Shown in pieces: positions 1-64,000 of a stretch of 64,000 nt of DNA. A program made the translations under genes and the position numbers. Source of the stretch: Botryllus schlosseri (lineage: Eukaryota); contig CM119372.1 of NCBI GenBank assembly GCA_051294905.1, positions 11,408,001-11,472,000 on the forward strand, read 5' to 3'. The notes under the pieces are model-generated. The model was given only the letters and a program-made list of their open reading frames with translations, searched no databases and had not been told where the DNA came from. How positions within the stretch are numbered: position 1 is the first letter of the stretch; each line of letters opens with the position of its first letter.

Positions 1-648
1 ATCGCAAGTTTGTCATCACGTATGAACTCAGGTACATCAAGTATCAATCTGTTCAAAAAGCATCACGATCACGACGTATCATGTCTAGAATGCGACTCCG
101 CACCAAATAGGACCAGACATGGTGCGAACAATTGATATATGCGCAGTATTTGAAACCATACATGTACCGGAGCAAATGTCAGTGTACGGAAAAAGTCCAG
201 AATGCTTCAGACCATACATGTGCGGTGTGCACTGTACAGAATGAGGCCAGACATGATCCAGACTTAATGTCAGCGATTGTTATAATATAAATAGTTGCAA
301 TATCTTGGTATAATGACGGTGATATCTAGTGCGATATCTTAGTATATTTATATGGTCAACATGAACACACCCCAGACACAGTCTAGACATGATAATTGCT
401 TGTGATACGGAGTGATACGATACCCAAGACTGTGGAATCAGAGTCGTGGAGTGGACTTGTGTTAAACTTTCTCTTGAAGCAGTCTGAATCACAGAAAATG
501 CTGCCACTGCTGATACTATGGCTCATTGAAAATTGTAATAAAATAATCCAAAATAAGTTGCAGACCTCCCTGCATAAAATGACATTTCTCGTGTTGCTAA
601 GCCAGTAAGTTGTTAACAATTGACAAAGATATATGAGATGTCTCTTAC

Positions 649-2200
649 AGCAGCATCTGTTCGTTTTTCCCCACTGCCAGATTCCTTTTCCTTCCGAGGC
701 GGTTTCGGCTGTTGTTGTTCTTCTTCTTCTGTTCCAGTACTTACTACACACAAAATTAGACACAGGTAAACTTAATGGTAGATTTCAGATTTCCATTCCA
801 ATTCAGAAAATAACTTGAAGCCACTTGGAAATTAGTATTGGACGGTGTATCGTCTGATGAAAGGAGCCAAATTTCCAACGTAGCCTACATATACCAGAGT
901 CTTGGAATTTATTTTAAGTAATTTGCCCGAAGAGCTTCTCGGAGGTACAAAACTTCAATAGGCTATACAGTATACAATTAAAAAGCATATTCTTATTGAC
1001 ATAAACCTGAATATTTTCGGCTGACACTCGTCAGGGATAGCCTAATTGTCAGCAACGGTTGCCAGTAAATTCGGCCCTCGGTAAATTCGGCCATGACCTC
1101 GGTAAATTCGGCCCTCCGAGAATATTGTATTAAAATGTAATACATTTTAATCTACGCATACCCTGACCTCCAAATCACTCAATAAAAGTATAATTATGAT
1201 AATGATATGATAATTATGATAATTATACTTTTATCGAGTGATTTGGAGGTCAGGGTATGCGTAGATCGCGTAATCGTGGGAGATAGCGCGATATTCACGG
1301 GGCCGTATTTACCGATGGCCGAATTTACCCAGTAAATTCAGCCCTCGGAGAATTTTGTATAAAAATGTATTACCAAGTATTAATGTGAATTAATTACATA
1401 ATTATATTATTATCGAGTGATTTGCAAGTCAGGGTATGCGTACATCACACAGTCACAGGAGATAACGCGGATATTTACGGAGCCGAATTTACCAAGGGCC
1501 GAATCCAATCGGTAAATTCGGCCCTCGGAGAATTTTGTGTAAATATGTATCACCAACTATTAATGTGAATTAATTACATAATTATGTTATTATCAAGTGA
1601 TTTGGAGGTTAGGATTAGGATTAGAGTTAGGATTGGGGCTAGGGTAAAGGGTTAGGGTTAGGTAATGTTATTGTACCGTAACTGTTATTGTTACCCTGGC
1701 ATTGGCCGAATTTGCCGAGGGCCGAAGTGACCTGTGGCCGAATTTACAGAGGGCCGAATTTACTGGAAATCGTCAGCAACTAGTAAGAGAATTGGAAGGA
1801 GCATTGTATATCAACAATCGTATCACAAAATATGTTTAAACATTTTTTCTTGGTAAGATCTAGCTGCATTGTATGTACTAAAGTCCACCAATTCAAATAC
1901 TTATAGCCAAATTGGAAACAGTGGTTGTTTTCTACAATAAGTTGTACGTGACAGAAGGGCTTCTTGCATAGAATTACTTAGTATAGTTAAACGCAAATTT
2001 GAGGGTGATGTTGCCACCAATTCCGCTCTGGACTTATAGCAGATCTACTTGCATTTTTCTAATGTCTTTGCAAGTGCTTCGGTCGTGACGTATTTCGTTT
2101 TTTTCTTTTTTCCCTTTTTGCTCTTGTCTTTCTTTGCAAAGAAATCATCGAGACTATCATCCTCTGCCGCATTCGGAGGATTAGCAATTACATCATCCAT
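649..2200 (-). CDS. CDV3: CDV3 homolog, first two coding exons (2200-~2053 and ~743-649); gene probably continues leftward
   Basis: MDDVIANPPNAAEDDSLDDFFAKKDKSKKGKKKKTKYVTTEALAKTLEK matches the CDV3 N-terminal signature (xLDxFFAKxDKxKK...FVT). The next exon TGTEEEEQQQPKPPRKEKESGSGEKRTDAA ends at a GTAAGA donor. A tttcag acceptor lies just upstream of the ATG. Confidence 0.8.
1057..1771. mobile_element. Mutator/foldback-like non-autonomous element, family A copy 1
   Basis: Ends GGTTGCCAGTAAATTCGGCCCTC and GAGGGCCGAATTTACTGGAAATC; perfect 9-bp TSD GTCAGCAAC (1048-1056, 1772-1780); subterminal AATTCGGCC repeats; degenerate TTAGGG-like tract ~1607-1662. Inserted into a family B repeat. Confidence 0.75.
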
Positions 2201-2475
2201 GATGTCAAAGTTGAATAAGGAAGTTCTGAAATAGCTAGTCAAATATTGGGTTAAAATTCTACAGTGAATTCATTCACAGTCAATCACTATAACTTGGTAC
2301 TCTGCAATTTCAAAAAAATTCAGCCTCTTTGCTGTATTACTGATAGTCTGGTACAATACTGTCTCTGTCTGCACTCTGCACCACAACCTGTATGGAATCG
2401 GTTTCTTGTTCTCACACCATTCTTCATTTTTTATTAAATTACTTCAACTTGGAGAATCATCGCCGCTCCCCTGTT

Positions 2476-3387
2476 GGTTGCCGGTGAACTCGGCACTTGG
2501 TGAATTCGGCCGCACAAACTCGGCATATGGTGAATTCGGCCATTGGTGAACTCGGCCCTCGGAAAATTTTGTAATAAAGTGTATTAACAGCTATGAATAG
2601 GAATTATTAAACTAATAATAGTATTATCAAGTGATTAGTCAATCTTGTAAGGAGGTCAGGGAATCCGTAGATCACGCAGTCACAGCGTGATTAGATCACG
2701 GATTGCGTAGCCGCGGGAAATAACGCAGCGCTCATATACCCACCACACGCGGTCTGCTTGGTATTGATGATTTGATGGCGTGAGTGACGGGCGTGCGTCG
2801 TGTAAGTTTAGAGAAGATGGATCTTGGCGTTGTATGTGAGATCGGAGCTGTGGAAGATCAAGCGGCGCTTCTTCGTTCAACGATCACGACAAGCCAGTCT
2901 TCCTCATCAACAAATGTTTCGCATGTTCACGTCGAAATAAATTATTTTTTGCCTTTGAAGAGACGGATATCAATGTTCGGGAGGGGGTATTAGGGTTGGA
3001 GGGGGGTACTAGGGATGGAGATGGGTTAAAGTTGGGGTTAGGGTAGCCTATATCTTAAGAGGGGAAGAGGTATAACGGCTAACGGGGGGGGGGGGGGGGG
3101 TAATAGCCTAATAGGGTTGGATATGGGGGATATTAGGTTTGGGGTGGGAGATATCAGGATTGGAGGTGGGTTAGGGTCAAAAAAGGGGTTAGGGTATCCA
3201 AAGATTGGAGTTTGGAGAGGGTCTATTAAAGTTGGATGTGAGTGAGGATATTAGGTTTGAGGTAGGGTTAGGGTGTACGGACAACAGGGTTTAAGGATCC
3301 CAAGATTACGAGATCTACCACGGCCGAATTTACCAAGTGCCGAGTTTGTGCAGCCGAATTCACCAAGTGCCGAGTTCACTGGTAATC
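2476..3387. mobile_element. Family A element, copy 2
   Basis: ~35-bp TIRs (GGTTGCCGGTGAACTCGGCACTTGGTGAATTCGGC and its inverse ending CTGGTAATC); flanks CCCCTGTT/CCCCTGAT; G-rich core 2988-3290. Confidence 0.75.
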
Positions 3388-3924
3388 CCCCTGATATATT
3401 AGGCAAAGGCAAAACATACCGAGATTCCAGTGGGCTGAGCAGGGCACGCACCACAATATATTATAATCAGTGGCCAATAGTTATACCTATACCTGGTCTG
3501 TTTAATTTCTTTTTATAGCATTGTAAAACGCAGTTATTGATGAAACTAATTTACTAAAAGCACGTACTGTAGCCTGTACACGTATAAATGAAAACGAAAA
3601 GCCAAATTGAGAAATTCCCAATATCTAGATTTTTCGTAGTGGTGTTGTATACATAAATAGAGTAAGTAGCGAAAAATTGCGAAACGGATAAACACTGGGC
3701 AGTAATATATAAACTAAGTACTAAACAGCTTCATTCAACTACCGAAAGACTGCAAGAAACACAGCTAAACAACCAAAACCATTATGTATGGGACTCGAGC
3801 ATGTCACACACGACGACGATGGTGGCTCCTGGCTCGCTAACTAGTACCGGATATGCGATTTGTCGAAATCCGGACGTATGATATAGCAATATGGTTTACA
3901 TATAGATAATTGAACCTGAACAGT

Positions 3925-4020
3925 ATATTCATATTGAAATGAACCCGAATATTTTCGGCTGACACTCGTCAGGGGTAATCGTCAGCAACTAGTAGAGAAT
4001 TGGAAAGAACACTGTGTGAC
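3925..4020 (+). repeat. Interspersed repeat family B; other copies ~920-1056/1772-1840, 33225-33420, 49980-50370, 56930-57075, 62270-62480
   Basis: Recurrent CCGAATATTTTCGGCTGACACTCGTCAGGGGTAATCGTCAGCAACTAGTAGAGAATTGGAAAGAACA motif. Confidence 0.8.
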
Positions 4021-4224
4021 AGTAGCTTTCAAATAAGATCAACTTTATTTAATTTGAGCGCTCAGGTCGTCGGCTATGGGAATAGCAATTACGTTGCGTT
4101 CAGATTGCTGGCCAGCATTTTCCTCCGAGAAAGCAAGCGTGACGACGGGTGTTGCGTATCTATCCGTAGGTTAGTTATCTATAGTTTACATCAGGGGTGA
4201 CCCTGACCATTACCAGCGGTGGCC

Positions 4225-4360
4225 ATCAATGTGTCGGGGCCCAACGTGGGGAATTGTATTCCGCCAGATATCAGACCATCCTCGAGTAAGGCCAGTGACC
4301 ATGACCGGACCACGTTCAAGTCGAAATACAAGCACCTTCTACTATGGATAAATACAAGAG
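4225..4360 (+). pseudogene. Decayed non-LTR (CR1/L2-like) ORF2 C-terminal fragment
   Basis: Reads INVSGPNVGNCIPPDIRPSSSKAS...FKSKYKHLLL, resembling the GPxxWNxLPxxIR...FKxKxKxxLL end of LINE RT ORFs; cut by the hAT MITE at 4361. Confidence 0.55.
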
Positions 4361-5017
4361 CAGTGCATGGTTCTCAACCGGCGTGCCGGTGCTAGTGTGC
4401 CGATTGGATTGCATAGGACTGCCGCGAGAAAATGTGGTGAACAAGGTAGACGTATAGGCATATAACAAAAATTAAGGAATCCAGATACTTAGTATGGCAT
4501 AATCGGCGGTTACCCGCTCAAGACACACAAATTACGATGCAATGCAAGGAACGGATAGGAGGATGTCGAAACGACCATGCAAGCATAGTCTCTCAATCTT
4601 GCATCCCCCTCTGATTCATGTCCGTATTAAATCGTTACCATTATTTTTGGCTTCCTCGCTCTTTTCATTCCTTTTCTTGGATAGGTAATTGGTCGAATGT
4701 TTTTCTTAAAGGGATGGAGAATCCCAGCAAAACTCCCGACGCCACGGAACGTGCTACTACCTAGAATCAAATCGGGGCCTCTGGCGTCAAGGGTAGTGGT
4801 ACGCTAACTCCCCCACATAGCATTTCAGAAGGCAATTGGGCCGTGATGTTGAGGTTTGGCATTACGTTTCATTCAGTGTGCAGTGCTTGCCTCTTCTTTA
4901 CTTCGCTTAGGCCAAGGTGGGTGTCAGATCTTAAAGACTATACTCCAAGTTGTTAGAACCGCGAACTATTTTCTCTTTGAGAGGATCACACGGGGTCGAA
5001 AAGGTTGAGAACCGCTG
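4361..5017. mobile_element. hAT (Buster-type) MITE
   Basis: Ends CAGTGCATGGTTCTCAACC and GGTTGAGAACCGCTG; 8-bp flanks TACAAGAG/TACTAGAG. Confidence 0.65.
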
Positions 5018-5454
5018 TACTAGAGTGTGAGTATGCAATATGCATGACTCTTTTAACGCGTTCTACTTTTCTTATTGTAGCCCAGTGTGGGAATTTGATT
5101 GGTTGAACTGGCCAAGTCGTTTTGATTTCCTCCTATCTTTTGATCTTATCGCAATCCTGTGGTGTTTTCAAAAGATTAAAATATAATTAAAACGGAAGTG
5201 AAGTCAAATCATCGAAAAAAGGCCAGCCAGGAGGGTGTCTGATTTCGAAGACTAGGCTACTATATACAAGTCGTTTCGACACCTTCCTCAGTTCATTGTA
5301 TCGCAGTCTTGTGATGTTTTTAAAATGATGAAATAATTAACAAAGTCATTTGAGTAGCCTACAACTATAGCGTAAACCCTATTTGAGCACTCAAAGTAAG
5401 TATAATTAAGGTCTGGCTATCTCTGTTTAGCGTTAGGCCTGATGGAATGATGAC

Positions 5455-5836
5455 CAGACCGTGTTATTTTTGGCATTTCGGCATATGCAAAAATAACACT
5501 GCCTGTGTGACCTGTGTAAATGCTGGTAATGTTGTACACATAGTGAATCGACTAGTGAGAATAGATATTGCAGAAGCACTCGGTTTTGCGTCGATTAAAT
5601 TTGGTCACCAACATCGTTTTCAATTCGGATTTAAATCTTGCTGTTTGATGGCAGAGTGTGGATACTGCATGTTTTGTGACTTCCCTTTCATGAGAAAGAT
5701 CGAACTGAACCAATTTACATGGCTAATTCGAGTCTATAAATATGAATTCATGGCGATGCCAAAATTGCCAAACATAAAATCTGACAAATGCCAAAAAGAA
5801 GCTATTTTTGGCATATGCCAAAAATAACAAGGCCTG
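5455..5836. mobile_element. hAT-like MITE
   Basis: 22-bp TIR CAGACCGTGTTATTTTTGGCAT / ATGCCAAAAATAACAAGGCCTG; flanks ATGATGAC/ATGATGTC. Confidence 0.65.
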
Positions 5837-6199
5837 ATGATGTCCGCATGGCGTAAAGTACATACTAAGTGTTGAGATGACTTGAGTCATGACTTGACTC
5901 GAGTCACCTTTTTCGTATGACTTGACTTGACTAGAGTCACTTCCGTAAAATGACTTGACTTGACTTGACTCGGCGTATCAGAAATTTGGATTGACTCGTG
6001 ACTTGATCGGAGCAAAATTCACGAGTCAATTTCAAGTCATCAAGTAATCGGTGTCGATAAAAATCTGGGATTGTTCGCGAAACGCTGCTGTGACCCGTGA
6101 GAGCGACCAATCATTCAATGATCGCGCGTTTTAGTGAGCCTTCATTGTTCTGTCACTAAATCGACCTCAAACGAAGTGATCGAAGCTTACAGCTTACAT

Positions 6200-7202
6200 C
6201 AGTGGTTCCCAACCGGAGGGAATTCCCCCCTTGGGGGGAATTTTGAAATATTTAGGGGGGAATCTGACTTCAGGGATGTATCGGAAGATACACGGGGTTC
6301 ACAAGGTTTTTAGAGTATGAAACTGGTTCTTTACAATTGTATGTTTCTTTGGCGGATTTTAAGCTAGGTGAATGTTTAAATGCCCTCAGTAGATATTACA
6401 CCCTCACACCTCCAACGCATGGGTTGTCACGACAGTGGTCTCTGCGAAACATGCAGCGTACCTGAAACTGTCGAACATTTTCTACTGACGTATCCTCGAT
6501 ACGATCACCAGAGACAACATTTTAAAAAACGTAGCCGAACGTAGAAGTGTGAAATTTACCTTGGAATGTCTGTTGACTGATCCGCACATGGTTATTGCGG
6601 TCGTAGAATTTGTTGTTTTGTGTAGACATATCTGATCCAACTATGGCTCCCTCTCAGGCCTGGTGCACAAGACCCTAGTAGTCGAGCACCATAAAACCCC
6701 TTATACATACATACATACACCCTCTGATAAAGTGAGGCTCACGAGACGATTTCGTTTGGGCCCGTGACAGCCTCTCTCGACCAAATTGCTACTAAGCAGG
6801 ATACAGTCAAGCCGAATTAAGCACAGGGCCGCTGGTGAAAATGCTACCTTTTTAAGCCAACGTATGAGCGAACGTGAAGAACATACCAAATTTATCGATT
6901 CAACTCGTGGCCTTAGCAAAAGGACTGATGGTGATTTATTTTTCGTTAGCGGCTACCCGAATGGTAAAAAAACAGGCCACATTTAGCGGAACTTTACCAA
7001 AGTTTAGTGCGGTCCGCATTCGACATAATTCGGACATATCTGAATATGTTTGGCCCTAAATTGTTTAGTCAACAATTGGTTGTGTGGCAAAAAAAAACAC
7101 CTTTTTTAGTCACAGGCAACTTATTCATAGGGGGGGGGGGGGGGGGGTTAGATCAAATATCGGCCAAGGGGTCCACGAGACGAAAAAGGTGGGGAACCAC
7201 TG
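6200..7202. mobile_element. hAT (Buster-type) non-autonomous element
   Basis: TIR CAGTGGTTCCC / GGGAACCACTG; flanks GCTTACAT/GCTTACGT. Confidence 0.75.
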
Positions 7203-7567
7203 GCTTACGTTGTCGTAAACTAGTAGAAAAGTAATTTAGTGGCAAAATGTCTATTTGTTTTCTCTGTTCCTTCCTTAACCAAACCTCTTGTTTTCTTGAA
7301 ATTGAATGCAAGTATAGTATATAGTCCCGAACCATCGGCGCAGGCTCGAATTATTTCATGTCAATTGGTAAATGCGTAATGTATTGCATCTTATCAATTC
7401 GTTTCTCTATTCTCTATTCTCTATTGTGGTTGGGAACTGTAAACTGAGGATATTCAACTCTTATTCGATCATTGATTCAAAATCAATGACCACTCAATCT
7501 GTATTTCAGACAGCTAGCAAAATGCATTGACGTAATCATGCCTCATACTTCGAAAAGGCAACTTGAC

Positions 7568-7890
7568 TTCATCATCATCATCATCATTGGTTTATTAGCA
7601 ATTTTATCAGTTCAATACACCACAAAAAATGCGATACAATGAAAAGACAGGAAGATGTCGAAGCGACAAGGAGTAGTCTATGGAATCTGACACCCACCTT
7701 GGCCTAGGCGATGTAAAGAGGAGGCATGCACACTGAATGAAAGTAAAGAAGATAGTATAGAAAAAGAATGCGACAAGAAATAGGGCGGCATGTCATGGGA
7801 AGCGAGATCGGTAGGTCAGTCGTGGTCCGGTAATCTTGAGGATGGACTGTATTTATTTAGTAGTAATTGTTTGTATTTCGACTTGAATTG
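7568..7890 (-). mobile_element. 5'-truncated LINE (CR1/L2-like) 3' end, family D; related copies ~40845-41085, 42110-42450, 42780-42990, 48690-48790, 50840-51015
   Basis: Minus strand reads QFKSKYKQLLLNKYSPSSRLPDHD*, followed by a 3' UTR, AATAAA and an (ATG)n tail. A near-identical copy lies on the plus strand at 40845-41085. Confidence 0.7.
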
Positions 7891-8259
7891 TGACTTGACT
7901 CTTGACTTGACTTGACTCGACTTGAGTCGAGTCACCTCCAAAATTCGAGTGACTTGACTTCACTCGAGTCACCTTCGAATATCGATTGACTTGACTTGAC
8001 TCGAGTCAAAATCTGCAATGACTCGAAATCAATCGTGACTCGAAGGTAGTGACTTGATCCCAACACTGGCTACATAGGTTACAGAGATTAGCAATATTAG
8101 CGAGAAGGACTTCTGGATTCGACCTCGGTCGGACTAGAACCCGAGAGCCATCAGTATTGCGATGTTGCAAATGTATTACGTACCACACCGCTACCACCAC
8201 ACACATCATAGCACCATACGAATTTGATTGAGTATGTATTGTGTAGGCCTATACTGCTG

Positions 8260-8928
8260 TAGTAGGGCTCTTCAAAAATGACTTTTTTTCTCAAATCGTA
8301 CTGGCTACTTGATAAAATTGTTAGGTTACCTAATTTAAGCCTACACACAAAATTTGGTTCAATTCCAGCCAGTAACTGCTTGGCTACAGGAGAAAAAAGT
8401 TTCTATTTATTATATAAAAATAAATAATATAAAATTTGAAAATTTTCTGTTCACCCCATGAAAGTGTTAGGCTGTCTATAGAAACGATGCTCACCAAATT
8501 TGGTTCAATTCCAACCAGTGGAAGCGGGGTTCTTGCCGTCGAAAAATTTGGATTTGAATAAAATAGTATTTACGGTGACCGATTCTTTGTTTATTTATTA
8601 TAGTGGTGCTCACCGTAAATACTATTTTATTCAAATCCAAATTTTTCGACGGCAATAACTCCGCTTTCACTGGTTGGAATTGAACCAAATTTGGTGACCA
8701 TCGTTTCTATAGACAGCCTAACACTTTCATGGGGTGAACAGAAAATTTTCAAATTTTTTATTAATTATTTTTATATAATAAATAGAAACTTACTTCTACT
8801 GTAGCAAAGCGGTTACTGGCTGGAATTGAACCAAATTCTGTGTGTAGGCTTAAATTAGATAACCTAACAATTTTATCAAGTAGCCAGTATGATTTGAGAA
8901 AAAAGGTCATTTTTGAAGAGCCCTACTG
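8260..8928. repeat. Long palindromic foldback MITE (~320-bp arms, ~30-bp spacer)
   Basis: 8260-8579 is the reverse complement of 8610-8928; mirrored ORFs MCRLKLxNLTILSSSQYDLRKKVIFEEPY on both strands; right end CCCTACTG|TA suggests Tc1/mariner-type termini. Confidence 0.85.
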
Positions 8929-9302
8929 TATAGTGGTAAATAGAGGCCAAACTGAAATGCAGACATGCTCGCTATATGCAACCAAAATTGAGATTCCATT
9001 CCGGGTCACTGGAACTCGAAGGATGTTGCTTTCATGTTGCCGATGTAGTAAACCATGGTTCAGTGTAGGCTTAAACAACGCCGAGCTAGCAAATCGCATC
9101 ATAGCATAATTATTGGCGTGAAGAACGTTTTTTAGTGCTGAGGTGTCGTACTGCAATTGCTCAATGGAGGTAGCATCTACGTGCACGTCTGTACTTTTCT
9201 AGCTTGAGGCAAAAGAAATTCTCGGCAACTGAACATGAATGTTTTAAAAGTAGCTAATACGTAGTAAGTGTCCGTATAGTTGATGGTTGTTGGGTTGTCG
9301 CT

Positions 9303-11320
9303 ATGTCGCTTTCAAGAATGAGGACAATGCTAGTGTTAGCAATATTCGTACAAATCTCTTCTGGATTTTGTCCAGCAGACGTGGATGGTAAGCCACCAGC
9401 AATGTTCGACGAAGAAAACGACTTGTTCCCAAGTGGAGGTGAGATCCCAGTATTTGAAGACGGAAAGCAGCCTGATATTGTAGAAGGCGACTCTGATTTC
9501 GACGGTAACGAGGTAAGGTAATAAAATGAGAAGCACTCCGACTATTTTGGCGCGAAACATTCCTGCAAATTAATTCCCCCATCCAAGCATATTTAGCATT
9601 TAATTTTATGGCTATCAATATTACAACAGTAATAATAATGCTAAGCTTAAGAGATAAATGTCTGTTCCTTGCTCAAACACTCAACTGCTACTACCTAAAC
9701 CAGACCTTGCACGGCCCACGTGAAATTGCGTTGCGTAGACTAAAACTATAAGGCTGTATAAACTGAACCAGAAATATGCGTTCATTTTGAAGCCTGTTTC
9801 TATATGTGCTGCAATTAAGTAACGTATTCCAGATCCGAAATGAAGGCATGTTTTGATGTAGCAAAGTATATGCCGATTAAATGACACAAATCCCTGTTTT
9901 CAAACAGTTCAAACCATATTTGTTTCCATTGTTTAACATTAAGAATTATACGGTCCGTCCTTTAAGCTGTTACTTAATACGTTTACAAATCCCTAATTCG
10001 TAAAACAATTCAATCAGTCCACCTGATTAGTGGTCATCGTCACGCATAAATGATGAAAGGTCGTGTCAAAAAGAATGGCGACGAGATTGGTGGGATTTCA
10101 GGAGTATAATTTGAGTTCGCACTGTAAGGAAAACACTCTGTAAGATACAGACATTAGGCTGAGGCTGTGTTATTGCGAATTTCGTACATGCTACCGTATC
10201 TCGCAAAACAATAAGACTATTTTATTAAGCCACCGCCTGAGATGCAGCAATCAAACTAGCTTTGTAATATTCTAAATACATTTGGGTGTCGTGATGGAAA
10301 AGGGAGTATGTGGATGAATTTGAATCATGAATATTTCATGTTTACCATTGTTTTGAATAATGACACTGAATTAATATGATCAAAATTAATTCTCACGTTC
10401 TTATTGCCTTTTTATTAACTTATCCAATTAGCAGTCTGTATTTGCAACATAAGTCACTGTTTTCAATTTAGAAAAAAAAAATAATGCGCCACAGAATATA
10501 GCTTAACGTTTGGGCCGGCTCGCTAACTTATTTTCTGATTGTTATTCGGTCCCTCGGGAAAACGAGAGGGTTCATGCCCCCGAATGGGAAGCCTGTGACT
10601 GGATGACCCATTTGTGTTTCGATTAGCCTTTCACGCTCCAATGGTATTCTCTTACTATGGCTTTAAGCATTGCCTGTGCAGATTGATGCCCTCATCGGGA
10701 GTATGTAACATTTGTAATATAAATTAAAGGATGTGAACCTTTTTCACAGCATCTGCAGCAGCTTGCAGATGCAGGTAAGCGATTGAATTTTTTTAACTTC
10801 GTTGTACGATTTCTTCTGATTACGTGATGCGTGTCAATATAGTTACGTCGGATAAGATGGACGAAATATATGAATTGGAGGGGAAAAAGACATCTGCCAG
10901 TTTGTTGCTAAAGTACCTCATTCAAGAAACGAATATAGAACCTGAATATCTCACCGAGATATTTTTGGAGAAAGCAGAAGTATCGGGAGTAATCGGTTGG
11001 TAAAGATTCCTTAGTGAATTTAACTTGTATCTATTCATATAATACTTGCGTGTATTCTCGTTCACAGATCTTGAAAAAAAGATTTTCACTGAGCAAACTT
11101 CCTTGAAGTTCCTCTCTAAAATTCTCCAACATCTACAAGTGTAAGTTGATTTTTAATTTCATATACATGTTATAATATAGCGTTCATATAATTACACCTT
11201 CCCATTAGAAATCCACCTGCAAAGGAGATGGAAGACGGGAAGTTAGCAGCTGAGGACTCTCCGGAGGATATAGAGGTTAAACAACAGGATGATGGCGATC
11301 AAACTAAGGATGAACTATAG
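9303..11320 (+). CDS. ER-lumenal small protein, paralog 1 (190 aa; signal peptide, acidic linker, conserved core, C-terminal KDEL); exons 9303-9512, 10750-10774, 10843-10995, 11068-11140, 11209-11320
   Basis: All introns GT-AG with compatible phases; the spliced frame is open and ends ...QQDDGDQTKDEL*; hydrophobic N-terminus MLVLAIFVQISSG. Confidence 0.85.
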
Positions 11321-12210
11321 AACCAACTGCGCATCAGTTCAAATCAGGGATATCTAGACATATGCCCAGAAAATTGATGCATCTATAATAGTATTTAGGA
11401 TTCAGTCTTTCATTGGTCAGATGTTTGTTTATATGTTTATTCAAAGAGCTCTGTTTTCGACATCTTCCTTCTTTCGTTATATCGCAATCTTGTGGTGTTT
11501 ATAATTGATAAAAATTCTAAATAAATGATCAAACTAACCGTTTTGGATTAATCACATGGTATGTGCACATCTGCACGTAGCAATACGTACCAGCATGGCT
11601 CTGTACTTCGACAGCACCTCCCATAACGTTGGTCTCTCGTGGGCCTCATAAGATGATAAAGCAAAAATCTGGGAGGAGAAGCCCCAGACACCCATTGGGA
11701 TGTACGTTTTCACAACTACTTGTGAACACGAGTTCTTATTCTCATAGTCAGTGAGGTATTGTGCAGTTTAGTCGCGCGAAGAACGAACATTTTCTTAATT
11801 CATTGAAATCGGTCAATAATATTGGTAATTTCATATACAGTCGACTCCGCTTAATCCGGACACTGGATAACCCGAGCAACCGTTTTAGTCGGCCAAAATG
11901 CCCAGGAACGGAAAAAAAGTAAAAATTGTAATGAATTAATTAATTCGGACAATTTTCCGTTTATTTCGGACGCAGGATCGCAATTCCTATCGTTAGATTA
12001 TGGCACAATTTTTTATCCTCTCTCAGCCCACGTAATCAGATTTGCCGGTAAAGCCGAGGGAGGTGGTGTCTTTGAAAATTGAGGGCATAGTAACGCCCAT
12101 ATTGGTATCAATTACTTTGTTGCATGCTGTTATTTCGTGACCTTCCGTCTGCTATACAGACAAAAGATATTCTAATCGCCCAAAAACGTTCACAACCCCG
12201 CTCACGACTT

Positions 12211-12562
12211 TAGGGTTGCCGTACGTCCTCCTTTAGGAGGATTTGTCCTCCTTTATCAGGAAAATAAAATTGTCCTCCGATGACGCCTAAAAGCCTTCCT
12301 TTTTGGCAATTCGTCCTCCTTCACAGCTTATAGAGCTAGGCTAATGAACAGGGCCAACGGAAAATAGGCATAAATGACGCGAAATAGGTAATGCGGACGT
12401 TCCAGCCGGTCATTCGGGGGTCGAAATAAATGATGACCTTTTTTAAGTCAACACCTTAAAATATTTCAAAATCAACTGCTTTCAATTTCGGTGAACTAAC
12501 TTTTATGATTTTAAAAAACAGAAACTGTCTTCCTCTCGGAATACCAAAATATGGTAACCCTG
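12211..12562. mobile_element. hAT-like MITE, TAGGGTT-terminus family
   Basis: Ends TAGGGTTGCCGTAC and TATGGTAACCCTG; similar to 44203-44565. TSD poorly conserved. Confidence 0.55.
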
Positions 12563-13215
12563 TGTAACTTTGATTTACTATATAGGCCCAAATACGCACC
12601 TTACGTACGTACGTACGTACCATCCTAAAAAGGTTGACTACTTTCACATATACCACCACATCGAAAATGTTGGGTTAACGTCGAATTTTCCTCATGTCGC
12701 CATGCCGCTACATGTTTCTGGATATACGTAGTATATGCCTGTCGCGATATAGACAGCATCCCACCCTTGAGTTTTTCCATTCAGATCTGGCTTTGCTGGG
12801 CATGCCCTGGGTTTCTGGGTTTTATTCCGAAAATCTAAGTTTTACAACATCATGTAACTTGGTATCACTTTTCCGGTTTGAAAATATTTAATTCCGTCAT
12901 TATCAACTTAGTAAAGGCAGTTTTAGCAAGGTTCGAATTATTCTCACAATACTTTTCGTCGCGATTCGCATGTAACTCACCACATGACCACGACCAATTA
13001 AATTTTAATTTCAGGGGCAAGCGATTAGTTCTGCATCATTTACGACTGTAATTAATTATACAGTGAAATTTCAGACGGTGTTTCTCATCTATCTCATTGC
13101 CGTAGAATCCCTGGTGGTCTCAAAAATATGGATTTTACAAGTCCCATTACTAGGACTAAATTTTGTTTTCAAAACTACTCCATATTGAGGTTGAAGTTTA
13201 GTTTAGTTTAATATA

Positions 13216-14180
13216 GGGGGAGATGTGATACCGATGGATCAAAAATTGGAAAATGATCGCTGGCCCCAAAATGTTCAGCCGAAAACAGCAGATCTTTTGC
13301 CGGATCAGCACTTTCATGCAAGCCATAGCTATTGCGCTCATATCCATGAATATCCGTCTTTTCAAAAATATTTATGGATGTTCAAAATTTGTTGCTCGAA
13401 CGTATCATCGGTCCCCACCCAGTGGGTCCAATAGCACACGACCCGGGAACCTATGAGACATACTGTCAAAAACTCAGATGTGACAATTTTTCTTGCTCAG
13501 TATTGTAATCGCAGCTACAGCAAGCTAAAGAAGAATGTTTGGTCGCAAATATCAAAAAAGATAATAAATAATAACTCAAATGTTGCCATAAAATCACGTT
13601 TCGATTTAGTCTCGAGCTTATAAATTTGAGGGTATATGCAGATTGCCCGAAAATCGACATTGTGACTTCCAAATACCTCGTTATAGCGATAAAACATTCT
13701 ATGTAATTATTACATAAAGAGTTTCTGTACGTAGGCGGGTTTCAGTTGTTGCATGATTAGTATGCTTGATTATTTTGCTTGATTTTGCTATTGTATCATC
13801 GGTCCCCACCCTACGAATTTTATACATGAATCGAAAAAAATTTCACTCGAGGAAGGTATTGAATAAAATAATAGGTGCCATTATATAGCCTGATACAAGC
13901 CCTACACTTCACAATAAAAAAGATTGCTGGTTTGTTCGTGTTGAAGGTTACGAAGAAAAATGTATGCGTCGATCGAAATTTAGTTTACACCCCCCAAAAC
14001 AGAAAACATCTGTCAGAGACCCCATATAGCTCGCGCCCGTCGAAATTTTTTGTTAGTGAGGAAAGATTTTGCCAGCATGCAATTGTAAACAAGTTCACGG
14101 AGTTTAATCAAGGAATTATCATAGAGAATTTTTAAAGTATTTTCGGTCCCAGGGATCCATCGGTACCACATATCTCCCCC
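13216..14180. mobile_element. Non-autonomous TIR element flanked by TATA
   Basis: TIR GGGGGAGATGTGATACCGATGGATC / GATCCATCGGTACCACATATCTCCCCC; TATA on both sides. Superfamily not determined. Confidence 0.65.
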
Positions 14181-14749
14181 TATATTCAGGAAGTCATTTC
14201 GGATAGTTACTGTCTTCTGAATGTATCACAATGTTGTGATGCCTTGAAATGTTGATACAGTGGTTGTAATATTAATTAGCCTATATAGTTTCCACAGAAC
14301 CACTATTATGGATAAATATGTGCAAAAAGACTCATTCATTAAAATTTCCATTTTGCCTATCTGTACAGATTGAGATAGAATAACTGTCGCCCTCAGCTGA
14401 TATACCAGATCTTTATATCGAGAAACGTGATGTAAATGTAATGCTGTAGTGAACGCGAGCATAATCGATATCTACCGCGCTTAAAAAATATTACATGTTG
14501 CAAAGCTATACAAGATAGATTTCACATGTGTTAGGACTTTTGTTATTCGAACACAAAACAAATCCAGAGTTTCTACTATAGGTTAGGTAATTCAAGGTAA
14601 ACAGCCTCCGGCATGACTAAATTGTCAGCGCTCGTCTATATTCATAACATGCACTGCAAAGCACAGTGCATACGTACATTAGTATTTTATGTTGGTTTTA
14701 GCTAGAGATATAAGGAGAAAACTAACCTAGTAATGACCATTTCAAGCAT

Positions 14750-15600
14750 ATGATGAATAGTATGGAATCTATGTTATTGGCATTTACAATCTTGCTGCTT
14801 GGCATATACAGCAATGGCGAGCCCGAAGAACGCAAGGTAAGAAATGTAATTTAACAAGATAGTGATAGACCCTATAAATGGCGTTCAAAAGACGCGTAAA
14901 ATCAGTGGAACTAACAGGCGGTATTCTCTGTTTCAGTTTTTGAATGAGATTATTGACGCAAGTAAGTAAGATCTTACGATTTATGTTCGGTTGGAATTGG
15001 ACCATGAGTTTTTGTATCGACAATCCCAAACGATTTATTATTCGTCTGTCAGCACTAAACAGCAAATTCGATGACATATTCGCGGGGGAGGATAACTCAG
15101 CTACGGCTTTGGATATGTTAAAGTACAGCATCGAGGAAACAACGATAGAGCCCACATATTTGGCAAAAGTATTTTACGAAGCCTTCGATGTTACTTCCGA
15201 TGCAGGTTACATTACAATGTTGTTTCAATAGCAAGTGTCTGGACAATTTAAACATCCACTTCAGAACTTGGTGATCACAAATTCAAACTGGAAGACGCAG
15301 TAGATATGATGAATAAAGTGATAAAGCACTTTCAAAAGTAAGTCACAAAATGGAAAAGAGTTAATGACCAACCACGTGATTCAATAGTAGTGAAAGATAC
15401 TGACTCGACGCCGATGGGAGATTATAAATTATGTCGCTCCAGACTACAATGGCTATTTTGTTTCTCATCGCTTATTGCCTTTGTTGAGCAATGAAGCATG
15501 TCATTATACACTGCGACATTTTTACAGGTTGGCCATCCACGCTGGTAAATCTATGTCACCTGAAGACGAGATTCCTGATCAATCCAAGGCGGAGCTGTAA
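14750..15600 (+). CDS. ER-lumenal small protein, paralog 2 (136 aa; C-terminal KAEL); exons 14750-14836, 14937-14961, 15053-15205, 15265-15337, 15528-15600
   Basis: Signal peptide MLLAFTILLLGIYSNG; internal exons of 25/153/73 nt as in paralog 1; exon 3 has 19/51 identities to paralog 1 without gaps; ends SPEDEIPDQSKAEL*. Confidence 0.85.
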
Positions 15601-15958
15601 AGCGGATTGGAGATATATTAGGCAAATTTATGAAATTATTTGCGTGCGTGAATTGCGTGTTAGCATGTTGAATTGTAGTCCCACAAACACAAATAAATAT
15701 ATTTGAGCAATGTTGTGTGTGAAGTCTGCATGACAGTTCCGTTGTTACACAAACCTGTTCCCGCTTCACTTACATGCACATCGTGAGCCCGGAGGGCACC
15801 GTTCCGCACGATCATACTTCGCAGCGTTCTTCCGTATTCACGGTATTAGCCACTAGCCACAAATTGTGCTAGCAGAATATGTACCGGTCACGAATGATCA
15901 ATAAATACTAGACTGCAGCAGTGTTAGAGTATTCATCGCAATTCGGTACAACGGAATC

Positions 15959-17783
15959 ATGATGAGTTACATTAGAAGTCTTTCTTTGCTTCTGTTTGTT
16001 GTTTCCGTGGAATCAGGACAATTTGAGCTTCCAGATCTGAAGGGTGTAAGTCTTGTTATTCTGATCGAATCCAGTCGATTACTTTAGCAACACTGTCACT
16101 TTAAAATTCACAGGCCTCTGACTCGCTCATTGATATCGGTGAGTAATATCTTGGGTATTCTTAGCGATTTGTAAGGTCTGTTCGCAAATATCGCTTATTG
16201 CAGTCACTGATCTATATAGTTACACGAGATGCTTCCGCTCACATGCTATCTGGATCATTAACACTACAGTACTGTGCATAACGATTACTCTATTTTAATC
16301 CGAATCTAGTATCAATTGAGATGATTCGAGTCGAGATGGCGGAGTCGATGCTTTTGGGTAGTTGTTTCGATGGTCTTTTGTCACCGCTCGAGTCTGGAAA
16401 TGGCGAATTCCTTATCATATCTTTCAGTTCAAGTAGCACGAGGCTGTACGACGGTACTCACGTTCATTGAAATGACATTTCTGTGATCGGCACGCAGTAC
16501 TGTCACATATAGCTACATTGATTGTGACTGGCAGTACTTGCATATTAGTGATCAAGTGTTATTGTAATGACGTCATAATAAAGCCTACTCAATTCAGAAT
16601 CGAATCACTGAGGTACTCGATTTGCCCCGGCCCTAATTATAACCCACAAGTTTCATTTCATGTCCTAATTGTTTAAGGTATACTGGAGACGTGTGCTGAG
16701 CTCTGCATGTGAAGTGCCTCGTAGTCGTAGTTGACACTTGTCCTGTAGCATGTTTTGTGCTATTCGACCAATAAAATCAGGCTAGGCTTGCTAAGTAGCG
16801 TAAATTTGCACTTACTGATTTCCCATTGGCGATTGATCATTTAATTTATCTTCTAGTGCTTTCGGATGATTTCGACAGAATGTTTAACCAAGGAAAAGTG
16901 AAGATAAGCGGCCTGAAAATATTAAGACACATTGAAGAGAATACCAAATTACGTGGCGAAAACTTCGAAACGCTCTTCCGTGGTCTAATCGGCGCTGAAT
17001 CAATGGCAGGTTATAAATACATATTGCTCTTTTGACTGCAACTCGGGGCCTACTACGTTATCATAGGCCCCGCTGCAACAACTTAAGATCGGACGATCGA
17101 TCAGATCGTCAAGCTCAAGGTAATAACATGCTATTTCCCATATATTTGACCGAAATTGGCTTTTTGGAATCAGTGATTCTGAGCGGTTTATTTCGTTGAA
17201 ATTTACATTGTATACACATATGAGCCGACATAAATTACTTGGTGCATTTTATTTTTACACTACTTATTTTACACTACTGTCGTTATCAGCTATAGCCCAC
17301 CTTTATATGCATAGTGTATTTAGATCTGGAAACAAAGAAATTCAGTTGGAATCAGGCCACGTCAGTTATCAATGCAATCATAAAGTTATCGGACAAGTGA
17401 GATTGTTGGATTTTTCTATCACACATGTCTTTTATCGGTTACTCTAGCTTTATAGCCGAATATATCGGTGTCGCCAGTAAGCCATCTGCGTTGTTGAAAC
17501 TATCTATCAAAAACCTATCTATTTTTGAAATATATTTATTTATACACCAACTAGTATTCAGAAAACGGTTTGATTAATAAGCTTTCCAAATACATTGGAC
17601 CCATTTGCAATCACCGTATGCATAGTGTACATTACTCGTTATTTCTAATTTGTCAGTATTTCCGTGAATGAATCCCGGAAACCGAACACCAAGTACAAAG
17701 CAGAAGACGACAGGATCACTAAAGCGAAAAAACTGATGAAAGAAAAACGCAAAAAGACGAAACAACAAAAGCAGGAATTATAA
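15959..17783 (+). CDS. ER-lumenal small protein, paralog 3 (154 aa; Lys-rich tail, C-terminal KQEL); exons 15959-16045, 16114-16138, 16857-17009, 17324-17396, 17657-17783
   Basis: Signal peptide MMSYIRSLSLLLFVVSVESG; same 25/153/73-nt exons and phases 0/1/1/2; exon 4 begins DLETKKF versus DLEKKIF in paralog 1; ends KKTKQQKQEL*. Confidence 0.85.
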
Positions 17784-20216
17784 CGAATCATTGTTCCAAA
17801 TGACTTACAAGTAGTCTTCCCAATCGGGATTCAAGTCCAACTTGACCAGAAACCCGAGTTTTTATGAAAATAGAACAAATTACTGGAATGCGCGATTCGG
17901 ATTCGTTGAATGCTATTCCTGCACCGTTGATTATTATATTGATTATCGCAATATACTAATAGCACTGTTGCTCACGATAAAATGACATGATGACTGATGA
18001 CAGAATGTCAGAATATCTGTCAAAAGTTATGATATAATAATTTGCATTTGTCAATATTGCAGTACTGTTTAAAGTGGGCTTGTTCGTTTCAACTAATAAA
18101 CATTTCGTTAATGGTATAGGGAGATAGGTAATAAGGCCCAACGATGCAGATGGATATTTGAAAAATCAATAATCCGTCAATGGCACTATACGTGACAATA
18201 TTTCTGTTTGGCTCGATTTGTTGATGCAACTTTATGTTTGTCTCGCGCTAACTTCGAAAATGGAAATATCCTTTTCATATTATAGATTGCCTACTTTTCA
18301 ATTTACCCCCCCCCTATTATTTCCTCAGGAAAATTTCTGGTTTGAAAGCTGTTTGTGTAAACGTACGTACACCCAAGGGTGTACCAAAATTTCAAAAGGG
18401 TGTACCTCTCAGATGGGGTGTACTGGGGTGTACCGGATCCGCGTTTAAATGGACCAATGGCTAGCTATCACAATAGGCAAGTTTAAGCTTCAGAACATCT
18501 GAACCGAGAGTGCAATATCGTACAATGTTCATATCAGCTTTACCCAGCTTGTATATGGCATTCCTTTTGTGATGTCACAAGCAAATGTTTCTCATAATTT
18601 CACAGCTGGTTTTCAACTTATTCATTCCTTTCGGAATAGAACAGGGCGGAGTTGACTGTGTTCTGTTCAGCATACCACATTTGTATATAATGATTCTCTA
18701 GGAAAACGGCACGAGAGCTCATACATTTTGAATTGGTACTTCCTGCGACATGCTTATAAATAGTGCTTAGCCAGGGAGTCTCAAGGGGGTCGAGTTTGAG
18801 AACCACTGTGTTAGATCGTGGTCCGGTAATGGCGAGCTCTGATTAGTATTTATCATTTCCAATAAGTTGAAGCCTTGCTCATCCTTATTTCAACAGACCA
18901 GAGGTGGCCAACCTGCAGCCGTAAAACAATAATTATGCAGCCCTCTACAGTCTACACATAATTAAATTAGAGTGTGTTGGCGGCCCACGAGCTGGTTCCC
19001 ACATCTTTGTGAGATTTTAATTAAACTTGAACATTTTCTTCACGCTTGTTGCAATTCAGGGTGGCAATGGATAAATATTTGACAGTAATAAATGAAACAA
19101 CCAATTATCGACAAAATTAATTTTCCAAGTGGAAATTTTTTTTCGCGCACTGTGCGACTATAGACAAGGAATCCAGATAACTTTTCCTTTTTGATCTCCC
19201 GGACCGGTAAAACTTCAAAACAAACGTTGCAGACCAGTGAACTATCAAAAACCAAATATGACTCTAAATTTAATTACGACAAATCCCTGCAACTTAAATG
19301 TAATATTGGAAACTTCATTTAATGATGTCTTCTTGATACTAGATATTATTATATGGTTCTCTTCTGCAAGGCGAAGTTTGCTGATTGTGATTGTTAGGCA
19401 TTGAAAGAAATGCGAGCGTTCTATTTACTATAGATGGGGTCGGGAACCTATGGCTCATTTGGGTGGGCCAAGACATGGCTTTTTGACAAATTCTTAATTT
19501 TGAACTTAATAATTTGTTGACCAGTTGCTGCAATATTGATAAATTTTCATATCGACCAGAATAATTATTCTCGTGGAAGCATAAACATGTCTTTGAGAGG
19601 TCAGTGGGGTATTCAAGGTTAAAGGCTCATATTTCCTTTTCAAAATCCTCAAATTTAAGTTGCTGTCGTGCCGGCGACTAACACGACTCGCGAATTCGAT
19701 CTACCCGACATCGCGTATACCACGAAATCTTGGATTGCACGACAATAGCAGACATGGCGACGCTTGTACGAAAATTCAGTTTTCAAATACACATTGTCTT
19801 GTCTAATACGCCGAAAAATGAAGCGGCATTTACAATTACAAATTAAAATCAACGCCATAATTATCCATGTTATGGATTGGTAAGTAGCTTTGTAGTACCG
19901 CCGTAAAAATATAGGCCTGTAGCGCAACTTTATGTTACGCCGAATATACATGCGAAGTCGATCAATATTTCGATTTTGAAAATCAGTGCGACAATTTGAA
20001 TAATATCAGGGAATATAAATTCTAAGCTATATTTACGATGAGTTTCGCTATCACAGGGCCTCTATTATACTGCCAAATTCGCTTGATTGCACTGTCGGAA
20101 TTTACCGAATTTCGTTTAAAAGTCTCTGTACCTTTTGCATATAACTTGTCCGAAATAAACTGGTTCTTTATCACCATTCACCATGCACCATTGTGACGCT
20201 CGCCTAGAGTATAGAC

Positions 20217-23112
20217 CAGTGATTCTCAACCGCGGCTCTCCGAGCCGCATGCGGCTCTCGACTGCTCTCCGTGCGGCTCTCACTAACGATGTGAAATCAT
20301 TGATGCTTCTACGGAAATTCTAATTATTCATGATCATAAATAAATCGCGCCTTCAACACAACAAATGTACGTTTATGTTCACGTTTACTGACGCGAAGGT
20401 CATTCCCTGATCACAATAGAATCCTACGTAATACAAGTTGTACGGGTTGTGACGTAACATTACCGATAGTAATTTCGGTAGGCTTTAAATCCGAACCTTT
20501 ACTGCTTTACTGAAGGCTCTGACCGTCTGACCTAAGCCTAATCAGGTGTCTGTAATGAGACGGGCGAAGTTTATTTCGCTCGAGACGGCGGCTCATATTA
20601 GAATACGGGTGACAAGAGACTCGGTCAATAAGACAATCAACGTTTGGGGTAACTGCAGGTACTTTATTTTCTTACTCTTTGCTTTGATCTTGATAGCGTT
20701 AGAAAATATCGGAGACTTTGGTTCAATGATAATGTCAGGTTCAGATCAACCTGCAAAGAAATCTCGCACCCTTGTGCAAGAAAATCGGGCCTTTCAAAGT
20801 GAATGGGAAGAGGCGTATTTTCAAATTGAGGAAAACGGCAAAGCGAAATGCCTTCTGTGCCCTATAATAATAAACGGTGTAAAATCTTTCAACGTTAAGA
20901 GGCATTATAAAACACATGCGGGAAAATACGACGTCTATCAAGGTGAATCAAGGAAACGGAAGTTAGAATGTCTGAAAGCAGAGCGTAGCAAACAAGGAAA
21001 AATGTTTTTAAAAAAAAAAGAACCCGAAGAGGTAACAATAACATCATATAAGATCAGTCATCTATTGGCCAGCAATATGAAGCCATATTCTGATGGCGAA
21101 ATTACGAAGCAGGCTATTGTTTTGTTTACCGAAGACAATTGTTCTCCTGCCATTCAGCAGAAAGCTAAAAAATTGCAGCTTAGCAATGATACAGTAACGC
21201 GTCGTGTCGATTGCATATCCCAAGATCTGCATGAGCAACTTATTCACAAGTCGCAAGATTTTTCTTACTACTCGCTTGCTCTTGACAGCACTAACGACAT
21301 TACCGACATAGAGCAATTAGCTGTATTCATCCGGGGAGTCATGCCAGATTTCAAGATTTGCGAGGAGTTTCTTACTTTGCGATCTATTCATGGCACAACG
21401 AAGGGAACCGACATGTTTCGTGAATTTCATGCTACTCTTCAAGAAGCGCATTTAGACCCATCGAAATTATATTCATTGGCGACAGATGGCTGCCCAGCAA
21501 TGCTCGGCAAAAATCTAGGTCTTCAAGGACTCGTCAACAAATGGCGTGCTGAACAGAATCTTGACGCTGTGACTTGGCAACACTGCATTATACACCAGGA
21601 AAGTCTTGTTGCTAAATCATTAAAGATGTCCAATGTGACAGATATAGTAATATCGACCGTAAATTGGATTCGAGCAAACGCACTTAACCATCGAAAATTC
21701 AAGGCTTTTCTCACCGATATTGATGCTGACCATGGAGACTTGATCATGTTCACCGCTGTACGATGGCTAAGCCGAGCTGCATGCCTCAAAAGATTTTACG
21801 CGCTACTTCCTGAGATTAAAATATTTGTCGAAGGAAAGAAAGACATCCCTCAGTTGGGAAACGAACACTGGGTTGCTGACTTGGCGTTCATGGTGGATAT
21901 TACCTCACACCTGTCGTCACTAAATCGGAACTTACAAGGAAATAACAAGCTCTGTCACGCCTGGTACGGGACAGTGTCTGGTTTCATTGAGAAATTGTGT
22001 CTTTGGAGAAAGCACCTAGAGGAGGGTGTTACGACACATTTTGTAACGCTTTCAAACCACCGACAGAATGGATCATTCAAAACATATGACCAGGTTATTA
22101 GTACCTTGATTGACGGGTTTAAACGTCGAATAGAGGGAATGCATCATTCCGTACCCCTGATGAATATATTTTCAAACCCAATGGCAGTAGATGCCGCCAC
22201 TGCCCCTGATATTTTTCAGATGGAACTGCTGGACTTGCAGTCCGATATAGAATTGCGACTGTTGTTTCAAAGCAATGGACTCCTTGAATTTTGGGGTGCT
22301 GTTCCTGAAGAAAAATACCCCAACCTGATAGCTAACGCATCGAAGAATGCCTGCATGTTCGGTTCAACCTATGTATGTGAAGCCCTTTTCAGCAAATTAG
22401 TGAGGATCAAAAGCAAATATCGCAACCGATTGACTGATCGTCATCTGAAACAGCTCTTGTGCACAGCTTCCTCCACGATGAAACCTCGTTATGACAAACT
22501 TGTGAAAAATCAAATTCAATTTCAAGTTTCGCACTAAGTTGCAAAATAGATAGTGATCACCACAGATTTAGCGTCACGCCTTGTTCATCCAAACTCAATT
22601 CACATGCTCTCGGAACTCAGAAAGATTGTGGATTAAGTCTCAATAAACATGTTGTGACGCTAAATCTGTGGTGATCACTATCTATTTACTATCTGGAAGA
22701 ATGTAAATTGTAAATCATCCGCAATCGGCTTCAACGGTGAAGGGTATACCTCGGTATACCATCGGTGAAGGGACGTGGCTGGGTAACGTCGTTTCGGAAG
22801 TTGTCCGTATGGGGAGTGCCCGCTGTCACAGTGTCGTCTGGGGAAATTGTCGTATTTGTTTTGGCCGTCGCTGTTTGAGCCAATCGCGGTTTTGGCCGTC
22901 GCTGTTATGGCCGTCGCTGTTGTGGCCAGTCGGTGTTTTGGCCGTCGCTATTAAGGCCGTCGCTATTTTAGCCGTACACCATTTCGTTGATACCATTTTT
23001 GATGATATTTTTCTATTCTCAATAAATTACGTTATTCGTGCCATCATGCGGCTCCCGACAGAGTTGAGGTTCATAAAATGGCTCCCACAGTGAAAAAGCT
23101 TGAGAACCACTG
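20217..23112 (+). mobile_element. Full-length hAT DNA transposon, Buster/Charlie/SPIN-like (2896 bp)
   Basis: TIRs CAGTGATTCTCAA / TTGAGAACCACTG; perfect 8-bp TSD GTATAGAC (20209-20216, 23113-23120); internal transposase ORF. Confidence 0.95.
20726..22537 (+). CDS. hAT (Buster family; GTF2IRD2/EPM2AIP1-like) transposase, ~603 aa from the likely ATG at 20726
   Basis: Uninterrupted ORF with BED-type finger (KCLLC...NVKRHYKTH), catalytic motifs SLALDSTND and LATDGCPAM, HCIIHQESL (CxxH), VRWLSR, and FGSTYVCEALFS. Confidence 0.95.
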   Translation: MIMSGSDQPAKKSRTLVQENRAFQSEWEEAYFQIEENGKAKCLLCPIIINGVKSFNVKRHYKTHAGKYDVYQGESRKRKLECLKAERSKQGKMFLKKKEPEEVTITSYKISHLLASNMKPYSDGEITKQAIVLFTEDNCSPAIQQKAKKLQLSNDTVTRRVDCISQDLHEQLIHKSQDFSYYSLALDSTNDITDIEQLAVFIRGVMPDFKICEEFLTLRSIHGTTKGTDMFREFHATLQEAHLDPSKLYSLATDGCPAMLGKNLGLQGLVNKWRAEQNLDAVTWQHCIIHQESLVAKSLKMSNVTDIVISTVNWIRANALNHRKFKAFLTDIDADHGDLIMFTAVRWLSRAACLKRFYALLPEIKIFVEGKKDIPQLGNEHWVADLAFMVDITSHLSSLNRNLQGNNKLCHAWYGTVSGFIEKLCLWRKHLEEGVTTHFVTLSNHRQNGSFKTYDQVISTLIDGFKRRIEGMHHSVPLMNIFSNPMAVDAATAPDIFQMELLDLQSDIELRLLFQSNGLLEFWGAVPEEKYPNLIANASKNACMFGSTYVCEALFSKLVRIKSKYRNRLTDRHLKQLLCTASSTMKPRYDKLVKNQIQFQVSH

Positions 23113-23707
23113 GTATAGACCATGAACTCTCATTTGCGACATCATACAAATAAATACGTTTCAAACTTCTAAATACCGTTAAAATTTGACTTATTTCTGT
23201 AATTAATGGATAAGCGCCCAACTTCTCGCATTCTGGAATTACGATAATAAAATTCATATATATCTGGCGAACCGGCAGGAAACTTGCCACGGACCTGCAC
23301 CGGCGGTTGAGAACCACTGGTGTATAGCTTCGGCGGCGAGTGGAATAGTGGTGCATTCCTCCATTCCAACACCAATGCGTCGCGGGATTTGGTCGGACTC
23401 TAAAATCCCTGGGCTATCCGTAGGCTCCTCATTCGGCTCATTGCCATCCTGTATACCTACATGCTGTGTCTTAAGAAACATCTAAAAGCGGGCCGTTCTC
23501 TGCTGACAGCTCACTGAGCTCAGACATGAATCATGTAGAGATTAGCGGCCTGTCGTAAAATGATCATTTATGTCCAAACACCGTCAATACAGAATAACAT
23601 ATATAGAGCTGTGGTAAATGTCGATATAGTAGGAATCAAGATGCGATTAACTAACATAAATAATACCGCTAAATAGATTCAAGCATGATAATAATCGATA
23701 TCAGCCT

Positions 23708-25260
23708 CTACAAGCGACATTCCTCTCGGCAATTCCCACACCACGTCTGAAGGTAGGAGCGCTGCTGTACTTCGATAGGTCTCCACAAATTCTTTAGCTC
23801 TGCGACACTGAAAGGCTCAAAGTTCTTCTGTGCCAGTGTTTCCGCTGTTAAATTCAATCACTCATCAACATCAGCCAAACATTTCCCCCAAAGGGTGGAT
23901 AATAGATATTACAGTATCTTCCCTATTATAGCCTAGTCTCAAATTGCGCAAAAAGACTGACAGAGACTTGTGATAGAGGCAACGAGATTGTATCAATATC
24001 TTATGATTTTACTCGTGCCTAATGGACATGCATATGCATATACGTGCACATTGCACAATGTACATTACACAAGCAACTTTGTTTGTCTTATATAGCCATG
24101 ATCAGGCCCCCCTTGGGGTGCGAGAACTGTTCCTAGGTTGCGTTAATGTTAGATCGCTAAAGATTGGTTAGGTCTACTCAAGCATCTCTATTTGTATATC
24201 CTTGGGTCTACTCTACGTAAATACCAAAAAACAAATTCATATATTGCTTTGGAAATTTGCAAGAGCAGTATGCCACTGAATTGTCCCATGTACTAAAAAA
24301 TATCTATTCACTGCAGTGAGCACAAGAGTTTTTCTCTACTACCTTTGTAATCCTTCGTAACGTGTTTAGAGTTCGGTTCATATTTCCTTCGAAATATTTA
24401 CTGCCTTCAACGTGAATTGATGTGTTGCGATAGTTCAGAGCAGCATAATTTACTAATATACGTGACGCAAATCTCAGCGTTTACAACAAAGAATTCGTCA
24501 ACATGTTCCACATCAAATCAGGCAATTACAGGATGATGACACTTCTCCCTCGTCATCACTGTCCCTACGTACCATGTGCGACTGTAGGATCAGCTAACGA
24601 CTTGTAATTCTGTCTTGTCCGGTTACTTGAATAATAATAAAATTAGATCGTTTTGGTATTCAGGCAATTCTATAATGGGGTGCGAGAATTGATTGGTGAT
24701 TGGAATGGGGTGCAGCAAGGAGGAAAGGTTACGCCAGTATAGCTTTTAACACGAGCCGACATTCGGCTCCGTTTCAACACAAAACAAGAGAATATTGGCG
24801 CAACGTCTACTGGCCTACATAAAATCTATAACTGTATCTAACTATCCATTCTAGTGTAATGGATGAAACTGCCCAAACTATACAATGGAACGACTCGTTT
24901 GATTTGCACCCAAAGTTCGATCCAGGATTCCTAGTAGACTCATGAGCATGGGAGACAAGTGGTAACTTTTTTATACAATAAGCATTTCAATACACGGGAA
25001 TTCAATGAATATGAATTGTAAAATCAGATTAACATTCTCTCACCAAAGCGTTTCCTTCTGCCGACAAGCAGCACGTTTCTGCACACAAAGCATAGATGTT
25101 TCGAAGAGCATTCGCCTCTTTTCTCTACCATTTCGTTCGATATTTCACTCATGTCATGATCCGCGTAGTTGTCGAGATCTCCATGACCAGCCCTCAGCAA
25201 ACCATAACCGCTCGTTGAATATGAAGATAACAACACAAGGAAGAAGATCCATGTAGCCAT
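23708..25260 (-). CDS. Secreted peptide/hormone-like precursor (150 aa); exons 25260-25044, 24930-24884, 24581-24530, 23844-23708
   Basis: Signal peptide MATWIFFLVLLSSYSTSGYG; KR, RRKR and RR sites; Cys segments GECSSKHLCFVCRNVLLVG and SYLQTWCGNCREECRL; four GT-AG exons join in frame (phases 1/0/1). Confidence 0.7.
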
Positions 25261-28200
25261 CTGAGTTCGAACAACAAAATATTGATCAGTCCACGGAGAT
25301 TTACTATCAATAATAAATTCAGAATTCATTCAACTGCAAATTTGTTATTGTTTCATAACATCATAGGATTTTGAAACTCTGCCGAAAAGATTGGTAAAAT
25401 GAAACAAAAGCATTTGGATAGAGTCCTGGTGACGAAATCGAAAACGGTGGGCGAACTGGCCCCATGAAAGTGGTGGTAGGGTCATCGTGTCCTATATCGT
25501 AACTGGTATTTACAAGTATATTATACGATGGATATTTCACACTGTGCGACAGATGATAGCACCACCATTTCCATGTTATAAAGGTTGTACTGAAAATATC
25601 CAAAAGTTTTAATTCAAATTTTAGAATTAAACACCGGGAGGGGGGCAACAACGATGCCTATAGTGGACTAAAGTAGAATGTGCAGGCCTAGATGGTGAGG
25701 CATGTCTACTCATGGCCCGTTAGCAGAGGTTCACGCGAATTCACTGTTAGAGTTAGATAAATTGGAAACGTGGTGTCTAGAGATCTGAAATCAGAAGGGA
25801 CGCAGCGTCATTAAACATTTCACTTTACTCAAATAAGGCTGTATACGGTATATGGACAAACTGACACTGCTTTGCACTTGGAAAACATAAGGTGATCTGT
25901 ACTATCAAGGAAAACATCACACGCACAGAAAAATAAATTACGGAACCTTTACCGAAGCCGAAAAAATGTTGCAGAATGTGCATGCAATCCGCACTGAGAG
26001 AAATTGAGTCGGTACAAGGGTTACGACTAATATAAAGACTAATTTCTTGAATAGCGTCGTGGGAATACTATTACACATAACACGCGTTTACCATATTTCG
26101 GATCGCATATTCGTCGCGTCAGATTCAACTAATACAGAGGGCGCACATACCACTTTGGTAAAAAATAAAATTGATTGAACACCGACACACGGCTCATCAT
26201 CAGCATTTTACAAATTCCACAATACTTTCAATGCAGCGCAAAGAAGGAACGAGTCGACACAACTTGATGCAGTCAAACAGCTACCCAAACGGATTCATAA
26301 TTTCGCCAAAGTTTGACAAATCATATGTAAGTGAATAGCTTACCATTTCCGATATGTACATCGTCATAAATAAATATTTCGTTATTCGATATGGAAGTAA
26401 ATACCTGCGTCAAAATGTATTAGAGATGGTGTAACTATAACACCATGTCAATATAATACGCAAACACCTTCGCGTTTTGTTACTACGATCAATATCCACG
26501 TGAAGCAAATATCTTTCTCAACTAATTAAAGAATATATTTCCCTCTTGGTCTGGCTACTCATATTTCCAGATGCTTTGCTGACGAGTGTATACGAAACAA
26601 GACCCGAAAGCAAGGACCAGCTCGTCGCCGCATCGAGTGCGCCGTGACGCTTCAAAAATAATTCCGACGGTCACGTTTTATAGCCTGACCGCTTTTCCCC
26701 TTTTTCTCGTTTCATATCACAGCCGCATTGACGGCAATGTCGGCGAACAATAATTGACTACCATTTGGCGTTTCCGTAATTGAGGTAGATCTCGACATAA
26801 CAATACTTGAAGTCAAATAAAAATAATATGATCCCTCGAGAATAAAAGTATTATCCAAAATTACTCTTTATAATATGATGATGACAGTTAAAATAAGTTT
26901 TCTGACGCATATATTCGCACTATATGAAATATTCAGAACGATAGTCGGTGCAGGTGCGTAAACAGCATGAAAATCTATTCCCATTTACGAATAGCTTGAA
27001 AAGGGAGAAGGCCGTCATTCCGCTTATGCCCCATTGTAATTGGACGTTGGCGTAAAATCTGATAAATATTCCAAAAACGCCCATGATATGTTACAATGAC
27101 GGATCAGAGATATTAAATACACAGTCTATTAGCGTACTGTTATTTGCTTCAACATCAACATTTTTCATCAGTCTCCTTGACGTACCAGTATGCATTTTTC
27201 AGTGATCGACAAAGATAGTTTTCAGATAGTTGTTCCTTGTCATTCTTTTCACGACTACCTATTTAAAATGTTGAATATTTCACAATATGCGATGGTATAG
27301 TAGAATCTGCTGAACACATCTTGAAGGCAAGATCAGAAAAATTCGATCCATAAATCTGCAAGGTCCGTTACGGGCGGCGAAATATTGAGTCATGCCAATC
27401 TAAATAAATACCTGCATTATTTGGAGTTATCAGGGTTGTATAGAGTTATCGTGGTGACGTCATATAGAATAGCGTTCACGCTCGACTTCACAGAGAACCT
27501 TTTACAAAGCCCATGTTCGCACGTACCAGAACCTTTCAGGGGTTCACCACCATCTCTGCTAAAATGTATATCTGAGCGGATCGATTTATGACGAAACTCC
27601 CACGTAAATTGATTGCATTGTGGGACATGATTTCAATGATAAACACAACATATCGAGTGACATATGGTGAAGTATCGTGTTATTACGAAAGAGTTGATTG
27701 CTATCGAGGGCTGCTAATTGTATTTTTGAATTGCATACCGCATTGAGTGCTATATAGTCTCATCCACGTGAAAGGGACTCGGAGAGTAATCCCAGCAAAT
27801 CAGCCAAGTAAATATATATCCTTACCTAGCATACACCCGCTCTGTTATTTCATAAAAAGTATTTTAGTATAGATCAGTCATCATCAGTGATTCTCAAACG
27901 TCGGCCCGTGTGAAGTTTTTCGCCTGTCCGAAGAGTATATTACAATTTTGTATCTCAATCACAAAATGCAATTATTAGGACTGGGCAACATTGCTACGTG
28001 CAAACATTTCCCATTGTCTCCTATGTAATGGGTTTCCTAAACAATCAGACAATCAATGAATTATGTACGCACCATTGCACAGCGATATATTTATCAATAT
28101 TATATAATCCGTTTCTTCGCTGTACCGTACTGATTACACACGACTTTCATTTCTCGATGATGATAATTCTACCTGTTATTGTCGTAGGATCTTTATCAGC

Positions 28201-29463
28201 AGGCTGCCATTTCATTCAATAAATTGACAACCGACAGCCAATAAGAATAACGCGTTTTCGCATTATACTGCAACAGATAACGCCATTTGATTGGAAACTC
28301 GCGCCACCTCGAGTAATCATCGCGCGTATCCTACTTCTAGCGTCGCGACCACTGAGCTATATAAACACTGTTTTATTAGGGAATTGGGCCATGGTCGCGA
28401 TTAGCAGTATTTCGTCACACTGTTAGCATTCTTCCGGATCAGCTAATTTCATGATCCCAGCCTAAAATGCGTCCCGATCAGCAGTCTTTAATCACATGAT
28501 TAGCAGTTTCCCGGATCAGCTAACTTTATGATACAGCATTGAATGATTTATAATGATTGCTTTTGAGTTACACATATTTGCCGTACTTATGTTTGAAGTT
28601 TCGGCGGTCCGCAAAATTTGTTTTTAAAATCTAGCAATCCGCACGCTCGAAGAGGTTTAGAACCACTACGGCGTCATAGATCAATGTACTCGACTTATGC
28701 AAATCGAATACACAATTGACGAGACTGTTGACGGTCCTGTGTACGAGTGTCAGTATAGGTTTTACGAGAGGGATATGCATATCATTCATGTATGTATTCT
28801 TGTTTCTTGTTTTGTGGTATTCATGGTGTTTGTCGACTACTATGGTCATTTACACCGGGCCGATATTCTTCATTATTTTCCGTAACTGCCGACTTAGGGT
28901 GCGTTCTAGGTGACGTTTTCGAAATGATTTCAAAACCAATCATGAGAACACGACCGTTCGAAGTGGACCTGGTTTCGGTAGTGGTTTCGAAATCACCACG
29001 TTTCGACTGGTGGTTTTCGCGCCGATCTTCTCGAAAACCCAACCGTTCGTAGTGGCTCTTGCTCGACTACCGAGGGCGTTCGTAGTGGCGCGAAACGCGA
29101 AATTATTATCGTGCTAGCAGGCTACTACGAACGTGTATTTTCGCGCTTGTTGTTGACGCGAAACTACCTGTTACAGGTGGTATAAGCTTGTCGACATTGG
29201 TGATATTGCTTATGGAAGTGGCAGATATTGGATACCGGTAGTTGTTCTATTCAGTGAACTGCATGTATGTATGTTGCATAATGTATGCAATTTATTTTTT
29301 AGTTGGTAACGGCATATATCTATATATCTATAATAAATATATAAAGCAAACGAAAATATTGCGATATGTTTGACGCAATAAACAGACACTTGCGCCTTGC
29401 AATGATAAATGGATATTATTATTCTAGCATGCTGCACTAAATTAACACTGCAATTCTAGCAAC

Positions 29464-29754
29464 TATAAGCCGCCGCAGAGCCAATTTAAAATTTTAATTT
29501 AGTAAGAAATTTTTTTTGAAAAATACGATTTGTTCTGTCAACTCTATGAACTTGTCGAGTTGTCCCCAAAAACGCTGTAAAGCAAATATGACTCAATTCC
29601 AACTAGTAGTAGCGGAGGTATTTGAGTTTTTCGTTGATAATTCTCGGATTATCCACCATCGGTTTTGAAGGCAACTCAACAATTTCATGGGGTCGAAAGA
29701 GATTTTTTTTTCCTAATAAAATAAAAATTTAAATTGCCTCTGCGGCGGCTTATA
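29464..29754. mobile_element. MITE
   Basis: TIR TATAAGCCGCCGCAGAG.CAATTT and its inverse ending GCGGCGGCTTATA. Confidence 0.65.
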
Positions 29755-31443
29755 CTTGTTAAAATTCAACCAAATTGGGTGTGCAGCGTTTTTTAGGGTA
29801 ACCTGGCAATTTAATCAGTGAATGGCTGGAATCAGGAAAAGAAGTTGTTTTTGAACAACCCTAATGCACATAGGAGCGCAAGAAGGCATGGACGTAGCCA
29901 CGTAGCCACGTAAGATTTATGAGAAAGAGAGAGAGATCATATATATTTTCGCCTACACCATCGAGATGCTTTGACGATGGAGATGCGACACGACCTTTAA
30001 GTAAGGTCATCTAGCCTGCAGTCTGCACCACCATTTTTCTCTTTCATGGTATCCGTGGATGATGAGCGCCTAGTGGGATAGCCACGATATAATATTCGGA
30101 GTTTGGTTCTGTTTTCGCCTACCACCCTTTTCAACGCTTTGGTTGTGAAGACACGGTCTTTTCGCTTAACAGTGCGCTGCACGGCAATACGATTGCGTCG
30201 TTCGACAAGATGATGGTTAACCCGAGACGCGAACAAACTCGATCTATAAATTTGGGCCAATGCGCTTGCGCATGTCCAAGTAGAGTTGACAACCTCCCCA
30301 CGAATATAAAAATGCGAAAGACATGCGGAGAATGTTAGCACACGCCGATTGGATTGTACAATGTACATTGTACATGTGTTGTAGCCTACTGGGTACGCGT
30401 GACCGGGCCGGTTAAGCACACGGCGAGATTACCCAAAATTTTACGGACACGCACTGACCGATATATTTGTATCTGTCTACTTGGGAAAATCCCAGGGTCT
30501 GCGTGGAGTAGGCCAATTCTGCAGCCGCAGGTTCGGTGCCTATGTATATTTTATATGATGATTGGCTATAGATATTCATCCAGCGTACACATCATGTACC
30601 ATAACACATTGAACCAATCATTCTATTATGGAAATCAGAAAGAGGTATTTGGCTGATACTTGATCCCAACGAAATGAGAATGCGAAATGCGCTATGAATA
30701 TGAAATGTCTTGAGCGATATGGGTATCAAATTTCACTCCTTCTATGCGCATCTGACCTATTTCGCTTAAATTGCGCTTGAGAACTATGAAGTGAACTACC
30801 AAATTGGTGGTGTGAATGACGCTGGGTGAATATTTGAGACTATGCATATTAATGAGCAATCCGCACTGGGCTATATATACCGTAGAGAAGAGTACAGTAT
30901 AACCGATAGCCTATAGGCCTATATCATCATTTGAAAAGAATAGATATTATCGATCGAAATTTATTCTATCTGACGCAAAGAATTGTCTTGGTCGAAAAAT
31001 GCTTCCACTGCGACATCATACGTCGCAATACTTATAGTCTAGACCAGGCGAGGTATGTATATAAAACACATGAAGATAATTATAATCATAATCATAATCA
31101 GTTATCTGAACAAACAAGACACACACATAATGTACAGTGCGACGTAATGTAGCCTACCTACCGAACGCCGCGCAGTTGCAGTCTTTTAGACTGACATCCC
31201 CGTCGGCCTAGAGCGCCCGATGTTGATCTTTAAGCCACGACCCTTTCTAGATCTTTCCATTTCTTGTCAGTGTTTTCTTTCTTCGGGCCTTTTATGGGCT
31301 TTTTGTCGCAGTAAGACGACGGGGTAAGAGGAGCCCTGATAAACCTACGACGGGAATCGTCACTATCATCACTATCTCCCGACTACACTATCTCCATCAC
31401 TTCACTATATCTCACACAGAAACAGGTTCACCATACCGTAGGG

Positions 31444-32387
31444 CAGTGGTCGGGAACCTTTTTTGTCCGAAGAGCCATATTGGCCCTATTTTTTTCCATC
31501 TCAACTCCCATAGAGCCATATATGCCAATCAACTGTTACGTCACAATTGAAAATTCGTGACGTTATGGTAGCACTTATTCGAACTCGCGACATGGGATTG
31601 CTCGTGTGCGCCATATTTTCTCTGTAAAAACTGGTATTTATTGTTCGAAAATAAAAGTCGAAACGCGAGGTAAAGGCACAGACAGGCCATGCAAGCCTCA
31701 CCATTGCTAACGCAATTCATTGTAAGTAGCTTAGAATTTAATATAACTGGTAATAATCGAATGTGACTGTAACACTGATTCCAAAAATCTAAATACTTAT
31801 CGACTTCTTAATTCTCAAAGTATTCGGCGGTAACAAAACGTCGCGCTACACGCATACATTTTGCCGACGGTACCACACAGAGCTACACTTACCAATCAAG
31901 AATGTGGATAGCTGTGGCGTTGTTTGTAATTCGAGTTTGTAATTGCGAAGGTCACATTCACAACAGTTAATTTCGCACCGTAGTTCAGGAAGACAATGTG
32001 TATTTGAAAACTGCGTTTTGAAATGGGCGTCGCCATGACTGCTATGCTCTTCGATTAAGCAACGTATCGCACAATGCAAGATTTCGAGTCGGGTACATAG
32101 AATTCGCGAGTGATGTTGGCCGCCAGCGTGACAGTATAACTTGAATTTGATGATTTTGAAAAGAGGGGGCTCGAGCCCCTAAACCTGAAAACGGCTTTGT
32201 CTTTACCTCTCAAAGACATGTTTATACTGCCACGAGAATAATTATTCTGACCGTGATGAAAATTTACCAACAAGTCGCTGCAATATTGATCAATTCAGCG
32301 CAAAAATAAACATTTGGCAAAGAGCCATATCTTATATCCAAAAGAGCCACATATGGCTTGCGAGCCATCATAGGTTCCCGACCACTG
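31444..32387. mobile_element. hAT (Buster-type) non-autonomous element
   Basis: TIR CAGTGGTCGGGAACCT / AGGTTCCCGACCACTG; perfect TSD CCGTAGGG. Confidence 0.85.
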
Positions 32388-32660
32388 CCGTAGGGTAAGG
32401 TGGGGCACAATGGATACAGGGGCACGGTGGTATGCCTACATCGTGAATACTTTAATATCTATAAAGAATATACATATAGCTTCGATGATTTAGTAGTGTC
32501 CTATCATCCGTAATCCTGATGTGGTTTGATTTCGCTGTCTTTGTGAGAAATGACAAGTCTCTTGATTTTTCTATCCTACGTAAATTTACATCGCTACCTT
32601 TCAATCGTTTTTAGCTGGGTATATCTGTTTTGATGTGCTTGAAATTGGTACACAGCTTCG

Positions 32661-32864
32661 TCAGAGTAGCTGAAAGTCACCGTATGCTATTTTAGGCGCA
32701 GAAATGCGATTTTGAAGTTTTTTTGGGTTTTTGCTCTGAAGAAGTGGGTGGGACACATTAGGACAATATGGCTGGATACAATGGTATCCAAAGGCAGATT
32801 TTAGAAAACATATAAAAATCAAAAGAAGCAGCGAGATCGTCACCAACACTCCCTTAAAAAACAT
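32661..32864 (-). CDS. Candidate small secreted protein (67 aa if unspliced; possible donor at 32680)
   Basis: MFFKGVLVTISLLLLIFICFLKSAFG is a clear signal-peptide pattern, followed by YHCIQPYCPNVSHPLLQSKNPKKLQNRISAPKIAYG. No downstream exon found. Confidence 0.45.
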   Translation of the reverse strand: MFFKGVLVTISLLLLIFICFLKSAFGYHCIQPYCPNVSHPLLQSKNPKKLQNRISAPKIAYGDFQLL

Positions 32865-33889
32865 CCCTTGCAGTGTCACACAATAAATGGAGCGGCAAGC
32901 TGCGGCTATCGTTGTTCGATTTAATGTTAGTAAATACGAGACGTTAGAGTCTTGGTTTATAATTTGCACCGCAATCTCATTAGTATGCTTTTTCGATTGC
33001 CAGCAGTCTATCGCTTCTCTTATTGAAGATTGCATCCAACACCTTCGAATGTGCATTTAGTCTCTACCATCCCCAAACACAAAAAGAATGCTACATCATT
33101 GTCGTAACAGACGGTTCATTATCAGTTATATGAGTATATTTATAATATCACCAGATCAAACATCACAAGATTGCGATACAGTGAAAAGATGATTTCTATC
33201 ATATTATTGAATAGTAGGCTATATTCATATTGAAAAGAACCCGAATATTTTCGGCTGACATCGTCATTAGCAACTTGAAGAGAATTGGAAAGAACATTGA
33301 ATATCAACAATCGGATCACAAAATATGACGTCACGGGCATGAAATTCCGAATAATCGGAGTGAAGAGAACGCTTAAGTTCAATATACTATCTTTAGGTGG
33401 TACACGAACTCCTGTTGGCACAGACTTTGTTGGCGTATTTCGATAAGAGTAGACTAAAGGCTACAGGCTACAATGACTACAGTGAAAGTGTGAAGGGCCT
33501 CTACCCACAACACGAAATCTAATGTCTCGATATGTTCGCACAAACTGGATTATCCAACAAAGGTCTGTCAGTGGCAGCATTTATGGCCTTTACCTGTTCT
33601 GAATCAATCTTCATGGGATGAGCCAAGGGTGAGCTTTTCTCCAAGCGTGGTGCGCATGTTCTAAAAAATGAGGGACCTGCTATTCTATGCCGGTCGGATT
33701 CCTGAATCGATACATTTCTCGCGTTTTTATCCGCCAGTACAAGGAATAAATGGTATTCAATGTAAACTTTACGCTTAAAATATACAGACCAAAAAGTATT
33801 TAAAGAATTTATTAACGCAATGTACTTCAATAACTGTTAATGAGACACCATGCTGTGGTCGATCAAAGCTGTCAGCAAGTTCGTCGAAC

Positions 33890-34831
33890 CAGACTTGGAC
33901 AACTAGATAATTATAGTAGTCTAATTTCACTAAATTATAGCGAAATCCCATTAATTTAATTCTAATCTAATTTGCGAAATGTTTCCATGCTCTAATTCTA
34001 ATCTAATTTATGAATTGCTCTTATATGCTCTAATTTTAATTCTAACCTAATTTGTCAAGTGTTCCTATGCTCTAATTTTAATTCTACTAATCTAATTTTT
34101 TATTTTTCTTCAAATGCCTATTTGACCGCGGCATTTTGCAGCGAGTTAACAAGAATATCCCTCAGGCACAGGGAATCCAGTATCAAGCCGCCATCGCATT
34201 ACTTACACCGTACAGAAATTGTAGTTATTGTGCGGCGAATAATGCTGTCATAGTAGCTTGTTTGTCTGTTTTATTGAACAATTGTGACGCTTATTGCCTA
34301 ATCATGTTATTTGCGCCATGGTAACAAATGTTGTAATGTGCCTGTGCGTGGCCGTGCATTGATCATTATTCGCGTTCTTCCAAATTCACAGATCAGATCG
34401 CTGGCTGTGAAATATGACCTCTCCGGTCGCGTATTGAATACCCCTGGTATAGTGCAAAACGAGCAATAAAGCTTGGTATACAGACGTGAATCATGTTCGT
34501 GGTTGTGAGACTCCACTGTAATTTGATGTGAACTGAACGTTTTGCTGGATTTATTCCTCATTCACAATTTCATTCAATTTCCAAGTTTTTCCAAATTCAG
34601 TAATTCTCATTCTAATTTTAATCTAATTAGAAAAAAGCTTTGAAGCTCTAATTCTAATTCTGATCTAATTTGGAAAAGTTGTGTAGCTCTAACTCTGATC
34701 TAATTTGGAAAAATTGTGTAGCTCTAATTCTAATTCTAACTCTAATCTAATTCGTAAAAAAACTCTGTAGCTCTAATTCGAATTCTAATCTAATTCGAAA
34801 AAGCTGAAAATTTTCTACTTGTCCAAGTCTG
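33890..34831. mobile_element. hAT non-autonomous element, family C copy 1
   Basis: TIR CAGACTTGGACAA; flanks CGTCGAAC/CTTCGAAC; subterminal CTAATTCTAATTCTAATCTAATT arrays. Confidence 0.8.
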
Positions 34832-36004
34832 CTTCGAACTCGCTGCGCGTCGGACGTAGATACCCTTGGTAAAGACTGCATGTGAACATCAGTTAGATTG
34901 GAACGCAGCTTTGTCATGTTAATGTGCATGGTCAACAAATTTTTGCTGGCAAATGCAGGCTAGGTATAATAAGTTGTATACCCGAACAGAACAACAAGTA
35001 GGCCTACTTTCATGGCCATCTTTCAAATGTTGTCAGACTTGGATTCATTCAGTGACGCGTAACATTTTTTAACGCTTTCAGATATGTTTCTAGTTGGCCA
35101 CGTTTCACATTAGGAATTCTACTTCAGGGTAGAAACTGTGTGCGAGCCGCTCAAACATGTTTTATAGTTCTCCATGCTTCAGATTAGCATTTCTCTTTCA
35201 GGGCAGAAACTGTCTGTGGGCCGCTCAAAGTCCCTTCGCCGTCCGGACATGACCCGCGGTGCGTATCTTCCCCGCCCCGTCCTACTGCATTGCAACATGA
35301 TTCGAGCGCGTGTTGTGGACGTCTCACCTCACATTGACATTGGATAACGACCTTTTGTTTACGAGCTGCTGCAGCACAGTAATTTTATATGTTGAACATT
35401 TGTGTTTTTTGATAACCGCAGTCGGAGAAAAATATCAGTTTTGAAACCGTTCCCTGCAGTAACAAAGGTTGCTGTACTGACGAACACGATCTAGCGCAGT
35501 GGTTCTCAAACTGGGGGCGTGAAAGCATCTGAAGGAGGGCGCGAATCCGAGGACAACTGATTTTTTTTTCGCGCTACGCGCGATTCACCTCCAATTCATG
35601 TTCTAGTTGTCGCTCTGTGTCTGTGAATACTGTATAGTCCTAATTTCATATTTGAGAATTCTCTCAACAACAGTCATAGCACGGTCATCAAACTATCCGT
35701 TGGGATTTCTAGCATTGTGGTTACATTTTGTGACATGACGATAAGAGGGGCGCAAAATTTTCCCCTTAATTTTTTGACGTCAACTATGACACTATAGAAT
35801 GTTCTATAATGACACCCACAAGTAGGGTTGCATTTAAAACAAAATTATATTTGAAAAATCATATTTGAAACAATAGGGCCTTTAAAACATCTTTTAAAAG
35901 CCATGACCTCACGAATATTCAATTGTGGCGTCATAGTCGAATGACATTGAAAATATAGGATAAATCTAGCTCATTTGACGAAATAGGCTTCCAGACCCTG
36001 TCAC

Positions 36005-37594
36005 CAGACTTGGACAACTAGATAATTCTAGTTGTCTAATTTCACTAAATTAGAGCGAAATGCCAGTAATGTAATTCTAATCTAGTTTTTGAAATGCTTC
36101 CATGCCAGTAATGTAATTCTAATCTAATTTGGAAAAATTTAGTAGCTCTAATTCTAATTCTAATCTAATTTGTCAAATGTTTATATGCTCTAATTTTAGT
36201 TCTAATCTAATTTATTCTTTTCCTGAAAATGCCTCTTTGTCCGCGGCATTTTGCACCGAGTTAACAAGAATATCCCTCTCGCACAGGGAAATCCGGTGCC
36301 AAGGCGCCATCGCATTACTGACATACACCGCACCATCATAGTATTAACGTGACGAACAATAGCCATGCTGGCATAGTAGCTTGTAGTCTCCGAACAACAT
36401 ACTAGTTTCGATCACAAACAGTACAGTAGCGAAGAAAAAGAGATTGTTTACACAGGCTTGTTCACTTTCATGCTCATAACTACATCAAGTAAAAAGAGGA
36501 TGGTGGCTTTAGATCTAACCAAAGAAAATATGTTAGAGAATGAAGTGGAAAGAGATTTCGAAGCAGCGCATGAGATCATGGACTGCGATGTTTTGAGTTA
36601 CTGGAAAGGAGAAAATAGTTTTCCTCATCTTAAAGCTGCTGCTTGAGAACTCGTAAGCATGACTTCCATATTAGCTTTCTTGCAGCCATGCAATAATGCA
36701 ATATCGACACAAAATGGCCCACACACAGTTGAGCAACCATGTTTTTAAAGCTTTACGACAGTACAACGCCGTGCCCACTAACATGGGCGATGGCTTGGTT
36801 ACGATAAAAGAAGTAATATTCTATCAAGTAAGTACATATAAAACATGAAATATCGTGATCGTAAACTTAATTTTATTTTGAACTATAAGCTGCGCACGAT
36901 ATACCTGACCAGGCTTTTCAGCGACTAATGAATCGATATTGGAGATATGCGGACATGACTAGCTGAAGGACTATCTCATCCTAAAGATTGATCTTGTGGA
37001 AAGCCCTAGGCCGTTTTCTAAGCGTCTCGGTCTTGGCATTGTCTGGACCATTTTACTTCAAGGCAATATGCTCTTATCAGCTTACTCTCCAACGATGTTT
37101 CCAATGGCCGAAACCATTTCAGCTAGTGCTAGTGAGTCATAGTCGTGTTTGGCACAGGCGAATGGATTATTTTGAAACAAGTACAATAATTTGATATTTG
37201 AAATCAATTTCAGCATTTCAAATTGTTTATCGCGTTTTTCCAAAATCACAAATCAGATCGTTGGCCGCATGTGACCCGCGTGTTGGTGACCCCTGGTATA
37301 GTGCAAAATGAGACAAGCTTGATGTACAGACGTTAGCCATTCTCATGTTTTATTATGACAATGCACTGTGATTTGATGTGAACTGAGCTTGATTTTCGCT
37401 GTATATTTATAATCCACAATTTCGTTCAATTTTAAATTTTTAGCTAATTCGGAAATTCTAATTCTAATTCTAATCTAATTTGAAAAATACTGTGCAGCTC
37501 TAATTCTAATTCTAATCTAATTTGAAAAAAGATGTGAAGCTCTAATTCTAATTTAATTTAGAAAAGCTAAAAGTTTTCAAGTTGTCCAAGTCTG
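36005..37594. mobile_element. Family C copy 2, deletion derivative retaining a transposase remnant
   Basis: TIR CAGACTTGGACAAC; perfect TSD CCTGTCAC; same subterminal arrays as copy 1. Confidence 0.85.
36497..36680 (+). pseudogene. Remnant of hAT transposase C-terminal dimerization domain
   Basis: ...DCDVLSYWKGENSFPHLKAAA*ELVS matches the DxLxxW...FPxL..AA motif; premature stop. Confidence 0.65.
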
Positions 37595-38122
37595 CCTGTC
37601 ACGGACCAAAAATATTCTCAACCAAAACTACATCGTCACGCAGCATTTCTACGGTCAGCGGACATCATCATCAGAACATTCATTCCGTACCAATGATCCA
37701 TACCTATGTAGGCCTACACTACAGCTATTAAGCCGACCATTTCAGGGCTCCAACCATTCCATATCGTGTACACGTCGGATAATTATACAACTTAAAAAAA
37801 ATCGTATATTTTTAAAGGCCCCTTTGTTTAAAATGCTATTCAAAACATATTTTAAACAGTCATTTGTTTTAAATGCAACCCTACCCACAATCTACAGTCC
37901 CAACTTTTGCAGTCCAAACGTGGATTCAACAGCATGGGCGTCAATGACAACGGAGCGCTGAGCTGAGTAGAAATTTTGTGAAAAAATCGAAACGTATCGG
38001 GCGTCAATAGGGCGGATGCTTCTGCATTTTGGCCAGGAAAGGCCATTGACAAAATAAAAATTTAGTGTATGTATAGGCAAATAAGTATGTTTAGTAAACA
38101 TTGTTTATATGATTAAAAAAAG

Positions 38123-38195
38123 TGCCCCGAGTGAGGATCGAACTCACGACCTTGAGATTATGAGACTCACGCGCTGCCTACTGCGCCATCGAGGC
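38123..38195 (-). tRNA. tRNA-Met: tRNA-Met (CAT), elongator type
   Basis: 73-nt cloverleaf GCCTCGATGGCGCAGTAGGCAGCGCG...CTCATAA...GTTCGATCC...TCGGGGCA followed by a T7 terminator. Confidence 0.95.
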
Positions 38196-38722
38196 AACGT
38201 GAGAAACAGGCCTAAAAATTTATTTTATTCACGCAAAATGAGCTTGAAGTAGTGAATGAAACTCAGTTAATTTTATTGTTCGATCCATAAGTGCGATAGC
38301 AACAAAGTTCGTTAGATACATTTTTAAAACCAACAATGCGATTTCATTATCCTCGTTTGCCATTACATACAAGATTGTGATACAGAAACAAGATGAGTAC
38401 CGGTAATATTTATAAAATGGTGAAATGATTCGTGAACCCTGAAACTACAGAAAGATCAGTATCAGTGAAGGGTATGGAATGATGGAGTGGAGGCGACTTG
38501 GTGAAGTCAATCAAGAATCAATCAGACTCAGTGCGTCTAAGGTATAAACCTCATTTTAACATGTTGTTCCATTTTTGTTATATTTGTCGGCAAGTTGAGG
38601 CATCATCAAAATGGGCAGGAGATTAAAATGAAAAGACATGTGTCGGTACGAGGAGAAAGAGACATCAGTACGTCAAAAATCATTAATTGAAATCGAGGCG
38701 ACGTAGAGAAGAAAAAAACTGG

Positions 38723-38795
38723 CGCCCGATAAGGGACTTGAACCCTTGACCGTTGGATTAAAAGTCCAACGCTCTACCGACTGAGCTAACCGGGC
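38723..38795 (-). tRNA. tRNA-Lys: tRNA-Lys (TTT)
   Basis: 73-nt cloverleaf GCCCGGTTAGCTCAGTCGGTAGAGCG...CTTTTAA...GGTTCAAGTCCC...TCGGGCG, then CCA, G and a T7 terminator. Confidence 0.95.
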
Positions 38796-39598
38796 GAGTC
38801 GTGTGGACTCGTCATCGCGTAAAATATAATCGTACGTTGACGTTCAGCGTGAACGGATGAAAAGCTATCATCGCGTGCGTTGATTCGTTGTTTTCGTAAT
38901 TGCATGATTATGGCACTGGCGTAGCCAGGAGGGGGCGAAATTAGTATAAGGTCGAACATTTTTTAAGCATATGAAATCAACTTGCAATTTTTTCTTAGCG
39001 CGATATACAGTTTCACTTCTTTTTTTAACTGTTGAGTACCCGCGCGCGCTTCTCGATAAATCAAATCAAGAAATATACCTTAATAAAAATAAGCATGATA
39101 TAGGTAGGGCCTACCGAATTGAATATATATAAAAGTATTCGCGTTTCCTCAGTTTCCTGCCTGCGGTCGAAGGATTCAGCCAACATGCGGCGGTTATTTT
39201 CGCCGCCGATCTTTTTGGCAGCAGACTTCGGCTAATTGCATGTTGGCCGAAAATGTATTGGCGTGTGGTAATGCCCGGAGTCGAAATTTATAATTTTATA
39301 GATAATGGTGAATCAGTGAACATTAATTTACAAATCGATCGAAAATGTTTTGAAGTTAACGAATGAATTGATTGGGCAATTTGCATATACATGATCAGAT
39401 TTTATGTGCAGAGCTGATGGAAGTGGTGTCTTCAAAATTTTAGGGCACACAAACCACATGGTCAGGGGTCGCTTACAAAAGCAATTCTATTCAGAGATTT
39501 TTACGTGCCAAGCAGGAATTGCTATACAGTAAATCACATTATGGCACGATGGGTATGGAATGTCATTCTGCAACCAGACTTGGACAACTAGATAATTC

Positions 39599-40825
39599 GA
39601 TTACCAGAGAACCCGGCCGTTGGAGAACCCGGCCCTACCAACTCGGCCCTCGGAGAACCCGGCCCTCGACGAACTCGAAATTTTGTATATCAAGCACGCG
39701 TGGTCTACTTGTTGTGGTCTACTTGTTGTGGTATTCATGGCGTTTTTCGACTACTCTGGACCTCGGTGAATGCGGCCCTCGAACAATTTTGAATTAAAAA
39801 TGCATTAAATGTGATATGATTCTCAGGTATAGGGAACAATCACGTGCCGTGGTAGATCTCCCAGTGCGAGAGCCTGATATCGAAGAATCTACCACGCATG
39901 CTACCGGTTCACCATGATTGTTTGCCAGGGAACTCGGCACTTGGAGTTTGATGCCGCAGCTTTGCAGCATGTGGCCTAATATCCCACCCCGGCAACCCTA
40001 ATATCCCACCTCCGGCAACCCTAATATCCCACCCCCGGCAACCCTAATATCCCACCCCCGGCAACCCTAATATCCCACCCCCGGCAACCCTAATATCCCA
40101 CCCCGGCAACCCTAATATCCCACCTCCGGCAACCCTAATATCCCACCCCCAGCAACCCTAATACCCCACCCCCGGCAACCCTAATATCCCACCCCGGCAA
40201 CCCTAATATCCCACCTCCGGCAACCCTAATATCCCACCCCGGCAACCCTAATATCCCACCCCCAGCAACCCTAATATCCCACCCCCGGCAACCCTAATAT
40301 CCCACCCCGGCAACCCTAATATCCCACCTCCGGCAACCCTAATGTCCCACTCCCCGAACCCTAATGTCTCCTTTCCCAACTACCCTACCCAACCCTAACA
40401 CCCCACCTCAACCTACAGTTGCAATAACGAGCAGACCACGAGTGGTTGATATGTGAGCAATAACAATCGTTGGGATATATTTTTCATCTGAACAATTCAC
40501 ACACAATGTACAATGCGATAAGACCCAATGCGATGTCATGAACAGATACTAGTATGTCGAACGTCGCACGTCCGCCCCGCGCCAAGTCAATTCAACACTG
40601 AGCCGACCACGCAAGCGTGATCACGTGATCTGATCACTCCGTGACTGCGTGATCTACGCATGCCCTGACCTTACAAGATTGACAAATCAGTTGATAATAA
40701 CATTATTACTTTATTAATTCATATTAATACTTGTGAATACACTTAATTTCAAAATTTCCCGAGGAATTCACCGAGGGCCGGGTTCTCCGAGGGCCGAGTT
40801 GGTAGGGCCGGGTTCTCCGGCAACC
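39599..40825. mobile_element. Family A element, copy 3 (opposite orientation to copies 1 and 2)
   Basis: Ends GATTACCAGAGAACCCGGCC and GGCCGGGTTCTCCGGCAACC; perfect 8-bp TSD GATAATTC. Confidence 0.8.
39975..40365. repeat. Minisatellite, ~17 units of 22-23 bp (GGCAACCCTAATATCCCACCCC)
   Basis: 16 GCAACCCTAA cores counted by eye plus partial units; length variation is confined to the C-run. Confidence 0.95.
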
Positions 40826-43600
40826 GATAATTCTAGCTGTCGATCTCGCTTCCCATGACATGCCGCCCTATTTCTTGTCGCTTCCTTTTTCTATACCATC
40901 TTCTTTACTTTCATTTAGTGTGCATGCCTCCTCTTTACATCGCCTAGGCCAAGGTGGGTGTCTGATTTCATAGACAACTCCTAGTCGCTTCGACATCTTC
41001 CTGTCTTTTCATTGTATCGCATTTTTTGTGGTGTAGGCCTATTGAACTGATAAAATTGCTAATAAACCAATGATGATGATGATAGTTATCTAATTTCACT
41101 AAATTAGAGCGAAATGCACGAAATCTAATTCTAATCTAGCTTGTAAAATGTGTCTATGGTCTAATTCTAATTCTAATCTAATTTGTGAAATGTTTCTATG
41201 CTCTAATTCTAATTCTAATCTAATTTGTGAAATGGTCCTATGCTCTAATTCTAATTCTAATCTAACTTATTGTTTTCCTGAAAATGCCTCGTTGTCCGCA
41301 GGGAAATCTAGTGCCAACCTTCAAGTCACCATCGCATTACTTAGAGTACACCGTACGTACGATCATATCGTAGTAGAGTAGGCCTAATTGTGACAAATAA
41401 TAACCAGCATGCTTTAGTACAACGCCGAAGACGTTTCTGCTGGTGCGGGATAGTGTTGTTGGGCACAGGCGAATAGCTTATTTTGAAAAAACAACAATAA
41501 TTTGAAACTGAAATCATTTTTAGCATTTCAAAATGCTTTACTTCGCGTTCTTCCAAAATCACAAATCAGATCGCCGTCCGCATGTGGCCCGCGTCTTGGT
41601 GAACCCTGGTGATTGCAAAACGAGCCAAGCTTGGTGTACAGACGTTAACCATTCTCATGCTTACGGGAACGCACTGCGATTTGATATGAACTGAATTTGA
41701 TTTTTGCTGTATTTATTTCTCATTCACAATTTCTTTCAATTTCCACGTTTTTGCGAATTCAGTAATTCTAATTCTAATCTAATTAGGAAAAAGCTGTGTA
41801 GCTCTAATTCTAATTCTAATCTAATTTGGAAGAATTTTGTTGCTCTAATTCTACTAATCTAATTTGGAAAAAATGTGTAGCTCTAATTCTAATTCTAATC
41901 TAATTTGAAAAAATGTGTAGCTCTAATTCTAATTTAATTTGAAAAAGCTGAAAATTTTCTAGTTATGTCCAAGTCTGTCTGCAACGTCCCGTCAAATAAG
42001 GTCTATTTCTATACAACCTCTTATTATTGATGCTGTGGTCCGACTCCGATGCGTCAACAAAAACTACGAAATTAGCCCGTGAGCAATGTCAGTATAGCCT
42101 ATCAGTTTATTAAGAATTTCATCATTTCAAAACATGACAAGCTGTGATACAATGAAAATATAGAAAGGACGGAAAGGTGTCGAAACGATTGGGACTGGTC
42201 TCTGAAATCAGACACCAACCTGGGCCTGGACGACGAAAAGATGAGGGATGCTCGGTGCACAATGAATGAAAAGTAAAAGAAAATAATATAACGACAAGCG
42301 ACAAAAAGAGGTGACATGTGACTGAAGGCGAGATCGATAGGCCTGAATCAAGTCATGGTCTAGTAAACTTGAGGGCTGACTAGTATATTCAAAGTCATTC
42401 AGTAGAAATTGCTTGAGGTTCGAGTTCGATAACCTTGCGGTATCAACCATTCATAAAGATCTCGCGATGGAGCTTCGAGAGGGTCCATTGTTAATATAAT
42501 TACTCTGTGAGGTGAGGGCATTGTAATTTCGCGACCTCCAGTAAAATTGTTTCTACTCAAAAGGTATTGTAATCGGTCACACGCACCAGACTGAACTAAA
42601 AGAAGAATGGCAAGACGCATATGCGTAAAAATCGCATTTCTTCACAGGGTGCAATATTTCCTCTGTAAGACCACTGAGACGCATGGGTTCAAATTGCAAT
42701 CATACACTCTTAGTAGCGAAAAGAGTTTCTATTTCCACCCGTATACCACCCCTGATATAACCAGCCTATACACGAAACCTGCTACCTCATTTTTATCGCT
42801 TGCATTTTTATATTACCTTCTTTTACTTTTCATTCAGTGTGCAATGTGCATGCCTCCCCGATCTTCACATCGCCCAGGCCAAAGTGGGCGTCTGATTTCA
42901 AAGACTACTTCGAGTCGTTTCGACACCTTCCATCTTTTCATATTGTATCGCAATTTTTGTGGTGTACTGAACTGATAAAAATTGCTAACATGCCGAATCT
43001 GAACCTACCTGCGACCTATACCGCGCTACAAATCGAATTCAGCATATTAATCCAAATTATGCATTCACGGAGGAACCTATAGGTCCACTTGCATATCATA
43101 TATGCACGAAGGATTTACGACCGCGATGTATAATTCTGAGTTGAGTTCTGTTTTCGTGTACCACCCTTTACAGTCGGTGTGAATAGACACCCTCTTCGCT
43201 AGGAGTGTTCTGGTTCGGAAGGGCCGGTAATTAATAGTCCCAAACCATACGCTACACATCCCTAGACTAAAGTCGATCTTTCCATTGTAGAATGTAACAT
43301 TTTTCGTGGTAGATTGAACTGAAAAAAATTGCTAACTAGACGAATATAAGCATCCTAACGGTCATGACGCCCTCGCGTGATAGTCGTTATATAGTCACAA
43401 TGTTCCCCCAAAGCTGCGCACGTGCGCAAATGCGCAGTGATAACACGGTCTCTGCGCACAGAAAATCTAAGTTGCGCACAAAAAATTCGAAGTGATGACC
43501 TTTTTTTCACTCGTTACGCACTGTTGTCCATGGGCCTGCGCAGTGAGTTGGTGAGTGTGCGCAGACTCGTCAAAAATTAGAGGGAACATAGGTTATAGAC

Positions 43601-44130
43601 CAGGGTTGTAACTTGTAACCAAGTCACAAGGCTCCGAGTCACAAGTCAATCTCACTTTTATATTTTTGACTCGAGTCAAGTCAAGTCATTTTCAATTCCC
43701 ACCGAGTCAAGTCCGAGTCCAAGTCAGCGAACAGAGGATCGAGTCCGAGTCATGGTATTATGACTCGAGTACGAGTCCAAGTCATTGTGTTGACTGCTCA
43801 GTTTCCAGTTAAAGTCTTCCTAAATCCACTTTTCTAACTCTGTTTGGTGATATTGAATGGTTCGCATTTATAATATATCAATTTTCCTCACTTTTCGCAG
43901 TTTCTGATTGTCGCATTTCCAAGCACCAGTACCAACAAACGAAATCCCAATAGTGTGTTGGCTTCGAAATTACAATGAAATGTCGGTCTTCGCCGTCTGA
44001 ATCTCGAGTCAATGACTTGCTTCGAGTCATGCGCAATGACTCGAGTCCAAGTCGAGTCAATACACAGATTGACTCGAGTCGAGTCAAGTCATCCGAAAAT
44101 CGTGACTCGAGTCGAGTCATTACAACCCTG
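43601..44130. mobile_element. hAT MITE, family E
   Basis: TIR CAGGGTTGTAA / TTACAACCCTG; perfect TSD TTATAGAC; GACTCGAGTC arrays. Confidence 0.85.
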
Positions 44131-44202
44131 TTATAGACTCAATGACACATTTTTTCCGCAAGACCTATGTGCGCATATTCAGCGCAAGAAATATAGTGTC
44201 AC

Positions 44203-44565
44203 TAGGGTTACCATACGTCCCCTATTTTCGGTTTTTGAAAATGTCGTCTGAGGACGCCTAAATGTCCTTCTTTCTGGCAATTCTTCCTCTACAGCTAGGA
44301 TAATGTACAGATTCCATTGAAAATGGGCATAACTGACGCTGAATAGCAAATAGGCTACGGACATTCGAGCGGGTAATTCGGGAGTCTAACGAAAGTGACG
44401 ACGGGGCCTACGATATTCATATGACGTAGTTCAAGTGACGACCTTTTAGTGAACTCCACAAATTTTCCAGTAAAATCCCCTAATTTCGGTCTTGATCAGC
44501 TAACTTTTCTGTTTTGGTAAACGTGAAGTGTCCTCCTTTCCCGATTCTAAAATACGGTAACCCTA
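44203..44565. mobile_element. hAT MITE, TAGGGTT family
   Basis: TIR TAGGGTTACC / GGTAACCCTA; flanks AGTGTCAC/AGTGACAC. Confidence 0.75.
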
Positions 44566-45044
44566 AGTGACACTCAATCTCCAAGAAAAACTGTAAGCGA
44601 GCAAACCTGCCCAAAACACGACGAATTTAAGGCATCGTAATTCTCATCGAAATCATTGTGTGGGCCTCGGGTTGACCATGACCACCCCGCTGTACGTTGT
44701 ACAGCGTAGCCTACGTACAGTCAGTATCTGTATAAACGACGGTTCTTATTATATTCATCGGTTCAAGACGTATACAATTCAAAACGAGATGCACAGAGTG
44801 GCAAGACGATCAAATAGGATGTCACGAGCATCTATTGTATGCGATATCTTCATCTAACTCTAACACCCACCTCGGCCTAATGCCCGATGCAACAGTGTGT
44901 GATATTCATCTGTCGGCTATCATTGTTTTGGACGCATTTCCGTCCTCTTTTAATTCCTCCTTCACCTGCATTTTTGTCAAGGCGATGTAAGAACACTTAC
45001 GTAGCGAAGGAATGAGCTCATATGAACATTTGACCCCTTGAAAG

Positions 45045-45567
45045 TAGAGGTCGACCGATTATCGAGGCCGATATTTAGAGCTTTCCCGATATCGGCTTCA
45101 TAGGCCGATATTTTATATTTAAAGAAATTTCAAAAAGACTGGAAATTCAATGCTCCAATCTCAAGAAATCGACGACGCAAAGGGCGATATATGACAGATT
45201 TGCCCTTGCAGGACGAGTTTGACTGCGGTGAGCAATGAGCATGCAGAGAAGCTATGCTTCCTGCTTTACAATCTCCCTTTTCTGGACTAATCCGCAATTC
45301 TGTATCATGTTTTGCTTTTTGGGTTATCCCTAATTTCAACGAATGTGCGCAATTAAGCAATAATTCTTTTCAATTACAGTTTTTTCGTCTGTTGTTCAGC
45401 TTTCTCTGACATGAACAAGGGATATCTTGCCTAATATATAATATTCTTGGTGAAATTGTTCTCTGCTCCTTCCATGTTAATATCGGCCTATGATATCGGG
45501 TATCGGCCTTGTGAGTGTGTCGATATATCGGTGTCGGTCTGTAAAAATCAATATCGGTCGACCTCTA
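45045..45567. mobile_element. hAT MITE
   Basis: TIR TAGAGGTCGACCGAT / ATCGGTCGACCTCTA; perfect TSD CTTGAAAG. Confidence 0.85.
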
Positions 45568-46448
45568 CTTGAAAGTACTACCGCTGAGCCCAGAACCGGG
45601 GGCTCGCAAGTCAATGACAGTGGATTTACCAACTGCACCAATTCTCTCAATTGCACAATACATGATCGAGTTAATCTAGAATGGTATGTATACCAGAGCA
45701 GCGGGAGATGTGACCAGATGCTGATCAGTAACCGATTAGATTTGAAATCCCAACCGAAAAACATAAACAACATATCGGTACATTTACTACTCTTCCATAT
45801 AGACAACACCGACATATCGAGAGTATATGCTCTGCAATAAGTTGATCAGTTCTGATCTCGTAAATCTAAAATAATGATCCTTGGCTTCACCCGGCTTATT
45901 TGATGCATAAGTGGCATTAGACTTTCATCAAGTGACCAGTTTCCCAGAGCCACAAATGCTTGTCACATAAATCATTACAATGATATCGTTAGGCAACAGC
46001 AGGAGCAGCTGAGTTAATCAGATGTGAGCTTCAGTCAAGTTTCCAACTATAAACACCATCAATGAAGGACCGTCATGTCACTTCCACAGGCAGATTCATA
46101 TGTGGTATCAACATTCAATACCGAAGAGTGTGACGTGAAACTGTTAAGACTGACAAAAATTACTGTTATCAATGCGAGGTATTCTATATCACTCGAGAAG
46201 AGTTGAAAAAAGTGGGTTGAACCGAATTGAACTGAAAACTGAACAGTGACCATAATGAATTGGACTCGAGTCAAAACACTATCACTTGGACTTGACCCTC
46301 TACTAGCTGACATGAACTCGGTGGTGAATTGAAAATGACCCGATTTGACTCGATTCAAAACTATAGAAGTGAGATTGACTTGTGACTAGGTTACAACCCT
46401 GGCCCATTGTGACAAACAATGTTCTACTGACTAGGATCCACATCCACA

Positions 46449-49400
46449 TCACTCTTGGAAATCCCATTCGACGTCACACATGGACATACGATTGAGTTCA
46501 TCCATCATTTCCTCTTGTTCTTGGAATACTCGGGCTAGAAATGATCGAAACCATACATTGTTTGGCTAGCTCTCACTCAAGAATCATGATATATATTACC
46601 AGATGCCTTTTTACTGATTGGGTCCATCTTCTCAAACACAGGCTGCAGGATTTGACACTTTGAAAGTCCTTTGATTTGTCTAAAGACGGGGTGCTTTAGG
46701 AGTTGGTCAGCATCCATCCTCATATCGGGGTCCCTTTCGAGACAATCGGTTACCAGCTAGAAACAAATCATGATATTTAGATAATGTGATATTATTGAAT
46801 GTGAACATGGAATGGCAACGACCGATTTTGCAGTTTCGTTCCGCTTCGCTGAAGCTGGAATCCAGACTTGTTTTGCATAAGCGACTGTAGGATTTCTGGC
46901 AATCCAAAAGAGATCTTCCAGAGCGCGGAATTTACTGAATCTGGTCTTGATTGAAAGCTACTGTCGCACCGATTCCGAAAATATAAATTAAAATATGATC
47001 AGGCACTGAACCACGTAGAATCCACCCTCCAAATCTGAAATATTGGCATTGACCGAACGATCGGAGAGCCGCAACGGGTCGATGTTATGGTCAGTGTTTC
47101 GTGATTAGCCGATTGTTCTGAACAATGCACATTTCAGATGCCGAAGGTGATTTTTCATCCATGTCCGGACCCTGACCATCTTTTAATTCATACTTTTGGA
47201 ATCAGTGCGACCGTTGCTGTCGATCAAGACCAGATTCAGTAAATTCTGCGCTCTGGATGATCACTTTTGGATTGCCAGAAATCCTAGTCGCTTACGCAAC
47301 ACAATTCTGGATTCCAGCTTCAGCGAAGCGCAATGACACTGCAAAATCAGTCGTTGCCATTCCATGTTTACATTCCATAGTGATATGTTGCAAGGACGAG
47401 CTAAAGTAGCGGTTAACCTGATGCATTGCAGTTGAGAATTTTCTTGACTTTGCTGCCTCAATCATTTCGGACTTGAATTTCTCAGTATCAGCATTTGCGG
47501 ATGGACCTGCAATGAGGACGCGAGGACATACTAGTGACTAACAAGGATATCAGTAACAATTTAAGGATGAGTGCTGATAATAACATGTCTTGGCCTTGAG
47601 TATTATTTTAAAACGGCTTAATCCATGATAAAATTTATACACATAATTAGTAGAGTTGCCTTTGCCGCCTATTTTAATTACCACAAGACCTTGAAGATAC
47701 AGACACCAACAAATATATAAAATGACCGTATCATTTCCTTACTAGTGTCTTCAATCAATGGAGCAACAGTTGTTTCATCCAACATGAATGGAATGGTTCC
47801 GTTCAATTTCTCGAGCAGCATCTACAAAACACAAATCAAAAGCACCTATTTTCATTTGTGAACAGAGGTAAAATTTACCTGAGTACTGGGCATGTCTGTG
47901 AACGGCGCATATCCATTTGCAAGTTCACAGGCTGTGATCCCCAAACTATATATGTCAGACTTGGTGCAGTAGCCTTGCATGTCCTGTAGCATTGAAAACA
48001 TTGGACCTTGCAATTGAACTAAGGTCAATATTGCAAATACCACTTACTTGCTGTAAGATCTCTGGGCTTAACCACGGCAACATTGAAGAATCATGTTTGG
48101 GAAAGTCGTGCACCTTTTTGACTGGTATGCCGTCCCGGGACAATTCGATCATGTTACGATGGCCGCTCAATTTGATCTCACCATTCTTAGACACAAGAAT
48201 GTGACTACACCGTACGCCGCTTTGGATGATTATGATGCTTGGTTAAATTGACCAGTTGGTGAAACACAAACCTTTGTAGTTACCGGTGGATCAAATTAAC
48301 ACTGCGGAGGTATGACAGAGCCGTCAAAATTTCATAAAGTATCAACGCCATGATCTTTTCAGGTAGGCCATGCTTGAAATGGCTGGATATTATATCAGCA
48401 CAAGATCCTGTACATTAAAAACTTGATTTACAATCTCAACTACCGCTATATTGATACAAGATACTAACCGTAGTCCATAAACAGTGATGACATGCATAAT
48501 CGACTTTTTGAAAGCCAGACAGAAGAATATGTATGGATGTTCTCGTGGCTGATTGTTCTTGTTAGTGCCACTTCATGCTGCCAATAGAGATTGATAACAA
48601 TACTAAATTGCCAAATCTGCAGTTCATTACACAATAGAGAGATTATTTTCACAGCGGAATCAACAACATAACAAATTTCTAATCAGTTCCAAGTTCGGCT
48701 CATTAGCAATTTTTGTCAGTTCAATGCACCACAAAATTGCGATACAATGAAAAGATCGGAGGGTGTCGAAACGACTAGGTGTTGTCTTTGAAGTCGATGA
48801 TTATTGATATTTTACATCGATGTTCAATGTTCCTAAATAACTAAATTTGAACATTTTTTCACCCAACATCATCAATTTGCATAATTATTGTTCAAAAATA
48901 CAGCACGAAAGGAGAATTGAGGCACGGGTGGGTCGTGCTTCACCTGCGACAATGCAATTCATCATAAATAGCTCGGAATTCATAACTGACAGTATCAAAC
49001 AAATGCTATCTTCACACTGATTCCGAAAATCCAATAATAACAGTACCAGAGCACCAGAACCCCCCCAAAATCGCCAAGGTGACATTAGGCTTTATTACAG
49101 ACAGTGCCATCGCATAGAAACAATAGCCAGGTGAGGCACAAATGAATCTGCCTCATGCACTATTGGCTAACAATTGGACAATCGCACCACAGTGAAACGC
49201 GCTATTGATTTCGGAATACAACAGTCCTGTAGAAATTACATAGTAGCGACGGCCAATACGCAATGCGGAGAAAATACATTACCTTACTTATATTTTCCAT
49301 TAAATTGTGGTATGTGATAGCTACTTTATAGGCTGCATTGTCGTTGTTTGTGACCTTTATGTGCGTGTAACTGCAATACCTATAACCCTTAATTGTGGTA

Positions 49401-52359
49401 TGCGATAGCTATACTTACATAGCCTGCGATGTCGTTGTTTGTGGTCAGTGGTGTCACTCCTAGTGTTTTTACAATAGATTTATTGTATTATGAATTGACT
49501 TAGTGTCCAAGTGCATTTTCTTTCGAAATTTGGCAAGTGTAGTGTTTTTGTAAATATTTGTTAAATATTTGTAAATGAAGATGCTACTTTCATGAGCTTC
49601 GAATAATTTATGCCGGTGCTTGAAGAGATAGCAATTATTATCCGTCTAAACTTGCCCATTTAGCACAATAGTGACCAGTCCTACATGTATTGTAGAATGT
49701 GAAATTGCAACGGCTATCAGGGTGCAAAGAAAATGCTCTCTATTCCCGCTGCTGTTGTTATTCACATTTTGGGTCTCTTTATCAGGTACTTTACGTGGGT
49801 GCGTGTGTGTGTGTGTGGGGGGGGGGGTCCGTGCCATGAACCTCACCGCACATGTTGGATATATAGCAAGGTCAAACAGGGTGACTTCGAAATGTCTGCA
49901 AAACATTTTGCATTTGGAGTCGGAATAAATTAGTAAACAGTCGTTTGAAATAGAAATTCATGATTTTTTTCTAATCTGTCCTTGAAGAGCTTCTTGGAGG
50001 TACAGAACTTCAATATACAATTGAATAGTTTATACATATTGAAATGAACCCGAATATTTTCGGCTGACACTCGTCAGGGGTAATCGTCAGCAACTAGTAG
50101 AGAATTGGAAAGAACATTGTATATCAACATTCGTATCACAAAATGTGACGTCAACAGCATGAAATTTCGAATGAGGAGTTCGTGTACCACCTAAAAATAG
50201 TGCATTGAACGCTCTCATTCAACATTTCATGCTGGTGACGTCATATTTTGTGATACGATTGTTGATATACAATGTTCTTTCCAATTCTTCAATAGTTTCT
50301 GACGATTACCCCTGACGAGTGTGAGCTGAAAATATTCGGGTTCATTTCAATATGAATATACTATTCAATCTGTCCTTATGAATTGAAACCTCGCCACGAA
50401 ATCCATTTTCTTCTGTGCCATAACCACTAAATAACTTCAAGATGAGATGCCAGATGGAAATGGCTAGGCTGGACGTGATTATGTTCATTATAAAATCACA
50501 CAAAAAGCCGTCGTCGGAAGCATAACGTATTAATATCACATTCACCAACTCCTATCTTTGTGGAAATAGATTTTTAGCATTTGTTCATATCGAATGGAAG
50601 ACGCGGATTTTCAAGACAATAAATGCAGCGGCAAAATTCGCTTCGAAATGATAACCGTCTACCCAATTTCTACACATAGTGTGATGCTGTTTTCAAGAAA
50701 AGCCGTTTTTTGGCTGTTTATCATTAGCCTATAATTAATATTTGCACAAGACAGATGGCAGTTGCATGATAATCGAGATAATTTTTGAGGGGGTCCATGA
50801 CGGCGCAAAAGGGGTGACAAAAAGGTTGGGAACCACAGGCCTAGGCGATGTAAAGAGGCGGCATGCACACTGAATGAAAAGTAAAAGAAGGTAATATAAA
50901 AAAGTAAGCGAGGTGGAGTAAATGAGGTGGCATGTCACAGAAGTCGAGATCGATAGGTCAAGTCGTCAGAACGGACTAGTATCCATTTAGTCGAAATTAC
51001 TTGTATTTCAACTTGCTCAGATTTGTGTATTTAGGCTACATCTGAAAGCCGCAATTTGTTCAAAAAAAGCAGTGTATCATCTGGCGATTATACAGTTTAC
51101 AGCAAGGTTGGCCAACCTTTTCGGCCAAAGGGCAACATGAAATATACAAATCATTGCGCAGGCCACTTGAATGTTGATGATCGTTTTTTAGTTGTCCGAT
51201 GGGAGTGAGCAGACTATGTAACGATGAAAACTAAGCGTGTGCCTGTGTCCCAACAAATTTTTTAAAGTTAATAAAATCAGTGCGGCATATAATATTGTTA
51301 CTTGCATATATTGCAGGTAGCCTCTATATACGACTGAGCTCAGTTTGCAAGGACAGGACTATTCGGCACCTGGACATATCGAAGGTTTCGCCCAAATGTG
51401 CCTATCATTTTATGAAACGGTTTCACCACCGATTGCCTTTCTGCGAGCGCACACCCATGTTGAATGGCATGTTCTCTCATAATTGAGTATATAGTCAAAT
51501 TCAATACTGTATTTTGGGCTTATATCAAATTTTTCAGGAGGGGTACCAATATGAAAAGCAAGAAATCAGTGATAAATAATCATATTAAAATTGAATAAAT
51601 CTAATGCAAAATATTTTACTTTATGGTAATATATGAAGATATACGTAAAATGTGACTGGCCTCTAGTTATGCCAATGCGTCGGAACTGATATTTTACTCA
51701 TCAACATCCCAAATTTCGCAGCCAGACTACAATCAGACTTTTGGTTGGCCTTGCAAGTTCACAATAATTTACCTGGGTAATTCCTCGTGGGCCCCGGTTT
51801 GGCCCCTCTGGATTTCAGTGTTAAACTCAACAATGATATATGCACTTTGATTTGGCTTCATGATATTCCTTGCCAATTTTTGATTAATATATTTTCAATC
51901 ATGCTATTCCAGTATGCACTATGCACCTATACCATCATACAAGCTATAATAGATCACTGCGAACAACTAACAAGAACATATCTATTCCTATTACAACCTT
52001 GAACATGAACAGGAAAGTTTCAAGATCTTTTTAAGATGACCAAAAGTTTATGTTCTAGGTTCGAGTTCAACAAGAACTAATTCTAACTTTATGATTATTA
52101 TGGGGAGTTGGTTGTGTCATTTATTAAAAATATCGTCGAATGTGAAGAAACGGGACATCTGTTGATCCCGATAAGACAGGTATGTTTATCATAGGTACAA
52201 AGCAAAGATAGACATAGCAACGATGAGGCCTACTGACCTGTAGTAAAACAAGTGAGGAAGTAGGACATTCGTCAATGTCGATGCACTTGACCGCCAGCAG
52301 GGAATCGTCATCGTCGGAACGACAGCATAACACAATTCCATTTGAAAATGTACTTCGTG
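46449..52359 (-). CDS. STRADA: STE20-related kinase adaptor (STRAD) pseudokinase; exons 52359-52238, 48577-48469, 48407-48284, 48219-48048, 47983-47879, 47821-47743, 47506-47418, 46756-46600, 46534-46449; 5' end unresolved (~52430-52510)
   Basis: Spliced frame contains [10 protein letters not shown] (no catalytic Asp), [53 protein letters not shown] and a C-terminal WDF resembling the MO25-binding WEF motif. Confidence 0.92.
46797..47375. repeat. Inverted repeat (~180-bp arms, ~220-bp spacer) inside a STRAD intron
   Basis: 46797-46976 is the diverged reverse complement of 47198-47375. Confidence 0.85.
50018..50369. repeat. Inverted dimer of family B (~148-bp arms)
   Basis: 50018-50165 is the near-perfect reverse complement of 50224-50369. 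Confidence 0.85.
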
Positions 52360-52582
52360 CTGTGAATATTTTACAACAATTGCGCCAAGCTCATCAACCA
52401 AATTTAGACATTGCAGCACTCACCGATCATTTTTCCTACTAGAGAACCCGCGGCATTGAAGATGATAAAAGAGAATGAAATAAAATATTTCAGCCTTACT
52501 GCTGGTCATCGACCTCGTCTCTCATTTTTATCACGGAGACAATGACATCAGCCCATTCGCAGATAACACGATTGCGCGTCAG

Positions 52583-52851
52583 TGACGTCAATACGTTGAA
52601 GCGTATGTAAGCTGAGCTTGATCCTTGTATTGTACAGATCTGAGAAGGGTATTACAGTGACCGATGAGTCGTTTAAGAGCGAAGTGTTAGTAGAATTATA
52701 ATTCTAAACAGGAAAAGAAGTATTACGTACATGTATTGCGTAACGCATTGCATCACATCACGGTATTCCAAATCCCAAAATCACTCCGTAATATTCTGTA
52801 AAATGGCGTCTCACCGCTCTACGACTCTTTTGAGAGAACGCAATGACGTCA
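52583..52851. promoter_or_regulatory. Two full CRE palindromes (TGACGTCA, 52583-52590 and 52844-52851) in the divergent region between STRAD and the zinc-finger gene
   Basis: Exact motif matches in a CpG-richer stretch upstream of the STRAD 5' exons. Function untested. Confidence 0.3.
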
Positions 52852-54097
52852 TAACACAAAGAAACACAAGAGTGAATGAGCGTTGTTCATGACGATCCTT
52901 GCTTTGTGTAAATGTACTGTACAGAGTAGCAGCTGTATACAAAAACATATGCGATACAGCGATACCGCTACGTAGCTATGCTATGCAATATAATTTAATA
53001 CGTCGACATGCAACATAATAAACTATTGCCGATTCTAAAGAATCCATGGAGTATTTTTGTAAGAATGCGATATACTTTGAGCAGAATGATAACAATAAGT
53101 ACAATGGCTTCATTCCCTAACTGCAAGACTGCACATTTGAATTGAAACTTAGTTATGGCTCTGTCGCTAACAACAAGAAACCGTAAATTTGTAGTGACTA
53201 CCAGTTTTTGAGACTAGATAAAATGCATGAACCTGACGTAACTCCAGTTGTACGTCACTTTCGAGTACATTTCGAGCCCTGGTATATCTGTTCCGCTTAT
53301 TGAACATTTCTCGCGCCGAAGCTTGTTGATATCCTTCAACTCTTTTACGCTGTTGAGAGTGGACTCTCTTTGACGTTACGAATTGTGCCCTTGGGGAAGT
53401 GATGCTGGTCATTACGTAATTGAGGAGGGAAATACGTCAGAGCTAACAATGTTAATCGCGCCCATCCGTATGAAGTATGATCAGATGAGAGATTTCAGGC
53501 TGCTGGGTTATCAATGAATATTACTGCTTTATGTCGTCATCAATATCATTGAGTGGGACATCTATCGCAAGGTATTCTTCGATCACAAAGGCCGCATCTT
53601 TAACCTACTCACCAGTATTTTCAAAGGTTTGTGTCGCATTTTAATTATCCTTTCATTACCACACAAAGAAAATCGATGCATTCTGCTTAACGAGCCAAGG
53701 GAATTCAATTGGACCCGATTGTAATGTATTTGACCATTCATAATCTATGAGTATGTGAACAATACGTGAATAAATAGCAGTACCGGTAACAATAATAAAA
53801 ATATATACTGTTACAATTCCCACAACTGGTGCCTTAAAGTCCATATTTATATATTACTTAGTTATTACTTATTAGCCTGGCCCTAGATCAATCATACCCA
53901 AGTGACCACAATGCCTTCGTTCAAGTTCTGAAGATCACCATTTTTCGTACTTGTACGGTTGTCCAAATAAACTTTCAACTCTGTAATTTCTCATCTACCA
54001 TGTAGGCTCCTTATGCTGAACTAGACTGCAAGGCGTTCTGACCTTGAATAGCTGTAGTTTTCTCAATCAATATCGCATCCAATATCTATTTCCAGAA

Positions 54098-57000
54098 ATG
54101 CATGTTGGCATTATGGAGAATACCAACCGGTCACTTGATGGCTTTACGGGGCAAAAGATAAGTGAGTAAAAGTATAATGTTTAATATGATATTATACTCT
54201 GTGTATCTAGTTACTGACGTACTGTAAGCACAATCATAACATGTTACTTCACAAACAGTTCTTACTCGAATAAGGTTTGTTCTTGTGCAATATTTTTTTC
54301 TTCACCTCCACAGATGAGGCTCAAGCAAGAGCAGAAATTGCTGGTCGACAATCCAACTACATGACCAACATGATTCTTCCTGACATTGTGCAATCATCAA
54401 AAAATTTTCCCCTCGGACCTGATTGCGTTATCACGCGTGACGAAGTTCCTGATCAAAGCATTCTGTAAGTTTCGGTGGCTAGAAGTAGTGGACTTGTATG
54501 AATATTGAATCGCAATGCATGGGGTAACTTTCGGTCGGTAATAGTCTGGTCTTGTGCATATGTTTGGAAAGTTTATAGAACCACATGTACCATCATTCTT
54601 TTAATACTAATTGCCACATTGAAATTGGGATCGCCAACCAATATGATACTAACTCCTCCTAACTATTAGCCCCCAACAAGACGGCCGCCTGGAGCTTAGG
54701 GGGAAGATTCGCTATTGTGACCGCAAGTTTTGAATTGCATGGCTTCTCTCCTCATTCAAATGCCAATCTGTATTATAATCTTTGCTGAGGCGCCTTCACA
54801 TGTTTACTAGCTATCTCCGTCACATGCTTTGAATTAATTTAAAATATTCTCATGCAGGCTTGGCATGGATCTCTATTGGCTAATATCTCTCGAAAAAGGA
54901 TGTGTAGAATGCAGAGTTTCCATCCATGAATCGGGAGCTGGCAAGCAAGGTGTTTATTCCTAACCTACAACTTGTTGAATTTGTCAAGAAGATAACATCT
55001 TATGTAATTATATGAACAGCCGTGACGCAAGATCCCCGGGTTATCGTCACACGAAAACCCAGGCGCTTTGAAGCGTTTTGCTGTGCAGTGTGCCGGCAGA
55101 ATTTTGTTACTGTGGTCCAGGCACTGTTGCATATGAAAGCATTTCATAGGTATGTCATATCTTCTTTTACGGTGAGAATGACGCAGCCAAGCTGTATGTT
55201 TTTCATTTCCAGAAAAGGCAAGAAAATCTTAATACAGGATCAAAACGTGTTCCATGATATTGAGAAAGCGATGGAAGTACCCCCTGTACCTCTTCCGTGG
55301 TATGTTAGCAAACGTACAACAGAACCAATTACCACAACGGTATGTTATTCGTGATTGGTTTCCTTGCTGAGCACTTGATAGAACACCACGATCCGTTTCC
55401 TCCTCAGGCCCTACCATTTCCCGCATCCACTGAGATTCAAACTGCAGCGGCAAAACATGAAAATGCTGGCAGCGACGAGCAGGCTACTTCTGATGATGGT
55501 GATATCAATCCTGTAGCTTTACTACTACAAGCCGTTTTGAAGGAATACAAAAAGCCTGTCAAGTCGGTTCTTTTTGGTAATCACGTCCGTCATGTCACGA
55601 TTCAATTTGAAGATCAGACAACTTTAGTTGTTCATCTACCGGACATATCAAAAGAGGTCACAGAAGAACCAGGTCAGTTTGGTTCAATGTAATTTTACTT
55701 CGAAATTGGGGGACATGTGATCAGTAAATAATAATGGTAATCTGTTCATACTGTATTCGACTACTGCTCTATTTTCAACCCGGTTGTGATGTGTAATTAT
55801 GCTCAATCCACAATCGCTTTACATTGTGTCTGATAGTTTGTGACTGCAGAATGAGTGTTTCTCAATGTCAGTTATGCTGGTTCATAAGCACCAAGTTCTG
55901 AACGCACTTAGTAACGTAGCCAGGGGGGCGAATTTTTTTTTCTTCCACATTATGACGTTCTTCGTTTTCGCTATGTCACAATGGATATTTGTGGCGTAAT
56001 GTTATTCTTCTAAATATTCGCCTTTTCTAAATTTTCATATTTTCTGCGCCTATTAACACTATCGTATTAATTCTGTTCATATAGATTCGTCAGACACACT
56101 CGAGTTCAAGATTCAAAGATTAAAAGCCGAAAGCGATATGCAAGAGTGTATGCTTCACGCAAACAACCCCTCTCTTGCTCAAAAGCTTTTGGTTATCGCC
56201 ATTAAAAAAGGCGTCACTGGTGGTTCCGTGTCCTCCACACCTTTGCAAACCGGTGAGAAACGATTCCGATGCTTTTCACTTTCGTCTTTTCTCACATTTG
56301 ATTGTATTTAGATGAAAACAAGCAGAATCAGCTTGAGAAGACTGAAAAACCTTCAGGTATTGATTCACACTTTTATTTATTGTCTCAACCGTAGAGACAG
56401 AAATTTCTCATTAACTATCCCATGCCATCAAATTGATGTGTCGCAAGTTCACCGGTAATGACGTTAAGTAGTGCCGTGTCGCTCTGTCATGAGGTCGCTG
56501 GCTGGTTGGCCGCACAATTACCAACTCCCCAATATCAGTGCGTTCTGCAAATTCTCCACAGATCAACAACCTATTAAAAGGGACAGCCGTGGTCGTCCCA
56601 GCAAAACGGTACGATTCATGCTCGGGGCGCCAGACAGCGACGAGGACGGGAGTAGTAGCGCCAGCGAGAGAATCGGTTAGTGTGTGCCGTCTTGTTTGAA
56701 GCCATGCGTTCACATCTTGACCTTGTCCGTTGTTTTTGCAGGAGGCCGCGACAGCGCGTCACCTCTGGCTTCGCAAAGCGAAGCTACTCCTCAGACTGAA
56801 ACGAAAACTCCCGAGGTGTCGTCAGGTACTTCCCGCTTACAGATTTTAGTCGGGAGTATCTGACCTCGCGTTGCTAGATAGTAATTGATAGTCAGAGGTG
56901 GCCGTAAATTTTCACTCAATTGCTTCTTGGATGTACAGAACTTCAGTATGCGATTGAAAATTACATTCATATTGAAATGAACTCGGATATTTTCAGCTGA

Positions 57001-60000
57001 CATTAGTTGCTGACTATGACCCCTGAGGAGTGTCAGTCAAAAATATTTGGATTCAATTCAATATGAATATGCTTTTCAATTGTCAATTGCAAGTAGAGTT
57101 AGCTATTTCTATGACGTGTCAAAACTACTTCAAGCGAGAGTGAATAATTTTGGTACTCAAAGTGAGTCGTTTCAAAAGTAGATTTTGGCAGGGGTCGCAT
57201 TCTTTCACCGTATTAATAGGAGGTGGTTACTTTCGAAATTGCGATATGTGTGACAGACGCAAATTGACTAATTGCGCTACAAATCGGTGCAATTTTTGAA
57301 AATACATACGGTTCAAAGTGAAACACTGGCTATTCCGTCAAGTTGGCACGGCAATATCACTAGTAAAAGTGATGCAAACATACCCGAAAACCATTACTGC
57401 CTTATAAAATGAAAAGTTTAAAAACCAAGTAGTGTGCCTTAAAATTTTTGAAAAAGTGGAAGTAGTCAACAAACATAGTCACATGATTAGGTAGTAGAAG
57501 TAGGCTAAACCGACTGACTCCTATGAAAAGTAGAAGTACTTTGTTACTGACATGCTATGTCGAAATTTCATTTTGGTCAGTTCGCCAATGCGTTGTTTTT
57601 TCCTTAACAGATGACAAAAGTGCCAAAGACGATGAAGGTATTAAAATAGAGTGCTTCCTAGAACCAAATAGAGCTTTTGAATTGAATCTAAAGTCTTGTG
57701 TGCTGCTGTCTTGCTGTTCATTCATATCAAGTATTATTACCGGTGGAATAACGAACTTGCTCTCTCCCAAAATTTTATCTTACATTTTTTCGATATCTTT
57801 TGGCATTGCGATGTCGTGTTGAATACATGAGGTATATTCATTCCATTGAAATTCATACCGACAACAATACTTGTCCTATGAAAATCATTGTACATCTCAG
57901 AACCCATCTGTGGTTTTGCATTGCACTGACGTATAATTTAATTACATACCATTTCCAGGTTTGAAAGGGGTAGTCAGCCAGCTCATTTCCACGGCGTCGA
58001 AAGGAGTGTAAGGATATTATATCGACTCGAGCACGTTCAAGCTCTAATGCTTTGGCTACATTTCAGAATTCCTGCCGTGCCGTCTGTGCCAACGTCAGTG
58101 TTAGCCACGAGTATCCAGGAAGAGGTTATTACCAATGCAGCCTTCCACGCTCGTTTCATGCCGAAGAACCTCTCTGTTCCAAACCTCCCGAGCATATCGA
58201 TAGCCGGGAGCGACGGATTGAAGTCGTCAATAGTACCCAATTCTTCTAACGTTTCTACGGGGTTGATTCGCGTCCAGGTATTATGTGCGCTTGAGTGTTG
58301 AGATTTCTTACCTTTGCACGTTGATCAATAACTGTACTGCGGTCGTTTTCAATGCGATTGCTTCGAGGACATGTATGTCGTTCAAAGCGGTCGCCGTGCT
58401 GTGACTAATAAGTTCAGGCACCACTGAACTCTGCGTGCTGAGGTACTTAGGAGGGCTGGTGTGACTTCTTTAGTATTGTGGGAATTTTCAATGCTCGGGA
58501 TCTGTCGATGTTTTTCACCCGATTGTCCTATCCCGGTTGTATACACGATTTGTTTGTTGGCACAGCGTATTGTTGAAATAATTCATTCATTCTCTGAGGC
58601 GTTCAGAGTAGTCATCGTTGGTACTCAAGTAGAAGTAATGTCATGAATTGCTGCCCAGTACAAATACATGGAGCGATTTCCATGTATGTAAAAGGTATAA
58701 GTATTCTATGCCTAGTTTTGCTTGTTTTGTAAATGTAGGAACATTCTAAAATCACAACCACTTGAGGAAGCAGTGCAATTAGGCAAATATATTGACTTGA
58801 GAACTCCAAAAATTTGGAAGTACTTCATAGCTGACCGCCTCTGTCAAGTCTTAACTGGGGTGTCGTGTTAGTGATTCATAGATGCTCCGTCTGTTGTTTT
58901 TTCTTTTTCTATCTCCAGCTGCGTTGATACGTTGATAAATGCGCCTACTTGAGACGAAAATTCGAACTTGAAAAACATGCCTTCACGATCACATTGCAGT
59001 CGTGGGGCGGGTTGGACCCAAACAACAGAACAAGTCTCGGCCCTTACACTCCGCACGTGCCGCTGAATATTGCGCGAGAGGACCTGCGACGCTCGTTTGC
59101 CGCCGGCAGAAGTTTTACGTACGCGGAGAAAATCAAGCTGATGAACAAGTTGAACGATGAAGACGCTCTCATCACGCGGGAACACGTAAAAGGCGCAGGT
59201 ACGCTCAATGATTACTAGGATGGGCAAAATTTGAATAGCTGCCATTCTATATATAGTATTATTCGATTATCAATCATTACGCCATCATATGAGCAATGAG
59301 CATGGAGGATTCGGAAAGTTTAAATATGTCCCTCTTGTGCCACCAAAAACAAAATAATGCCGGTTCTACGCTACATTGCAGATGACTTCGTATATTTGCG
59401 ACCATGCCTATTTCATTGCACTTTGTAACAGTTGGTTACTGTGACTTGATCACGACGGCGTAGAAATTATTTTAACAAACATGCGTAGAATGTGCATTGT
59501 TTTACATGTTCTGTATGCTGTGATACTAACCATCAAGGTTTCTACAGTGGGAAAAGGCGCTGAAACTATAATTTTCCTTGATACATTTGTTTACTCTTAT
59601 TGGAAGGGGGGCGTATGCAGGCGCGTAGCCTGCTGAGGCAAAGGAGGAAGAGGTGAAAAAGGGGGGGGTATTTTGAAAACAGGCGATGTTCTAAATTGTG
59701 ATAGATTAATCTTGTTGAACAAATGCCAATACAACAAGGGTTAGATAATCATGCTCGTGTTAATGTCTCTATATCCATAAACATATTCCAGTTACAGTAT
59801 ATCAGTACCCGACGTGAAAATATCTGAAAGGCGGTCGTTTTTTTGTTCTTTTCCTGCGCACAGCAATCACGTACGCCTTTTTGTTTTGCATCCAGGCAAG
59901 CTGATCGGTGGCGAAAGCTCGAAAGGGCATATCCCGTCGGTCGCCTCGTTACCGACCTTTAACCCGTCCGTCATGTCGGACAAGCCTCTGTCTGCCACTG

Positions 60001-62996
60001 TAACGGCAGCGACTGGCAAGATGACAAAATCCGAGTCGGACCTCGGGGTGAAGATCTTTCCCGGTTCGGAGAGCAGCAGGAGAAAGAGGAGGAGCAAATA
60101 CGACATCGATCAATTTACCAAGTTTGGTATGGGCTTGCGTGCTTTTAAACTCGCCGGTAGGGCTGGACGAAATCGAGTATCTGGCAGATAGGATTCCGAG
60201 TCACGTATATAGCCGTTAGAAACTGTAAATTTGTTGTAAAAATATTACTTTTGGTGTAATGGCGTGTATTCACCCAAAAGAATCAACTCTTGCTACGTGA
60301 ATCGAATCATAGCAATTGATACTCGGTTGGTGAGATAGTGTTGTGATAGTGATTTCAAGTTCGGCTGAAGTTGACTCCAGAATTCCTAGCTGTGTGTTGC
60401 TATTTAGGCTTTTTGCCAGTTGATCCAATTGCAAGTTGTAAGCGGTATCTTACAAAAGTCTCGTGTGAAAAATAGTAGGCTGTGCTGGAAGTCGGCAGCT
60501 CTGGAATTGTAAGAATTGGTATCGGCGGTCCTTATATGATTCGCCATTGATGCCGAAACAACAACCACATTTTATATGCGGCTCGTATTTATGACTCAAA
60601 TGATTTTGCCCAAACTTACACATCGATCGATTTCGTGACGATTTTTGAAATATGATTCGTTATTAATGTATATCTGCTCTGAAGCGAGTTGAAGACAATC
60701 TTCATTCTCAGGCACAACTCGCCATTTGCCGGCTGTTTCTCCGAGAGAAACCTTCAGGACCGGCTCAGACGGGTCGATATCGGACAAAGACGAGATGGAG
60801 GACAACCCGCCGACTCTGGTCGGTCTGCTAAGGAACAGGGCCGCTTTGCTGGCCGGTCGAACCGTCCCGGGCGTGACTCCGGCAGTAATGTCGGACTCCG
60901 ACTACTACGGATCGGGTGAATGGGCGAACGCAGCCATGTCGACACTGCGGCAGCTTCAGTCGGCGATGAATTCCGTGAAAGTAAGTGCCTCAAATTTCAG
61001 ACTCGGTCTAAAGGTGGTCTATGCAATCGTGCACTTCTCTTGTATATCTGCTCCATATTTTCTTGTGTTTTGTGCGATCGTCGCTACAACGGAATGCGCA
61101 GTGTCTCAAGTAGTGGCGGTTATTCATTTCGCTGACGGTAATAAAGTAGACTTGCCCAGTTGACGCAATTCTTAATTTTGCTTCCGAAACCGCTAGTAGG
61201 AGCAGGCTAGAAACGACGAAGCTGAAGTCGGAGTTAAATTTTCTCTTGGTGGATTCGGAATTTAATGAAATTTTGTAACGCCCTTTGGAGTCGGAGTTGA
61301 GGAAACGCATTCAGGCTGGAGTCGATGTCTGTGCTTGTTAAAAATGCTCAGACTCCAACTGCTATCAATGTTGCAAAACAACATTCACAAACTTAATTTC
61401 TTTCTGCGAGCACGACATTTTGTTTAATAATCGTGGCGAAGAGAGTGCTTAAGTTCAATGTACTATATTCAGACGGTACACGATCTCATTCGGTTGGCAC
61501 AGACTTGGTTGGCGAATTTTGATAAAAGTCGAATCCAAGACAGTTGTAGTTCTGTAAAGATATCACTATTCAGTTTCCAGTTGGATTTGGTGGTAAAGTG
61601 ACCCGATTCCGCAGCCCTGGTTCAAAATTACATGAGTATTTAAAAAAGCCAGAATGCTCTGTTACTCCCTCTTTTTTGTCGGGATCCGAATCGCGTAATA
61701 ACTCGGCCAGGCGGTCCGCAACATAATCCTTACCGTGACCCACATTATTCCGCAGGGTAATGACGAGTCGACCACCGCGCCCGGCCCACGGTTGTTGATG
61801 GAAAACGTGTCTGCCCTGGCGGGTCACGCTGCCCCAGCAGACAGTTCGGCCACACCGCCGCCATTCGTGTCCTTGTCGTCGGAAGGTCCGGTCGACAGTA
61901 TCGTGGCTCTGGCACAGCAAATTACCTCCGAGCGAGCTCACTTGAAACACTTGAAAAATCCCGGGGCGTCTGCATCCCAGTCCAAGAGGCCGCGGTCGCC
62001 GCACGGCGACGAAGCCGACAGAGACACGTTCGAAGCGGTGTCCAGCAGCACGTCTGGCGAGGAGCCGCAGGCGAAGAGATTGAAATCAACGAGCGAACGA
62101 ACTCCGAAGCCGGACTCTAATTTGAAAAGGTGTGTTCGTCGTACGAAGCACGTCGGATTGATTTTTCGTTTGAATCTCTGTCTATGTCGGGGGTGCTTAC
62201 ACTGTTCACTGGTTATTGGGTGGTTGCGTTTCTTGAACCCCTGAATCTTATTGTAGTTACGCAAAATTCTGAAGAGCTTCTCGGACGCAGAGAATTTCAA
62301 TATGCAATTGAACAGTCTAATCGTATTAAAATGAACCCGGATATTTTCGGCTGACGCCCGTCAGGGGTAATGATCAGCAACAAGTAGAGAATTGGAAGGA
62401 ACATTGTATATCAACAATCGTACCACCGAATATGACGTCACCATCATGAAATTTCGAATAATTGGGGCGTAGAGAGCGCTAAATCACAGACATAAGATAA
62501 GATACTGTGATTCCGCAGCGACGATATGGACTAAATGAAGAGCCACCTGATGGCTAGAAAAGTGGTAACACTTCCACCCAGCCTTCGTCACGGCTCGCGG
62601 TCCATCATTTATTCATTATTTCCAAAATACGGACAGATCTAGAGGACAGTGTAGTTTTGTAGGTCTCGTTTCCACATTGCCGTTCCCCAGTTTGTATGCT
62701 CGTGCTGATAACTCTTGATATGGGGCAGAGGAAAAATCGATCAGCAAAATAAATTATTCTGCAACGAATCCAGTATCAGAAGCCATAATCGGGTGTAAGT
62801 TTTTCCATTATTTACCACCCGCGTCTTTTTCTATCGCAGGCCAGCAATCACCAGCACGACCCAACCGCCGCACGTGATAGCCGAACCAGGCGACGGCCTG
62901 CTATTTACCGAGAGGGTCACAGAGGCGTCGTTGCAAGACAGTAACAAGATCATCCTGAAGTTTTCCAAATCGGGGAGTTCCGACGGTGACCAAAGC
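54098..62996 (+). CDS. Large multi-exon protein with one C2H2 finger (55082-55147) and long Ser/Pro-rich low-complexity regions; probably continues further right
   Basis: Phase-compatible exon chain: MHVGIMENT...; EAQARAE...DQSIL; LGMDLYW...; FCCAVCRQNFVTVVQALLHMKAFH; then exons near 55.2, 55.4, 56.1, 56.3, 56.5, 56.7, 57.6, 58.1, 59.0, 59.9, 60.7, 61.8 and 62.8 kb. No family recognised, and some junctions are uncertain. Confidence 0.65.
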
Positions 62997-64000
62997 GTGA
63001 GTTGGATATTTTGGAATTGGGGATGAGGAGGTTTTTCTTGTGACAGGGAGGGCATGTGTGTGACATGTTGAGTAGGGCTGGGCACAATGATTCTAGTCTG
63101 AATCGAGTATAAATTCTAACGAGTCGAGTAGTGACAGATGACTTTATCGAGTACTGAAATTATACGCTCCTTCCCACTAAAACTTAATTAATCAGCAAGA
63201 ATTATAGCTTCAATGCCATTTCCACTGCGGAACACCTAATTGATCGCATCCTAGAATACGAAGCATGTAGTACAAAGCTACGAACATTGGTATAAATGAG
63301 ATATCTGTGAAGTAGTGTACAACCCACAGCATCGTTATTAAGAGTCAATGAAACAGGTACGCTCGAGAAAATGCCAAGTTATCTTTAATCTGATGTAGAA
63401 CTGGCGTTATATTCCTTGTGGTCGCATATGAGGTACAAGTCTGAACTTTCGCATCTTTTATATTGTCATGGCGTCATCATGAGTGGTGCTCGAATACACG
63501 ACTCGAAGCCTTATGCTCGATTCAGAATTCAATCACTCAGGTACTCGATTTACCTAAGAGCTCAGCTGAAATGAACCTGATTATAAGCTTAACTGGAAAA
63601 CTGGAAAGTAGTAAGTGGCGGTCTAAGCAGCGAGATTGCAAAAAATTAGCATTTTGATCTCGTAACGAATATCACTTGTGACCAACTTGCAACGAACGAC
63701 ATCATAATGCCCGAGTAGAAAATCGGCCGGGTATTCCCTTCATCTCCTCATTTCGACGAAAGTAAGTGCCATGTAATTTCATTACATCACGCCTGGTCTT
63801 GCAATCGACCAACTGCGTCGTGTGGCTGATGATGCAATTTGAGGCGGTGACATCATTTACTGCTCAGTATTACTAGCGACGTATTTCGCTCAGATGGACA
63901 TGCCGCACATATTCGCGAACAGCGTCGACACGTTCATGAAATTGCGATACATCGAAAAGTTTGCGAGATGCAAGGTCTGCGGCTTCGCGACGCCCGTCGA

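What the first reader, a model, noticed from the sequence alone, without database searches (positions are those of the whole stretch)
9303..17783. Hidden tandem cluster of three small ER-resident paralogs ending KDEL, KAEL and KQEL
Seen in sequence: three plus-strand genes, none recovered as an intact gene by the ORF track. Each has a signal-peptide exon, then internal exons of exactly 25, 153 and 73 nt in phases 0/1/1/2, then a variable tail exon. The ~83-aa core aligns without gaps (P1 KMDEIYELEGKKTSASLLLKYLIQETNIEPEYLTEIF; P2 KFDDIFAGEDNSATALDMLKYSIEETTIEPTYLAKVF; P3 DFDRMFNQGKVKISGLKILRHIEENTKLRGENFETLF). Established knowledge: signal peptide plus K-x-E-L means ER-lumen retrieval by the KDEL receptor. 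I do not recognise the core as PDI, ERp29, CNPY, MANF, MCFD2 or CREC family. Inference: an old, diverged, possibly lineage-specific family of ER-lumenal chaperone/adaptor-like proteins that has kept its retention signal through two duplications.
Basis: partly seen in the sequence, partly recalled or inferred. Interest (0 to 1): 0.85.

Follow-up and report, generated by a model that had tools for sequence, protein, structure and literature searches.

The report
Three ER-retained pseudo-EF-hand paralogs
Three neighbouring, expressed five-exon genes of a sea-squirt genome encode small secretory-pathway proteins that end in KDEL, KAEL and KQEL and belong to an uncharacterised family, seen so far only in Styela-like ascidians, whose core is predicted to fold like a calcium-blind EF-hand pair.

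Summary
Three plus-strand genes lie at 9303-11320, 14750-15600 and 15959-17783. Each has five exons, with internal exons of exactly 25/153/73 nt, all 12 introns GT-AG, and intron phases 0/1/1/2. The proteins are 190, 136 and 154 aa and end in KDEL, KAEL and KQEL. RNA reads and transcript contigs of the same species show 10 of the 12 junctions exactly. The other two (G3 introns 3 and 4) lay outside the one 6-kb read call; a gapless match to an orthologous cDNA supports them.

The own genome holds only these three copies. Outside it I found only Styela clava (four tandem, collinear "uncharacterized" RefSeq genes ending KEEL, RIEL, KDEL, KEEL) and a few unnamed transcript or metagenome fragments. 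All eight full tails read [KR]-x-E-L. The duplications predate the split from Styela.

Best reading: soluble ER-lumen residents retrieved by the KDEL receptor, with a Ca-independent EF-hand-like binding module. ER residence and function are inferred, not shown.

The parts
9303..9512 (+). G1 exon 1: start codon, signal-peptide-like segment and acidic N-terminal extension (210 nt, ends in phase 0)
   Evidence: Model. Loose ends at 10748 read the end of this exon in 34 RNA reads and 3 contigs. Hydropathy.
10750..10774 (+). G1 exon 2, 25-nt micro-exon
   Evidence: Joint 10774>10843 in 48 reads and 3 contigs; acceptor side shown by the loose ends at 10748.
10843..10995 (+). G1 exon 3, 153 nt, first part of the core domain
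   Evidence: Joints on both sides. All 4 variants seen in RNA runs here are synonymous.
11068..11140 (+). G1 exon 4, 73 nt, last helix of the core
   Evidence: Joints 10995>11068 and 11140>11209.
11209..11320 (+). G1 exon 5: acidic tail ending KDEL plus stop. AATAAA at 11520, and read depth ends near 11525.
14750..14836 (+). G2 exon 1: start codon and signal-peptide-like segment (87 nt)
   Evidence: joint 14836>14937.
14937..14961 (+). G2 exon 2, 25-nt micro-exon
   Evidence: Joints on both sides, in 28 and 23 reads and 3 contigs each.
15053..15205 (+). G2 exon 3, 153 nt
   Evidence: Joints 14961>15053 and 15205>15265.
15265..15337 (+). G2 exon 4, 73 nt
   Evidence: Joints 15205>15265 and 15337>15528.
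15528..15600 (+). G2 exon 5: short tail ending KAEL plus stop. AATAAA at 15692.
15860..15958 (+). G3 5' UTR. The mRNA 5' end is marked by template-switch-oligo loose ends at 15859.
   Evidence: 14 reads carry the SMART oligo sequence before 15859.
15959..16045 (+). G3 exon 1 coding part: start codon and signal-peptide-like segment (87 nt)
   Evidence: joint 16045>16114 in 28 reads and 2 contigs.
16114..16138 (+). G3 exon 2, 25-nt micro-exon
   Evidence: Joint 16045>16114. Loose ends behind 16138 read the start of exon 3 (27 reads, 2 contigs).
16857..17009 (+). G3 exon 3, 153 nt
   Evidence: Start confirmed by loose ends. The donor at 17009 was not tested with reads; it is supported by a gapless match to cDNA-derived P0004.
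17324..17396 (+). G3 exon 4, 73 nt
   Evidence: GT-AG sites and reading frame; orthologous cDNA P0004 and RefSeq P0010. Not tested with reads.
17657..17783 (+). G3 exon 5: N-x-S/T sequons and basic tail ending KQEL plus stop. AATAAA at 18095.
   Evidence: Not tested with reads.

Best explanation
A tandem array of three old paralogs of a small, lineage-restricted protein family, seen so far only in Styela-like ascidians.

Each gene encodes four parts:
- a cleavable signal peptide;
- in the P1 type only, a roughly 50-residue acidic extension;
- a cysteine-free core of about 85 residues;
- a flexible charged tail ending in [KR]-x-E-L.

The core is predicted to fold as an N-terminal helix plus an EF-hand-like pair (two helix / short beta bridge / helix units). 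Its loops have lost the calcium ligands.

Proposed working: the proteins enter the ER lumen co-translationally and stay soluble. Whenever they escape to the cis-Golgi, the KDEL receptor returns them through the C-terminal tetrapeptide. In the lumen the closed pseudo-EF-hand domain would act as a calcium-independent protein-binding module, that is, an escort or adaptor for particular secretory clients or partners. The three types have diverged in charge (P1 and P2 acidic, pI about 4.1-4.6; P3 basic, pI about 9.4, with conserved N-glycosylation sequons).

Shown here: the genes, their splicing and expression, the conservation of the cluster and of the tails, and the narrow range.
Predicted: the fold.
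Inferred: ER residence, retrieval, and the binding role.
For: - **Gene models and identical exon architecture:**
- **Expression and splicing:** 10 of 12 junctions seen in RNA.
- **Copy number:** only three copies in the 495.5-Mb genome.
- **Relatives:** a 50-position exon-3 profile searched against 1.84 billion representatives found 5 true relatives. One is Styela clava XP_039267268 (132 aa, KDEL). The others are a cDNA-derived 153-aa P3 ortholog ending KQEL and three exon fragments.
- **Styela cluster:** four tandem plus-strand paralogs, all named 'uncharacterized', ending KEEL, RIEL, KDEL and KEEL, collinear with the window.
- **Orthology:** the P1 clade (98/99) and the P3 clade (100/100) each contain both species.
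- **Constraint:** pS is about 0.83-0.94 (saturated) against pN 0.23-0.44. In G1 all four core exon-3 variants are synonymous, whereas 4 of 5 tail variants change the residue.
- **Targeting features:** hydrophobic N-terminal h-regions, no later hydrophobic span, 0-1 cysteine in the mature protein, and conserved sequons in the P3 type.
- **Tetrapeptides:** KDEL and KQEL fit PROSITE [KRHQSA]-[DENQ]-E-L. KAEL is the tail of ER-located human MSRB3, and position -3 tolerates every residue except proline (Raykhel et al. 2007, PMC2140024).
- **Fold:** two independent AlphaFold2 models from different paralog types give the same helix/strand order. The core model has pLDDT 86.4 and pTM 0.77.
- **Structural neighbours:** nearly all are EF-hand proteins.
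  - Foldseek PDB: best hit a myosin essential light chain (E 0.02, probability 0.99); apo S100A2 at TM 0.57/0.59.
  - Swiss-Prot models: myosin light chains, and KASH5 at TM 0.62.
Against: - No experiment or SignalP run supports ER entry or retention. Raykhel et al. also show that many KDEL-like tails are dispensable for ER localisation.
- The alignments behind the models are shallow (11 rows, mostly fragments).
- No EF-hand Pfam model matches, even at E up to 10.
- The loop positions 1, 3, 5 and 12 are not calcium ligands.
- An internal-repeat test between the two halves was not significant (E 0.08).
- No partner or client is known. A complex prediction between two Styela paralog cores gave no verdict.
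Confidence: 0.68

Rival explanations
1. They are ER calcium-buffering or calcium-binding proteins, functionally like the CREC family (reticulocalbin, calumenin). Binding would go through the EF-hand-like core or, with low affinity, through the acidic extensions and tails.
For: EF-hand-like predicted fold. P1 and P2 types are very acidic, with mature pI 4.1-4.6 and D/E-rich extensions. The Atlas feature search with the Styela P1-type protein lists only EF-hand clusters among its named hits, including MCFD2-like ones, at weak scores of 0.76-0.80.
Against: Neither loop keeps the canonical ligand positions 1, 3, 5 and 12 in any member (alignment). No EF-hand Pfam hit. The P3 type is basic (pI 9.3-9.5). 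The best structural matches are apo or non-calcium-binding EF pairs (myosin essential light chain N-lobes, Ca-free S100).
Confidence: 0.12
2. They are secreted or conditionally released factors. The K-x-E-L tails would give only partial, regulated retention, as with MANF's RTDL, so the real site of action is extracellular (blood, tunic).
For: The tails differ in predicted strength. [quoted passage not shown] The proteins are small, charged and cysteine-free, with disordered tails that evolve fast.
Against: Every one of eight full-length members, across three orthogroups and saturated synonymous divergence, keeps [KR]-x-E-L as its very last residues, while the tail just upstream is free to vary. 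This argues for selection on retrieval itself.
Confidence: 0.12
3. The core is not EF-hand-derived at all. It is an unrelated small helical bundle, possibly a fold of its own, that merely superimposes on EF-hand pairs.
For: Low Z and TM values, no sequence signal to any EF-hand family, shallow alignments, and a non-significant internal repeat. The first full-length model also matched unrelated helical proteins at the same Z.
Against: Both models place a short beta bridge just before the second helix of each unit, the hallmark of paired EF-hands. With the confident core model nearly all top hits in four independent libraries are EF-hand proteins.
Confidence: 0.2

Closest known systems
MCFD2 (multiple coagulation factor deficiency protein 2)
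   Same: A small soluble protein of the early secretory pathway: signal peptide, disordered N-terminal part, then a single EF-hand pair used as a protein-binding module (cargo-receptor partner of LMAN1). MCFD2-like clusters appear among the weak Atlas feature hits.
   Different: MCFD2 has two canonical calcium-binding loops and no KDEL-type tail. No sequence similarity was detected here. The loops of this family lack the ligands.
CREC family (reticulocalbin, calumenin, Cab45)
   Same: Secretory-pathway EF-hand proteins with a signal peptide. Several members carry a C-terminal HDEL-type retrieval signal and are acidic.
   Different: CREC proteins carry six or seven canonical EF-hands and are about 300 aa or longer. 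This family has one degenerate pair in 130-225 aa and gives no Pfam EF-hand hit.
Calcium-free EF-hand pairs: myosin essential light chain N-lobe, apo S100 proteins, the KASH5 EF-hand-like domain
   Different: All are cytosolic or nuclear-envelope proteins. Sequence identity is 7-17%. No common descent has been shown.
Styela clava LOC120342319, LOC120342492, LOC120342493 and LOC120342277
   Same: True homologs: the same 25 / 153-156 / 73-nt exon plan, the same gene order and strand, and tails KEEL, RIEL, KDEL, KEEL.
   Different: Styela has four copies (the P1 type is duplicated), and exon 3 of its P1-type genes is 156 nt. All are annotated only as 'uncharacterized protein'.

Membership tests
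Soluble ER residents retrieved by the KDEL receptor | N-terminal cleavable signal peptide | tested here: met
   All members have a basic or polar n-region, a 9-residue window of mean Kyte-Doolittle hydropathy 2.6-3.5 within the first 25 residues, and small residues before a likely cut site. This is a heuristic only; SignalP was not available.
Soluble ER residents retrieved by the KDEL receptor | C-terminal tetrapeptide of the KDEL type at the very end of the protein | tested here: met
   KDEL and KQEL fit PROSITE [KRHQSA]-[DENQ]-E-L. KAEL is the tail of ER-located human MSRB3, and position -3 accepts all residues except Pro (PMC2140024). Orthologs end KDEL, KQEL, KEEL, KEEL and RIEL.
Soluble ER residents retrieved by the KDEL receptor | No membrane span after the signal peptide | tested here: met
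   The highest 19-residue hydropathy after residue 30 is 0.25-0.68 in all members.
Soluble ER residents retrieved by the KDEL receptor | ER localisation that depends on, or is improved by, the tail | not testable with these tools
   Needs tagged expression with and without the last four residues.
EF-hand domain pair (Pfam clan EF_hand) | Two helix-loop-helix units joined by a short antiparallel beta bridge between the loops | tested here: met
   DSSP of both AlphaFold2 models. P0003: H40-43 / E50-52 / H53-63 and H68-79, H84-88 / E91-93 / H94-110. P0004 core: H20-27 / E32-34 / H35-45 and H51-61, H66-71 / E73-75 / H76-95. This is prediction only.
EF-hand domain pair (Pfam clan EF_hand) | Structural superposition on solved EF-hand pairs clearly above background | tested here: inconclusive
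EF-hand domain pair (Pfam clan EF_hand) | Canonical 12-residue loop with oxygen ligands at positions 1, 3, 5 and 12 | tested here: not met
   Counting back from the beta-bridge residue (loop position 8), positions 1/3/5/12 are, for example, F/G/E/A and E/L/G/K in the Styela C protein and F/Q/K/K in loop 1 of window G3 (alignment, models).
EF-hand domain pair (Pfam clan EF_hand) | Match to an EF-hand profile HMM | tested here: not met
   No EF-hand family at E up to 10 for any of nine family queries: the exon-3 translations of G1, G2 and G3, exon 1 of G1, and P0003, P0004, P0010, P0011 and P0012. No PDB sequence hit either.
CREC family | Six or seven EF-hands in a protein of about 300 aa or more | tested here: not met
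   One degenerate pair in 132-225 aa.
MANF/CDNF, CNPY and MZB1 (saposin-like ER proteins) | Conserved cysteine pattern forming the saposin-like disulfides | tested here: not met
   Mature proteins have 0-1 cysteine. No such Pfam hits.
ERp29 / Wind C-terminal domain | Match to the ERp29_C profile, or a five-helix D-domain fold | tested here: not met
   No Pfam hit. Absent from the top 50 structural neighbours.
RAP (LRPAP1) | Three-helix-bundle domains, HNEL tail, about 320-360 aa | tested here: not met

The most novel reading that the evidence does not exclude
A family born within stolidobranch ascidians of calcium-independent pseudo-EF-hand escort proteins of the ER. Its three ancient types (two acidic, one basic and glycosylated) would each accompany a particular lineage-specific secretory client. 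They would be KDEL-retrieved counterparts of MCFD2 or RAP, and a new class of ER cargo adaptor.
Probability: 0.15. Interest if true: 0.6.

Novelty: new variant of a known kind. Interest (0 to 1): 0.42.

Why it matters
Soluble ER residents are a short and mostly ancient list, so a lineage-restricted family that has kept a retrieval signal through at least two old duplications is unusual. It offers a compact test case of how a new ER-lumen protein arises and specialises. If the pseudo-EF-hand core binds specific clients, it would add a calcium-independent EF-hand adaptor to the early secretory pathway.

In practice, the result gives a first working description to three genes in this genome and to four 'uncharacterized' RefSeq genes of Styela clava. 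It also shows that 25-nt micro-exons make such genes invisible to ORF-based reading.

The finding is not surprising in kind. Signal peptide plus KDEL is textbook, the predicted fold is a common one, and no function has been shown.

Tried and rejected
- **Pfam.** The exon translations and all five full-length relatives gave only chance-level hits: WH_Rok, NatA_aux_su and eIF3_N, all far below their cut-offs.
- **PDB sequence search with the family profile.** Only a designed TPR protein and a crystal protein, at E 0.09-0.8.
- **Word-indexed protein searches.** P0003 and P0004 alone found only themselves. The family alignment added only the three other Styela paralogs.
- **Atlas feature search.** Nothing usable for P0003 or the P0004 core. 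For P0012 there were weak EF-hand leads only.
- **First full-length model.** At pLDDT 69.7 it gave mixed, uninformative neighbours. The trimmed core model of another paralog was needed.
- **Complex prediction.** The Styela C core with the Styela D core gave no verdict (score 0.01, chains folded poorly without alignments). This counts neither for nor against binding.
- **Internal repeat.** The hhalign test between the two helix-loop-helix halves was not significant (E 0.08). MAFFT's placing of exon-4 fragments on the first half is therefore not evidence of duplication.
- **dN/dS.** No value could be computed because synonymous sites are saturated.
- **Literature.** Nothing on the Styela locus names, or on ascidian KDEL/EF-hand proteins.
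- **K-mer shares.** The shares for the 3' half of G3 in small, presumably transcriptome, assemblies (0.21-0.31) fit expression but do not prove it.
- **Rejected families.** Saposin-like (no cysteines), ERp29 C-domain, RAP and CREC; see the membership table.


Full report

Reading 9000-18200 and splicing the exons in a script gives three plus-strand genes:
- G1: 9303-9512, 10750-10774, 10843-10995, 11068-11140, 11209-11320.
- G2: 14750-14836, 14937-14961, 15053-15205, 15265-15337, 15528-15600.
- G3: 15959-16045, 16114-16138, 16857-17009, 17324-17396, 17657-17783.

In all three the internal exons are 25, 153 and 73 nt. The first exon ends in phase 0, the following phases are 1, 1 and 2, and every intron is GT..AG. 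The products are 190, 136 and 154 aa and end KDEL, KAEL and KQEL. AATAAA signals follow at 11520, 15692 and 18095.

**Expression and splicing**

Only one read-laying run of at most 6 kb was allowed. I placed it on 10720-16719 so that all three genes were touched. It used bulk RNA-seq raw reads (X23) and contigs of three further runs of the same species.

Eight joints appear exactly as predicted once the stated cut offsets are applied:
- 10774>10843, 10995>11068, 11140>11209
- 14836>14937, 14961>15053, 15205>15265, 15337>15528
- 16045>16114

Two more junctions are shown by loose ends. Reads entering at 10748 carry the last bases of G1 exon 1. Reads leaving at 16138 carry the first 30 bases of G3 exon 3.

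That makes 10 of 12 junctions observed. The last two (G3 introns 3 and 4) were not tested with reads. They are supported by a gapless alignment of the G3 protein to a 153-aa protein from an unspliced-free cDNA contig of a related species (P0004 / L005) and to the Styela RefSeq model P0010.

Fourteen reads carrying the template-switch oligo end at 15859. This puts the G3 mRNA start about 100 nt upstream of its ATG.

**Copy number and range**

A profile of the three exon-3 translations (A1) finds only these three places in the 495.5-Mb genome. The same profile run by HMMER over 1.84 billion representative proteins finds five true relatives:
- Styela clava XP_039267268 (132 aa, KDEL, 'uncharacterized');
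- the cDNA-derived P0004 (KQEL);
- three ORF-style fragments covering exon 3, from unnamed Logan and ENA samples.

The other three listed hits are repeat proteins or weak matches. The Styela locus (L004) carries four tandem plus-strand paralogs. I rebuilt them, and they correspond to RefSeq proteins P0011, P0012, P0003 and P0010. They share the same micro-exon plan (25 nt, 153 or 156 nt, 73 nt) and end KEEL, RIEL, KDEL and KEEL.

tblastx shows that the two clusters are collinear. In a maximum-likelihood tree the P1-type clade (98/99) and the P3-type clade (100/100) each contain both species. The P2 type is unresolved but syntenic. The duplications therefore predate the split of the two ascidians.

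Nothing was found in Ciona, Oikopleura, amphioxus or vertebrates. That search used only a 50-position profile, so absence there is not proven. The identification of the window's organism as a stolidobranch-type ascidian is itself an inference from these nearest relatives.

**Selective constraint**

Between orthologs, synonymous sites are saturated (pS 0.83-0.94) while pN is 0.23-0.44. Among variants seen in the RNA runs, the four in G1 core exon 3 are all synonymous and the one in exon 4 is T>S. In tail exon 5, four of five variants change the residue. The core and the last four residues are conserved. The linker is not.

**Targeting features**

All members have a hydrophobic N-terminal h-region and no later hydrophobic span. 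Mature proteins carry 0-1 cysteine. P1 and P2 types are acidic (pI 4.1-4.6). The P3 type is basic (9.3-9.5; the Styela copy 6.8) and has conserved N-x-S/T sequons near residue 117.

KDEL and KQEL fit the PROSITE pattern. KAEL is the natural tail of ER-located human MSRB3, and in the reporter screen of Raykhel et al. position -3 accepted every residue except proline (PMC2140024). The same paper also warns that many such tails are not strictly required for ER localisation. Eight of eight known full-length members end [KR]-x-E-L.

**What the core is**

No family is recognised by sequence in Pfam, the PDB or the Atlas.

AlphaFold2 on the Styela C protein with a family alignment gave a core at pLDDT about 80-90. 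A second run on the core of the P3-type protein P0004 gave pLDDT 86.4 and pTM 0.77. Both show the same order: an N-terminal helix, then twice a helix, a three-residue strand and a helix. This is the layout of a paired EF-hand.

With the confident model nearly all top neighbours are EF-hand proteins:
- Foldseek against the PDB: myosin essential light chain at E 0.02 and probability 0.99; apo S100A2 at TM 0.57/0.59.
- Swiss-Prot models: myosin light chains, and KASH5 at TM 0.62.
- The ESM Atlas: a myosin light chain cluster at TM 0.60 and KASH5 at 0.62.

The scores are modest and below the level at which the tool's notes allow a firm call. I therefore treat 'EF-hand-like fold' as probable, not proven.

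Counting from the strand residue as loop position 8, positions 1, 3, 5 and 12 hold residues such as F/G/E/A, E/L/G/K or F/Q/K/K. The defining calcium ligands are absent, and no EF-hand HMM matches. The family therefore cannot be filed as a calcium-binding EF-hand family. It looks like the calcium-free, target-binding kind, such as essential light chains and apo S100.

**Mechanism proposed**

- Signal-peptide-driven entry into the ER (inferred).
- A soluble lumenal protein (no membrane span: shown by sequence).
- Retrieval from the cis-Golgi by the KDEL receptor through the terminal tetrapeptide, presented on a flexible tail (inferred from conservation).
- A closed pseudo-EF-hand domain acting as a calcium-independent binding module for clients or partners (inferred by analogy only).

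The acidic extension of the P1 type could add low-affinity cation binding. A heteromer of acidic and basic paralogs is conceivable, but the one complex prediction gave no verdict.

**Rivals**

The rivals are a calcium buffer, a conditionally secreted factor, and an unrelated helical bundle. They are listed separately with tests.

**Novelty**

The Styela homologs already sit in RefSeq as uncharacterised proteins, and no paper mentions them. The kind (signal peptide plus KDEL-type tail; secretory-pathway EF-hand proteins such as MCFD2 and the CREC family) is known. The combination is not described: a single degenerate EF-hand-like pair with a conserved retrieval tail, in a lineage-restricted, thrice-diverged tandem family. 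I rate it a new variant of a known kind, of moderate interest.

Noticed in passing
window 13211-14183: A MITE-like element in the G1-G2 spacer, bounded by 30-nt terminal inverted repeats (13211-13240 / 14154-14183, 83% complementary). Its k-mers have very high depth in all contig sets, so it is a dispersed repeat.
   Followed up: partly
window 15600-15959: G2 and G3 are only 359 nt apart. A transcript contig (X1 record 5) runs uninterrupted from G2's last exon into G3 exon 1. Template-switch-oligo reads mark a separate G3 5' end at about 15860. The G2 3' UTR and the G3 promoter/5' UTR therefore abut or overlap.
   Followed up: partly
window 20546-22537 (+): An intact 663-aa single-exon ORF with a hAT-family transposase dimerisation domain (PF05699, E 2.7e-9), just downstream of the cluster.
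   Followed up: partly
window 25039-25116 (-) and L004 17957-18034 (-): A conserved coding segment downstream of the cluster in both species (tblastx, 42% identity over 26 aa). The next gene on the minus strand is therefore syntenic too. It lies in the stretch another first-reader note calls a possible prohormone.
   Followed up: no
window 11067, 11140, 11209: Loose ends with low agreement in the raw RNA reads suggest a second G1 allele that is more than 5% divergent and carries an indel in the tail exon. The sequenced animals are highly heterozygous.
   Followed up: no
window 16520-16719: A stretch in G3 intron 2 reaches contig depth above 2,000 in X1 and above 1,400 in X3. It is a highly repeated or highly expressed element unrelated to the gene.
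   Followed up: no
L004 1-1413 and 6534-8731: Styela clava has two P1-type copies (213 and 225 aa), against one in the window. Their exon 3 is 156 nt rather than 153 nt, a one-codon insertion in the first loop.
   Followed up: yes

What the first reader, a model, noticed from the sequence alone, without database searches (positions are those of the whole stretch)
23708..25260. Unrecognised prohormone with two 3-cysteine segments separated by a cleavable linker
Seen in sequence: signal peptide, acidic pro-region, KR, GECSSKHLCFVCRNVLLVG, RRKR, linker with RR, and a C-terminal ...QQR-SYLQTWCGNCREECRL*. Established knowledge: KR/RRKR are convertase sites, and Gly before basic residues signals amidation. 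Inference: an odd Cys number in each piece implies at least one interchain disulfide, giving an insulin-like two-chain layout but with a 3+3 scaffold (C-x5-C-x2-C and C-x2-C-x3-C) instead of 2+4. It does not match the ascidian peptides I can recall. An alternative donor at the last Leu could extend the C-terminus by YTGWQ using the acceptor near 23457.
Basis: partly seen in the sequence, partly recalled or inferred. Interest (0 to 1): 0.75.

Follow-up and report, generated by a model that had tools for sequence, protein, structure and literature searches.

The report
Orphan sea-squirt two-segment cysteine peptide precursor
A small gene in a sea-squirt genome is transcribed and spliced, and it encodes a secreted hormone-like precursor with two three-cysteine segments and no detectable relatives; its gene model is simpler than first read and its function is unknown.

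Summary
The gene is real. RNA from four runs joins 25044 directly to 23844 on the minus strand, at a GT..AG intron of 1199 bases. In the raw-read run, 26344 also joins 25260. Those reads carry a probable 24-nt spliced leader ahead of the 5' exon.

There are therefore two coding exons, not four.

The direct splice is in frame and gives a 117-aa preproprotein, or 125 aa from an in-frame upstream AUG:
- signal peptide
- acidic pro-region
- KR
- GECSSKHLCFVCRNVLLVG
- RRKR
- a 30-aa linker ending QQR
- SYLQTWCGNCREECRL*

Of five RNA-seq variants in the CDS, four are synonymous. The fifth, R69S, still leaves an R-x-K-R site.

The gene is single-copy in its own genome. Pfam, PDB sequences, a 5.8-billion-protein word search, a full HMMER scan of 1.84 billion representatives and metagenome scans gave no credible relative. 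Its cysteine framework is not that of insulin.

The most likely reading is a lineage-restricted precursor cut by convertases. Its two cysteine triplets would pair, and the product would be a disulfide-linked two-chain or helix-linker-helix peptide. Processing, disulfide pairing and function are all inferred.

The scan had noted this same stretch once before (s1-300897).

The parts
26344..26404 (-). 5' exon, which follows an AG acceptor at 26406-26405. Reads carry ATTGGAGTATTTGGTTGTATTA plus a template-switch oligo upstream, so this is probably a spliced-leader acceptor. The exon holds in-frame AUGs at 26367, 26361 and 26346, which would add up to 8 residues (MTMYISEM) to the signal peptide.
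   Evidence: joint 26344>25260 in 21 raw reads; loose end at 26406. One search gives the sequence, another the frame, the leader copies.
25044..25260 (-). Coding exon 1: residues 1-72 plus the first base of codon 73. The donor is G|GTGAGA, phase 1.
25207..25260 (-). Predicted signal peptide MATWIFFLVLLSSYSTSG (residues 1-18). The cleavage point is inferred.
   Evidence: GRAVY 1.23. No signal-peptide predictor was available.
25123..25206 (-). Acidic pro-region YGLLRAGHGDLDNYADHDMSEISNEMVE (residues 19-46, net charge -6).
25117..25122 (-). Dibasic KR site (residues 47-48).
25060..25116 (-). First 3-Cys segment GECSSKHLCFVCRNVLLVG (residues 49-67; Cys51, 57, 60). The terminal Gly is a potential amide donor. 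A helix is predicted over residues 54-67 at low confidence.
25048..25059 (-). RRKR furin-type site (residues 68-71). The minor RNA variant R69S gives RSKR, which is still R-x-K-R.
   Evidence: (25054 C>G, 6 of 46 reads).
23845..25043 (-). Intron of 1199 bases, GT..AG. It contains a short dispersed repeat of about 60 nt (around 24746-24811) and no supported exon.
   Evidence: joint; depth near 0 in the raw RNA run; 32 other matches elsewhere in the genome.
23759..23844 (-). Start of the last exon. It codes the rest of the linker (residues 73-101, AETLAQKNFEPFSVAELKNLWRPIEVQQR), which ends in a single Arg with another Arg at P8.
   Evidence: and 49 (helix predicted from the linker's second half onward).
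23711..23758 (-). Second 3-Cys segment SYLQTWCGNCREECRL (residues 102-117; Cys108, 111, 115). If the segment is helical, all three Cys fall on one face.
23708..23710 (-). Stop codon TAG.
23552..23707 (-). 3' UTR. Its extent is taken from the RNA contigs and the exact poly(A) site was not determined.
   Evidence: tables 2 and 8.

Best explanation
This is a lineage-restricted, single-copy ascidian gene with one 5' exon and two coding exons, and its mRNA is probably trans-spliced to a leader. It encodes a 117-125-aa secretory preproprotein.

Proposed mechanism; every step after transcription and splicing is inferred:
1. The signal peptide is removed.
2. The proprotein folds in the ER as helix-linker-helix, and the N-terminal Cys triplet (51, 57, 60) pairs with the C-terminal triplet (108, 111, 115).
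3. Proprotein convertases cut after KR48 and RRKR71.
4. Carboxypeptidase trimming and amidation through Gly67 give GECSSKHLCFVCRNVLLV-NH2.
5. An optional monobasic cut after R101 releases the 30-aa linker.

The product would be a disulfide-linked two-chain peptide. The 18+16 form would have a monoisotopic mass of 3958.80 Da and the 18+46 form 7528.68 Da. It would act outside the cell, most plausibly as a signalling peptide and less plausibly as a host-defence peptide.
For: Shown:
- The mRNA is spliced, and the splice is in frame (joints; translation).
- Exon 1 is held in about 20 runs from 7 studies of the same species.
- The variants seen in RNA are 4 synonymous and 1 non-synonymous, and the non-synonymous one keeps R-x-K-R.
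- The gene is single-copy in its genome.
- The sequence shows a hydrophobic signal-like N-terminus, an acidic pro-piece, KR, Gly-RRKR, and 3+3 Cys with none elsewhere in the mature part.

Supporting but weak:
- Single-sequence AlphaFold2 puts helices over residues 54-67 and about 85-116. The best model has pLDDT 80 for the C-terminal piece and about 61 for the helix in the other piece.
- Helical-wheel geometry places Cys108, 111 and 115 on one face, and Cys57 and 60 on one face.
- Language-model neighbours of exon 1 are small neuropeptide precursors, scoring 0.82-0.87. That is below the 0.9 mark, so it is a lead only.

Established knowledge: K/R-R and R-x-K/R-R are convertase sites. Gly before basic residues is an amidation signal. 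Monobasic cleavage is favoured by a basic residue at P4, P6 or P8, and here there is an Arg at P8.
Against: - No ortholog or paralog was found, so conservation of the Cys residues and cleavage sites cannot be shown.
- There is no peptide-level evidence.
- The second linker boundary is only a single Arg.
- The two-piece complex prediction had very low confidence and gave no answer.
- The tissue of expression is unknown.
- The predicted products are nearly neutral, with side-chain (K+R minus D+E) charge +1 for the first segment and 0 for the second. This argues against a classical cationic antimicrobial peptide but does not point to any receptor.
Confidence: 0.5

Rival explanations
1. A single-chain small secreted protein. 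RRKR and/or R101 are not cut, or only the N-terminal pro-piece is removed. The roughly 69-residue helix-linker-helix stapled by three disulfides would then be the functional unit.
For: The linker is predicted to be helical and continuous with the C-terminal Cys segment. It is amphipathic (muH 0.37) rather than looking like a disordered spacer. The second boundary is only monobasic.
Against: Gly-RRKR is a near-ideal furin/PC plus amidation signal. The only non-synonymous variant seen preserves R-x-K-R. KR after the acidic pro-piece is typical of processed precursors.
Confidence: 0.2
2. A host-defence (antimicrobial) peptide precursor with a turgencin-like helix-loop-helix cysteine ladder. The loop would be replaced by an excisable spacer and the acidic pro-piece would mask the peptide.
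For: Turgencins A and B of the ascidian Synoicum turgens have six Cys, C1-C6/C2-C5/C3-C4 bonds, a helix-loop-helix shape and an amidated C-terminus, and their genes are unknown (PMC7024374). Their second-half spacing C-x2-C-x3-C and their span from the first to the third Cys are the same as here. Anionic pro-pieces are common in antimicrobial peptide precursors (own knowledge).
Against: There is no sequence identity beyond the Cys. The first-half spacing differs (C-x5-C-x2-C against C-x3-C-x4-C). The loop is 47 residues against 7-8. The predicted products are not cationic. C-x2-C-x3-C is a common motif.
Confidence: 0.15
3. A highly derived member of the insulin/relaxin superfamily.
For: The order is the same: signal peptide, B-like chain, basic site, excisable linker, A-like chain at the C-terminus. 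The gene plan is also the same, with a 5' non-coding exon and a phase-1 intron inside the linker (the insulin gene structure is from own knowledge). Non-canonical six-Cys insulin-like peptides exist in nematodes (type alpha; PMC3493385).
Against: The defining Cys framework is absent: B C-x(10-12)-C and A CC-x3-C-x8-C. There was no Pfam PF00049 hit and no insulin, relaxin or IGF chain among PDB sequences at E<=10. An extra pro-region lies between the signal peptide and the first chain. Phase-1 introns are common in secreted-protein genes.
Confidence: 0.05
4. A transcribed but functionally unimportant young ORF, where the motif pattern is fortuitous.
For: No homolog was found anywhere, the gene is single-copy, and a hAT transposon lies next to it.
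Against: The mRNA is efficiently spliced and leader-capped. The longest ORF starts at the first AUGs. The order of signal peptide, pro-piece, basic sites and Cys triplets is coherent. Polymorphism is biased to synonymous changes at 4:1, although the numbers are small.
Confidence: 0.1

Closest known systems
Insulin/relaxin-superfamily precursors
   Same: One precursor in the order signal peptide, first chain, basic site, excised connecting peptide, second chain at the C-terminus. Six cysteines are split between the two chains. The gene has a 5' non-coding exon and a phase-1 intron within the connecting peptide.
   Different: The Cys framework is 3+3 (C-x5-C-x2-C and C-x2-C-x3-C) instead of 2+4 (C-x10-12-C and CC-x3-C-x8-C). 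There is no sequence or profile match. An additional acidic pro-region precedes the first chain. The first chain carries an amidation signal.
Turgencins A/B (cysteine-rich antimicrobial peptides of the ascidian Synoicum turgens; PMC7024374)
   Same: Both come from ascidians and have six non-adjacent Cys. The second-half spacing C-x2-C-x3-C is identical, and so is the span from the first to the third Cys. The helix-loop-helix tendency is shared, and the laddered C1-C6/C2-C5/C3-C4 pairing would also fit here geometrically. Both use amidation.
   Different: Turgencins are single chains of 35-36 residues with a 7-8-residue loop, and they are cationic. Their first-half spacing is C-x3-C-x4-C and they are amidated at the end after the last Cys. 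No residue identity beyond Cys was seen. Their genes are unknown, so precursors cannot be compared.
Disulfide-linked heterodimeric peptides such as halocidin (ascidian) or ectatomin (ant), recalled from own knowledge and not tested
   Same: Two short, largely helical chains are held together by interchain disulfide(s), with an odd Cys count per chain.
   Different: In those cases the chains are related to each other, or encoded separately, and are joined by one disulfide. Here two unrelated segments of a single precursor carry three Cys each.

Membership tests
Insulin/relaxin superfamily (Pfam PF00049) | B-chain Cys pair spaced C-x(10-12)-C | tested here: not met
   The first segment is C-x5-C-x2-C and spans only 10 residues.
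Insulin/relaxin superfamily (Pfam PF00049) | A-chain CC-x3-C-x8-C motif | tested here: not met
   The second segment is C-x2-C-x3-C, has no adjacent Cys, and ends 2 residues after the last Cys.
Insulin/relaxin superfamily (Pfam PF00049) | Sequence or profile similarity to family members | tested here: not met
   No Pfam family at E<=10 for either exon peptide. No insulin-family chain among PDB sequences at E<=10.
Insulin/relaxin superfamily (Pfam PF00049) | Precursor order B chain, connecting peptide, A chain, with an intron in the connecting peptide | tested here: met
   RNA joint 25044>23844 lies in codon 73, two residues after RRKR, in phase 1. The layout is met, but it is not specific to the family.
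Turgencin-type ascidian cysteine-rich peptides | Cys framework C-x3-C-x4-C-x7/8-C-x2-C-x3-C in a single chain of about 36 aa | tested here: not met
   Only the second half matches. The first half is C-x5-C-x2-C and the inter-triplet distance is 47 residues.
Turgencin-type ascidian cysteine-rich peptides | Cationic mature peptide, with shared motifs CxMAC and KKxGG | tested here: not met
   Side-chain charges are +1 and 0, and the motifs are absent.
Turgencin-type ascidian cysteine-rich peptides | C1-C6/C2-C5/C3-C4 disulfide ladder | not testable with these tools
   This needs disulfide mapping. The complex prediction gave no answer.
Convertase-processed secretory peptide precursor (a generic kind, not a homology family) | N-terminal signal peptide plus di- or multibasic sites flanking short peptides, with Gly before a basic site | tested here: met
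   Read directly from the spliced ORF. Cleavage itself was not tested.

The most novel reading that the evidence does not exclude
A previously unknown class of chordate (tunicate) two-chain peptide messenger. Two unrelated 3-Cys segments of one precursor would be triple-stapled to each other and the connecting peptide excised. This would be an insulin-like biosynthetic strategy that arose independently of the insulin superfamily, with its own still unknown receptor.
Probability: 0.3. Interest if true: 0.7.

Novelty: new variant of a known kind. Interest (0 to 1): 0.45.

Why it matters
Tunicates are the closest invertebrate relatives of vertebrates. Their peptide repertoire is used to trace how vertebrate hormones arose.

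If the product is confirmed as a two-chain peptide, this would be a precursor built like proinsulin but on an unrelated 3+3 cysteine scaffold. It would add a new peptide architecture and show convergence on the excised-connecting-peptide strategy. It would also give an orphan ligand for receptor de-orphanisation in ascidians.

The case also shows that small, unannotated peptide genes can be recovered from raw sequence and checked with public RNA-seq. If the peptide turns out to be a host-defence molecule, it would be the first gene-level view of a turgencin-like cysteine ladder.

Tried and rejected
- Four-exon model, 'RR' linker and YTGWQ extension: rejected by the RNA joints and depth. The small X2 contigs at 24676-24871 inside the intron overlap a dispersed repeat of about 60 nt with 32 other matches elsewhere in the genome. 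They carry adapter ends and no joints.
- Word-based search of 5.8 billion proteins with the exon-1 ORF: nothing.
- Pfam on both exon peptides: nothing.
- PDB sequence search: only noise, with E of 0.27 and above.
- ESM Atlas: exon 1 gave generic neuropeptide precursors below 0.9, and exon 2 gave no usable hit.
- Full HMMER scan of 1.84 billion representatives with exon 1 gave one hit, P0001 (XP_071824607, an uncharacterised protein of Apostichopus japonicus), at E 1.1e-10. I reject it as a relative. The score sums six near-identical tandem repeats. In BLASTP one repeat is 32% identical to the query over 50 residues (27.7 bits; E 4e-06 for that single comparison only), and no Cys or basic site aligns. 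It is absent from this genome.
- Metagenome scans with both exon peptides: no relatives.
- Own-genome search for paralogs of either exon, and a six-frame motif scan of the window: none.
- Complex prediction with residues 41-72 against the exon-2 peptide: no answer (score 0.02, pLDDT 43-46). This is neither support nor evidence against.
- A loose-end consensus at 25044 (8 reads, agreement 0.65) was not found in the window or the genome. I take it as a mixture and it stays unexplained.
- The spliced full-length protein has no reference, so it was not typed into the fold or search tools. As a result, whole-precursor folding and full-length database searches were not run.
- Turgencin comparison: only the Cys spacing is shared, so membership is not claimed.

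Full report
**What is in the sequence**

On the minus strand an ATG at 25260 opens MATWIFFLVLLSSYSTSGYGLLRAGHGDLDNYADHDMSEISNEMVEKRGECSSKHLCFVCRNVLLVGRRKRF. The reading frame then runs into a G|GTGAGA donor at 25044/25043.

An acceptor at 23846-23845 is followed by ...AETLAQKNFEPFSVAELKNLWRPIEVQQRSYLQTWCGNCREECRL and a TAG at 23710-23708.

**Transcript evidence**

I laid three probable RNA contig sets from three studies and one raw-read RNA-seq run on 22300-26800.
- All four runs show the same joint, 25044>23844. It skips 1199 bases with CT..AC ends on the plus strand, which is GT..AG on the minus strand. It is seen in 33 raw reads from 23 start positions and in one contig from each of the other three runs.
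- No read leaves 25044 for any place inside the intron.
- Raw-read depth in the intron is essentially zero, and depth is zero over 23206-23507.
- A second joint, 26344>25260 (21 raw reads), attaches a 5' exon directly in front of the ATG.

The gene therefore has one 5' exon and two coding exons. Neither is the alternative YTGWQ extension near 23457.

The short contigs at 24676-24871 in one run overlap a dispersed repeat of about 60 nt, which has 32 other matches elsewhere in the genome. They show no joints.

**The 5' end**

Reads that reach 26406 continue with ATTGGAGTATTTGGTTGTATTA and then the reverse complement of a SMART template-switch oligo. The genomic sequence there is ...gacgcAG|GTATTT.

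The 22-mer occurs more than 600 times in the genome. The reversed-pattern control found 0 copies. In 7 of 8 sampled copies it is followed by AG, and in 4 of 8 by AGGT. I read this as a 24-nt spliced leader ending in AAG that is trans-spliced onto 26404. This is inferred and was not tested further.

The 5' exon holds three further AUGs in frame with the ATG at 25260. Translation may therefore begin up to 8 residues earlier (MTMYISEM-), which would only lengthen the n-region of the signal peptide. A second haplotype seen in the reads changes the first of these AUGs to AAG.

**The protein**

The direct splice is in frame, with phase 1 and G|CG coding Ala73. It gives 117 residues:

| Residues | Element | Notes |
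|---|---|---|
| 1-18 | Signal-like segment | GRAVY 1.23 |
| 19-46 | Acidic pro-region | Net charge -6 |
| 47-48 | KR | Dibasic site |
| 49-67 | GECSSKHLCFVCRNVLLVG | Cys51, 57, 60 |
| 68-71 | RRKR | Furin-type site |
| 72-101 | Linker | Neutral; ends QQR, with Arg at P8 |
| 102-117 | SYLQTWCGNCREECRL | Cys108, 111, 115 |

Five variants visible in the RNA reads fall in the CDS. Four are synonymous. The fifth is R69S, seen in 6 of 46 reads, and it turns RRKR into RSKR, which is still R-x-K-R. The numbers are small, but they fit purifying selection and retention of the cleavage site.

Exon 1 is held at 65-100% of its sampled words in about 20 runs from 7 studies of the same species. Some runs from the same studies lack it. 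That is compatible with sample-specific expression but does not prove it.

**Relatives**

Neither exon has a paralog in the 495-Mb genome at E<=10, and no similar motif pair occurs elsewhere in the window. The following searches also found nothing credible:
- Pfam gives nothing for either exon.
- PDB sequences give only noise.
- The 5.8-billion-protein word search gives nothing.
- Two metagenome scans give nothing.
- The exhaustive HMMER scan of 1.84 billion representatives gives a single hit, an uncharacterised 798-aa sea-cucumber protein.

I treat that last hit as spurious. Its E-value of 1.1e-10 comes from six near-identical tandem repeats. In BLASTP one repeat is 32% identical to the query over 50 residues covering the pro-region and first Cys segment. 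No cysteine or basic site aligns.

Language-model neighbours of exon 1 are assorted small neuropeptide precursors scoring 0.82-0.87. That is under the tool's 0.9 mark, so it is a hint about the kind of protein rather than its family.

The searches had limits. Other tunicate genomes could not be searched directly. The spliced full-length protein has no reference and was not submitted. The finding is therefore "no relative found with these queries", not proof of an orphan.

**Structure**

Single-sequence AlphaFold2 predicts one long helix over residues 13-43 of the exon-2 peptide. This covers the second half of the linker and the whole second Cys segment. The best model has pLDDT 80 and the other four have 53-59.

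For the other piece it predicts a helix over precursor residues 54-67, which contains Cys57 and Cys60 but not Cys51. The pLDDT there is about 61.

On a helical wheel Cys108, 111 and 115 lie within 60 degrees of each other, and so do Cys57 and 60. An antiparallel staple of 60-108, 57-111 and 51-115 is geometrically plausible.

A two-piece complex prediction gave no answer (score 0.02, pLDDT 43-46). I count it neither for nor against.

**Mechanism**

The steps that are shown are transcription, splicing, the reading frame and the motifs. The rest is inferred from established rules of the secretory pathway:
1. The signal peptide is removed.
2. The proprotein folds oxidatively and the two triplets pair.
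3. Convertases cut after KR48 and RRKR71.
4. Carboxypeptidase and PAM act on Gly67 to give a Val66 amide.
5. A monobasic cut after R101 may follow.

The predicted products are a two-chain peptide of 3958.80 Da (18+16) or 7528.68 Da (18+46), or 8165.07 Da if the linker stays in.

That presupposes cleavage and full oxidation, and neither has been tested.

**Comparison with known systems**

The layout and gene plan resemble proinsulin. The order is first chain, connecting peptide, second chain. There is a 5' non-coding exon and a phase-1 intron in the connecting peptide. The defining insulin cysteine framework and any sequence similarity are absent, however, so this is not a member. Six-Cys non-canonical insulin-like peptides do exist in nematodes (PMC3493385), but I have no evidence linking them to this gene.

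The nearest cysteine pattern I could document is in the turgencins of the ascidian Synoicum turgens. Their framework is C-x3-C-x4-C-x7/8-C-x2-C-x3-C, with C1-C6/C2-C5/C3-C4 bonds, a helix-loop-helix shape and amidation. Their genes are unknown (PMC7024374).

The second-half spacing and the span of the first triplet agree with this gene. Nothing else does: there is no residue identity, the first-half spacing differs, the loop is 47 residues against 7-8, and the predicted products here are not cationic. I therefore note a resemblance and claim no membership.

**Verdict**

This is a real, expressed, previously unannotated small secreted-peptide gene of a styelid-like ascidian.

Its exon model does not. 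Its two-chain interpretation is plausible but unproven. It is best filed as a new variant of the convertase-processed, disulfide-stabilised peptide precursor kind, of moderate interest until orthologs, peptide masses or an expression site are known.

Noticed in passing
window 26404-26408; own-genome loci L001-L008: There is a probable spliced leader ATTGGAGTATTTGGTTGTATTA(AG). RNA reads carry it between a template-switch oligo and the gene's 5' exon. The 22-mer has more than 600 exact or near-exact dispersed copies in the genome, often followed by AG or AGGT.
   Followed up: partly
window 20546-22537 (+): An intact 663-aa ORF carries a hAT C-terminal dimerisation domain (PF05699, E 2.7e-09), so it is a hAT-type transposase or a domesticated copy. 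Its 3' part is transcribed in the RNA contigs about 1 kb downstream of the peptide gene.
   Followed up: partly
window 24746-24811 (inside the intron): A short dispersed element of about 60 nt has 32 other matches in the genome (most at 85-92% identity). Small RNA contigs from one run map here.
   Followed up: partly
window 26344-26374 and 25044-25260: The RNA reads contain a second haplotype of the 5' exon with four linked changes, one of which removes the first upstream AUG. Together with several exon SNPs, this indicates high heterozygosity in the sampled animals.
   Followed up: partly
window 25044 (loose ends in run X23): Eight reads that end at the exon-1 donor continue with about 54 letters whose consensus (agreement 0.65) matches exon 2 only in the last 10 or so bases. 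The consensus is not found in the window or the genome. It may be a mixture, or an unassembled divergent allele.
   Followed up: partly
window 22627-23117: A separate transcribed block, with contigs in three runs, lies downstream of the gene and is separated from it by about 400 bases of zero depth. Its strand and identity were not determined.
   Followed up: no
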